From assembly GCA_964188305.1 (NCBI GenBank), contig OZ076901.1: a stretch of DNA of 64,000 nucleotides. One strand, written 5' to 3'. A program made the translations under genes and the position numbers. The notes under the pieces were generated by a model. It was given only the letters and a program-made list of their open reading frames with translations. It was not told where the DNA came from and did no database searches. The stretch is from Podarcis bocagei (lineage: Eukaryota). The first letter of the stretch is position 1. Each line of letters starts with the position of its first letter. Positions 1 to 64,000 of this stretch are shown here, one piece after another.

Positions 1-1268
1 CTCCTGCCAGTCACTCCCCGAATCTCCCCGAGTCTCATTTACCTTCAGAAAAATTTGATATTAAATTAAGGGTAATGAGCTAATTAAATTTAATGGGCAC
101 CAGTGTCTCTTTTCATCCCCGTGTCTTTACCCTCACCCTCCCGCCCTTTATCTCCAAAGCGATTCCTACATAAGGCTAAATTATCTCTTTTCTATTATTA
201 TTTTAAATGGAATGTCAAAATCCCAGCATTTTTTTAACAGCCTGGCAGATTCTGGTTTAAAAGGTCTTCATTTGATGGGTTAGGAAATGCTACATGGGAA
301 ACCAAGATTCCCTCCCCACATGCTCCTATGCCTCCAAATGTGTAGTAAGCCAAAATTCAACAGGGGAAGTTTTTCCCACTCTGTAGTTCCATTTCCACTA
401 TTCATGAAATTATTAAAGGTACAAGAGCCCAGCAGCTCAGGTAGTGGCACAGGATTGGATTGCTAGTGGCCACCTGATTCCCTGACCCACAAGGATTCTG
501 GCTCTGGTTGTTTGCATCTTGGATCAAACTGCCTGCAGTTACCTCCTTTGACCAATAGGGCAAAGAGCAGGGAATTAATACATGCTCTATGGTGCTCTTG
601 GACAGTGGAGAAATAAATACCATTTTCTTCCAATTTCATCTTCCATGAGTCCTCAACAAACTGAGCATTCACCTTTGGGTGTTTTAGAGTTTCTGTAACC
701 TGTGTGGTTAGAGATGGGAAGTTCAAAGGGAAAAGGAGGCACCAGAAGCCCTCAAAGAAGCCTTGAGAGAATTTTCCCCCGCTTTCTTTTTTTAATACAA
801 AATGTGTCTCAGCTGGGAAATTTTGCTGCAATGAGATTACATTTTCAAAGTGCCATATGACTGGCTTTAGTTCTTACTTCAGAAGAACTGGGAGGGCTCC
901 CAACTGTGGATTTTGCAGGATTACCATCCTTTCACTGACAATAAAAATCATCCACCTCTGGAATAAAGAAACAAAAAATATGAGACCTCCCAAGGCGGAT
1001 TGGGCGGGGGGAGACAGACGCTCATCTCATCTGTTTCACGAGGAACAAATTCCCAGCTCAGAGGGAGAAATGCCAAGAATGGGGGGAGGATAAGTGATGA
1101 GAGGGGAGATGAGAACCATCTCAAGACTGTTGCTGTAGTTATTGATATTTAATCGGGAGAGGGGTGTCATTTGGGAACAAAAAATAAGAGTTGTTTGGGG
1201 GGGCTGTCTCTGAAGTTGAAAATCCAAAGAGTTCCCCCCAACTCATTAAAGTGTGGCATCATCTAGGG

Positions 1269-1398
1269 CAGCCTTTCTCAACCTGTGGGTCCCCAGGTGT
1301 TGTTGAACTACAACTCCCATCACCCCTAGCTAGCAAGGCCAGAGCTCAGGGATGATGTGAGTTGTAGTCTGGGGACCCCCACAGATTGAGAACCGCTA
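1269..1398. mobile_element. hAT-type MITE (aactacaactcccatca family)
   Basis: Imperfect TIRs and an 8-bp TSD atctaggg (1261-1268 and 1399-1406). Many related copies, for example near 3500, 6260, 14760, 14980, 19900, 22320, 22450, 24880, 37020, 46260, 48040 and 51960. Confidence 0.82.
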
Positions 1399-1579
1399 AT
1401 CTAGGGGGAAGATCTGCTGCACAAATCTCACTGAATCTTCCCACAGAAATGCCCCCATGGGCCAGATCGGTCTATCTTTTCCTCTGCTCACCGGGCCTGG
1501 TGCTAGTAAATGCCACCATGCCAATGCTTCACTGCCCCTCTGCACACACACACCATGGTGGGTTCATTGGCACCCTAGA

Positions 1580-2225
1580 AATGTAGAGTTGGAAGGGGCC
1601 CAAGGGGTCATCGAGACCAGACCCCTGCAATGCAGGAACAACAGCTAAATGATCCCTGGCAGATGGCCACCCAATCTCTGTTTAAAAACTTCCAACAAAG
1701 GAGGGTTGACCACCTTTCGAGGTAGTCCATTCCACTGTTGAACAGATCTCACCATCCGAAAGTTCTTCCTAATATTTAGTCAGAATCTCTCTCCCTGTAT
1801 TTTCAATCCCTTGGTTTGTGTCCTACCTTCTGGAGCTGAAGAAAAAACAAACTTGCTCCATCATTCATGTGACAGCCCTTCAGATATTTGAAGATAATTT
1901 TCGTATCACCTCTTTTCTCTTCTCTTTTCCAGGCTAAACATACTCAACACCCTCAACCATCCCACATAAGGCTTGGTTTCCAGACTCTTCACCATCTTGA
2001 TCTTCCTCTACACACGTTCGGCTTCTTAAGCTGTGGTGCCCATAAATGGATACAGTAATACAGGTGGGGTCTGACCAAGACAGAATAGAGAGGTACTATT
2101 CCTTCCATTGATCTGGGCACTATACCTCGGTTGATACAGTCTATAATTGCATTACTTTTTTCTGCTGCGGCACCACACTGTTGACTCATTGTAGTCTGCT
2201 AAGACCCCTATATGTTTTTTCACAT
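1580..2225 (-). mobile_element. CR1 LINE 3' fragment
   Basis: MSQQCGAAAEKSNAIIDCINRGIV...PLYSVLVRPHL..CIHLWAP is typical of the CR1 RT C-terminus. Boundaries are approximate. Confidence 0.88.
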
Positions 2226-2529
2226 TACGAAAATAGGCATGAAATCCAGGAGGTGAAACTATCTGTCAGCTTCCTCTTCCTCAGTCTGAGTTTTGCCCTG
2301 TATAACTCAGCAGAGAGGAGGAGGATGGGTCAAATCTAGAATTGGTTGGCTCTGCCTGTCACCTCCTATTTGGGCTCCCCACCAGTCCCACCAACCTCCC
2401 ATTTCCTTTCCACCACAGTGTCTCAGGCACTGGGTGAATTCAGTGAACTGCAGAGTGGAAATGGCAACCACCAGCAGAGAATGCCATTGTATTTGGCAGC
2501 TGCCATTTTGTTTTCACCACAGTGCCTTA

Positions 2530-2808
2530 GGGCTTATCCACACATACCAGGCATAGGCCTGCTTTGTGTCCAAGCACTATTTTTTTATCCACCAGAGCTT
2601 TCCTCATAAAAATCCCCTGTTTAGGGCTCAATCAAAGCACATGGCAATTCAGGTTTTCTGCAGACTGCTGTTTGCTCTGATTCAGCTTTAAAGAGCAGGG
2701 TTTTGTATGGAAAGCTCTGGAACAGAAAAAAGGGGTGCTCAGACATGGAGTTTTAAAGTGTAAGCCATGCCTGGAAAGAGTGGAGGAAAGGTAAATTAGG
2801 ATAAGCCC
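2530..2808. mobile_element. Palindromic MITE, possibly PIF/Harbinger-like
   Basis: tta|gggcttatcc...ggataagccc|tca with internal inverted similarity (ccagagctttcc and ggaaagctctgg). Confidence 0.55.
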
Positions 2809-4586
2809 TCAGATGGACATAGTCTGGGACATTTCAAAGAGCAGACAATAGGCTATGTCCCACTTTGGACTGAGAAAAAGAGAGCTTGGTTCTAGCTCTT
2901 CGACGGTGGCTTTTATCCAGCACAGGTAACAGGAAAAAACTCTTGAATGCATAATTAGCAGAACTCACTTCCAATAGATGTGGGTTGTCTGCTGGCTTAG
3001 ATGGCTTTCAAATGGGATTGGCCATGTTCATGAGTGATGGATATATCAGCAGCTGTTTGCTTATTTATCACATATATATAGCAGCTACTTCCTGCAAAGG
3101 CGTCTAAGCTGTTGGCTATGACAACTCAATGGAACCTTCCGATTATACCCAGGTTAGTCATATTCGAAGCTGACATTAATAGACGAAGTTGACATTAATA
3201 GACATGGCTAACGTAGGTCCATTCATTGCAACTGATCCACTCTGAAAAGAAGAAGCTAGCTGGAGACAACCCTTCCATTGTTGGAGATAGTTTGCCACTG
3301 AACTAAATGCTACTTCCTCAGGCTATTGCCTTCATGTTCTGGTTGTGAATATCCCAGAGGCATCTATCAGCCCACTGTTATGAAGCAGGATGCAAGGCCA
3401 GATGGGCCTTTGATGGGTCCAGCAAGGCTCTTCTTAGGATATAACCATCTAGGTATTTGCCAAACCCTACAACACCAGCATTTCCCAATTCGGTGCTCTC
3501 CAGAGTTTGTTGGATTACAATTCCAAGTAGGCCACGGCCAATGGTCAGAGAGGACAAAAGTTGTAGTCCAACAACATTCAGAGGTGCCATCATGGGGAAG
3601 GCTGTCTTAGGAGCTCCTCCCCCCCCCCCATCCCCCAAATCCATCAGGAAAGGGCAAAAGAGAAGAAAACTTACTGTCCACTCTCGCTTGTTACATCTAC
3701 GAAGACCTTGATCCTCATTCTGAACGCAGGACCCGAGTGAGACACCATAAAACAGAGAGGTTACTTTTGCTGCTCTTTGTCTAGGCTAGAACTAGTGCGT
3801 TCCTTACCTACTGCTGTTGCTTTCTCTACAGCAATCACAGAAGGCTCTACAGGGCTAGTGGCATGGCAGGGAGACAAAGGGAGCAGCAAGAACAGAGGGA
3901 GGCCCACCCAGCTCTATTGACACTCCACCTCCACTCCTGCCTTTCTGGCCTTGTTCACAGAGGGGTCCTATAACCCCAAATGCTCCTCTTCCAACCTTTC
4001 GAGAAAACACCTGGAAGCAGTCTCCCCAAAGCCTTCATCATAAGTTGCTTGGCACAAACGTTTGCCAGACTTGATGCAGGAAAGAGGTCTCTTGTGCAGT
4101 TTCCCAGGCTGATGTGGCCATGGAGCAGGGATAAAAGGCATCTTGGTCAATATCAAAGTCCTGCCACCAGACTGACAGCAGACCTTTATGAGCAGCAATG
4201 AGCTAAAGAGATTGGCACATGAGGGACTGGTCAGTTTCAGTCTCTTGTTTTCCCCCAGTCTAAATTCAGTTTGCCACATTTGCTAACCATTTTGAGATTT
4301 TCTTTTTCTTTTCTTTTTAAAAGAAACTCACAAAGATTTGCCAGCATTTTAGTGGACACTTCTCCTAATGTATACATTTCCACTAATATGCTGCATTTCT
4401 GTATCAATATTTTTTGCTAATATATGCACTTTCATGCACACTATTCCCTATTATATGCAGTTTTCTACACATTTGGGGGTTGGAGAAGTGCGTTGTCAAA
4501 TTCAAAGTGTGAATTTCAAAACAGCTGCATTTCCACCTGTGTACTGTTTCGGGGCATGCAAATAAGGTAAGTTTGCATCTAAATTG

Positions 4587-4612
4587 GTGTGTGTGTGTGT
4601 GTGTGTGTGTGT
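4587..4612. repeat. (TG)n microsatellite
   Basis: Read directly. Confidence 0.95.
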
Positions 4613-7259
4613 GATCTATCCAGTGGCTCAGATTGTTACCTCCCTTCCCCCAGGTCAAATTTGACATGTGGGTGGTGCCATGTACCTGTCAATCACCACA
4701 AGGCCTTGCAATGATCTTTGCAAGATCCGACAGCATTTATAAGCTAATTCAAAGAAGAATTATTATTTTCTCTTAATCTCTTCCAGGGCAGCAGTTGCAC
4801 CTGTCTTTAGGGGAATCAATAAGCAGTGTGCAAAGAGCTGTACCCTCTGCACCCCCCAGATCACAGAGAAGCTGCTGACCATGTATCACAATGCCCATCA
4901 TCCAGTGCTTTCAAACCCCATCTCACTTACTCTCCCTCTGCTTCGGTGTCTTTGTTCTCAACCTCACTCAGTATGACTTGCCACTTGCAACTATACTCTG
5001 TTGCAAACTTGTGCCCCCATATCTGGCAAATTCTGGCAATCACAGCATTGATGCCAAGTGCACAGCTGTGGAGAGACAATGCAAAAATAAATAAATAAAT
5101 TACAGCTCCCCAAACAAACACTTCCATGCCTTTTGCTACAGGGGCTGATTTCCTGAGCCTCTGCCTGTCTTGCAGTATTTCATCTTAGGCTTCCCTCACT
5201 GTTACAATGCAAAGCTGAACACCTTTGGGCTAAATTAGAGGTGATGTGTACTGTTTGGTGATTTGCACATCTGTCTGGGTCTGGCTGCAGGTTTTAGGGA
5301 GCCTGGTCCAACTGTCCGTTGGTGGGCCATGCTTACTTGGAGGTGAGCAGCAGTGGTTTGAGCTGCACCAGATAGCTTTGTCTAGCCACCATTTTGATTC
5401 CCCCTATTACCCCCCAATGGCCTGCTATTCTATGGTGTTCTGAAAAGTTAACATGGCAGCTAGACCCAGCCAAGTGTGCCCGTGCAGAAAAAGAGATATC
5501 TTATAGGACATTCGCTGCAGACATTGGCAGCAGGCCCTGATGAATTGCTGGAGCCCTGGCTACTGCCCTAGCATGCCAGAGGCTGACAGCAGCCTTGTGT
5601 CTGTCCAATTCAGATATAAGAAGTAGGATACATTTTATATTTCAAGAAGGGGTACTTGAGTGAGTGAATAGATATGAAACCTCCACACTCCTTTAGTCTT
5701 ATCTCCCTGCCCTCCATCACCACATTTGACTAGGTTTTACACATAAGTGGCACCAGGCTTTGCAACTTTCCCCTCTCTTGACAGGATTCCTGTGTCCTTA
5801 ACAGCTGCCTGGCTGACAAAAATTCAACAAGGGAAAGGTATTCTCTGCCTGGACCATGTCCATACCCATAGCAATTTCTTTCACAATGACAAGGCAGTGG
5901 TCCAAATGATGGAAGTGGACTCAGTGGACTTTGTGATGGAGCAGAGACTGGACCCTGGACAGGACTCAGGGCACTGGCTCAGAGTTCAACCACAACAGTT
6001 TCAGGACCATGGATAACAACCCTGCATATGATTGTAGGCAGGAACAAGTTGCCTCAGCACTGGTCTGCTGCAACCACCACAGATTTAGTCAGATTAATGC
6101 TCCACCTTTTGCGCCCTTTGGTGGAGTAATTGGCTCTTTCTAGGTGGCAAGGCTTTGGGTGGTGGAGACTTGGTCCATGGATACTCTGCAGGGCTTTCTT
6201 GATCCTCTGTTGTCCATTCTTCAAAGTTTCTAGGCTATGGGATGCTAAACTGTGGTCCTTCAGATGCTGTTGGGCATCAACTTTCATCATCCCGACCATT
6301 GGCCATGGCAGTTGGCACTGAGATGGCCAGCTAAATCCCACTTCTCAACACTGTGAGCCTCTCCAGAATCTCTTGCTGTGTGCTCTTGGCTTGGCCTATT
6401 AGGACAGACCCTGAAGAAGTGGTGGCTTTTATATGCACACACCTTTCTTCTTTGTGTTTGGTTTTGCAACTTCTTGACTTTCCAACCACCTTAGATAACT
6501 GTACAGCCTGGAATCCTGAACTTCAGAAGCCTCTCTAACCTCTCTCAATGCAGCTTTTTGCTGGATTCCTTCTCACCCATCTCCCTTGAGTATCCTCTTG
6601 CTCTGCTCAGATCCCAGAGCTGGCAGAACTGGCTGAGAACAGAGGCAATGCTCTTGGCTCTAAGCTCTCATGTGACCTCCCCCAACACAAGTACTCCTTT
6701 CCTCCCCATCTCACAACCAACCTCACCCTAGGCAATCACCAGACCAATTTCAAGTGGTGAGCCAAGTACTTTCTTCTCTGCCTCACCCATCCACTTAGAA
6801 AACTTCAAAACCCTCCTCTCACTCTCCCCCCCCAAAGAATACAGAAGCCCTGTCTCCAGAGCAAAGCTCCTGCCCACCCTCCTGTCCTTCCCTCCCCTCT
6901 GCCGTACAAAGCAAAAGAGGGAGGCAGGCCATGCTGCCACGAGCTACATGCACAAAGCGCAAGGCAAAAAGCTGGGTTCAGCTCTTGTTCTCTTTGAACA
7001 GGCAACACCAAAGGGGGAAACCATCCACTGCAAGGAGAGGAACATGCAGGTCCATGGCAAGGAGAAAGAGGGGAGGGGGAAAGATAGGATGCAAAGGGGA
7101 GTGGGGAAGCCATTCCACAAAAGGGGGGGGAGGAGGAGGAAAGAGACAGACATGAAGCCAGAAATCAACCGAGAGAGGAAGGACGGAAAAAAACGGTGCT
7201 TTGCTTTTGTGTACCTTGAGGCCAGAATCTGAGGGGGGAAAGGCCTACAGTGTCATGCG

Positions 7260-7403
7260 CTAGCATAAGTTAGCCTGGATGGTTGCGTACTCGACAAGGT
7301 CTCCGCCAGCATGGATCGAAGTCCTGGGGCTGGGTGACGTCGCCAGAGCGGAGGTGTCCAACTCTGCGTATTGGACGTCGGAGTCCTTGCTGTTGCCAGA
7401 GTT
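7260..7403 (-). CDS. NECTIN1: Nectin-1 beta terminal exon with tandem ITIM-like motifs
   Basis: Long pyrimidine tract + tctccag acceptor, phase 0, matching the donor at 15147; 144 nt, locally CpG-rich like coding sequence. Encodes NSGNSKDSDVQYAELDTSALATSPSPRTSIHAGGDLVEYATIQANLC*. The link to exon 3 is inferred from phase and position. Confidence 0.8.
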   Translation of the reverse strand, partial: NSGNSKDSDVQYAELDTSALATSPSPRTSIHAGGDLVEYATIQANLC

Positions 7404-10400
7404 CTGGAGATGAGAGAGCAGTGAGGCATGGAGACGTGGAAGAGGGTGGTGGCAGTGGAGGACAGGAAGGGAACAAGGTGACGACATCAGAGGAAAGTGT
7501 GTTGTGTGAGGAAGAGACACAAAGGCAGAGAGGCATGGAGGGGAGAGAGAGAGAAAGATGCACGCACACAAATGCACATGGACGAAAACACACAACCAAT
7601 GGGATCGTGCCAAGAAAGAAACAGGGAGGAAGAAACAGAGGTATGGGGTGGGTCATGTGTGGGGCAGGAAGACAAAGTGAGGCAGAAAATAAAGAATGAC
7701 AGTGGGGAAGAGATAAAAAAAGGTTTAAAATGAACAGTAAAAAAAAACGGCATCGTACATCGCATTGAGGACCTGACTGCTTGCCTGCTCCACATTAACA
7801 ATTGTATAGCGTATTTGAATTTGCCGTCCTTACTGGTTTCTTCCCTGCAACAACAACCCTTCAGAGTCAACTGCTATGATTCGAGACCACCATCAGGAGA
7901 ACCGTATAGTAGCAGGGCCTTAGCTAGGGGGTGGCAAAGTGGGTCGCCGCTGGGGCGCAGGTGACAGGGGGGCACAAAATTGAAGTCGGTGCTTTTCCTG
8001 AAACTGGTTCCCCTGTGCTGCAGGAGGCTCTGGGCTGCAGGAGGAGAGGCGGAAAGAAGAGTTAATTTGTCTGTGGCTAGGGGGCTCAATCTGGATGGTT
8101 CTGCCAGGGGCGCAAGATCACCTAGCTACAGCTCCATATATCAGATGTCCTCTGCCAGATTTCAAGTGGGGAGGGAGATCACCTTTAAATGCCCCACCTT
8201 ATATTTATACTGGGGGCTGCTCATGGGCACCAATGTGCCCAACAGTATCCTCTATGGTGCCTGCAAAAGGACCTCTCTCTCATTCTGCTCTTTCAGATGT
8301 GGCAGCCATTTTGTATCAAGCCGCACATTCCATCGCAGCAGCCATTTTAGCAGCTGCCACACACAGCACTTTTGAAAACCCCAAAGGCGCTCGCTGGCCT
8401 TCAAAGGTGGACCCTACAGAGAAGAACTACAGCTCCCAGAACCCCCCTGGAAAGATGGGAGGACTCTTGAACCAGTGTAAACCTGTGGTGTGGAATATAC
8501 TCAAAGACCTGGGCCCCCAGATCCAAGACCAGACTTCTCTGTATTGTCTCTCTTTGGACACCCGTGACATCAAACACACCATTCTAAAGCCATGAAAACA
8601 TGGCAGCATCCTGAATCTGCGCTTGACAAGGTGGTTTTTATTATTATTTTTAACATACACAGGAAGGGACTGTTAGCAGAGGACCCTTTTCCTCTCTAAC
8701 TTTAAGGACTGGGAAATTAACAGCTGAAGCAGCATTGTTGATACAGCCAAGTCTTCAGATTGGGGTGGGGAGTCTCTTAATGAACCTCCCCATTATTACC
8801 CCCCCAAACCCCCAATAATGATCTCTCAGCTTTTTCCCACCACATGAGGCACTGCCTTGTCACAGATATTATGCAAAAGGTGCTTCATTCCAAGGCACCT
8901 CCCACCCTTTCTGAAATGGTTCACAGCCATTTACCAGCTGTGGGGAAGCCACTCAAAGAGGTTTATGGCTCCATAACAAGCACTTTAGAGCCTGTTGTTA
9001 CAAGGGCTGATTTCCTGAGTAATTGCCTCTGACTGCCTCAGAGTACCATATCCCGGACTTGGCTCTCTGTTAACATGGCAGACACTCGGATGCCTTTGCT
9101 GATGAGAGATTAAATAGCACGCTCCTGTCCATCTTCCCATCTTCCCCATCGCCATATATTTCTTAGTCCCCGAGAGGAAGAAATTCAACAGGGGAAGATT
9201 TCCCCCACGTAGATGTGCAGCAGTGGTCCAAAACTGTACCTGTTGAGTTTTCCTCACGTCAAGAAGCTGTTTTTAAGGCACCACTGTGGTGAACCAGAAG
9301 AAAAGCACCGGAGTTTGGAAAATCTGCTTGTGACAGGTAATGTGCACAGCAGCCGTTTTCTGCCAGGACGTCTACATAGGGCTGTGGTCAACTCTGAATT
9401 TGGCAAGTAAGAGGCTCTCGATGGCTGGATTGTAGGTGTTTCCTGGGTCCACTTTGGATTGTGCTGCTTCTTTTAAATAAAAGGTGGTGGGGGGAAAAGG
9501 TCTGTAGCTCCCACCACCTTTACTGTCCTTTAAACCTCCACTTGGTAAGGATTCAACAGCAATCCAGCCTGGGCACACAGCTCTTGCCAGGATTACATTT
9601 AGTTTGGCTCTGTGAGATTACAAAACGCTCACATCTTCAGCTCCTTTCTCTTCTGGCTACCTGCAGATCTTCAACATACAAGTAGATAAAAAGACATCAC
9701 CCACTGACATCAGCACTAGGAGCCTCAAGAGGAGGAAAAAATTGTATGGGAGGGGGCAGCGCTTTTTTCTAGAAAAATAGGTGCTGGTACTCACCATGAA
9801 GTTGCTACAGTAAGTGCCACACTTTTCAACAACAAAAAGAGTACCTTTGAGTACCCCCTGGAGGAAGAGCACGGGGGGGGGGGATAGAGAAGGACAGACC
9901 ATAATAACCTGCCACCCTGAAGCAGCTCGGAAGGAAAATATATCGCTGAGCATGCCCAGGGTCTGAGGACTGACTTGCAAGGGCCTGTCTCTGCAAGAGA
10001 ACCAGATTCATCATCCATCTTCGTTCTCTAATCAGAATGAGAGAGTTTGGGGGCAGGGTCTGGAATGACAAATTAGAATTGGATGCAGTGGAAATTTGCA
10101 ACTAGTCCCTGCAACCACCCTGATTCTGGAATAACATAAACATTGGACAAAAATGTCAGTTTCGGTCCCTCCCTGTTTCCTGTTCTCCTAATCTTAAAAT
10201 TAGTTATGGCCACTTCTGCACAAGTTTGTGATATTATTATTTTTTAAAGCAGTATTTCTGTGGAAAATCTGTCTCCATTTTTGTGTGCATTTCACTCTAA
10301 TATACACAGTTCCATACTGGTGTATCATACACATTTTTCTAAAGCAATTTTCTCCAATGTACAGCATTTTCGTACATTCTTTTCCATAACCTACATTCTT

Positions 10401-13400
10401 TTTCTGTATGCATTTTTTAAAATGGAAAGCTATATCACAATATAGGGAGAAGGACAGATGTCAAAGGACAGCTGAGTTTGGGTTCCCTGAGCAAATTTCC
10501 TTCCCAGTCTTACAGAAGAATGCCACCTATCCTCTGGGCTCAGAATTCCAGAACCTCTCCGTTCATTATAATTTTCTTCCCCTGATCAGAGTTTTAAGTT
10601 TAGGTCATTGCTCATTTCTACCATGGAAGCTCCATCTCTTTCCTCCCGCCATCCCACTTATTCTTCTTCCCCTGATACTCTTTCTAGGTTCCCCTCTCTC
10701 TACCACTTCCCCTCCCTATTTTGTCCCCACCTCCAACCTCCAAACCTAAACAAGTTTCCAGCTCTGCACCACCATCAACCAAAGGGACAGGTGTGCATTC
10801 ACACATTCTTGGACTAAATCAAATTGAAATGAGGCGGCACTGCAGTATTTATTTTTGGGAAAGTGAAGGGCGTCCCTTCCTTAGCATTACTTCCACACTG
10901 TTTCCAGTCCTCAGGGAACTTCATGTATGATCAGCCATCCCTACAACTCTCTCCCTCTCTCTGGAGGATGTGGGGTAGCACAAAGAGAAGAGCCCACTCA
11001 TTGCTTCCTCTCATGCTGAATTCATATATTGCCAAGCAAAATGTTGCTGCTCGGCTTCCCTGCCCCTGGGTAGAGAAGTGGAATGGCAATATTTTGCAGA
11101 ATGCCTGCCCAGTGGCGGAAGTCGTGGTGGGCCATGGGGGTTGGGGGCAGGAAGCAACAATTCCATTTTACTTCATGTGGCAAAATGGGATGGGCCTTCC
11201 CTGAATCAGTTGCAAAGAAGATGTTTTCAGAATGTTTTAAACTGTTTTTAGAAATTTATTTTGATGCGTTTGCCACTCTGGTCTCCCAAGGAAGGAAAGG
11301 CGTGAAATAGTTTTAAGAAATAAACTACAGTACCACAAACGGTCCAGTTGCAATCATTTAATGAGCTAGGGCCATACCGCTAAATATATGATAAGGTGGG
11401 CAGGGGGAGATAATTTATGAAAACTTGTTTGGGATGGCCTTGTTCAGAATATGATGCCCACAATCCTCCAACTGATTTTACACAGGCCGTACTAGAGACC
11501 AGGTGGAAAGGCTGACCCCAATTGCAATGGAACACAATCAGAGAAAACCAATTTACAGTTGACCTCTTTGTGCTGATTGCGGTGATGCGGTTGACCCAGT
11601 TCCATTCTGAGGCTTGTACCTCAGTCAGTCAAGGAGTGTAGCCTTTGGGCTTGTTTTCAGTGCTTGGATTTAAACTGATACAACAAGGGCCTGCAACAAA
11701 ATATTGCAGCATAGCGTGCTCCTGTTTAGTTCCAGCCAGCCAGCCAGCCAGCCAGCCATACCCTCTCCCAGGTTACTCCATTCCCTGCTTCATTGATTTC
11801 TAATTCCCTAAGCCCTAGCAATCAGTCAACACTCCTCACCAACTGAGCATGCTCAGTCCTCACTGGGCCCTTTGGGGGTTATCCTCCTCTTACGCTTCCC
11901 CTCCCCTCCCCACTTCTACAAAATTTGAGCTCCCCCCCCATGTCTGCTGATTCCTCCCTCTTGCAGATGGCATGTTGAATGTGCATTTTGTGCACCCCCC
12001 AAAAGAAATGCCTCTTCCCGAGACTTTGGGAGTTATAGTGGACAAAACTGGCTTAAGCAGACCAAGGATCTGATCTGTTCAAAGATCAGCATCTTGAGTT
12101 GCTAGTGCTGCCATGGACATTTATTCCATTTGGCAACAGCCATCATTATGTCCCAGGAGATATGGGGAGGTGGCGGCACTGCCTGTATCACCGCATAATG
12201 TGCAGGCGCCTGTTGCCTCCATACTAATGCTGCCATTGTGCTTTATCTGCTTTTCTCAGAGTCCCTGGCCTGACTCTGGAACCGCCCTGCCTGGCAGGGA
12301 CTAGGGAGGCCACATGCCTCTGGGACTGTTCTGCCAACTCAGAGGACCTGCTGATTTAGGAGTCTGCTAGGAAAGGAGCCAGCTGGCAAACTGACCACAA
12401 CATCAAACAGCAACCGGCATTAATGTCCAGGGTCATCAGCCCAAGCAGGGCAGACACAAGGCACAGAAGTGAGTCCAATTTCAGAATCTGAGGGTGGTGC
12501 AGGAAGCTCAGGCTATGTTCACCCCACACAGTGCCTGTGATACGACTTTAATGGCTTTCTCCTGACGAATTCTTGGAACTGTAGTTTTCTAAAGGTGTTG
12601 AGAGTTACCAGGTGACCCCAATTCTCCCCCCAGAGCTAAAATTCTCAGACTGGTATAACAATCAATCCCTCTTTCCAGGGAGTTCTGGGAACTGTAGCTC
12701 CGTGAGATGAATATGGGGTGTCCTAACAAGCAGGGAGCTGCCACGCTAAACGATTGATTTATTACAACTGCGGAACAGATATTATGTGGCACTTGCAACA
12801 GTGCCAAATCTGCAGATTGAAGCGGTTGAGTGGGTATCTGTGGGGTAAAGCAATACTGCAAGCTGGTCCCTAGCCAGTTTCTGTATGAAATATCATAAAG
12901 GTAGAGAAAGTGCAGTAAAGGGCAAGGAAAGTTATTTGAGACTTTTACGTTTAGCCAAAAAAGATGAGGTAGGGAAGACAGGATGGAGGTTTCTAAAATT
13001 ATCGTCAGTAAGAAAAGAATCAATAGCAATAAAAGAAGACTCACAACACTAGAACTCAGGGTCATCCCATGAATCTGATGGGCAGCAGGTTGGGACTGAC
13101 AAAACAAAGCGATTCTTCACCAAGGCGCAGGTAGCTTACAGAACTCACTGCCACATGATGCAGTGCTGGCTGCGAGCTGAGATGGCTTTACAGAGGATGA
13201 CCCAAGTGAATACAGGAGGAGTGATTTGTCAGAGGCTGATAGCTGGAATGACGGTACAGAAGCTCCAGGGTCAGAAGCAGTGTACCCGCAAATAAGAAAC
13301 ATTAGCGTTGAAACAATATAGAGAATGATAATCTTGCTCTGCTTCCCAGTGGAATCTGGTTGGTGAAGCCGGGAAGCAGGTTGCAAGTGGGCCGTTGGTC

Positions 13401-15146
13401 TGAACCAGCAGGACTCTTTAAAGCCCAGCTCTTTGCTCTCCTCATTTACCAAGTCACATGATGATCTGCATGGTGCACACTGTTGTTTGGGATGTGAATT
13501 GGTGCCCTCCCTGCACCATTTGAAGCTTGTTGTCTAGGGCAGGGGTACCCATGTGCCGCCTTGAAGACTCCAACTCCCATCAGCCCCTGCCACCATGTCC
13601 AATGATGGGGGGAGTTGCGTTCTAATAATGTCTGGAGGGCACCACATTGGCTACCCTCTGATCTGTGGCTCTGGATCACCTGCAAAGCAGCCAGAATGAC
13701 ACAGTTTGGGGTGAACCGTCACCTCCATCACCTTCCTCAAGGGGCCCACCTGGGCTGGTCTCAGGCTTTGAATGTGCAGCTTTGGGAAGCACCGAGCAGC
13801 GGTCTCCCTTACATATGGGTCTTGCGAGCCCATCATGGGCTAGGGAGAAAAAGCTACCTTCCCCCTCCTGTTCTGTATTCCTCTCCCTCCTCCAAAGTGG
13901 CCTCTTGCCTGCCTCTCCACTCAACTCGCTTCGCCTTCGGTGACCCCCCACTAATCTCCCTGCTGTCGCTCCTGCTTTGCATTTACCGTCTTCCTGCCTG
14001 CAGCTGAAACAGATTCATACAATATAAGGGCTTTCAGGGGAAAAAAGTGCTGTCCTCATTTAGCAGTCAAGCACCAGCATGCTCTGCTGGCAGATCACCC
14101 ATCTGCCATGGCATCCGCCTGCCCTCCCTCTCTCTCCATGCTCTGTGTGGACATCTTCCCAGTCTCGGGCATGCTGGCTGGTGGGAAGCCCTATGCTTCG
14201 CCACAGGCAAAGCTCCCCCTTGGGAACCTGCACACAGGCCCCCTGAATCATTGTTGCTGGCCTCCTCAATGGTCTGAGTCCTGCAAGAGGGATGAAACCA
14301 GAGCCAACAGCAAAGAGCAGCAGCCGTTGACTCTGGACCTGCCCTCTCCCCCTTTCTCATCTGGTCCCATGGCATAGTCCAGCATCCCAAAGGGGCTACT
14401 GCTCTCCTTTCATATTGCACCACCACCATTTTCTCCCAAGCTGATACCCAGGCAATCCACCCAGGCCCTGAAATGGTTTGCAATTCCCATCTCACAGAGT
14501 TGGAGAAGTGCTCACAGGATGTACCACAACAGCCATTGCTTGCTATGAGTGACAGGCTTAAGATCATACAAAGAAAGACCTGTGGTTTTTTGCTTCTCAC
14601 CCAGAAAAGGAATCATCATGCAGCAAGGGGTTCTTGATGGGAAGTTACCTTTTGGGGATGAGTGGGTGGGAGAGACCTAATAGCTGAGGGAGTCAGACTG
14701 GACCACCAGCTGACTACCAGGGTGCTTAAGCTGTATGTCAGGAATGGGGCACCAGTTGCCCTCCAGTTGCTTTTGGACTCCAACTCCCATCAGCCCCAGC
14801 CAACATGGTCAATGGTCAGGGTCTATGAGAGTTGGGAGTCCAGCATCCAGTTCCCTATCTCTGATATATGAAGCAGCATTCCACACTGCATACAAAAAAA
14901 AAAAAAATATTTAGATGAGACATTTCCTTCTGAGAGCAAGGAAGACCTCCTCTTGAATCAGGAATGGAAACATCTATGGCACACCAGATGTTGTCAGACT
15001 CCAACTCCCATCAGCCCCAATCAGTATGACCAATGGTCAAGGAGAATGGGTGTTGTTGTCCAGCTGTGCCTGGAGGAATGGAGGATCCCCATCCCTGATC
15101 CATGGAAAGGTCCAGATTGTGGACAGGCAGTGGCCCTCATCCTTAC

Positions 15147-15260
15147 CATCTTGTCGGAGTGAGGGGTTGGCTCGGTGGCTGCCATGTCGTAGTAGGGGGG
15201 TTGTGGTGGCAACTTCTGGATCTCTTCCTCTGGCTCCTTCATGTTGTCCAAGTGCACGAC
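15147..15260 (-). CDS. NECTIN1: Nectin-1 beta exon 3
   Basis: ccacag acceptor, phase 0; ATG|gtaagg donor, phase 0; 114 nt. Encodes VVHLDNMKEPEEEIQKLPPQPPYYDMAATEPTPHSDKM, compared with human beta VVHLD...EEEDLQKLSLQPPYYDL as recalled. Confidence 0.92.
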
Positions 15261-15657
15261 CTGTGGTTGGTGGGGTGAGTAAAGTTCAAGAGGGCAGATT
15301 AGCAACTATTCACAAATATTATCAGTACACCATCCATATTATTTGCCTATTAGAATTATCTTCTCTCCCTCTCTCCCCAATTCCCTTTCCCCCTTAATTC
15401 TATTTCATTCCACCCCTTTTTCTTTTCCGTGCCAGATTTGCAAACTGAATTACAGTATCCCTTGAAGGAACTATGGAAATTGCTACCTCACCACATCCTA
15501 CCTCACCATCCTACCTTATCACACCCATCCTACCATATTGACTCCCCCACCAAAAGGCTTCCCCAGATAGGATGGGCAGAGCAATTCTGACAAGTGGCTG
15601 GAGAAACCATGCTTCATTCTGCTTCAGGTGAGGATGGTCAGCAACAGAGGAAGGTAC

Positions 15658-15748
15658 CTGGATATCCTCTGCTGTTAGGTGGCTTTTCATCTCCTGCTTC
15701 CGCTTGGGAGGTGGGGGAGCAGGTTTGTGGGAGGGGGGAAGGTCAATC
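15658..15748 (-). CDS. NECTIN1: Nectin-1 beta exon 2 (proline-rich)
   Basis: ttcctgcag acceptor, phase 2 (CT+G=Leu); CAG|gtacct donor, phase 0. Encodes IDLPPSHKPAPPPPKRKQEMKSHLTAEDIQ. Confidence 0.9.
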
Positions 15749-15994
15749 CTGCAGGAAGAGAAATGGTCAGCCATAGACACAATGCAGGACACAGGAACAC
15801 AATGCGAGGTTCCAGCCTTCATCTTACAACAGGGTCACTAATGTGGTGCTTTTGGATGCCAGTGTGCTCACTGATACCTCCTATGATGCTCGTGAAAGGT
15901 CTCTGTAAATATCCCTGCAGAAATCCACCATCTTCTCCCCTCCTGCTGAGTTCTTTGTTTGCATTGGATCAGCCTCTCCCAAATTGAATACACA

Positions 15995-16200
15995 CCTTCC
16001 AGTAGCACCTTAAAGACCAACTAAGTTAGTTCTTGGTATGAGCTTTCGTGTGCATGCACACTTCTTCAGATACACATGCACACGAAGTGTGCATGCACAC
16101 GAAAGCTCATACCAAGAACTAACTTAGTTGGTCTTTAAGGTGCTACTGGAAGGATTTTTTTTATTTTGACTATGGCAGACCAACACGGCTACCTATCTGC
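15995..16200. mobile_element. Short Penelope-like (Neptune-type) insertion of two inverted pLTR pieces
   Basis: 69-bp perfect inverted arms (15995-16063 and 16085-16153), tail ggcagaccaacacggctacc, flanking near-direct repeat aa(t/c)tgaatacacacc. Confidence 0.82.
16036..16073 (-). ncRNA. Minimal type-I hammerhead ribozyme motif
   Basis: Minus strand GTAT-CTGAAGA-a-GTGTG catg CACAC-GAA-AGCT-C-ATAC: 4-bp stem I, 5-bp stem II, palindromic stem III, UC cleavage site. Confidence 0.75.
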
Positions 16201-17060
16201 AACTGAATACACACCCTTAGACATGCCCATATTTCATTGGATGCCAGGAATGGATCACTCCCACTTCAGTTCTGAACAGAGGAGAGGAGCAAAGAGCTTC
16301 TCTCAAGGAGTGAGCACAGTGGTGGCTGATGTAGGTTCCCCCCATTTAGAATATTATTAAGCAATCCCAGAGTCTCCACAATAAAACTGGCTCCACGTAC
16401 AGAGTGAGTCAAAGCTGATGTGCCATTGGTGCATAACTGGCATACAGGAATGGGCTCAAGTGGGGAGTGAGATGCATTTACAAAAATGGACAGGCCATGC
16501 ATTGTCCTGGCACAATAACATTTTCCCTAGAAACCCTATTCATCTCCAGGGATGCTTTGAGAAGCTGCAGGCAGGCAGAGGAGAGAGGGAGGTATGTTCA
16601 AATGCCCTCTGAAGAAAGAATATTTTCTTTACCAGTACTAAGAAAATGGTCCCGTTAAAAGGGGAAGCAATGAGATGACGGCTTGCAAGCCCAGGACAGG
16701 GACTTGCCAAAGCTATTTGCCTCTTAGAGTTGAAACTAGATGGGCAGAAAGGGCGGTCCAGAGAGCGCAAAAGTGAATCCTCTACACTAGACTTCCATTG
16801 GATGTATCTGACCTCAATGCATCCCATTGATGGGGGCCTCAGGTTGCTCTTGAGCTGTGTCATGGAAGATCAGCACCACGGACAGCTCTTTCCTACTATT
16901 AGAGGTGCTTAACACGGTTCCTCAATCCAGGGAATGCCCATGCAATAGCATCTTCCACAATTGGTGCCTTATCCTTTTACTGGCCCATGCAATCTCAAAG
17001 TTGATCCTCCTCCTTCTTGGGAGAACAGATATGGGGTTGTGGTGGGCGTGTGGTACTCAC

Positions 17061-17208
17061 AGATCATTGTCGGTGTCAGAGCGGCCCTTTTGCTGTCGCC
17101 TGTAGACAATGAAGACAGTCACAGCCACGCTGATAATGAGGGCAGCAGCAGCAACGACGCCCAGGATTCCAAAAATGCCTCCTGGTATCCCTTGGGGCAA
17201 TGGCTTAT
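17061..17208 (-). CDS. NECTIN1: Nectin-1 beta isoform exon 1 (alternative TM exon)
   Basis: ttacag acceptor, phase 1 (same as the alpha exon); CT|gtgagt donor. Encodes (D)KPLPQGIPGGIFGILGVVAAAALIISVAVTVFIVYRRQQKGRSDTDND(L), resembling human beta/HIgR EKPRPQ...FFLYNRQQK as recalled. Not represented in the ORF track. Confidence 0.92.
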
Positions 17209-17387
17209 CTGTAATGAATAGGAAAATGTAGTCTTAGGCACTAAGATCATATAAGCAGCATTCTATCATTTCTCATTTGCAGAACTGCTCCAAGCCTGCA
17301 AAAAAACCAAATGTGGAGTATTACCCTTACATCAACTCTGCATGGTAGGCTCTTATCACGCCATTTATTCCCTTGATGGGCAACAAA

Positions 17388-17580
17388 GGGAAGGGTTGCA
17401 GCTCACTGGCAGAGCATCAGTTCTGCAAGCAGAAGATTCCTCCCATCCAATCCTTGGTATCTCCAGGTAGCTCTGGGAACATCCCCTGCCTGAAACCCTG
17501 AAGAGCTGCTGCCAGTCAGTGCAGGCAGTACTAAGCTGGATAGTGTGGCTTAATATAAGGCAGCTTTGTCTGCTCCTATG
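17388..17580 (+). mobile_element. tRNA-derived squamate SINE
   Basis: tRNA-like head (gcagctcactggcagagcat...), ctccaggtag...cctgaaaccctg...ctgccagtcag body, taaggcagct tail. Confidence 0.7.
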
Positions 17581-17862
17581 ACTCTTTCTGTTTGCATTTT
17601 AATTCTCATAGCAAAGTTGACTTCAATTAAATGGTATATAAATGCTGTGAAACATGTGAACAAATAAATAAAATAAAGGGGGAGCAATATCTACGGGAGT
17701 GTTAATACTCTGAGCCCTTGCTTCCTATGCTCAGGTTGTATATATGCGTAAATAAAGCCATATATCAGAAAGATACCATCTGAGCTGCATCCCAAGGAAT
17801 TTAAACCTAGGTAAGTGCAGGAACCTCTGGAGTCTCTCCCTGCTTAGAGATTGGCGTGGTAT

Positions 17863-17865
<3 letters not shown>

Positions 17866-17912
<47 letters not shown>
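17866..17912. repeat. (AC)n microsatellite
   Basis: Read directly. Confidence 0.97.
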
Positions 17913-17913
<1 letters not shown>

Positions 17914-18079
17914 GTGATGAATATTTTTAGGACCCACCTTATTTTTGTGATCGTAAGTTGTTTTGAACTGTTTTAAATATTGTATTTTAATTGTTCTAGC
18001 TTGCCCCGGGATCTTGAAGTGGAGGGTGGGTAAAGAACAACAACACATGTTCTAAATAAATAAATGAAAAATAAATAAG

Positions 18080-18500
18080 TGTATGGAAGTGAGAGCTGGA
18101 CCATAAAGAAGGCTGATCGCTGAAGAATTGATGCTTTTGAATTATGGTGCTGGAGGAGACTCTTGAGAGTCCCATGGACTGCAAGAAGATCAAACCTATC
18201 CATTCTGAAGGAAATCAGCCCTGAGTGCTCACTGGAAGGACAGATTCTGAAGCTGAGACTCCAATACTTTGGCCACCTCATGAGAACAGAAGACTCCCTG
18301 GAAAAGACCCTGATGTTGGGAAAGATGGTGGGCACAAGGAGAAGGGGACGACAGAGGACAAGATGGTTGGACAGTGTTCTCAAAGCTACCAGCATGAGTT
18401 TGACCAAACTGGGGGAGGCAGTGGAAGACAGGAGTGCCTGGCGTGCTCTGGTCCATAGGGTCATGAAGAGTCGGACACGACTAAACGACTAAACAACAAC
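18080..18500 (+). mobile_element. Bov-B (RTE) LINE 3' fragment
   Basis: RVPWTARRSNLSILKEISPECSLEGQILKLRLQYFGHLMR...WRALVH; (caa)n tail; TSD aaataaataag at 18069-18079 and 18501-18511. Confidence 0.93.
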
Positions 18501-19439
18501 AAATAAATAAGAGCGCAAAGTGGCTTGGAATGGATGGAGGCAGAAGGGCCAACCCTGTGCAAATTGCACCCCTCTTCCTACCTCTTTGCAGCAGAAAATC
18601 AGTATTGGCTGCAAGTCTCAGCCCAGTACGCAACCTAGAAACTGACCCATATTGAGTCAGTTTATACCTGCTCAGGAAAGGTGCTTCTTTAGCTGGTTCC
18701 CCAGCAAGCAGATGTGCACACCCCCCCCATGCACACAAATACTGCCTCTACCTTCCTGTGATCCCACCAGTTGTACATCTTCATCTCGCCAGGCTGTCAT
18801 CTTTCCCGTGTTTGCTTGTCTTTGTTGAGTTGTTTTATTCTCCTGGCCCTGATATACTCTCACGTCTTTTTTAAAAAATAAAGCTGCCTGCCGGGTGATA
18901 AATGGATCCTGCCGGGCCTCCATCATGCAGCGACAGGTTCCTTCTGAGCTGCTGCCGTTGCTGGTCTGTTGGGGAAATGCCTTGATGGTGAGGAAGAGTG
19001 GGCGGTGCCTTCTGTAGAAGGGGATGCGATGATGTTGGGAGGGACATGGGACCAAAAACCTAGGACCTGCTGGTTCCGTGCTAGACTCCCATTTTTAAGC
19101 CAGTTTGCACGTGGATGTTCAGCAGCTGACAAGGGCACCCTCAGGTGTAGTCTTTCATGTGTGAATGAGCCAAATGCAGCTAGAATTTGCCATCTCCCCT
19201 CCTCACTTTTATTTCAGCAGATCCTGTTCACGCATTCAGGCCAGCTCCACACAGACAACAAAATGAGGTGGTACATTGGAAATGGCACATTTTCATACTG
19301 GAAGTGGAGGTGGGTTATGTTTTATGAGGGAGGAAGGGAGGGAGGGAGGGAGGGAGGGAGGGTGAGGGAAAGGACAAGGAGGAAAGAGAAAAGCATAGGG
19401 AAAAGAAAAAGAAGAAAGAAAGGCATAGAGAAGGATGGA

Positions 19440-19650
19440 ATTAGAAAACTCTGCGATCTAAGACTTTGGGAGACCAGAGTTCAGTCCTCAGCCATGAAAC
19501 TCATTGGGTAGTCTTAGGTCAGTCACTGCCTCTCAGCCTAACCAACCTCAGGTGATTGTGGGGATTAAAAGAGGAAGCAGAGAACCATATAAACCACTTT
19601 GCACTCCTTTCAAAAACAGGTGGAGTGGGACATAAATTCAATAAATAAGT
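19440..19650 (+). mobile_element. MIR/CORE-like SINE relic
   Basis: ggagaccagagttcagtcctc...ttaggtcagtcactgcctctcagcct...gattgtgtgggattaaa resembles a CORE-SINE body. Confidence 0.55.
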
Positions 19651-19779
19651 GAAATGCATAAATAAATGCAATAAATAGAGCTAGCAAGGAAAAATGTTCT
19701 AACCCAACCTTTCCTGTGCTTTCCTACTTTTCTACATTCAGAGAGTCTAAGCTTTACTTGTACAGGAGACAATCCATAT

Positions 19780-19791
19780 TCTCTCTCCCTC

Positions 19792-19847
<56 letters not shown>
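19780..19847. repeat. Compound (CT)n(CA)n microsatellite
   Basis: Read directly. Confidence 0.95.
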
Positions 19848-22800
19848 GACTGTCTAACATGTTGAACTCAACTTTATTTTGCTTTATGCTTAGAGCAGGT
19901 GTGAGGAATCTGTGGCCATCCTGATGTTGCTGAACTACACCTCCCATCAGCCCTAGCAAGCACAGTCAATAACTAGGGATGATGGGAGTTGTAGTTCAGC
20001 AACATTTAGAGGGACAAAGCTTCCCCACACCTGGAACAGAGCAACCCTTGGCTGTAAAAAATCCATGGTGTGTGTTGATAACCACACACACAGAGAGAGA
20101 GATTGCAGTGAGTGACATTCGCTGTCCTCAAGCTTATAGTGAAGACATGAAAATGAAAACGACAAAACGAGAAGAGAGGAGGAGGAAGGAGAAAAATGGC
20201 AAACTCAATCACTCATCTTAAGTAACAGAGTTCTTGTAACAACCAGCTTAAGATTTCAAGGAAAGGAGCAGAGAAATGTTGTTGGTTTCTCAGCTGAGAC
20301 CATGGAGAGGCCTTGTTTCCCTTCTCTCTGTTATAGCCAGGTGACAATTGTTGGGTTATTTTACGCTGCCTTTGTCTTCCTTTCATTTTAAAATTTCCAT
20401 TTCTCATTTCATTTCATTGTACTGTATTGTTTATCGGATGGCTTGTTTTAGCCGTTTTATATTCCCGTGCACATCTTTGATAGTTGCATGGCAAGAGAAG
20501 TAGCATATTGGTTCTAGTCTGGACTGGAAAAGCAGAAACAAAGCAGTGTAGAAGCAGATTTCAGCTGAGCGTTAGGAAAACCTTCCTAATGGCAAGAGCT
20601 GTTTGGAAGTGGGGCAGATCTGCCCTGGAGGTAGTTGAGCCGACACCTGTCATGGGTGCCACCATCACATCGTGTAATGCAGAGCCATTTTGCATTCATT
20701 GGTGGGCTTGGCTAGATGATTTCTGGCTTACTCCTTCCTACTCTATGATTAAAAAAAAATCTTCTTATAAGGAACCCCATAAATAAATATGAAAACAAAG
20801 GGGCAAAATCCAGCACCCTCCAAATAATTTTTGGGGTGCTGCTGAAATTCTGGAGCAGCTCAAATTCCAGGAGCCTTTCTACCTAAACCAAAGTCACATT
20901 TGTATTTCCAATTGCTATTTGCTTATTTTTGGCATTTAAATGCTGCTTAATCATTAGCATATCTTAAACGGAGTACATAAATAAAAAGTACACCAAGTCA
21001 AACAAACAAACAAACAAACAAACAAACAAGCAAGCAACAGCCCTCAATTAAACTGAGTCCAGTTATTATCTAAAAATGCCTGCTGGAGCAAGAAAGTTGT
21101 TGTTCAGCAAAGAGGATGCCTGTACAATCTTAGCCCGGAGGCTTGGACCCACAACATGGAATGTGCAGCTTCTAGTTGCTAGGAGCTCTGCGTCTGAGCC
21201 AAGCAGGGGCACAAGTAGTGACTCCCCCCAAATCTCAGTGGCTGGGCTGTGATATAAGGGACTAAGCAGTGCTTCCTTGCAAGGTCAGATACAAAGATAA
21301 CCTCAGTCTTTGCATAGTGGCATTCAGAATCCCTCTTATCCTGTCCTGTCCAAAAAGATTTTACACAGTGCTGAACATCTCTCTTCCTTGCAGATTATTT
21401 GAGAGAACTCACCCTGTAAAATCAGCCAGAGAAGACTCAATGAAAAGGGAACAGACGTCTCAGTCAGCGCCCTCCCTCCATGGAACTGGAAGGCCCCAAT
21501 CCAAGTTAGGTGGGCGGGGGATACAGAGACTGGGGTTGACCTCAGAGTGTGAAAATGACCTTCACATTCAAAGGCAGGGAATTGGGGGGGGGGGTTGGAA
21601 CTGGGGTGGGCGGGGAGGCTGCATTGGTGGGGGGGGGGAGCTTGATGGGAAAGGGCTTTGAAACATATGATAAAAGGATTTAATTTGCTCTACCTTCCAA
21701 GCTAATTAAAGTTGAAAACCAGCTAATTGGTACTTTGTACTTCCAGCTCCAGTGGTGATGAAAGGGAAAGATAATTGCAGGAGAGGAGGGGGGAAATTAA
21801 AATGGGGGGGGGAGAGGGCAAAATGATCTGATCACCTGCAAATAATGGAAGGGTGAGGGAGGAGAATAGAATATGTAGCTTGTAACAAAGCACATCCAAG
21901 ACTGATGTCTTAAGGGGTGTGTGTGTGTGTGGAGAAACGCTACAGAGATTATCCTCCTCCTAACATCTGCTGACATAAAACAGGCATGTGAGTGTTACAT
22001 TATGTGAAACAGAATTTTGTGACACGCCAGTGTGAGCAAGCCAAAGAAGCGAGCTGTTTTCATGAGGTCTGACAGCGCGGCCCATCAAAAGGGTTCTTTC
22101 CTGCCTTCCGTGAAGGAAGCAAATCTTCACAATCAAGTCGAAAGGTCCCCGTGCTAGATTTTGCCATCGTAAATGCGGCAGCCTTGTTCCCACTTGTGAC
22201 TGTTGCGTGGATGAAGACATTTTTGGGAGTGCTGTCAAACATTTGAGATTTTCTATTCCACTCCTAAAGGTACAGGAGCGGCACTGCCCTAATGGCAGCC
22301 AATGGCCCAAACCTGGGGAGTTGTTATTGGACTCCAACTCCCATCAGCTCCAGCCCACTTGGTCAGTGGTCAGGGATGATAGGAATTGTAGTCCAGCAAC
22401 ATCTGGAGGTCCACAGGTCTTCCACCCTTGCTCAACCGCATGGATAGGGAACCTCTGCCTTTCTAGATGTTGCTGGTATACATCTCCCATCATCCCTGAT
22501 GATTGTCTCCACTGGCTGGTCCTGATGAGAGCTGGAGTTCAGCAGCATCACATGTGCCACAGGTCCCCCTTCCGGGTCTCTGGTCCCTGTGCCAACAATA
22601 TCCACTTCCACAAGAGTTTGTTTTAAATTATGTGGGGAGAAACTCTTGTTGAGTAAGAACACAAGAGTGTGCTGGATCAGACCAATGGCCCATCTAGTCA
22701 AGTATCTTGTTCTCACAGTGGCTGACCAGATGCCTGTGGGAAGTCCTTGAGCAGGACTTGAGTGCAGAAGCCCTTTCCTTTTCTGTGGTTTCCAGTAGCT

Positions 22801-22899
22801 GACATTCAGAAGCATTACTGCCTCCAACTGATTGAGCAATGGACTCCCTTAGTTTACACCCAGAACCAGGTGCCAATCTATCAACTTCATATATATATG

Positions 22900-23740
22900 A
22901 AATTTTTATTAAATTTTCTGTTTTACAATTTAAAATACTCCTTTTACATCCTTAAGATATCAATGACTTCCCTTCTTCTCTTTCCATGGTTCATTTTACA
23001 TATCATAAATCCCTGCATATTTTACAAAAACTATACCATTCAGTATTTCATTACTGCATCCATCAAAACTTGTTCACGTAGTTGAATTTATCTTAATGCT
23101 GCCAGCGTTTTCAGCTGTACACAATTATTTCCCATATATCCAATAAACATTTTCCAATCTTCTTTAAATGTATGTACTTCTTGTTCTCTTATTCTAGATG
23201 TTAGGTCTGTGAGCTGTGCATATTCTGTCAACTCAAGTTGCCATTCTTCTTTAGTTGGGACCTCCCTCATTTTCTAATTTTGGAGCTAGAGAAACACGGG
23301 CTGCAGTAGTGGCATACATAAGTAAAGGTAAAAGAACCCCTGACCATTAGGTCCAGTCATGACCAACTCTGGGGTTGCGGCGCTCATCTCGCTTTATTGG
23401 CCGAGGGAGCCGGCATTTGTCCACAGACAGCTTTTGGGTCATGTGGCCAGCATGACCAGGCTGCTTCTGGCGAACCAGAGCAGCACACAAAAATGCCGTT
23501 TACCTTCCCGCCGGAGTGGTACCTATTTATCTACTTGCACTTTGATGTGCTTTCAAACTGCTAGGTTGGCAGGAGCTGGGACCTAGCAACAGGAGCTCAC
23601 CTTGTCACGGGGATTCAAACCACTGACCTTCTGATCAGCAAGTCCTAGGCTCTGTGGTTTAACCCACAGCGCCACCTGCGTCCCTAGTGGCATATATAAA
23701 TAACCTTTTTTTGACACCTGGGAATTTCAGTCTGAATTAT
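22900..23740 (-). mobile_element. Older L1 3' fragment interrupted by a Sauria SINE
   Basis: EVPTKEEWQLELTEYAQL...RIREQ...EDWKMF is homologous to the C-terminus of the ORF2 at 38960-39130. Boundaries are approximate. Confidence 0.82.
23322..23684 (+). mobile_element. Sauria SINE
   Basis: gtaaaggtaaa head, gggtcatgtggccagcatgac core, ctgctaggttggcaggagctggg; TSD tagtggcata(c/t)ataa. Confidence 0.9.
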
Positions 23741-25189
23741 CCACAACAGAAGGGACTCTGGTCTATCAACTTCTTGGTCATGTGGATCTTAGAAGTGTGG
23801 CAAGGGGAGAAACTCTCCTTTCTGCACCTCTTTGCATACCTTTAAGGCACACCTGCCTTCCTCTCCTCTCCCCCTGTGTCCTACACCCAGCCTTCTCTGC
23901 CCTCCATTAAACTGCATGAGCCTGGGTGTCACCAAGATGAATTGGAGCTGCTGACAGTTATCATAGTGCAAGGCCGATCTTCTCCCTTCTCCTTCCCCCT
24001 CCCGTCCCCGTCCTCTACCTCCCCTGGCTGCGTGTCACTCTCTTTCTCTCCTAAACTACATTATCCCGTAAATAATATTTCTGCTTCGAGACAGCTCACT
24101 TAACTGCCAGGCCTAAGCAGACAGCCGGAGTGATGCGATATGATCCCTTTGACTACATTAGAGATTGTGGCAGGGAAGGAGATGGCAACAAACTGGGGGG
24201 TGGGTGGGGGAACGATTGCTTTGGCTGGGGGGATTTTTCCCTGTGATGGATCGGCCCCTAATGGCCCTCCTGATAGCAGGTAGCAAGGGGAGGGGGATGC
24301 CATCAGCTCCCCTGGAAAGGCTGTAAATCTAATCAGGCACTTTGATTGGAAAGGTCTTGACGGAAGGGGAATGGGATACAGAAATCAATGTGAACTTTTG
24401 CTGCAAGCTGGAGTGAGGGATGCATGTTGGCAAAAGTGGAGAGAGGAAGACATGGATGAGAAGGAAGATGGAGAGGTGAGGAGGAGAAGGAAGGATTAGG
24501 GTTGCCATATTTCAAAAATGAAAACCCAGGCACAAATGTTGTTGAGCTTTTTTTTTAGTTTTACCCAAAGTTGTTGGGCTTCCCCCAAAAAAAAATCTCA
24601 AAAAGAAGACGTTTTAAAGCTTTTAAAAAAGAAATTCGCCAAAATCTACACTTTCAACATGAGTTGCCATATGTCCAGATTTTGCCAGACATTTCAGCAA
24701 TTTCCCCATGGACACTGTTTCCAACAGCTGAATTGCAGCTTGTCTGGGAAATTCCAGGTGTATGGCATGTTTGGACACAAACAGTAAAGCAAGTTCCCGT
24801 TTTAATATCTTGAACCTGCCTTTCCAAAATTCTCTAGGCAGCATACAATACAGCATTAAGGATGGAGAGTTTGTGGTCCACCAAATGCTGTTGAACTTCA
24901 GCTCGCATCATGCCTGACCCCGGCTGCACTGGTTGGGGCTGATGGGAGTTGGAGTCCAGCAACATCTAGGGGAGCACAGATTCCACAACCCTGTTGGAGC
25001 AGGTCAGCCTTTTTTGTCTCTTTTTCCTAAGATTGTCTACTCTGACAGGCAGGTCTGTTTCCCAAACCCTTCCTAACTGGAAATGTCAAGGATCTAAATG
25101 ATCATGCCTCACCACTGGCCATGCTGGTTGGAGCTGATGGGAGCTGGAGTCCAACAATGTCTTGAGGGAGGTGGGTTCCCCGTCCCATA

Positions 25190-25193
<4 letters not shown>

Positions 25194-25233
<40 letters not shown>
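25194..25233. repeat. (AAC)n microsatellite at the L2 tail
   Basis: Read directly. Confidence 0.95.
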
Positions 25234-25234
<1 letters not shown>

Positions 25235-25950
25235 TTATTATTTATACCCCGCCCCAAAAGCTGCCCTAAACAGGGCTGCCTTCAGATGTCTTCTAAAGGT
25301 TTGGTAGTTATTTTTCTCTTTGACATTTGGTGGGAGGGCATTCCACAGGGTGGGTGCCACTACCAAAAAGGGCGTTTAGGGCTTTAAAGGTCAGCACCAA
25401 CACTTTGAATTGTGCTCAGAAACAGACTGGGAGCCAATGTAGGTCTTTCAAGACCGGTGTTATATGGTCTCGGCAGCCGCTCCCAGTCACCAGTCTAGCT
25501 GCCGCATTCTGGATTAGTTGTAGTTTCCAGGTCACCTTCAAAGGTAGCCCCACGTAGAGCGCATTGCAGTAGTCCAAGTGGGAGATAACTAAAGCATGCA
25601 CCACTCTGGCAAGACAGTCCGCGGGCAGGTAGGGTCTCAGCCTGCGTACCAGATGGAGCTGATAAACAGCTGCCATGGACACAGAATTGACCTGCACCTC
25701 CATGGACAGCTGTGAGTCCAGAATGACTCCCAGGCTGTGCACCTGGTCCTTCAGGGGCATGGTTACCCCATTCAGGACCAGGGAGTCCGCCACACCCGCC
25801 CGCCTCCTGTCCCCCCAAAACAGTACTTCTGTCTTGTCAGGATTCAACCTCAATCTGTTAGCCACCATCCATCCTCCAACCGCCTCCAGACACTCACACA
25901 GGACCTTCACCGCCTTCACTGGTTCCGATTTGAAAGAGAGGTAGAGCTGT
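25233..25950 (-). mobile_element. L2 LINE 3' fragment, internally deleted
   Basis: QLYLSF...WMVANRLRLNPDKTEVL...SHLDYCNALYVGLP...LQLIQNAAARLV...LHWLPV; adjacent (aac)n tail. Confidence 0.92.
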
Positions 25951-26305
25951 GCAAATGGCTCTTTTACCTCCCTGGGTTCAATGTTCAAACCAGGGGGTGA
26001 GGGGAGATGGGTGGGTGTCACCCTTAGCATGCTTGGGTTTTTTGTTTTTGAAGCGCATGCATATTTCCAAATATACAGGTAAGGCAGATGGGAAGCAAGC
26101 CCACAGGGACACAGGAAGTCAAAACCATAGCCCTAAAGCAGCAGCAAAAAACAAAACAGAAACCATCCACATCCTTTCACAGTTCCTGTCAACCCCCCCC
26201 CCAACTGCTCCTTAACAATCTATTTAGCCAAACTGGAGTCGCTTCAGAGGAGAATAACAGAGATGGCCAAAGGTGTGGAACACAAGTCCTCTGAGTAAAG
26301 ATAAA

Positions 26306-26500
26306 GGGGGTAAAGGACTCCTGGATGGTGAAGTCCAGTCAAAGGTGACTGTGGGGTTGTGGCGCTCACCTCGCTTTCAGGCCGAGGAAGCCGGCATTTG
26401 TCCACAGGCAGCTTTCTGGGTTATGTGGCCATCATGACTAAACTGCTTCTGGAGCAACGAAACACTGTGATGCGTGCCAGAGAGCACGGAAATGCTGTTT
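26306..26500 (+). mobile_element. Sauria SINE, partial
   Basis: Homologous to about half of the copies at 33276 and 56021. Confidence 0.8.
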
Positions 26501-27220
26501 ATAGGTTGAGGGCACCGGGAATATATTTAGCTTGGGGGAAGACTGAGTATGTGATAGGATTCTTTAAATACTGAGATATAAAAGTGGGCATACTGTAGCT
26601 CTTGGCTGACCCAGAAGCCTGGAATATATCTTCAGTTACAGGACAGCAGATTGCATGTCAACATTAGGAGACATTTAAGAATAAGAGATCCAGACAGTGG
26701 AACCAACTACCGAGAAGGTTGATGGAGCTCTCTCTCATTGGAGGCTCTGCCAGTCAAAGCTTGGGCAGCCATTTCCAGAGGATGCTGTAGCTCAGGATTT
26801 CCTCCATGAAGCAGCAAGTTGGACTAGATGTCATTCATGGTCCCCTCCAGGTCTGTGAATCTAACTCCAAAGTGCCAAACTCTCTCACATCCTTTGTCAT
26901 GTTATTAAAAAAATTAGCCTCCTCTCCTTTCAGTTTGAAGTCCAACCCTGCAACATCCCTAATTGTTTCTGAAAGGCAGCAGCCTGATTTCTTCTGGAGG
27001 ATTATTCCACGGGTTAGGAGCCATTACCGAAAAGACCCTGCTCTGCACCTCCATGGTACAGTCAACAGAGCCTCCCCATCAGATTGCAATAATCTGGGTG
27101 ATTTGGTATGGGAGATGAAGGTCTCTCAGATGGTGTGCTTCTCAGCTGTTTAGGGCCTTATAAGTCAATATCAACATAGGGACATTATACGGAGTCAGAT
27201 TGTTGGTGTATCTAGCTAAG

Positions 27221-27280
27221 AATGAATGAATGAATGAATGAATGAATGAATGAATGAATGAATAAATAAATAAATAAATA
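27221..27280. repeat. Compound (AATG)n(AAAT)n microsatellite
   Basis: Read directly. Confidence 0.95.
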
Positions 27281-27282
27281 TA

Positions 27283-27536
27283 CAGTGGTACCTCTGGATG
27301 CGAATGGGATCCATTCCAGAGCCCTGTTCGCATCCTGAGTAGAATGTAACACACGACTGCGCATCTGCGCGTGTCACGTTTCACTGCTTCTGCGCATGTG
27401 CGCGATGTTATTTTGAGCATCTGCGCATGCGCGAGCGGCAAAACCTGGAAGTAACGTGCTCCGTTACTTCCGGGTCGCCACAGAGCATAACCTGAAAATG
27501 CTCAACCTGAAGCACATTTATCCCAAGGTATGACTG
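27283..27536. mobile_element. Tc1/mariner (Tigger-like) MITE, diverged
   Basis: TA|cagtggtacctc...aggtatgactg|TA with a CpG-rich gcgcatgcgc core. Confidence 0.78.
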
Positions 27537-28877
27537 TAATAATACACTGGCTGGCAGCAGCTCTCCAGGGTTTTAGGCAGGGGTCTCTCCCATTCCTACC
27601 TTGAGATGCTCTGGCACTGAGCCTAGGCCCCATCCCCAGGACCTCCCTGCGGTTCCCTGCCTTCCAACATCTGCCACCCGAGGCAGCTGCCTCACCCAGC
27701 CTAACAGTAGCTCTGTCGCTGTCATCAAATGATCCCAAGTTTGGAGTGCTAGAAGAAAAGGAGAGGGTGAAAACAACAGCCTCTTCTCTCTGTCTTCTTT
27801 CTCCATGCCACACACTGTCTTATAAACCTCGGTCACATCCCTCTCCACCCCACTTAGTGGATTTGTGTTTTCAAACTTAGAAGCTGCAGATGTGTTAGCC
27901 TTTCTCCTTCTTATGTGCTGTTTGTGAGTTCCTGGAACATGACACCCCACCCCCCACCCTGCAACACACACGCACAGTTCCATGTATCTGTCCTCAGCAA
28001 TCACCGTGGAATATAATCTGTGGCTTATTTAACCCAGTAGCTTGCAGAGACTTTAACAGATCACGCAGTCATTGCACAGAAGCCGTCAGAATGGATGAGT
28101 TGTCATGTCAGGGTGGAGCATTCTCTCCCCTTCTCTGTCCCCCCCGCCCCCGCTTCTGCCGTAGCCTGCTAGCTATTAAATTCTCCTGTAGAAAGGCTGC
28201 TGCAGGGTTGATGTTTCCATTTGCAGCGACAGAGATCTGGATCAGATTTACTGTCCTGTCCAATAAAACAGCAATGGAAGCATCATTCCTGGTGCGGTAG
28301 AAGACAGACAGAGTTATTCAAGTGCCGGGTACCCAGGGGGTGAATGAGAAAGAGTTCTTAACATTGAAGACGAAAGATACGGAGGAATTGAAGGCGGCCA
28401 GTTTCAAAGGAAGAAAATGAGCTTTTCTTTAAAAAATAAATAAAATAAAATGCTATTATTATTTGCAAAAACACAATTGCGAGACGTCAAACAAAAGCAA
28501 GGTCCTAAACATGCTTACTTGGAAATAGTATTGTGTTCCTGTTTGCCTATGCACATTGCACCACTGATTTATATAGAGCCCTGCAGAGTTACACCCAGGT
28601 GACATGGATAAGGCTTCCCTACCTCCCTCAGGGTGCTTACAATATAAAACAGACAGTGGCGAGACAGAAGGAGAGAGAGACAGAGAGAAAAGGTGGGTAC
28701 ATGATCTCACATGTATCTAAATCAAGAGTGGGGAGCAATTTTCAACCCAAGGGCCACATACTCTCCTGGGCAACCTTCCAGGGGCCACCTGCCCATGGTT
28801 GGTGGGACCAGTAGCAAAAGTGGGCAAAACAATAGGTGCCATTTCCTCCCCCTTTTACAGGAGGCTACATTTAAGGC

Positions 28878-29231
28878 GGGACATGGGTGGTGCTGTGGGT
28901 TAAACCACTGAGCCTAGGACTTTCCAATCAGGAGGTTGGTGGTTCAAATCCCTGCGACAGGGTGAGCTCCCGTTGCTCGGTCTCTGCTCCTGCCAACCTA
29001 GCAGTTCAAAAGCACGTCAAACTGCAAGTAGATAAATAGGTACCGCTCCGGCGGGAAGGTAAACGGCGTTTCCGTGCGCTGCTTTGGTTCACCAGAAGCG
29101 GCTTAGCCATGCTGGCCACATGACCTGGAAGCTGTACGCCGGCTCCCTCGGTCAATAAAGTGAGACGAGCGCTGCAACCCCAGAGTCGGCCACGACTGGA
29201 CCTAAAGGTCAGGGGTCCCTTTACCTTTACT
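28878..29231 (-). mobile_element. Sauria SINE
   Basis: Reverse-complement homolog of 23322-23684; TSD tttaaggc. Confidence 0.9.
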
Positions 29232-29684
29232 TTTAAGGCACACTCAGATACCCTTTCTCTGTTCTCCATCCAGAAAAGCAAAAGGCATCATCAGTATGCA
29301 AGTGCACGTTCCAGTCCAATCCACGTCCACCATGAGGAGGGCATGAAGCAGGGCTAGTCAGGGCTGTGGCCTGGGGAGAGGAAGTGCAGTTGGGAAGAGT
29401 CCCAAGGATCAGAGGATGCAACTTGAAGGCCCACCTTTGGCTCCTGACCTGAGGTTCCCACCACTGACTTAAAGCATGGTTACTGTTGGGACTGACGATT
29501 TGGGGAGTAAGCCAAAGATCATGCAGGAGAGGTGGATTTGGAGACGAATATGAAAGATGGGAGAGAGATGAGATCAGCGCTGGGTTCACAGATGAAGTCA
29601 GCAAATGTAGGTTCCTCCCTGTCCACCCCATAAATAATTGGCGGAATGGCCCAAGGGAGACTCCATAGGAGCCAACTCCTAGGG

Positions 29685-29799
29685 TAGGCATAGGCAAACT
29701 CCGGCCCTTCCCATCATCCCTGACCACTGATTTTGTTAGCTAGGGATGATGGGAATTGTAGTCCCAAACATCTGGCGGGTCAGAGTTTGCCTATGCCTG
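29685..29799. mobile_element. hAT-type MITE
   Basis: TIR (t/c)aggcataggcaaact and an 8-bp TSD tcctaggg. Confidence 0.85.
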
Positions 29800-31685
29800 T
29801 CCTAGGGGCTGAGGTCCCAATAAAATATTTGAGGGGACTGCCCGTCCCAAAGTTGATGAGCATTGCCATTAAATGGTGTGTGTGTACCATATCATGTGAT
29901 CTATTATACCTGCCCCCCATATTTTATTCAAGTTGACACCCCTGGGTCTCTCTTCTAGCAGCTCAGCCACCCCAGAACCCTTTCCCCCCATCCCTGTCAG
30001 CAAGAGAAAATTTGGCTACCCCTGGCTTACAGGCACCCAGCACTTGCCCACAGTTACTAAGGGGAAAGGATTTATTTCATTGTTGATTAGGGGCATTTAT
30101 ATGCCAACCAATCAAACATGTCCTCTGGGCAGTTTGCAATTGTTTGTTTGTTTGATAATAAATTGTTAGATTTATATACTGCCCTTCATCCAAAGATCAC
30201 AGGGCGGTTTACAATATAACCAATAATCAATAATAGTAAAAAAGTACATGCAACAGCTAATATCTCTACACAAACTGCATCACTACAAAATGAATGTAGA
30301 ACTGAAACCATGCGCTCCAAGGAAAAAAAGCACTAAAACTCAAAAGTTTGTTTAAAATTCATGTGTGTATGAATGTACAGATGATGTTGTAATGTGCACC
30401 TCTGCCCTGTACCACCCTCACTGCAACCAAGCAAGCAGTGCGCATATTATCCCCATTTAATGTATGGGGAATGAAGGCTGAGAGATAGAGACACACATCA
30501 ATTTCACTTTCAGACACCCCCCTCTTTTAAAACACCTCTGCCGGGTTGGTGGTCCATAAAATACGGACTGGAATTCCAGATCGAGATTGTGACCCTGCCG
30601 TGCAAATGCCCATCAGTGTGCTAAGGTATCTTTGATCACAGCAGGCTCCCTTTCACCTCCCTTCTCCTGCAGGTGAGGCAGAGGAGCCATCAGCCATTAA
30701 ACAGTCACTGGATATGGGGGGAAATAATCTCTTGTGGAATGCAGCTTGACCCCCTGCGACCCTTTGCTGCAGTTTCTCTTTGAGTGCATTCCAGGTAGCA
30801 GGCAGAAGCAGAAGCAGGAAAAATAGAAAGTGGATTTTGGTGCTGAGAAATCACAGCGGGAGTGGAGGATTAACTCAGTCACTCCTGGAAGAAATTTAAT
30901 CTGGAGTACTAGCGAGGGGGGGGAATGAAATCAGGCTTGGTGAAACAGCTCCAATTGCTTCATCCGCTCTTAAATTGGGTGTAAAATGCTTAGTCCAGCT
31001 ATGTTTGGTAAAGGGGTTAAAAGAGAGGCTCTTCTTGTCTGCCCATAGGGGCTTCTTTGACATCTGTCTGGCAAGCCATGTGTCCAAGGACATATCATGA
31101 ACAGCTGATGCAGTCTACACCTTGTTGCTAAGGTTGCCATTTTTTTCTGGCTCTGCACCTCCTTTTTTAACAGCTGCCTGCCATACAGAAATTAACCAAG
31201 CGACCTTTTCCTCATGGCCTCATCGCTCTGTCAAGAAAAGTCCCCCCCCCCCAATTTCTGACTGTCAGAGGAACAATGGAAGAGGCCTTATATTACCCAC
31301 ACTGACCGACAGTAGCTTTCTGGAGTTTCAGACAGGGGCTTTCCCTACCCTAATCTCATACCCTCCAACGCCCTGAAAGCAAAAACCAGGGTGCCATCTT
31401 CCCAGACATGTTCTTCTCTCTCCCCCCCCCCCTTGCAACAGATTGGCAGCCATTTTGGCCACTGTGATCTGGTGCAATTTTGTGCTGTGATCTCGCCCTG
31501 AAAAAAGCATCCCCCCCCCAGGGAGAAGTCATGGTGCAAAATAATGCGAGATCTCAGTGGCCAAAATGGCTGCTGTTCTCTAGCAAGGAAAAAAATGGGA
31601 TGTCCCGATTTTTCTAGGACACTTGCGATGTATGCCACCTGGAGAATCTGTGGGCTGAACTTGAGAGCTTCTGTGTGCAAAGCAG

Positions 31686-31687
<2 letters not shown>

Positions 31688-31746
<59 letters not shown>
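31688..31746. repeat. (ATA)n microsatellite, probably the tail of a short L2 3' fragment extending to ~31800
   Basis: Followed by tttatttataccctgccc, resembling the sequence next to the tail at 25233. Confidence 0.92.
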
Positions 31747-32209
31747 TTTATTTATACCCTGCCCATACATCTGGCTGGGTTGCCCCAGCCACTGAGCAAC
31801 AGTCTGGATGCAGTAAACTAGGCCAGTAGAAAGAGGGGGCTCTCCACTCATGGCCAGTTCTCCTTTTCCAGGTTTTTCTCACATGAGTGTTAGTGCTGCT
31901 ATCCCTACCCATAATTCTCCTTAGAGCAGGGAAATTTGTCTTTCACCATTTTCAATTTCAAGTTGAAAGTCCTCTTAAGATAACTCAAAACTTTGACCTT
32001 GCCTGGTCAGCAGGGCAGGAAACAGGTCCAGGTTCCAGCAATGGCAGAGTTTAGAGACCCTGAATTTATGCTCCCTCGCGGTCTAGATTTCGATATCCTT
32101 GGCTGGCTCTGAGAGCAAAGAGGACTTTTACTCTCTCCACCCCCATCCTCTAGGAAAGATGCCAAAAAAGCAGCTGGGGAATCCCAGGAGCTGGAGAGGC
32201 ACCCAGACC

Positions 32210-32361
32210 CAGTGCTTTTTTTCTGGGGGGGACGCAGGTGTACACATACCCCTAAACATTTTGTGAATCTCAGTTTGGCCTCAATGAGGGGCAGTATTTC
32301 AGTATGAGTAGGAAAATGAGAGTACCCCTAAACATTTTTTTTTTTAGAAAAAAATGCACTG
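32210..32361. mobile_element. MITE with cagtgcttttttt TIRs; relatives at 9757-9874 and ~53140-53266
   Basis: cagtgctttttttct...agaaaaaaatgcactg. Confidence 0.7.
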
Positions 32362-33275
32362 CCCTAAGAGCAAACAAACATTTCCTCTGCACGAGTGATG
32401 CTTCAATGTGGAATGGGGAGAAATGGGGAAGCACTGTCTATTCTGCTGCTCAGGTAACACTTTCAAAGACAGACCCTTGCCAAAAATGTATCGGTCAAAG
32501 ACAATTGGGAACTCCTCATGTGCTATTAAAAAAAAATAAAAACCCACTAATACACTGGAACTATCCAGTTAAACGGCAATTACGAAACCCTGCAAGCTTC
32601 CCGGCTGCAGCATATTAATAACACAATTAAACATGTATCACTTAATGCAAATGGAAAAAAGATAGAACTTAATCGGATGGCAGTGCAACCCCAGGAAGTG
32701 ACCATTTAGCAAACTAATGTCTATTTAATTATAGGCCCCTCCTCTGTAATAAGCTAAAACACGCCAGTCTTTATCATTTCTTTTCTCAGAACTCAGTTGC
32801 AGTGCTAGTCTGAGGAATTCCATCTCGGCTTCCCCACATTGGCAGTGACTCAAGCCCTTGGACAGCTGTGGAGATTAAATTCCCTGAATGGTCCTTGGCA
32901 TCTTCTCTTTTCTTTGCATTGTCCAGCTGCAAACAGCTGGATGGGACATATATTCCCACCACCAGCTTCTTCTCTGGCATTTAATGTGGGTACATCCCAA
33001 TAGAGAACTTTTGGATCGTTGTGTTCTGCTATATCATGACTACTACAGAATATTCCTGCACTGATATATGGTTTTCACTTTAAACAGTCCTGGCTTTGAC
33101 CACAGAACTCTGGAAGCTGTAGTTTGTTATGGGTGCTGAGAGTTGTTAGGAGACTGCCCCCTTCCTTCGCAGAACTACAATTCCCAGAGTTCCTGGGAAG
33201 GGGGATTGATTTTTAAACCATTCTGAGAATTGTAGCCAGCCTCACTGCTGCCTTGCCTGTCTCCTTTCTGGTAAG

Positions 33276-33652
33276 GGTAAAGGTAAAGGACCCCTGGATG
33301 GTTAAGTCCAATCAAAGACGACTATGGAGTTGCAGCGCTCATCTCACTTTCAGGCTGAGGGAGCCAGCGTTTGTTCACAGGCATCTTTCTGGGTCATGTG
33401 GCCAGCATGACTAAACCGCTTCTGGCGCAACGAGACACCGTGACAGAAACCAGAGCACATGGAAATGCTGTTTACCTTCCCGTCACAGCGGTACCTATTT
33501 ATCTACTTGCACTGGTGTGCTTTTGAACTGCCAGGTTGGCAGGAGTTGGGACAGAGTAATGGGAGCTCACCCCGTCATGTGGATTCGAACTGCCAACTTC
33601 CCAATCAGCAAGCCAAGGGCTCTGTGGTTTAGACCACAGTGCCACCCACGTC
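33276..33652 (+). mobile_element. Sauria SINE
   Basis: ggtaaaggtaaaggacccctgg...ccacagtgccacccacgtcc, same family as above. Confidence 0.9.
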
Positions 33653-34575
33653 CTTTCCAGTAAGACACAGCGACATCGATAATGGGAGATCAAATCTCTA
33701 CACGACTGTATTACCGGGGGGTGGGGGGCTGAATGCATGAAAGCTTCTAAGCATGTCCACCCAGGTGTGCTTCAAAACCCCCATTCAGACCTTCGCATTC
33801 AACATGGGAAGGTTGGGGGTTGGAGTACACAGGGACATCTGGGGGGTGAGACCAGCATACAGACCACCTCCTTGTGCCTTTGCCTCCTGAGCAAGGCTAG
33901 CGGTGTGAATGGAGCCATTTGTATCATTGTGTATTCATGTTGCTAGTCAGTGCGCAATGCTAAATAATAAAATAATTTGCAAAAATGGGTCAGCTCATGG
34001 TCAGCCAGTTGATGAGTGGAGCATGTGGCGAACCACTGAGACGAATGGTTTTAACATGCAGAAACACCAGCTTAAGGCTGATTGAAGCCACGTCCTGCCA
34101 TGTCCAAACGGTCATGCACATCAACCCGCATAAATGGGAAATGGCGCATGTTTCCTGCTCCTCGGGGAGCTGCAGCAATTTCCCTGCAGAAAGCACAAAG
34201 CCTGCGAGGTCAGGACCGGCTGGAGTCTCTCTGTGACGGGTGATCAGTTCAGGCTGACAGGTGTGAAGTTGGCAATTTTCTTTCCCAAAATGGCCAGATA
34301 AACAGGCTGGCAGCAGTCAGGGGAGATGGAGAGGGACGTGGAGATAAGGGGGGAATGGAAACAGAAAAGATGGGCAGCTGGAGCAGATCACTCAGCCAGC
34401 TCTGTCACAGACCAGAAGCAAAGAAAAGGATTAACCCTACACTGACTGGCCCACCCACCACAAGAAACATCTTTGGGGTGAGATGGAAAAGGAATAGATT
34501 TACAGATCCAGGCAAGGAGAGCTCTGGGCTCTTAAAGGACTCTGTAGGTTCATAAAGGCATGCACCCTTGATGTA

Positions 34576-34809
34576 NNNNNNNNNNNNNNNNNNNNNNNNN
34601 NNNNNNNNNNNNNNNNNNNNNNNNNNNNNNNNNNNNNNNNNNNNNNNNNNNNNNNNNNNNNNNNNNNNNNNNNNNNNNNNNNNNNNNNNNNNNNNNNNNN
34701 NNNNNNNNNNNNNNNNNNNNNNNNNNNNNNNNNNNNNNNNNNNNNNNNNNNNNNNNNNNNNNNNNNNNNNNNNNNNNNNNNNNNNNNNNNNNNNNNNNNN
34801 NNNNNNNNN
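34576..34809. other. Assembly gap
   Basis: Run of N. Confidence 1.
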
Positions 34810-34877
34810 TCACGGGTACAGGAATGCAGGTTTTGGTGTCTTCGGGTGTCTTCCCGTGTAAGAGTTGGGGTGTCTAG

Positions 34878-34915
34878 GCGACGTTTCGACGAGGTCTCAC
34901 TCGTCATCTTCAGGC
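34878..34915 (-). ncRNA. Minimal type-I hammerhead ribozyme motif (inverted copy)
   Basis: Exact reverse complement of 35791-35828. Confidence 0.7.
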
Positions 34916-35790
34916 TGGTGCTTTCGGCTTCTTGTTACTGGAACAGAGCAGGATCTCAGTGTTTGAGTTCCTATAAATACTGTTGAGGGGGTGTGGTGTA
35001 TAGCCTCCAACGTTCTGGGCAGAGAGGAAGTTCCCAGGTTAGTGTGCCTTTTCTTCTTTTGTTCATTAATTACTTGAGGGATATCTTGAGTGATTTCTTG
35101 AGTGATATTCTGAGTACCACTTAGGAGGGTCATTAGGTGTGGATTAGTTGCTAAAGCTTTCGTGTCTTGACCTCTTGAGCTTGTGAAGAGTTTTTCTGAG
35201 AAGATGGCTGTACTGCAAATAGTTGTGCTCTGGCTTGGCTTCGTGTATAGGGGCGAGCTGTGGTTTTGTGCCCTGTGCCAGCCAGATCTGTGTAGGGATT
35301 GCAGGGGGGTGCAGTATCCGGAGGTGCCACTATGGTTTGGCTACTGGATGGTGTCTGTAATTTATCTGTGGAGAGGGTCTGGGTTTGGGTCTGGTGTGGT
35401 TGATTGGAGATGGCGTTCTGTGTGCCTCTGGTTCTGGTGTCGGTTTTTGTGGGGAGGGCTAATTTCCAGATGTCTGGCAGGCGGGACGTGTCGTCACGCT
35501 TGTTCATGTTGTGAGGGTGTTTCTCTATCTCGATGGCTTCCATGATTGTTCTCTTGTGGTGATGTTCCATGTTAAAGAGCATAAAGTGGTACTCAGAATA
35601 TCACTCAAGAAATCACTCAAGATATCCCTCAAGTAATTAATGAACAAAAGAAGAAAAGGCACACTAACCTGGGAACTTCCTCTCTGCCCAGAACGTTGGA
35701 GGCTATACACCACACCCCCTCAACAGTATTTATAGGAACTCAAACACTGAGATCCTGCTCTGTTCCAGTAACAAGAAGCCGAAAGCACCA

Positions 35791-35828
35791 GCCTGAAGAT
35801 GACGAGTGAGACCTCGTCGAAACGTCGC
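35791..35828 (+). ncRNA. Minimal type-I hammerhead ribozyme motif (PLE pLTR)
   Basis: gc-CTGAAGA-t-GACGAG tgagac CTCGTC-GAA-ACGT-C-gc: conserved core, 6-bp stem II, palindromic stem III; stem I is only 2 bp. Confidence 0.7.
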
Positions 35829-35866
35829 CTAGACACCCCAACTCTTACACGGGAAGACACCCGAAG

Positions 35867-36103
35867 NNNNNNNNNNNNNNNNNNNNNNNNNNNNNNNNNN
35901 NNNNNNNNNNNNNNNNNNNNNNNNNNNNNNNNNNNNNNNNNNNNNNNNNNNNNNNNNNNNNNNNNNNNNNNNNNNNNNNNNNNNNNNNNNNNNNNNNNNN
36001 NNNNNNNNNNNNNNNNNNNNNNNNNNNNNNNNNNNNNNNNNNNNNNNNNNNNNNNNNNNNNNNNNNNNNNNNNNNNNNNNNNNNNNNNNNNNNNNNNNNN
36101 NNN
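35867..36103. other. Assembly gap
   Basis: Run of N. Confidence 1.
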
Positions 36104-36627
36104 TAAGGTGGACTCTTGCCCTACCTCCCGTTCCGGCTCCGTCACCCTGTGGGCAAAGCTTTGTTTTTGTTTTGATTTTAAAGGGAGGGGAAGAGGCAGG
36201 AGGTGTGAGAGGTCCGGCACAAAAGATCAGGGACTGGGGTCCCCAGGGCATCCTCTAACTCTGCTCCTGAATCCTATCCAAGCAAGGAGAACCCTAATAT
36301 TTTCATTAAACGTAGGTGACCAGTTGGAAATATGGTCCTGTGTTGAGCAGACTTGGGTCCGGTCCAACATTTCACAGCTTTCAGTTCTCATACCTAACAC
36401 ACACCCTCCAAGTGTCACGATTTTCTAGGGACTGTCCTAGAATTACGAAAGCCATCCTGGCTTCTGATTTGATCCTGGAAGGTCCCTGTTTCCCCTGCCA
36501 GTGCTGCCAGCTTGGGAAGGAGGAAGAGACAAGTCATGTCCCAAGTGATGGGGGCAGCAACAGCGGTGACTTCCCCAAAGACCTCAGTAATCAAGCAGGG
36601 ATACAAGGGATTATGTCCTACATAAAA

Positions 36628-36628
<1 letters not shown>

Positions 36629-36679
<51 letters not shown>

Positions 36680-36683
36680 GTGT
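36629..36683. repeat. (TG)n microsatellite
   Basis: Read directly. Confidence 0.97.
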
Positions 36684-37318
36684 TCAAAGTCTGTGCATAT
36701 GTATTTTAAGAAAATAAGTTGTTGTTGTTGTTTGATTCTGCCTTAATTCTAAGCAAGATTTTAAAACTAGTGTGATTTTAAAACTAGTACCTCTCCCTTG
36801 AACACTGGAAGCCAATTAAAACTACTTCTTATATGATGAACAAGATTGTGTGTGTATGCTATGACTTAGGGGTTAATGGTATGATCTGCAGTAATTAAAA
36901 AGCAGAAAACAAAATCACGTCCCCAATTTAATGCAGTGTGTTTCAGTTGGTTTTAGTTCATGCATGTGCTTCATATGAGCTCTGGCTAATACTAAAGGGT
37001 GGCCATCCCCCAACCTAGTTGCCTCCAGATGTTGTTAGACTACAACTCCCATCATTCCTGATGATTGGCCCTGTTGGCTGTGGATGATGGGACCTGGAGT
37101 CCAACTACATCTGGAGCGGGTCGGCTTGGCAAAGGCAGGCTCATTATATCACTTCAGGTCCTCATCTAGTGGCAGTGGTAGACCAGGCCTAAATTAGATT
37201 CTGTGTTCGGGGACTCAGCTACATTAGTCAAAAAAGAGCATCTTAAATGTGTTATAAACATGCAGCACCAGATGGTGCTTTAGGGCCCAAAACATTTCTA
37301 TGTGATTTTACATAGGGT

Positions 37319-37848
37319 TGTTGTTTAGTCGTTTAGTCGTATCCAACTGTTCGTGACCCCATGGACCAGAGCACGCCAGGCACTCCTGTCTTCCACTGCC
37401 TCCCGCAGTTTGGTCAGACTCATGTTTGTAGCTTCGAGAACACTGTCCAACCATCTCATCCTCTGTCGTCCCCTTCTCCTTGTGCCCTCCATCTTTCCCA
37501 ACAACAGGGTCTTTTCCAGGGAGTCTTCTCTTATGAGGTGGCCAAAGTATTGGGGTCTCAGCTTCAGGATCTGTCCTTCCAGTGAGCACTCAGGGCTTAT
37601 TTCCTTCAGAATGGAGAGGTTTGATCTTCTTGCAGTCCATGGGACTCTCAAGAGTCTCCTCCAGCACCATAATTCAAAAGCATCAATTCTTCGGCCATCA
37701 GCCTTCTTGATGGTCCAGCTCTCACTTCCATACATCACTACTGGGAAAACCATAGCTTTAACTATACGGACCTTTGCTGGCAACGTGATGTCTTTGCTTT
37801 TTAAGATGCTGTCTAGGTTTGTCATCACTTTTCTCCCAAGAAGGCATC
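37319..37848 (-). mobile_element. Bov-B (RTE) LINE 3' fragment
   Basis: 167-aa ORF (KAMVFPVVMYGSESWTIKKAD...); (caa)n tail; TSD ttttacatagggt at 37306-37318 and 37849-37861. Confidence 0.94.
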
Positions 37849-38959
37849 TTTTACATAGGGTAAAACAATTTAATTCATGACTTATTTATAGCACACACCC
37901 CCTGTGCATATATCCACCCCAGGTTTTCCTGAGAAAGACTATGGACTGGGTTATTGTGAGGGTAAACACAAGAAAGATAGCAGAACCCTATTGCATGTTA
38001 TTTTTTAACGTAAAAGTGAAAAAAGCTTCTAAGAAACTAAATTACATTCACAAGCAGGGGCGGGTCTACTATGAAACTAGTGAAGTTTAAACTTTAGGGA
38101 CTCTAATCCCAGAGGGGCCCCAGGAGCATCTTTTGTCCCCATGGTTTTTTTTTTTAAAATGGGTCCAGTAAACCCAATTTGAGTTGCACTACTCATATTG
38201 ATTGATTGATTGATTGATTGATTTTACTTTTTCGTATATCTTTCAACAATCCCAAAGTTTGAGATTTAGTAGCACACACGTAATTCTTGTGGTAAACAAC
38301 CCCACGGAAGAAGATAACAGTGGTTACCCAGACCTTGTGGCTGGTTGTGAGGAGGCCACCATGGCATTTCAAGTTTCAGGGCACCCAAAATGTAGGTCTG
38401 CCACCTTTTCCCTGGTGATTCTGAGGGCCTTTGCTAAAAAAGAAAAGAAAGGCCACAAACAGACACATAGCTCTCAGCTCAGACATCGTCTCTCCTTGCC
38501 AGTTACTGTCTGGCTACTGGCCAAGCTGCATGCTTGCCCCTGAGGGCAGTGGTAACTGAAAGAAGAAAGCTTGATGGAAGGAAATAGAACATGAATTCAA
38601 GCACAAGGTTCTCAGGTTGGGTACCATACTTAACACAACAGCTATATAGTACAGTGGTACCTCGGGTTAAGAACTTAATTCATTCTGTTTTTTTTTTTTT
38701 TAATAAATTTTTATTGGTTTTACAGCATTTTTAAGAAAAACAAACAAACACAAAACAAAACAAACATACAAAATAATTTCAAGATATTTTCATAAACCTC
38801 TTTTCTTGGACTTCCCCGTACCCCCCCTCTCTGCATCCCAGTGTCCATATTTGAACTAGCAACTCCCAGTTGTTACTTTCTAATCTCTGTCGTCTTAGTC
38901 CTCCTTTATTGTCTAACCTTGTATCCCTGTACCCTGTTACTTCTAGCAACCACAACATT

Positions 38960-41900
38960 TTAACATTCGTTAAGTTTATAGTAGACCTTAAGATAGCTTT
39001 TAAATTTTTTCCATTCTTCTTCCACCATCTCTTTGCGTTGGTCACGGATTCTGCCTGTCATCTCAGCCAGTGTCATATAGTCCATCACTTTCATCTGCCA
39101 TTCTTCCAGAGTAGGTAAATCTTGTGTCTTCCAATACTTTGCGATGAGTATTCTTGCTGCTGTTGTGGCATACATAAAGAAATTTCTATCTTTCTTTGTC
39201 ACCAATTGGCCGACAATGCCCAAGAGAAAGGCCTCTGGTTTTTTAGAAAATGTACATTTAAGTACCTTTTTCATTTCATTATAGATCATTTCCCAGAAGG
39301 CCTTTATCTTCGGGCATGTCCACCAAAGGTGATAAAAAGTACCTCCAGTCTCTTTACATTTCCAACATTTATTATCGGGCAAATGGTAGATTTTTGCCAG
39401 CTTGACTGGGGTCATGTACCACCTGTATACCATTTTCATAATGTTTTCCTTTAAGGCATTACATGCCGTAAATTTGATACCGGTGTTCCATAACCATTCC
39501 CAGTCATCTGACATAATGTTGTGTCCAACATCCTGCGCCCACTTAATCATAGCAGATTTAACTGTTTCATCCTGTGTGTTCCATTTCAACAGCAAGTTAT
39601 ACATTCTAGATAAATTCTTAGTATTGGGTTCTAGCAATTCGGTCTCTAGTTTTGATTTCTCCACTTGGAAACCGATTTTCCTATCCTGTTTAAAAAATTC
39701 CATTATTTGGCGATATTGAAACCAATTTTCTACTTTGTGCTTCAATTTCTCCTGACTTTGTAGTTTAAACTTGTCTCCATCCTGTTCTAAAATTTCCCAA
39801 TACTTCGGCCATCCGACCTCCATATTGAGTTTCTTCACTGCTTTAGCCTCCACTGGTGACACCCATCTAGGGGTTTTATTTTCCAATAAGTCTTTGTATC
39901 TTATCCAAACATTAAATAATGCTTTTCTAACAATGTGATTTTTAAAGGTACTGTTAACCTTGTCATACCAAAGATATGCATGCCAACCAAAAGCATTATT
40001 GAAGCCTTCCAGATCCAAGATGTCCGTGTTCTCGAGGAGCATCCATTCTTTCAGCCAGCAAAACGCTGCTGCCTCATAGTACAATTTTAGGTCCGGCAGG
40101 GCAAAGCCCCCTCTTTCTTTAGCGTCAGTCAGTATTTTGAATTTAATTCGGGGCTTTTTGCCCTGCCAGACAAATTTCGAAATGTCTTTGTGCCACCTCT
40201 TAAAACATTCCATCTTGTCAAGAATCTGCAAGGTCTGAAACAAAAATAACATTCTAGGCAATACATTCATTTTAATTACTGCAATTCGGCCTAACATTGA
40301 CAGTTTCAGATTTGACCATATTTCTAGATCTTTTTTAATCTCTGACCAACATTTTTCATAATTGTCCTTATACAAATTGACATTCTTAGGTGTTAAATAA
40401 ACCCCTAGGTATTTGACTTTCTTAACCACTGTCAAACCTGTTTCCTCCTGAAATTTCTCCTTTTCCATATCTGTTAGGTTTTTCCCTAAGACTTTAGTTT
40501 TTTGCTTATTCAACTTAAATCCAGCCACCTGGCCAAATTGTTGAATTATTTCTAAAACCCTTTTCGTACTAGTGTTTGGCTCTTGCAAAGTCAATACTAG
40601 GTCATCTGCATACGCTCTTAACTTGTAATGTTTAGCTCCGACCTGCACACCTTTGACCTGCTGGTCATTTCTTATCATATTCAGCAACACCTCCAGAACC
40701 GAAATGAAAAGTAATGGGGAAATTGGGCACCCCTGCCGAGTTCCTTTTTCTATCTTAAGTTCCTCAGTCACAACATTATTTACAATCAGCTTAGCTTTTT
40801 GTTCGGAATATATTGCAGCCATACCATTCTCAAAACCCTGGCCTACCCCCATCCCATGAAGATTCTTCCTCATAAAACTCCAAGAGATATTATCAAAGGC
40901 TTTCTCCGCGTCCACAAAGATCAATACTGCTTTAGTGTTTATATTCACCTCCAGCTTTTCCAAAATGTCTATTACATTCCTTACATTGTCTGCTAGGTGT
41001 CTTTTAGGGAGAAAGCCTGCTTGGTCTTTATGAATCTTCTCCATCAAAACTCTTTTAAATCTTTTTGCCAAAATGTCTGCAAAAATTTTGTAATCCACAT
41101 TGAGGAGTGATATCGGGCGGTAGTTCTTGAGTTGAGTCTTTTCAGTCTCTGACTTTGGTATGAGTGAAATATATGCCTCTTTCCACGATTCAGGTGCCCT
41201 TTTTCCCTCAAGAATCTCATTACAAACTTCTCTTAGTGGTTGAATCAACCATTCCTTCAGCGATTTGTAGTATCTAGAAGTCAGTCCATCTGGTCCCGGA
41301 GATTTGCCCAGTTGCATATTCTGAATGGCAGCCTCTATCTCTTGTTCTGAGATTCTCTGGTTCAAGTCCATCTTACTTTGCTGAGAGATGTTTTGTAATC
41401 CATATCTTCCAAGGAATTTGTCTATATCTTCTTCATTTTGCGGGCCTTGGGTGTAAAGTTTTTTGAAATAACTTAAAAAGCAATTTCTAATTTCATTAGG
41501 TTTAGATATGTTCTTTCCATCGACCTCTAGGCTTGTAACTGTATTTAGTTTCTGCCTTTTCTTCAATTGCCATGCCAAAAGTTTACCACATTTATTTGCT
41601 GATTCAAAAGTCTTTTGTTTCATTTGCTTTATCTTCCATTCAATCTCTTGGTTCATCAATTCCATATATTGAGTTTGATATAACTTAATCTCTCTTAAAA
41701 TGTCCTGAGACTTTGGTTTTGTTCTTAGTTTCCTCTCTCCTTCCTTTATCATTTCCAAGATCTTCTCTTTTTTCTCATTTTGTTTTTTCCTCTTTATTGA
41801 ATTTTGTTGGATCAAAAATCCTCTCATAACAGCTTTACTTGCGTCCCAGATCACTCTTTTCTCCACGTCAGTCCTCAAATTTATTTCAAAATAGTCTTTT

Positions 41901-42691
41901 AGGGTCTTTTGGGCCTTCGTGAGAATCTCCTTATCTCGAAAGAGGGTGTCATTCATTCTCCATCTAAATTGACCGGTTATTGTGAGTTTCATCTCCATCT
42001 TCACGGCGTTATGGTCGGAGCAGGTTTTTGGGCAGATTTCCACTTTCTTAATCTTTGGAGCCAATCCACTAGTAACCCAGATTTGGTCAATTCTGGTCCA
42101 GGTCATCATTGCTTGGGAGAAGAAGGTTCCCTCTCTCTCCAGAGGGTTCCTTGTTCTCCAAATATCTATCAAGTCCATGTTTTCTGTCATTTCGAAAAAA
42201 GTCTTAGGGAGTCTCCCTTCTTTAGTGACTGTTAGTCTTTGTGCCTTGTCCATATTAGTGGAGACCACGCCATTCATGTCTCCCATGATTATCATGTTGT
42301 AATCCAGATAGTCCGTCAAAGTTTCATGAAGTCTCTTAAAGAAGTCAGATTTGCCTTCATTTGGTGCATAAATTCCAACAACTAAAAGTTTTTCTCCTTG
42401 TACTTGTATCTCCACAGCCAGATATCTCCCTTGTTCATCTTTGAATATCATTTTTGGAGCCCATTTCTCCTTCACATATATTACCACTCCTCTCTTCTTA
42501 ACTTTGTCTGATGAAATAAATTCTTGTCCTAACCTTTTATTTGTGAGTAATCTCCTGTGGGCTCTAATTATGTGAGTTTCTTGTAAACATATCAAATCCA
42601 ATTGTTCTCTGTTCAAAATATGAAATACTTGTCTTCTCTTCAAAGGCCCATTCAGTCCATTACAATTCCAACTAAGGAATTGCAGAGCCAT
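38960..42691 (-). CDS. L1 ORF2p: APE endonuclease + reverse transcriptase + CCHC zinc knuckle (1243 aa)
   Basis: Endonuclease motifs SWNCNGL, LQETH, GDMN, RIDQI, SDH. RT motifs YRPISLLN, DAEKAFD, GTRQGCPISP, YADD, KYLG. Zinc knuckle CWKC-x8-H-x4-C. Confidence 0.97.
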   Translation of the reverse strand: MALQFLSWNCNGLNGPLKRRQVFHILNREQLDLICLQETHIIRAHRRLLTNKRLGQEFISSDKVKKRGVVIYVKEKWAPKMIFKDEQGRYLAVEIQVQGEKLLVVGIYAPNEGKSDFFKRLHETLTDYLDYNMIIMGDMNGVVSTNMDKAQRLTVTKEGRLPKTFFEMTENMDLIDIWRTRNPLEREGTFFSQAMMTWTRIDQIWVTSGLAPKIKKVEICPKTCSDHNAVKMEMKLTITGQFRWRMNDTLFRDKEILTKAQKTLKDYFEINLRTDVEKRVIWDASKAVMRGFLIQQNSIKRKKQNEKKEKILEMIKEGERKLRTKPKSQDILREIKLYQTQYMELMNQEIEWKIKQMKQKTFESANKCGKLLAWQLKKRQKLNTVTSLEVDGKNISKPNEIRNCFLSYFKKLYTQGPQNEEDIDKFLGRYGLQNISQQSKMDLNQRISEQEIEAAIQNMQLGKSPGPDGLTSRYYKSLKEWLIQPLREVCNEILEGKRAPESWKEAYISLIPKSETEKTQLKNYRPISLLNVDYKIFADILAKRFKRVLMEKIHKDQAGFLPKRHLADNVRNVIDILEKLEVNINTKAVLIFVDAEKAFDNISWSFMRKNLHGMGVGQGFENGMAAIYSEQKAKLIVNNVVTEELKIEKGTRQGCPISPLLFISVLEVLLNMIRNDQQVKGVQVGAKHYKLRAYADDLVLTLQEPNTSTKRVLEIIQQFGQVAGFKLNKQKTKVLGKNLTDMEKEKFQEETGLTVVKKVKYLGVYLTPKNVNLYKDNYEKCWSEIKKDLEIWSNLKLSMLGRIAVIKMNVLPRMLFLFQTLQILDKMECFKRWHKDISKFVWQGKKPRIKFKILTDAKERGGFALPDLKLYYEAAAFCWLKEWMLLENTDILDLEGFNNAFGWHAYLWYDKVNSTFKNHIVRKALFNVWIRYKDLLENKTPRWVSPVEAKAVKKLNMEVGWPKYWEILEQDGDKFKLQSQEKLKHKVENWFQYRQIMEFFKQDRKIGFQVEKSKLETELLEPNTKNLSRMYNLLLKWNTQDETVKSAMIKWAQDVGHNIMSDDWEWLWNTGIKFTACNALKENIMKMVYRWYMTPVKLAKIYHLPDNKCWKCKETGGTFYHLWWTCPKIKAFWEMIYNEMKKVLKCTFSKKPEAFLLGIVGQLVTKKDRNFFMYATTAARILIAKYWKTQDLPTLEEWQMKVMDYMTLAEMTGRIRDQRKEMVEEEWKKFKSYLKVYYKLNEC

Positions 42692-42695
42692 CTTG

Positions 42696-43724
42696 TTATT
42701 TTCTTAAGGCTCCTCCAACAGCTCCAAGTTGTTGCTCTTCTTCTGACGGTGGTGGTTTTTGTCCAAACGAGAGATTCAGGATATCCAGTGCTCTCCTCTG
42801 TTCTGCAAGTGCGTCCACAGTCCCCTTCTGTAGGTCCTCCTGATATCTTGCCAAAAATTTGTCTTTATCTTGAATTGTCTTTATTTTCACTTTCTTTGCC
42901 TTGTAGTCGAATGACAGTCCTTGTGGGAACTCCCACCTGAAGCGGATAAGATTTTTCTTTAACAAAAGAACCAGATCCTTGTAGAAGTTTCTTAAGTCCA
43001 AGATGTATTTTGGTATGTCTTTAAAGATCTGTACAGCTGAATTTCCAATTTGCAGGGCTTTTCCAAAGTGTAGTCCTAAAATTTTATCTCTTTCCTCCTT
43101 AGATCTGAGTGTGATCAAACAATCTCTTGGTGTCTTTCTATCTTGCTTTTTGCCCAGTCTAAAGGCAGTTGTAATTTTGAAATCGTCTTCCTCCAGGTCC
43201 CAACAATCCGCAAACTCCCGTGTCAAATATTCCACAAGGTTGTCACTTTCATTCTCCGGAATCAGTCTTAATTTTAAATTTCTCTCTTTCCTCTGTAACT
43301 CCCACAAGGCCAAGGTTGCATCATGCTCATAGACCTTCTTGGCAAGTGGCTCTAATTTCTCCTGCGTCTCTCCAGCTGTGGCTTTGGCCTCTTCGGCAAT
43401 TTGACGCGTGGTGGCGTTTTCCTCGACCAATTTGTTTATAGATTCTGTATTCTGGTTTAATCTTGTTGATATTTCTGTTAATTTTTGTGTGTTCTCTGAA
43501 GTCTGTTTTGTCAAAGACTCCAGAGTCTGGTTTATCTTAAGCAAAGCTTCTGTCACAGCTTCCATAGAAACGGCTGCTCCTTTGTCCTGTCCTGTTGTTC
43601 CAGCTAGTCCGGCTGTTACGCCTGAGATTGAACCTCTTTTCTTTGCTTGTTGCAGCTGCAGCTGTTGCTGTTGTTGTTGCTTGGTCTTGGCTCTTGTAGT
43701 TATCTCTTCTTGTGGCCCACTCAT
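42696..43724 (-). CDS. L1 ORF1p (coiled coil + RRM/CTD nucleic-acid chaperone)
   Basis: First ATG at 43724 (MSGPQEEITTRAK); the track start at 43742 is a GTG. Heptad-like coiled coil, then ERNLKLRLIPE and FRWEFPQG, as in vertebrate L1 ORF1. Confidence 0.9.
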   Translation of the reverse strand: MSGPQEEITTRAKTKQQQQQQLQLQQAKKRGSISGVTAGLAGTTGQDKGAAVSMEAVTEALLKINQTLESLTKQTSENTQKLTEISTRLNQNTESINKLVEENATTRQIAEEAKATAGETQEKLEPLAKKVYEHDATLALWELQRKERNLKLRLIPENESDNLVEYLTREFADCWDLEEDDFKITTAFRLGKKQDRKTPRDCLITLRSKEERDKILGLHFGKALQIGNSAVQIFKDIPKYILDLRNFYKDLVLLLKKNLIRFRWEFPQGLSFDYKAKKVKIKTIQDKDKFLARYQEDLQKGTVDALAEQRRALDILNLSFGQKPPPSEEEQQLGAVGGALRK

Positions 43725-46567
43725 GTCAAGGTCAATTCCCACGGGATTTATTCTCCCTTGGAAAATTCCACTGTCTTAGGCCGTGAACTTAATTCATTCT
43801 GGAGGTCCGTTCTTAACCTGAAACTGTTCTTAACCTGAGGTACCACTTTAGCTAATAGGGCCTCCTGCTGCTGCCGCATGATTTCTGTTCTCATCCTGAA
43901 GCAAAGTTCTTAACCTGAGGTACTATTTCTGGGTTTGCAGAGTCTGTAACCTGAAGCATCTGTAACTTGAAACATCTGTAACCTGAGGTACCACTGTATT
44001 TTAACTTTAGGATAAGAAAAATCAGTGGAGACAGTGATCTGGTCTTTAAAAGGAGTCCTTTCAATATAATGTTGGCTTAAAGACATAGCCCTGAATATCT
44101 GCTGGGAAGGAAATGTCCGGATTTTCCAACTGTTTCAATGTATTATTCAGGGGAAGAGAGATGCAGTCGAGAGGCCATGATGAATGCTGAGCAGCCGTTA
44201 AAGCAGCCTCTAGCCCAGGGGTTGCCCATTATGTTGGATCACTGGGCCCATTTGGAATTTCGAAAAAGGGTTGCAGGTGCCAGTCACAAAATGGCTGCTC
44301 TGTGGGGGATGTGCCATAACATAAAATGGCTGCCATATCTAAAAAACAGCAGAAGAAGGGGCAAAGTATGGGGCAGGCGTGGCCCCCATTAGATTCCACA
44401 CCTCCAGTGGAGGTGAAAAGGCAGCTCCATCAGGACCGCCACTCTCATTCAAAGAGAAGCTTATTTTTGTTCCTTTGTTCAGAAAGGGAAGGAGGGTGGG
44501 TGTCCAGTCCTTGCAATGGAATATGGGCATGTTTCAGGGAACATGTACAGTGTACGAGAGGCTGAGGTGATGCGGACAGGAACTAAGCAGGAAGAGCAAA
44601 AGGTATCTCATTGTGCTGTGGATTTCTGAGACAGATTCTGCTCAGACCTTTCGTGGGTGCCATAGGAGGTACTGGCAAGCACAGTGGCCCCTTTGGGAAT
44701 GGGGGAATGCAGGGCCAGCCCTAACGTTGGATAGAGTGGAGTAGCCTGACTGGGAATGCAGGGCCAGCCCTAACATTGGATAGAGTGGAGTAGATGCCTC
44801 AGACGGCTAATGATGGGGATTGGGCAGAGATGGTGAGGAAATGGAGAACAAAGCTGTATGTGCCACGAAGTCTGACTTGCATACCTTAGTCTGCTGCTCT
44901 CAAGCTAAGTCAATCCTGATACCCCCTGCCTGCCTGATTGATTGATTGACTGACTGAATAACATTTGTATACCACCACTTGATTGTAAAAATCTCTGACA
45001 GGCCCCAAATATATGGGAGACATTCTCCTATTATTGAGAATCTCCTGGCTGTTGTGATCAGCAGAGGGGTCCCTCTTAGTTGTTCCACCTCCCTCAGAAG
45101 TCTGGGGTGGTGGTTACCTGGGAGGTGACCTTCTCTAAGGTAGCCCTTAAATCCTGGATTTTCCTACCCACCGGGCCAGTCCAGCACCTGCACCATACAA
45201 CTTTTGGTTCTGTACATTTCAATTCACAAATCAATTTCATTGCAATGGGCCTACTCTGAATAGATTTTAGTTGGCTGCAACCTTATAGGGTTGCATCCAA
45301 TGAGCAGGCCCATCGAGGTCAGTGAGCATGACTAACTTACGATTCATTCACTGCAGTGGGATTACTCAGAGTGAAATGTGGTTGCATACAACCTTATAGC
45401 TATGCCTAAAGCTGAACTGTGCTGTGAGGAGCTCTGCCAATGCTGTTTCTAAGCTGCGAGGGCAATTTGAGAAACTCTCCCCCCCTCCCCGCCCTGCTCT
45501 CTCTGTGGGAATTTTGGACTCACACCTGTTCCTCATTTGTTCCAAGGAAACCCAAACTGGGAGTGCACCCGCTCCAGGCTCCCTGCAGCTCCAACAGAGC
45601 AAGAGAGAGCCCCGTGTTATGGTTTTATCCCCTCATTGCTCAGCTGTGAGAGGGACAGGCCTGGGAAAAGAAAGGCAGAAATTCCCTCTGGGTTGTTGCT
45701 ACAGTGCCATTTGCCACGTTGCAGCCAGGCTCTCCCTCCCTCCCTCCCGTTTCCATTTCAGTGCCCAATCTGTGTGCCTTTGTTCTCTTTTCTGCGCTTG
45801 GCTAGCTGTGTTGAACCAGCTGTTAGGAATCTAGATTTATACATACTAGGGATTTGTGGGGCCTTTTCCTCCCCCCCCAAGCCTCGAGATCTTTCATTCA
45901 TCTTATCAAGACTCACTTTCCTCTAAATTCTTCAGGTGCTTTTCCAGAGCAAGAACCTCAAAATTCCTTTCGAAAAAAGCCACGAGAAACAGTAGTTCTA
46001 GGGAAATGGTGCTGTTGGACTATTGCTTCCCTCACCCCTCACCTTTGGCCAAGCTGGTTTGGGCTGAGGACAGCTGGAGTTCGACCACATCTGGAGGGCC
46101 ACAACTTCTCCACTCATCTCATACCAACTTTGGCCAATGCAAAGACTGTTTCTTCACCAGCCCTCGACTCCCAACAGGGTCTCCAGGACAGTTGAGGATT
46201 GTGATGCCCATAGGACAGGTGGACTAGTAATCCGTGACAGGATTAATCAACATAATGACTACAACTCCCATCATTTGTGACCAATGGCCCAGCTGATTTG
46301 GGCTGGTAGTAACTGAAGTCCAACAACATCTGGAAGTCGCGATCCCTGGTATGTGGTAATGCTTTCTTTCTGAGGGCATCAAGAAAGGGTGTCTTATCAT
46401 TCATTCCTTGAGGTGTTCTCTCCTCCTTCCATTTCTGAGCACTGAGAATCCTGGAAACCCTTTCTAGTCTATTTAAAAAGCTGTCTCCCCATATGTGAAG
46501 ACCACAGCAGGGTTTGAAGTGTAAGAAAACAAGAGACTATATTAAGAAACATGTTAGGATGGAATTA

Positions 46568-46797
46568 CAGTGGTGCCCCGCAAGACGAATGCCTCGCAAG
46601 ACAAAAAACTCGCTAGACGAAAGGTTTTTTCATTTGCGATTTGCCTCGCAAGACGAATTTTCCTATGGACTTGCTTCGCAAGACGAAAACTTCTTGCGAC
46701 TTTGTTAAACCGTTTAAACCGTGCTTCGCAAGACGAAAAATTCGTTAGACGGCAAAAATTGCGGAACGAATTAATTTCGTCTTGCGGGGCACCACTG
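46568..46797. mobile_element. Tc1/mariner (Tigger-like) MITE
   Basis: Perfect 22-bp TIRs (cagtggtgccccgcaagacgaa), TA on both flanks, internal repeats of cgcaagacgaa. Confidence 0.92.
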
Positions 46798-49067
46798 TAG
46801 ATAAGACAGAACCTAAAACCTCAATTGTCTGTATTTTGGGTTATAAACATCGATGCCGGGTAAGCGGGAAGTTAAATTGGAATTGTTGAATTGGAATATA
46901 ACTGTTGAGCAACAAATTATTTCTATATGGAAAAAAGAATAAAATATTGTTATAAAAAAGAAAAGAAAGAGCGTCTTATCAAAACTCTTTGGCTTCCCTA
47001 CAGATTCCTTTGCTGATCTAACCAAGGAACAGCCTGAAAGTTGGCAGTAACTCATAGGCGATTTGAGCAATGCATTTCACAAGGACATAAAAACAGCCTG
47101 CTAGACCAGAAGAATTCTCCCTCAGACAGTGGAGGTAGAACATAACCATCACTGCTCAGCTCTCAACAGGGCCCCAAGTATCAAGGAAAGGCAAAAAGGT
47201 GATGTCCGCAATGCAGCTCAGCTAAACATACACATCAGTGTTCTCTGTGGGTTCATTCCCATAGACAGCAATGGATGTGCAGTGCCACTGTTAGAATTCC
47301 ACTCGTTTTAGTAACGCTTTTCTTTGGCTTCTAGTGAAATTCTGCTGACACATCTTCAAATTTGTCCTGAAATTTGCTGTGAGGGGGGGGGGAACCAAAC
47401 TAACCCAAACCCAAGGGCATCTCGAATACATACACAGCACTGATCCGCTAAGCAGCAAGGTAGTCTCTGCTGGAGCTCTGAGCCTGACAGATGGTATTGG
47501 AAGCCGAAGCTCCTTGGGCATAGGCCAAATGCTGCTCTGATAAGGAAGGGCAATGGAAGAGCAAGATGGCTGCCAGACCAGACCAAAGGAAGGCCCATAA
47601 CCTTCCCCTTCTAGAACAGATCCTACAAGGAGCCTTGAGGCCAAATCCATCTATCCAGACAGTCCCCCTCCACCGCTGCCACTGTCTATCTATTTCCCTT
47701 TCCCCAAAGGCAACCTGAAATGACAGGTCCCCAGCTGGCACTCGGAAGGACACACCATGGCTTCTTCTGCCAGCCAGGGACCTAGTGACACATCCCTGTG
47801 ATCCAAAGTGACAGCCACATCCTGGTTGAAGATCATAGTGGGGGTGATTTTTCATTCTTTGACCCTTTCTGAGCCAGCTCCAGTGGAAAGGAAAAAGATG
47901 CTCCTCCAGATCTCAGCTTTCACTCACAGAACCACATTTCCCAGGGGTTCCTTGGGCAGAGAGCTCAGAAGCCAGACACACAGGAATCTGATGAACACAG
48001 AGCAGTTACCACAAGGGATGATGAGCTAGTGGTTTTCCAGATATTTTTGGACTACAACTCCCATCCGCCCTGACCATTTGCCATGGTGGCTAATGGGAGT
48101 TGGGAGTCCAACACTAACTGGAGGTCCACAGGTTCTCCACCCCAGGTTACTGAAAATGAAATTTCAAGATGGCGATCAGAATTCCCTGCCTTAAAAGTGA
48201 AGTAACTCTGCCATTTCAAATGAAGGTGGGAATAGTCCTATTCAGGTAAGGAAAACATCTGATGAACTTCAGTGAAGGCAGTCCCACCCCCCTGGCCCCT
48301 AACTTTAATAAGTTACCAAGAGTTCTGAAGGGCAGTTTGTACATCCCAGACCAGGGACAAACAGAGAAGGGATGGAGACTGTGGCCCATGAACTGCAAGG
48401 GCATGTCAGGTGGCATTTTAAAAAGAAAAAGCTTAGTCCCTCAGATGGTTATTCACACAAGCAACTGTGTGGAGAGGTGCCCCCATGGTTAGAGATGAGG
48501 CAGGCAGTCACAGGTCACTTGGGCAGCCCCCAAATACGGGCTGCCTATAGCCTCAACAGCAGTATGGCTACATCCATGCATGGAAACTGACAACTGGTGG
48601 ATTGGCTGAGCTGTGAAACCAGACTTATTGCCCCACTTGGGCTTAGACAAACCCAGTAGCATGAACAGCTTCTAGTCATGATAGATATACTTTGCTTCCA
48701 CTTTCAGAGACGGCATGACTCTGAATACCAGTTGCTTGGAATCACACCTGGTGGAGAGCGCTGTTGTAGTTAGACTCTACCTGCGAGCTTCTCATAGGCA
48801 TCTGGTTGGCTACTGTGAGTACAGGATCCCGGATTGGACATCCCTTTGGTCTGAACTAGCAGGGCATTGAAATGCTATCTCTTTTTGTGTGTATATTTGG
48901 GCACAGGAGCAGGTCATGCCCCAGTGGAGAAGGGAGGAAAGGGTCAAGAAGCTCATAGACAGTCAGTGTCTATGCTAGTGCCATGCAGACACAGAAGGTT
49001 GGAGGTAGGCTTCTTTCATGGTGATGGGGATGTCTTGGGAGGGCATGTGGGGAATGGGCTTGGGAAC

Positions 49068-49425
49068 CTAGGAAGCTGCCTTACTCCCAAGTCACACTAC
49101 TGGTGCTCCTAGCTCAGTATCATTTACACTGACCAGCTCTTCAGGGTTATCTGAAGTGGGACAATCCCAGCCTTTACTGGAGACTGAGCCTAGGAGTTTC
49201 TGTCTGCAAAGCAGATGCTCTAACCCTGAGCTACAGCCCTTAAGATAAAGGAAGCTGCTTTCTACTGAATCACACCACTGGTCCATCCAATTCTATTGTC
49301 TACACTGATGGGCAGTGGCTCTCCAGGTTTCAGGCAGGGATCTCTCCCAGACCTACTTGGAGATGCCAGAGACTGAACCTGGGACCCTCTGCAGGGAAAG
49401 GTGATGCTCTGCCACTTAGCTATGG
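49068..49425 (-). mobile_element. Two tandem tRNA-derived squamate SINEs
   Basis: Two successive aggaagctgc...gagcta units of the same family as 56846 and 61133. Confidence 0.72.
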
Positions 49426-49771
49426 AGAAATGCTGTAAGAGGAAGGAGAGGCTTACGAGGAACCCCTTGCACTTCTCCCCTGAAGAAAAGGCAGAATCAG
49501 AGGACAAGGAGAAGGGCAGGAAGTGTCTGCCTGCCAAGCAGCTTCCTTCCAAAATGGCTTCTATGCACCGTAATCCAGCTACTACAAGCAGACCGACAGC
49601 AGGTTAACAGAAGCCGCAGGGAGCCTGAGAGTAGCTGATGTTGCTGCCAGTTCCCCCTCCATCCAACATACAGTTTTGCTGGTGGTCCAGAGGAGGCAAA
49701 GAACCAGACCCGCTGCAAGCTTCCAAAGAAGAAACAGATCCAGGCGCTCCAGCTTCCTTGTTTTAAAATTC

Positions 49772-49777
49772 TTTATT
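49772..49777 (-). terminator. Candidate polyadenylation signal (AATAAA) of nectin-1 alpha
   Basis: Plus strand tttatt. A UGUA motif and U-rich sequence lie just upstream and a U-rich stretch lies downstream on the minus strand. Confidence 0.55.
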
Positions 49778-52110
49778 TATAAAAAAGTACATTTCTTTCC
49801 ACAGTTGAACCACTAGTTCTCTCTTTTTTAAAAATTTTATACAAGTAAAAGATTGCTTCCCCCAAAATGAAAAATCCCCCAGTTCAGCCCAAACAAAAAA
49901 AAAGGAACGACGACAAAAGTTATTATTACAAAGAATGGGGAAACAAAATAAAAAGAAATAAAATAAAAGAAACAAAAAATAATAATCATAAAAGCAATTT
50001 CAGTCCATTACATTATTCATAATATTCTTTTCTCTCTCTCTCTCTCTTTTTACAAAAGCACTTACAACACAGATTACCAAAAAAGTAGATTTTTTTCCCG
50101 AATGCTGTTTTTATTTATTTATCTTATGTCACAATGATCATTACAGCAGCAGGTGGGGTGGGAGGAAAGGGGAGGAAAAGGGTGTGGATACAGTCACGAG
50201 TGGATGAAAACACTTTGGAGATTTTTCTTTTCTTTTTTAATGGAAAATAAAATAATCATCCAAGTTTTCATCTGGTGTGCAATTAATCCCCATGGTTATC
50301 TATTTACACCGGTTTGAGTATCTTACCCTAGAGAGCCATTACATATACATTCGCTTTCAAGAGAAGAAGGACCCACGGAATGTTCTAGCAAAACAGAATA
50401 CCCCCACCCTCCCCATTTAGCACCACGTTAACACAAAAAATTCACACCCTTGTACTTTTGGTTAATCGTTCCAGAGTCAGGAACGCCCTTGGGTTCCAGT
50501 AGTGACACGGACGACCAGGGTTTAAACCAGGGCCTGGTTTATGGAACTACATTGGGATCAGGCTGTGAAGCATGGTTCCCTGTGACTGGCAAGTGGTATG
50601 AGGCATCAGGATTGGCTAGCCCGAGTTTGAATAAATACCAGGATTCTAGCCCTTTGTCTTTGTAAGGTCAACCAGTGATATGTTCGCCTGTTCTCCACTT
50701 CAGGTAAAGACACTGATCTCAGGGATCACCTGAGCTGGAAAGGTTTTGTATTTGGATCGAGTGGCTCGCCCCACCACCCAAAAGGCTGGTCACTCTGAGT
50801 GTGGCCACCATAGGTGCCAACTCTCTGGGATCCTGGGTGCCCAAGCACCCACAAAATTCCCCATGAAGGAACCCAGCACCCACAAATTTCGGTGCCAGGG
50901 TCATGCACATGGCACCCCCGGCCCTGGGCTCCCACAGTCGCTGGGCCAAGCTGGCCACTATAGTTGTAGTCAACTTGGATTTAGGCCACTGTCAAACCAA
51001 AGCTCCAGGATTCCACCTTAAACAGTCATGGCGCCTGGAAGCTGTAGTTTATTATGGGCTCTGTGAGTTGTTAGGGGATTCTGATACCTGCTGCAGTTCC
51101 CCGAAATCCCCACAAAGAGGGATTGATTGTTAAAGTGAGACTGTAGCTCTGGAAGGGGAATAGGAGTCTCTCAACAACTCTCTGCACCCTTAACAAACTA
51201 CAGCTCCCAGAATTTGGGTGGGGGCAGCCATGGCTGTTTTGGAGTGCTTCAAATGTATGACGTGAATGTGGCTGTAGATTCCCAACTATTTCCCTGACAG
51301 AATTCTCAGGGAGCCTAAGCATACCTCAACTGCCCACTCACATGTCCTGGCATCCAATATTTTGTCTCAATCAATCATTTGCCTTCGTTTTAAGGATTTG
51401 AAAAAAACCCTTTGGCCAAATCTCCTTGCGATTCTACCCAAACAACGAACGGCTTTCCGGCATCACCACCCCCTTAAAAATCTAAATGGCTTCTTCTCCC
51501 CCAGTATGCATCTTGCTTTGCAATCAAGACCACCCCAACGTTTGTGCCTCCCCCCCCCTTACCGGAAACCTTCCCTTTCTCTCTCTCTCTTAAATGGGCT
51601 GAATAAAAATGATTCAAAGGGAGGCGAGGAAAGAAAATCGGTCCCATAATTAAATAAGGGAAATCAAATCGCTACGGTAAATTGAGATGGGTAATCCCAG
51701 ACATAAATCCCATCAGAAAAACACCTGCCATGTTCTATTTCAAACGGATTTAATTTGGCCGATAACGCAGATTTCTTCCTCTCACATTTTTTGCTGGGTG
51801 TCCAGGAATGGGGGTGACAGAGATAAGTTTGTGCCCAGAAGCACTGTTTTCCTACCACCCCACAGCAGCCAGCTGCTCCCTGAAATTGCACATGGCACAA
51901 AAGCAGCAGTTGGGAACAGGATGTTGGGTCTCTAGTAGTCTCTGCCAACTTGGTGCTTTCCAGATGTTGCTGAACCACAACTCCCATCAGCCCCAGTAGG
52001 CATGGATAATGGATGGGACTTTTAGTCCAGCAACATCTGGAGGGCCAAAGGATTCCTCACAACCGCTTTACTGTGCAACCTCCAAGTCTCTGAACCAAAC
52101 AGAAACTACT

Positions 52111-52316
52111 GTCAAAATTAAAAAAAATCCTTCCAGTAGCACCTTAAAGACCAACTAAGTTAGTTCTTGGTATGAGCTTTCGTGTGCATGCACACTTCTT
52201 CAGATGCATGCACACGAAAGCTCATACCAAGAACTAACTTAGTTGGTCTTTAAGGTGCTACTGGAAGGATTTTTTTTTATTTTGACTATGGCAGACCAAC
52301 ACGGCTACCTATCTGT
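52111..52316. mobile_element. Second copy of the short inverted Penelope-like insertion
   Basis: Nearly identical to 15995-16200 but with a different inversion junction; ~80-bp arms; direct repeat aacagaaactactgt at 52098-52112 and 52317-52331. Hammerhead core on the minus strand at 52170-52205 has a truncated stem I. Confidence 0.82.
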
Positions 52317-55300
52317 AACAGAAACTACTGTGTCTTCCTTCTGTAACGTGGCTTGTGCTATGCACCCCACTAGCATACAAAATGACCACCTCAACACCTA
52401 CAGTCTGGCTCAGCGGCTGGAGAGCCTGATACAAGATGTAACACTCTAAGAAGTACAATAGGAGCGAGGAACTCCCAGTTTGCAGTTTAAGGGGCTTCTC
52501 TATTGGGCCTGTGGGACCTCTCCATCACGCCAGAAGTTTCAGTACAAGCTGATCTCCAAACTGGCAGCAAAGTGGACTGAGAAGAGAGGTGGAGGCAATA
52601 AATGGGAAAATTGGGGGGCTCAGAATGTGCTCGGAGATCCTTATTAACAAGGACAGAATGTGGCCCTGATGTTGGGCCACGCACAGCCAATACACTAGGC
52701 GTGGGGGTGAAGATATGCTGATACCTAGAAGAAGAAAACTATAGCTGAACTTATGGTTTGGTTTTTTGTTTTACATTTCCCCAAACCTTCTCCTTTCGTT
52801 GCTGCCACTTATTTTGCAGTAGATGCAACACTGTTTTACTCTCATAAGTTGGTTAAGAGTGAATAGTGAAGACAGGAAGCATTGTCCTCATTCTGAACTG
52901 GCTTCAGAACTATGCTATATCACCATGGGCATCGATCAGAAGCCAGATTGTGGTCAATCCTTCTTGCCCTCACTCTAAAGGGGCTTCTGGGAGAGAAAAC
53001 ATGATGGTTGTCATGTTAAAGTTCCCCCCCCCCCTTTATGCTCAAGCCCTAACTCAGCCTTTTCCTTCCTCCCTCCCTCTTTCTGCCTCAGGTGGCTCAC
53101 CAAAAAAAGCAGTGGAACCCAAAACTGCCTACGGTTCTAGTAAGAATTTTTTTCAACTGGAACTTAGTTCTGGCACCTCTCAGATGGGTGCCATTGCCAT
53201 TATAAGAGAACAAGTGAGGCATTCGTGGTGAGTTCTGGCACCTCTTTTTCAAGAAAAATAAACACTGGTTCTAGTCTTGGTGATTCCTGGCAAGGCCGCT
53301 ATGAGCTGCGCTCTTCAGGACTTGGTGTAATGGAGGCGAATCAAGAGTTAACAGGGCATCCCCTTATGCATTAAGCAGGTTAGCTTTCTAACCAACCCAT
53401 CCTCCGGCTTCTTTTAATTTTTAAATTTACATTGCCACCAAATTTTGGGGGGAAAAGAAAAGAAATTTGAGTAGGTTTGCAGTCTGTGTCCTGTTCAAGC
53501 AACACATGCTCAGAAATGATAAAAGTAGCCTAAAGCAGTTTCAGAAGATTTCTGAATACTTCAAATATGGACTTTCCACCTTTGCCTAAACCTTTGCCTA
53601 AAACAAAATTCAAGGAAAGCGAGGAAAACAGAGCCCGTGCTCAATAGCTGCTTGCATTTCAAGAGACACAAACTTTCCTAGGATTACTGGTGGTTCCTGG
53701 TTCTTGGTGGGGTGCTGGTGGAGAAAAGCAGAAATCCTGTATCTCGACAAAACCACCTGATGCTTCTATCCATCTATGGGTCTTTACTGCAGTTGTTCCC
53801 AACTAGGAGTCCCCAAAGGTCACTGGGTGACCCACTGTCATCTCCAGAAAGCATAGCCACTGGCCAGGGAGGATGGCAACATGAATCTCCAGTTACCTAC
53901 AGCTGCAGCAACGGATGCTCCTAGTGTTATCAGAGGCCTGGCACTGACAAAAGCCTTGATCCATAATTTTTTGTTATGTTTTTTTTTTTTTGCTTTTACA
54001 GGCATCTTATTTCACGCTATGGATTAACTGTGAATCATTTAGCCTTGCTAATTAGGGTCCCGCGGGGGTCTTGCATCCAATTCAGGGCCGCTTAATACAT
54101 GCTGAATTTCCTACACAGATTATCGATGCTGCGCAAACAGCGATGCGGCACCCGCGCATTCTCCTGCATGCCAAATTAACACCCGCCTCTTTTGCCTCGC
54201 AAGCGTGGCCTGGAAGCTCCAGTTGGGTGCTGTCGTACGTCTATATGGAAGCGGTATCTGCCGCAAACCTGGAGTCCTGCTCGCTTCAGCAGGCACAGTA
54301 CGAAGACTGGTGGTTGCTTTGCCTTCCGATTCCATGGCAGATTAAGAAGAACAGGTGCATAGATGTACATACAGGAAATCTGTCTTGGGCGTTGGACTCC
54401 AAATTGACTCATTACATGGGCAATTGGAGAGAGGCTTTTCAAATGGAGGATAGGTTTGTCTGTGATATTGGCCATCATATGTCTATAGATCAGATGTGTC
54501 CAGGATCAAAACAGCATATATAAAGTCCCATCTGCATTATGCATCTAAAGCATTATCATACCACAACTGTGGCACATAATTTAAGGGTGCTGAACATTGT
54601 TAAGAGACCTCTATTCCCTCCACAGAGTTGCACTTCTCAGAGGGGTTTAACAACTGATCCCTCTTCCAGGAGAACTCTGGGAATTGTAGTTCTGCGAGGA
54701 GAACAGGGGCCGCCTGACAAGTCCCAGGATTCTTAACAAACTTCACTTCCCAGGATTCTTTGTTCGGGGTAGGCCATGGCTGTTTAAAGTGGTATGGTAT
54801 TGCTTTAAACATATAGCATAGCATAGCTAGCATAACTTCCTCCCAAAGAATCCTGGGCACTGTAGTTTTGACTGTGTTGAACATGCTCTACAGTTTCCAG
54901 GGCTCTCTGGGGAGAGCGGATGACTGCTGAAGCCTGCAGAGTAGATCGCTCCAAGAGGAATGCAGCAGATGCTGTCTCTGTTTTTGCTACAGCCTTTGAC
55001 AAACTGCTCTGTGCCCTGTGGCTATTGAAGACACAGATGCAATATTTAGATCAGGACTTGCTTTTTGTTTGTTCGAAACCTTTCTCGTTTTCTCTTACAA
55101 GGAGCCAACAGCTTACGTACAGATCTCTCTGTGCATTCCACATGGCCATGGTCTTGAAGCCATCTGGAGGGATATTTGGGATCTTGGATGTATCAGATTT
55201 CACTAAAAGAAAACGCTGCGGACACTGAATGTGCACAGGTTGGGGTGCCTAATCACAAGATCCAGCTCTGATCTATGCATATCCAGTATCCATGGATATG

Positions 55301-56020
55301 GGACATCTGAGAGGGGCTCAAGTTTCCAGACCTCATTACTGCCTGTAAAAACACCTCTGTGTTTTTCCTCTGTTCCTCACCCCTTTCTTGAAAAAAGCAA
55401 ATGACGCCCCTTCCCACCATCCAGATTATTTGAAAACTCAACTCTCAACATAGGAGAAAATGATGCACATCTAGTCATATCAATGCAAACAAATGTGTCG
55501 TTTATTCAGGTTGCGGAATTTCGGCCTCCCGGATGCAGAAAATTTTGGAATCCATTTCCCCTGCGGTATACACGTCCTGCTTCTGCCTTCCCTCAAGACA
55601 TGCAACAGAAGGAGGGGGTCTTTCGTCCCTACGTTACCCTGAAAGATGTTACATGGCAGAAGTCCCCTGTGCTCAGTCTGAGAGAAGCCTCCAGCGATCA
55701 ATGAGCCATGGGAATGAAAGCTATGCACACAGTGAGCAGCCGCTGAAAATGTTAACCTCCTCCTCGTGGCAATGGCTACTGCCTGCCAAGCCCCCAATAT
55801 TTAAAGAAACGCTATCGGCACGCCCACTTCCATTCCCTGCAAGCAATGATGGGTGTGAATGCATGGTCAAGCAAGGACTGATCCTGTGGAGGAGGCAGCA
55901 TCTTGCCTGATCCAGCCCTTGGAGATTTCTTCCTCCTTCATAGAGCAAGACTTGGGAATGCGGGACGTTGCTCTTTGACTAAGCCAGGGCTCAGGAAGCT
56001 GCCTTATATGGAGTCCCTCT

Positions 56021-56406
56021 AAGGTAAAAAAGGTAAAGGACCCCTGGACGATTAAGTCCAGTCAAAGGAGACTATGGGGTTGTGGCACTCATCTCGCTTT
56101 CAGGCCGAGGGAGCCGGCGTTTGTCCACAGGCAGCTTTCCGAGTCATGTGGCCAGCATGACTAAACTGCTTCTGGTGCAACAGGACACTGTGATGGAAGC
56201 CAGAGTGCACGGAAACGCCATTTTCTTTCCCGCCACAGCGGTACCTTTTTATCTACTTGCACTGGTGTGCTTTCAATCTGCTAGGTTGGCAGGAGCTGGG
56301 GCAGAGCAACGGGAGCTCACTCATCGCAGGGATTCGAACCGGCGACCTTCTGACTGGCAAGTCCAAGAGGCTCAGTGGTTTAGACCACAGCGCCACCCGC
56401 ATCCCC
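56021..56406 (+). mobile_element. Sauria SINE nested in a tRNA-derived SINE
   Basis: TSD tatggagtcc(c/a)tct; the host SINE continues on both sides (~55990-56570). Confidence 0.88.
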
Positions 56407-56845
56407 TATGGAGTCCATCTTCCTCAGTACTGTCTCCACTGACTGGCAGAGGGTCTCTGGGATTTCAGGCAGGGTTCTCTTCCAGCCCTACTTGGAGATG
56501 CCATTGGGGATCGAAGCTGGGACCTCCTGCATGCAAGGCCGCCTTTGAGCACCGAGCTGTGGCCTGTCCCCTGCAGCCTTCAAGTAACACTGAGCACGTG
56601 GGAAGGGAATCGCTCTGCACAGCCAACCTGGAGCAGGAGGTTGGCAGGAGTTAGCAGAGAGAGCCACAGGAGCCGAATGGCCCATTGGCAACCTCTATGT
56701 TGGGCCCAATTTGACTCTGTGGTACCCCTTCCTTGTTTATCTATGTGCGGGAGCGGGGGGGGGGAGCAAATTTTGATAACACACATAGTTTTCTGAACAC
56801 ATACCAAAAGCCTCATGAGGCATGCCCATTGTGGAAAACTTAGGG

Positions 56846-57030
56846 AGATAGGAAGCTTGCCTTATACTGAGCCAGACCACTGTTTGTCCATCTAGTTCAG
56901 TACTGTCTGCACTGATTGGCAGCAGCTCTCCGGGATTTTAGGCAGGGGTCTATTTGGGAGCTGTTATCGGGATCTGAACTCAGGACCTTCTGCATGCAAA
57001 GCAGTGCTCTGCCATTGAGCTACGGCCCTC
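56846..57030 (-). mobile_element. tRNA-derived squamate SINE
   Basis: ataggaagcttgccttatactgag...ctgcatgcaaagcagtgctctgccattgagctacggccc. Confidence 0.78.
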
Positions 57031-58035
57031 GGATGCTCCACCCCTCTGACTGAAAATAACAATAATCGTTAAAAAGCAAAGCGAGAACACAGGAGGAAAA
57101 TTGCTACACTTGCCCTCCTGGATATCATGCAGTTTCCTGTTGTACTTTCACGGTTGTTCTTTTGATGATCAAGTCATTTGTTATGTTTCCTAAACACACA
57201 CACACACACACAAGGCTGGTGGATTTCGCCTCCCCACCACACGTGCGTTGTGGGAAACGGCAACAGGAGCTCAAACGAATATACAGATACAGATATACAA
57301 GCTCAGCTGAGGGTGGAGATGCCTTTGCCCCAGACCATCTGAGCTTTTTGTGCTTTCTGTCTTTGTGGCCCCCCTCCCAGTCCAAAAAATTCATTGGTGT
57401 GTGATTTAGGCCCCCGTCCCCCGTACAACGTTAAGACAACATACAAGTTCCAGTGTTTTTTTTGTGTTGAGGGGGAGGGGGGCATCAAGAGGGGAAACCC
57501 AAATATTGACAAAGAGACACCTTAAGACTACAAACAGAAGGGTTTTTTCGGGGGGGGGGGAGGAGGGTTCAGTATACTATACAAGGGTGGGCAGTAGTCA
57601 TTAAAAGGAAAGGAATCTTAACACCAAAGCCACAGAAACAACACTTTAGGGAACAAAGATCTGGTGGAGGACTTAAGGGAGTGGGGGGGCAGGGAAGGAG
57701 AAATGTTCCCCCCTCTCCCAACCCCCCCTCTCCCCCCCCAACAACAAAAGCAAAAATGGATAAAACGAACAACCAGCCCCCTCCTGCCTCGCCTTGTCCT
57801 GGTTGCCTCTGAACCAGCAGCAGTTCATTAAAGGAAAAGAAAACAAAAAAACAGAGAGTCTCTGTCACACTATGCACCCTGCCCAGGTCGATGTGTGTTG
57901 TGTGTGTGCACGCATGGGCTCGTGCGTGAAGAGGGCACGCAGGGGCTGTGCGTGACAGCTGGTGTGGCCCTGGGGCTCGGAGGCAGCGCGTGGCGAGTGC
58001 GAGGAGGCAAGAGAAGGGGGGTTGGCCGGAGCGAG

Positions 58036-58580
58036 CTAAACATACCACTCCTTTTTGGAAATAAAAGACCCGTCGTTCTGAGAGACCATGTTATCGGCTA
58101 TGTCCAGCTGCTCGGGGTCGTACTGGAAACCGAGTGTCCTCTCGTCGTAGGCCTCCGAGCGGGCCTCGCCCTCGTCCACCGTGAAGTAAGGCCGCTTGGA
58201 GTCGTCTTCGTACTTGCCAGGCGGCCCCCCGCCCAGCTTGCGGTCCCCTCCGGCGCCGTCCTCCTCCTCGTCCTCGTAGCTGTGCCCCCCCAGCGGGCCG
58301 GCCTTCTTCTCGTCGTCCGAGTCGTCGGGGTACTGGAGGTTCTGTGCCATGGGCGGGTGGTGCTGTGGGATGCCGGCTTTGCTGTAGCCATTGCCGTAGA
58401 CGTGCTTCTTGGTGCTGTAGTCGCCCTTGAAGGTGTGGCGCCGGTGGCGGAGCACGACAAAAACCACCACGGCCAGCACCACGACCAAGGAGACTCCGCC
58501 CACCACGCCCCCAATCACAGCGGTGGGGATGGTCGACTGCGCCACGGATGTGCCCGGTGGAGACGGGGTGTAGGGGAATT
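58036..58580 (-). CDS. NECTIN1: Nectin-1 alpha isoform terminal coding exon (juxtamembrane, TM helix, cytoplasmic tail with C-terminal PDZ-binding motif)
   Basis: Pyrimidine tract + cag acceptor (58583-58581), phase 1. Reads (E)FPYTPSPP...VIGGVVGGVSLVVVLAVVVFVVL RHRRHTFKGDYSTKKHVYGNGYSKAGIPQHHPPMAQNLQYPDDSDDEKKAGPLGG...DPEQLDIADNMVSQNDGSFISKKEWYV*, matching the nectin-1 alpha tail as recalled. Confidence 0.97.
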
Positions 58581-61132
58581 CTGGGTAGGAAAAGACAGAT
58601 GGAAGGGGGAACAAGCGTCAGTCTGTGAGGAACGGCCACACCATGCTTTAAGAATTTAAAGAAAGCAAATTCAAAAAAAATATATATCGGGGAGGGTGGG
58701 GGGGTGGGGAGATGAGGAGAAGGGAAAAGGGAGGGAAAAGTCAGGGGAGGGGGGGTGGCTACCTACGGAGGCCCTCCGCTCAGCCTCTGTGCGTCGGATT
58801 AAGCCTCAAAGTCCGCTTCTGTCAGCGCAAGCAAGTTAGCATCATGCATCAGCCCAGCACATCGGAACATCCTGACTCCATGTTCCTGTCAGAGCCAGGA
58901 GCTCTTAAATGCCAACTGCATGCACCCACCCCACCCCAGGGAAACATCTTTAGGTGTTGGGGACCAGAGCTGAAGACACCGTGCTCCTCAAATTTCCCTT
59001 CAGAATTCCACCCCACATTTTTTTCCACCCCTATCCTGAGCACTCAAAGCACATCTGCCGAATATTCGCAGAATATTTGACAGTGGGTGATCATCAGGCT
59101 TCTGTTGCTGTTTGGTACGTGTTTGATAAAGTTTCCCGCTTGGAGATGTTAAGATCCCATGAAAAATCGAGGCAGGTGGATAGAAGCCGCCGAGCCCTAA
59201 AAACGCAGCGTCCTATTTGCAATGCAATTTTGAGTGATTCTTGCTTCGAGTTTGCAATTTTGCAGGCAGTTTATGCATTTAAAATTTATATACCGCTGGG
59301 TTAAAGAAAACCTCAAAGCAGTTTACAAAGAGAATAAAACAGTAAGGTTATTGGTATTATTATTATTATTATTTTAAAAAATCTTTCAAAGAAGAGCAGC
59401 TATTTGCAAAACGGCAAATTCCGACATGTTGTCCATTTTGGTTTTGGGTGGGTGGATTTCTATCTGTGACTATTTGCTTCAGCTCAATGGGCACCCAACT
59501 TGGGAATCAGCTCTGGTCTCTAGAGCTTGCCTGGAATAAGACCCCTGTGTGTGAGCTTTTCGGGGATAAACAGCAGGCACACCTGAAAAGGTGAAAAGAG
59601 AGGCACCCTCTCCCACTACACTCTTCCTCCCAAAGAGACCCCCCATTCTTTCACAGAAAGGTAACATTTCATTAGATGTGGCTTTGCCCCACAGATGTCC
59701 AAATCATGCCATTATTCCTCTTTGAAAATTGGGGAAGAGAGATTGTGTGAGCCAGACACCCAAGTGGTAGGATGTGGTATTACGTCCTCTTCTAGCTCGT
59801 CCTAAAAATTTGCGAGAGGCTTTGGAAAATATTAATGTGATGCAATCCATTAAACCAGCACTGAAAGGAAGTTCCATCAGGGCACCTACTGTATTCAGCA
59901 GGGATGTGTTGCATTTATTTAAATAATGATAATCTGCACCAAGTTAACCCCATATCTGCACCCAGAGAGAAAGCCCCTGCAACCTGTATGAGTTATCCAT
60001 GTTTCGCTTACACCTTTTTATTTACTGATTTTGTAAAATCCGGCACTCAGGGGTAGACTGCGTGTGCATATGGAGGCTTCATTTTTTTTTTTTTTTTTTG
60101 CTGCCGAGTCCTACATCCCTCCATGGAGTTGACTGGCCAAAACCATTGGTGCCAAGACAGTGGTCACCTTTGCACCCGGGCTGGGGTGGGGGAGAGCAAA
60201 CTCCCTAAGTTAATGACACCTCATGAGAAGCAGGGGCTTCTCACAAATTTATGCCCTGCCAGTTTCACTATGTTGACCCTGAGTTCTTCCGGAGGGAAGG
60301 GAATGGTTTCCTACCAGCAACCCTCTCCCACTGCTCGCAAACTTACAAACCTCCACGGCACACGATGTCATCCATTTCACACCGAAGCACCAATTCCCAT
60401 CCCATCTTCTCTCTCTTCACAATAGAGGAAGTATTCTTTTATTCCTCCACGAAATGGAAAAATGAGTGCGACAAGGCAGACCGGCCAAGGCCATGCAAGA
60501 ACTCAGAACAGGGCGGGGGTGAAGTTGGGGTTAGACGCCTGGCTTTGAGCCAAAGGCATTATCGTTGCTGCATATTAGCCCAAGCAAATGCTGGACGGAA
60601 AGAGAGAGAAAGAAGGAAAGAAAGAACGAAGGAAGGACAGAGAGAGGGGGACCACTGTATCTTGTTTGGTGTATCCAAATTTAAGATGAATGCCAGAATC
60701 CTACAGCTGAAAAGCCTCCCCACCCCCTCCCCACAAACCATAGGCTCACCTGCATCTGTCAACCCCACCAGTATATTTTCTCATCTCCCCCCCCAAAAAA
60801 ATCAAGTTGTTTTCACTGCATGTTCCAGTCTAGAAACCTTGCCCTCCAGATCCCACCACATGGGGCTGCGATTGCTCGTTGGTGCACTCTGCAATCTGCT
60901 CAGAAGTCCTCTCTCCTCTCTATTGCACCATGTGAGTTGGGTGTAGCAAATTCAGTCCTGCACTCCCAAGAGCCCTAGACAGGGAACATTTGTGGGGAGA
61001 GGGTGCATCCCCCCCAAACAGAGCACTCCAAAGGACCGAGCAAGCTTTCCATTGCAGTTGTAAGGAGGGTGCTGCCAGGGACCGAGCAAAGGAGCCCATC
61101 TCCCACCAGGGCAGACCTGCACAACGCGAACA

Positions 61133-61322
61133 AGGACCATAGCTTAGTGGTACAGCAGTCTGCCTTGCATGCAGAAGGTTCCAGGTTCGATCCCTTGCGT
61201 CTCCAGGTAGGGCTGGGGCAAAGATCCAGGCCTGAAACCCTGGAGAGCTTCTGCCAGTCAGAGTAGACAGTACTAGATGCACCAATGGCATGAACGGTAG
61301 AAGGCAGCTCCCTAGGTTCCTC
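61133..61322 (+). mobile_element. tRNA-derived squamate SINE
   Basis: A-box-like tagcttagtgg and B-box ggttcgatccc followed by the SINE body. Confidence 0.78.
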
Positions 61323-64000
61323 ACTTGCAACCTGTGGGGTGAGCAAAACAGCAGGGAGAGGGGAGATCTTCACCCTCTTTCTCTGCCTGTCTCTCAATTC
61401 CAGAGGAGACTGCAACTCTGGGCTCAGACTCCAAGCTCACCCATCACCCCCCGCTGCCATGCCACACTTCCCATTATTAACAATTCAGTAGCAAAATAGC
61501 AAGATGCCGTTTGTTTTCACACAATCCCCCGGCACTTGTGTGCCCGCCCCTGTGACACCCCGTTGCCATGACACTTCCACAGATCTCTCTTTCCCCAATG
61601 CCGCCTGCAAGGTGAATTGTGGTTAGGGGTGGGCCGGAGGGGGGGTGGGGAGAGAGAGATTATAGTTTCCAGCATTTGCATCCAGTCTCTCTGCTTCTCT
61701 CAAAGCTTCCCTGCTCCCCCCCCCCCAAATTTATCCTTTGCCTCCAAGTTGTCTTTTTCTCTTTTACTGGGCTTGAAATATAAGGCTTGACACACAGGGA
61801 TGTTTCCTATTCCTTTCCTATCGCACAGAAAGCCTTGCCTGCTAAATGGCTGGGTGGTGTTGCACTCAAGGTAGGGTTCCGCTTAGGGGCAGAGGAGCAG
61901 CGGCTGGTTAGAAATTTGGCAACCTCGCACAGCTCACTGTTCAATGACTTTGGGAGACCGTGGGTTCAATCCAGGGCTAGTCCTACTCAGAGTAGGGCCC
62001 TTGACTACGTTAGAGTAGTTCATTTGAATGGGTTTTCTCCAAGCGGAACCGAGTTGGCTACAAGCCCAGGAAACCCAGTTTTGTGGGGGAAATACCAATC
62101 AGAGTAGGAGGAAGAGCAAAAGGGGAACCAGAAGTAGAAAAGAAGGGAAGGGGTTTGTTTTTTTTTTTTTTTGAGAGAGAGAAAGGGACAACCATCTTAT
62201 GGAAGGGATAATGAAAAGGAACGTTCACGACACCGCCACTTGGTGGCGGTAGAGACCAGCTCTGCGCCCCAGATTCTTGGTGGGGAGGCGACTTTCAAGA
62301 GCATTTTGAGATTCCTTGCAGCCCCCTTTGCCCTCTGCAAACATCCTTTGTGGAGGAGGCCTTCCTTCCTCCCTTTCTGTCCAAGAAACAAGCTCCAAGC
62401 CAGGGTTGCTTTTCCTGTGAGATCCCCTAACGACAGGGAGATCCTCTTCAAACAGCGTCATCCCAAACCGTTGGGATTCCCTTTGAAGCTCAGAAGATCC
62501 TCAGCCTGTATCTCAACCTTCCCTCTCCCAAGCCAGCCATACTAGGAACATTTCACATTGTCTGACTGCACGGAGATGTTCAGAAACCTCAATGAGATGC
62601 CAGGTTGCAACAGGGTTGGGAAGACATGTGGAATTGCAATGATTTGTCCCCTGCCAAACAGTGATGGGGAGCCTTTTTCTTCTTCCAGCCTGAGGCCTGC
62701 ATGCCTTCTAGTGGCAAGTGGGGACAGAGGCAACAGCGTGTGGAGGCAAGGCCAAAAGTGGGCAGAGCTATGGCCGTGACTCTTAACTTTCTGCAACAGG
62801 CTCCATTTCAGCCACGCAAAATCCAGAGGCAAGGAAGACAGCCTGAGGTTCTCCACTCCTGTCATAGTCCAACACTTTGAATGCTACATTACACAACATT
62901 GCCTCTTCTTGAAGGCCAGATTACATCTAACTCTAGAATTAGGAGCATTCTCACCTGCAACCCCATTGGACTATGACCTCTGTTTGCATGCTCCAAAATT
63001 ACCTGGGACCTCAGCTCTTCCTAACTGGCTTTTTCTCAACCAGCTCCACCAAAAGACAAAAGATTCGGGGTTACATCCAATGCTAGTTCTACTCAAAGAA
63101 GACCCACTGAAGTTGATGGGTGACTTTGAAGAGTTGCCGGAACTCACCATGAATGCCTCCGCTTCAGAGGTGCCAGAACTGAGCTTCATCGATTTCTGGC
63201 CGAAAGAAAGCCCTGGTTGTATCTAACTAAGGTTCATTAATTTCAATGGGTCAACTATGAAGAGAACACAGTGGCATACAAGCTTTTGACTCCCCCACCA
63301 CTCCCACCTCCAATCCCACATCAGTGTCATCTTTCCACCCAGCTCTGCTGGCCCAAAGTTGACCTCTGCTGCTGATGAATAACTTATCCTTTCCGCAGGG
63401 ATCATTCCAGATTCCCTCACTCAGGCGTCTCGCCTGCACCGTCTGTCCTGTGTGGTTCGTTTTGCACATTGCACAGCGGTAGAAAACACACACCACATGC
63501 TGCACCACTGCAGAATATAACTGGCCAAAGCCCAACATCCTGGACTAGCTGGGCCACTCGCCTGATCCAGCAAGACTCTTCTTATGTTTGAGTCCAGCAT
63601 CTTGCTCTCCAACCAGATGCCTTTGGGAAGCCTGCATAAAAGACCTGAGCGCTCTCTCCCGCTGGTGATGTCTAAATCTAAGAAGCTACCCAAGACTGTT
63701 GTCTGACCATTCAGCCCTTTAGCCCACTCTGCAGGATCATTCGCTTCCTGGTGCATTGGGCCCCCAAGCCAATGAATGGGTGTGCATGTCTGATGTTGGG
63801 GCTCCCCATCTCTGGCACCAAAATGGCTCGGACAGGCCCTTGCAAAATGGTTGTGCCAGCCTCAGAAATCCTGGGGACACCCCTTGCCTCCAAGGGGCCC
63901 AGTCTCGCTGCAAATCTGCACTGGGGGTGGGAGTCTGTTGCTGCATCTGAAAACCCCATTAGGAGGAAAACAATCTGGAGAGGATTAAAGCCCTGCCATG

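Follow-up and report, generated by a model that had tools for sequence, protein, structure and literature searches.

Nectin-1, a major cell-adhesion molecule, also serves herpes simplex and pseudorabies viruses as their main entry receptor. The beta branch of the protein is treated mainly as the form without the afadin motif. Human nectin-1 beta (HIgR, 458 aa) shares the beta transmembrane exon, beta exons 2 and 3 and the PPYYD[L/M] stretch with the form that ends in a fourth beta exon, b4, the subject of this report. E/A-x-Y-V is absent from human beta and its mammalian equivalents, as it is from the b4 form. The difference lies at the very end: short beta stops a few residues past exon 3 (V-R...), whereas the b4 form gains about 47 residues and two ITIMs.

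Two ITIM-type motifs roughly 20-30 residues apart are found in the type I Ig-superfamily receptors PECAM-1, SIRP-alpha, MPZL1/PZR and CEACAM1-L. PECAM-1, SIRP-alpha, PZR and CEACAM1-L are tandem ITIM ligands of tandem-SH2 phosphatases, and two motifs about 20-30 residues apart suit tandem SH2 domains. The likeness of nectin-1 b4 to these receptors is at the level of motifs, and no homology of the b4 tail to other ITIM receptors was detected by protein search.

A closer parallel comes from the nectin family itself. CD155/PVR (nectin-like 5) has transmembrane isoforms with alternative tails, and only the alpha isoform has an ITIM. c-Src phosphorylates this motif, and SHP-2 is recruited by it; the alpha tail also binds mu1B for basolateral sorting (PMC7037299). 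Like the b4 form, CD155 alpha has no afadin motif (PMC7037299; PMC7286890), and PVR has been called a recent, fast-evolving branch (PMC7286890). CD155 is described with a single ITIM, whereas nectin-1 b4 has two at a fixed spacing in all jawed-vertebrate groups sampled. The protein search brought up no similarity between the b4 and CD155 tails. In CEACAM1-L an alternatively spliced long tail carries ITIMs that bind SHP-1 and/or SHP-2 (PMC5387134).

Results

The beta branch of NECTIN1 in a lizard genome

The window analysed here is a stretch of 64,000 nucleotides of Podarcis bocagei (GCA_964188305.1, contig OZ076901.1). Its minus strand holds the 3' half of NECTIN1, with the ectodomain exons lying outside. 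Runs of N occur at 34576-34809 and 35867-36103. The main coding features are listed below, with a slash marking exon borders.

58036..58617, minus strand: alpha-specific last coding stretch (transmembrane segment, tail, KKEWYV, stop), delimited as a stop-free stretch (58617-58039) plus stop and not by an acceptor
17061..17208, minus strand: b1, beta exon 1, entered in phase 1; encodes ..DKPLPQG.., the transmembrane helix and YRRQQKGRSDTDND; donor CT/gtgagt
15658..15748, minus strand: b2, beta exon 2; encodes (L)IDLPPSHKPAPPPPKRKQEMKSHLTAEDIQ; donor CAG/gtacct
15147..15260, minus strand: b3, beta exon 3; encodes VVHLDNMKEPEEEIQKLPPQPPYYDMAATEPTPHSDKM; donor ATG/gtaagg
7260..7403, minus strand: b4, beta exon 4, 47 codons plus TAG, defined by translation, splice sites and conservation

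The alpha tail ends in ...SFISKKEWYV with its stop at 58036, an E-x-Y-V end of the afadin-binding type. The three beta-specific exons b1-b3 sit about 41 kb downstream of the alpha last exon. At its acceptor side b1 reads ttacag/AT AAG..., and b3, which encodes ...PPQPPYYDMAATEPTPHSDKM, ends AAG ATG/gtaagg in phase 0. Splice phases are compatible throughout b1-b4 in the window, and tblastn with lizard, snake and bird beta isoforms places the four exons there in order. The hydrophobic transmembrane helix in b1 is followed by RRQQK; with these basic residues on the inner side of the membrane, the beta tail is cytoplasmic. An orthologue with an identical tail (P0209) has V-set, C2-set_2 and Ig_3 domains, that is, a type I arrangement with an Ig-like ectodomain. 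Pfam searches of the tail returned nothing except a sub-threshold transmembrane-segment match.

The beta exons of the window are nearly identical to the Podarcis lilfordi model P0253, a 'hypothetical predicted protein'. The C-terminal part of P0253 matches a stop-free stretch at 14063-14356 (minus strand) within the b3-b4 intron, to which the model joins b3 instead of b4. We saw this stretch conserved nowhere else, and the join is therefore probably an ab initio mis-prediction.

The b4 exon carries two exact ITIMs

The minus strand around the start of b4 reads ...tgctctctcatctccag/AAC TCT GGC..., so that the exon begins at 7403, behind a pyrimidine-rich AG acceptor and in phase 0. Translation of 7403-7260 gives NSGNSKDSDVQYAELDTSALATSPSPRTSIHAGGDLVEYATIQANLC, followed by a TAG stop at 7262-7260. 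The gap from b3 to b4 (15147 to 7403) is 7.7 kb. The original prediction of a phase-0 exon with a strong acceptor at this distance from beta exon 3 is borne out by the window sequence.

The predicted pair of motifs is present in the translation as well: ITIM-1 is VQYAEL and ITIM-2 is VEYATI, with their tyrosines at residues 12 and 39 of the b4 peptide, 27 apart, the kind of spacing typical of tandem-SH2 ligands that had been claimed. VEYATI had been described as merely ITIM/ITSM-like; the motif stands, but its fit to (S/I/V/L)xYxx(I/V/L) is exact, as is that of VQYAEL. The peptide ends in ANLC and not in E/A-x-Y-V, in agreement with the predicted absence of an afadin motif. In this the b4-terminated isoform is unlike the afadin-binding nectin isoforms, represented by the alpha exon of the window with its KKEWYV end and by the beta transmembrane exons of relatives, which can end ...CPKEQYV. 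The suspicion that automated gene models already contain the exon was correct, one example being Hemicordylus isoform X4. We conclude that b4 is a genuine coding exon of the NECTIN1 beta branch.

Within the six-frame translation of the window the ITIM consensus occurs at a frequency of 1.3 per 1000 codons, and two stop-free tandem ITIM-consensus pairs are found, one of which is b4. Since such a pair is expected about once per window by chance, its significance rests on context and conservation.

Conservation of b4 from sharks to primates

Searched without a profile against 1.84 billion representative proteins, the 47-residue b4 peptide gave 35 matches at E<=0.001. Among the 23 of these matched sequences that were examined, all were beta-type nectin-1 tails bar one repetitive protein. 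Named matches include arapaima 'nectin-1 isoform X7', shad, tree shrew and rabbit 'nectin-1 isoform X2' (498 aa). When the rabbit and corn-snake tails were used as queries in region searches, full-length nectin-1 models with a b4-type tail came up. Such models exist for mammals (capuchin, horse, beaver, guinea pig, rat, hamster, Peromyscus, sloth), squamates (snakes, Hemicordylus, Anolis, Pogona, geckos), birds (passerines including zebra finch and crows), frogs, cartilaginous fishes (catshark, bamboo shark, skates, rays) and ray-finned fishes (bichir, bowfin and many teleosts). In Hemicordylus capensis isoform X4 the 47-residue peptide is identical to that of the window, and Anolis carolinensis X5 differs from it at two residues. 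The Hemicordylus gene spans 180 kb. A Varanus komodoensis protein (P0244) also has the tail encoded by b1-b4, yet its public record bears the name '4-hydroxy-3-methylbut-2-en-1-yl diphosphate synthase (flavodoxin)', which is evidently a wrong label.

In an alignment of 18 species the invariant columns are D7, Y12-A-E-L-D-T17, L20 and V37-E-Y-A-T-I-Q43. They sit within or beside the two motifs, while the linker drifts, especially in mammals. Motif statistics were drawn from 65 distinct tandem segments from 104 proteins; the selecting pattern fixed the tyrosine, the +1 residue and the class at +3, so that the informative features are position -2, the flanks and the spacing. ITIM-2 is VEYATI in 62/65 distinct segments and ITIM-1 is [V/I]-[Q/H/Y/R]-YAEL in 64/65. 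Position -2 is V or I in 64/65 segments for ITIM-1 and V in 65/65 for ITIM-2, and the distance between the tyrosines is 26, 27 or 28 in all 65. Two fish fragments have YAVL.

Both tyrosines are kept in capuchin, horse, rat, hamster, rabbit, sloth, sheep and tree shrew; the one mammalian exception noted is the badger (Meles meles) model P0043. There H replaces the tyrosine of the first ITIM (..DIHHAELETSAL..) and VEYATI is kept, which could reflect a lineage-specific loss of ITIM-1 or an assembly error.

Codon comparisons by the Nei-Gojobori method among lizard, sparrow, mudskipper, tree shrew and shark gave dS of 0.64-3.1 and dN/dS of 0.09-0.39, which indicates purifying selection on b4 at the protein level. 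Identity to catshark is 71% for b1, 77% for b2, 66% for b3 and 81% for b4; in this comparison b4 is conserved as well as the other beta exons, or better. Conservation removes chance as an explanation of the motif pair. The comparisons indicate that b4 is an ancient, selected feature, kept in all jawed-vertebrate groups sampled.

The original prediction had named orthologues, dN/dS and the two tyrosines as its tests, and these came out in its favour, with the exon found in squamates, birds and beyond. What did not survive is its framing of the alternative wiring of one ectodomain as a property of 'this lizard': conservation of the exon and of its two tyrosines extends over the jawed vertebrates, mammals among them. 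A lizard-specific innovation is ruled out by the mammal, bird, frog, shark and ray-finned-fish orthologues.

The b3-b4 junction and the short beta form

Many public automated gene models contain the b3-b4 junction; these models, together with splice-site conservation, are the basis for the junctions described here. A short-fragment search with exons 2-4 of the Hemicordylus isoform returned genome-derived models, with no junction-spanning transcript, and the Logan and ENA fragments examined were unspliced genomic ORFs.

Short mammalian models of 447-460 aa, such as those of mouse lemur, squirrel monkey, mouse and dog, depart from the b4 form right after b3, ending ..YHPL/VRTTEP.., ..YYPS/VRTTEA.. 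or ..YRPL/VRMAKP; a frog model ends ..CDQR/VRHI... The V-R start is what reading through a GTAAGG-type donor produces, and the b3 donor of the window, read through, gives V-R-M-R. Human-type beta can thus be understood as a read-through of b3, and the mammalian models suggest that the cloned human form is most simply an alternative to b3-b4 splicing. Long and short forms occur within the same lineages: capuchin at 493 aa (P0038) vs squirrel monkey at 460 aa (P0162), and rat X1 at 487 aa vs rat X2 at 448 aa. The statement that human beta stops shortly after PPYYDL without ITIMs therefore holds for the short form seen in mammalian models, but a long two-ITIM form coexists with it in mammals.

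A splice donor on the ITIM-2 tyrosine codon

In addition to its full-length reading, b4 contains an internal donor, and a further small exon lies downstream.

7285..7295, minus strand: internal (proximal) 5' splice site, GTCGA/GTACGC; the short b4 ends at 7291
3675..3719, minus strand: b5, an optional 45-nt microexon, ttcag/A ATG AGG ... GGA CA/gtaagt; encodes (E)MRIKVFVDVTSESG(Q)

The GT of the internal donor (break at 7291/7290) straddles two codons, taking its G from the end of Glu GAG and its T from the start of TAC, the tyrosine codon of ITIM-2. As a donor, GA/GTAC is weak. Many non-mammalian models share b4 only as far as ..GGDLVE and then continue into downstream exons. From this point Hemicordylus X3, Pogona, geckos and crows read TLESVTQRYRMRVIT; Anolis sagrei X2, geckos, crows and sparrow read MRIKVFVDVTSESGQ and then TLE.VTQRYRMRVIT; teleosts, gar and a stingray read ..TLGTVSKSYQPRLNM, ..TLGGVQKSC or ..TMEIAMKNYQTRTNT. 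The earlier description of b4 as a terminal exon is correct in that the stop lies in b4, but the exon is not simply terminal, the internal donor being used in many non-mammalian models.

GA/GTAY is kept in 4/4 non-mammals (lizard, sparrow, mudskipper, shark). In tree shrew (L003) and sheep (L005) the ITIM-2 codons are GAA TAY: E-Y is retained and the GT is gone. No single-ITIM-type model was seen among the mammalian models, with which the lost GT of these two species agrees.

The b5 peptide of the window recurs without change in models of Anolis, gecko, crow and sparrow. At the b5 position, gar and teleost models show a comparable hydrophobic peptide of the VGIVVIVDVKM type.

One last exon, two reading frames

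The last exon, b6 (TLE.VTQRYRMRVIT / ..CPKEQYV), was not found in the window by tblastn or regular-expression search, and presumably lies beyond window coordinate 1. Mapping of the sparrow locus L001 places all six exons, b1-b6, in order:

L001 4688: b1
L001 6684: b2
L001 7213: b3
L001 about 12227: b4
L001 14364: b5
L001 18797-19014: b6

Sparrow b6 lies 4.4 kb past the microexon. Spliced to b3 in phase 0 (frame A), it contributes 72 residues with the end ..SRAPYICPKEQYV; when the preceding exon is short b4 or b5 (phase 2, frame B), it yields TLESVTQRYRMRVIT and then a stop. The mudskipper locus has the same exon order as sparrow, with b6 at L002 43630-43866 and the end ..YPKEQSV. Beta transmembrane exons are followed by ..CPKEQYV in Hemicordylus X1, Pogona X1, Sceloporus, gecko, turtle and sturgeon models; frog models too have the end ..CPKEQYV, which in teleost X1 forms is ..KEQSV. 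The frame-B peptide varies among lineages in length and sequence, and therefore probably matters only as a truncation.

Judged from gene models and genomic sequence, the beta transmembrane segment of non-mammals serves three tails: an afadin-type end, a tandem-ITIM tail and a single-ITIM tail. The established view of beta as lacking the afadin motif, on which the original prediction had relied, accordingly holds for the b4-terminated form and is an oversimplification for non-mammals, where the same transmembrane exons also end ...CPKEQYV. In tree shrew and sheep the 6-10 kb downstream showed no homologue of b5 or b6; mammals may have lost the EQYV output and the single-ITIM one.

Sequence beyond the b4 stop

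7209..7220, minus strand: candidate distal 5' splice site, CTCAAG/GTACAC, 45 nt past the stop; its use would extend b4 to 7215
7209-7262, minus strand: post-stop conserved stretch, corresponding to sparrow L001 12368-12420, with equivalents in L002, L003, L004 and L005

Lizard and sparrow can be aligned for 45 nt beyond the stop, up to CTCAAG/GTAC, and the local alignment stops four bases after the GT. AG/GTAC occurs 16-45 nt past the stop in 6/6 species (lizard, sparrow, mudskipper, shark, tree shrew, sheep). Downstream of the b4 stop there is no AATAAA in the window, and the first ATTAAA is 6.1 kb past the stop, beyond the microexon. The two-ITIM mRNA probably splices onward at the candidate distal donor, with downstream exons as its 3'UTR. 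If this donor is used, the 'terminal' exon would be an internal one, and the 3'UTR would be spliced.

Discussion

We lean, on somewhat better than even chances, towards the reading that the ancient b4 tail is a splice-chosen, two-motif docking site for the SH2 domains of SHP-2 or SHP-1, engaged in a bidentate manner. The tail is built around [V/I]-x-Y-A-E-L-D-T and V-E-Y-A-T-I-Q, 26-28 residues apart. Both tyrosines would be phosphorylated, probably by Src-family kinases, and the tandem SH2 domains of either phosphatase could then bind the doubly phosphorylated pair in a bidentate manner. The nectin-1 ectodomain would thereby be coupled to phosphatase signalling instead of afadin and actin. 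Two exact ITIMs, the 26-28 spacing, the invariant hydrophobic residue at -2 and the invariant flanks together make up the signature of a bidentate tandem-SH2 ligand; judged from these motifs, the b4 tail could recruit SHP-1 or SHP-2.

The main rival is that YAEL and YATI serve mainly as YxxPhi sorting signals, bound by the mu subunits of AP-1B or AP-2 for basolateral targeting or endocytosis and not by a phosphatase. Both motifs do fit YxxPhi, and in CD155 only the alpha tail, in the same isoform that has the ITIM, binds mu1B for basolateral sorting (PMC7037299); it is this combination of ITIM and mu1B binding in one tail that makes sorting the foremost competitor. YxxPhi, however, needs no hydrophobic residue at -2, where V or I is nevertheless found in 64/65 and V in 65/65 segments, and it requires neither a fixed 26-28 spacing nor invariant D-T and Q flanks. 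We consider a mainly sorting role unlikely, and as sorting and phosphatase docking are not mutually exclusive, the two may coexist. Somewhat less probable still is that the motifs, once phosphorylated, dock SH2 proteins of another kind (Csk, SHIP-1 or Src-family kinases, for example) in place of the tandem-SH2 phosphatases. pY-A-x-[L/I] is compatible with several SH2 classes. ITIM effectors differ among related receptors, the TIGIT ITIM being reported to recruit SHIP-1 (PMC7037299). The conserved 26-28 spacing of the two motifs suggests bidentate tandem-SH2 engagement instead, an argument that leans on the familiar examples of PECAM-1, SIRP-alpha and PZR.

A different kind of explanation would deny the peptide any role and treat b4 as a non-functional or regulatory 'poison' exon, whose stop truncates the protein and which is conserved because of elements acting in the RNA, for instance splice sites or 3'UTR signals. 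The conservation of post-stop sequence up to AG/GTAC, the two candidate donors in or near b4 and the lack of AATAAA past the stop in the window, with the first ATTAAA 6.1 kb away, would all fit such an exon. Yet many synonymous changes have accumulated (dS 0.64-3.1) with the protein kept under constraint (dN/dS 0.09-0.39), what stays invariant is amino-acid motifs, and mammals keep E-Y despite the change from GAG to GAA. We regard this explanation as very improbable.

Returning to b4 as a docking tail, the splice routes can be assembled into a wider scheme. Splicing of b3 to full b4 gives two ITIMs, as in gene models. Splicing of b3 to b4 cut at GA/GTAC, then through optional b5 to b6 in the shifted frame, gives one ITIM and a short unrelated end, a route seen in gene models and in the sparrow locus. 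In relatives, b3 joined directly to b6 (outside the window in Podarcis bocagei) gives the ...CPKEQYV end, an afadin-type PDZ ligand. Read-through of the b3 donor, as in mammalian models, gives the short beta cloned from human. We tentatively propose, with rather less than even confidence, that these routes form an ancient three-way splice switch, in which one ectodomain and transmembrane segment is joined to EQYV, to bidentate SHP-2-type docking or to a single-ITIM tail, the choice between two ITIMs and one being set at the donor lying over the Glu-Tyr codons, and with two reading frames in use in the last exon. In the two mammals examined, the tandem ITIM would have been kept, the internal donor lost and the short form produced by intron read-through added.

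The annotation of b4 is not new, since the exon is already in public automated models, one of them with an identical peptide. In the searchable literature (subscription-only papers being outside its scope) we found no link of nectin-1 (PVRL1, NECTIN1, HIgR) to ITIMs or to SHP-1/SHP-2, and the b4 peptide strings occur in no searchable paper. The statement in the original prediction that no functional description of an ITIM-bearing nectin-1 was known agrees with this search. To judge by its motifs, the long beta form of nectin-1 appears to belong to the ITIM-bearing Ig-superfamily adhesion receptors, as a member not described until now.

The full beta tail holds two of the most conserved short motifs of nectin-1, and both are exact ITIMs. 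Two codes overlap in this branch of the gene, with a 5' splice site on the ITIM-2 tyrosine codon and a last exon in two frames. The finding yields a testable hypothesis, that SHP-2 or SHP-1 docks on nectin-1 in a phosphorylation-dependent manner set by isoform choice. If true, this would align nectin-1 with CD155-alpha, PECAM-1 and CEACAM1-L.
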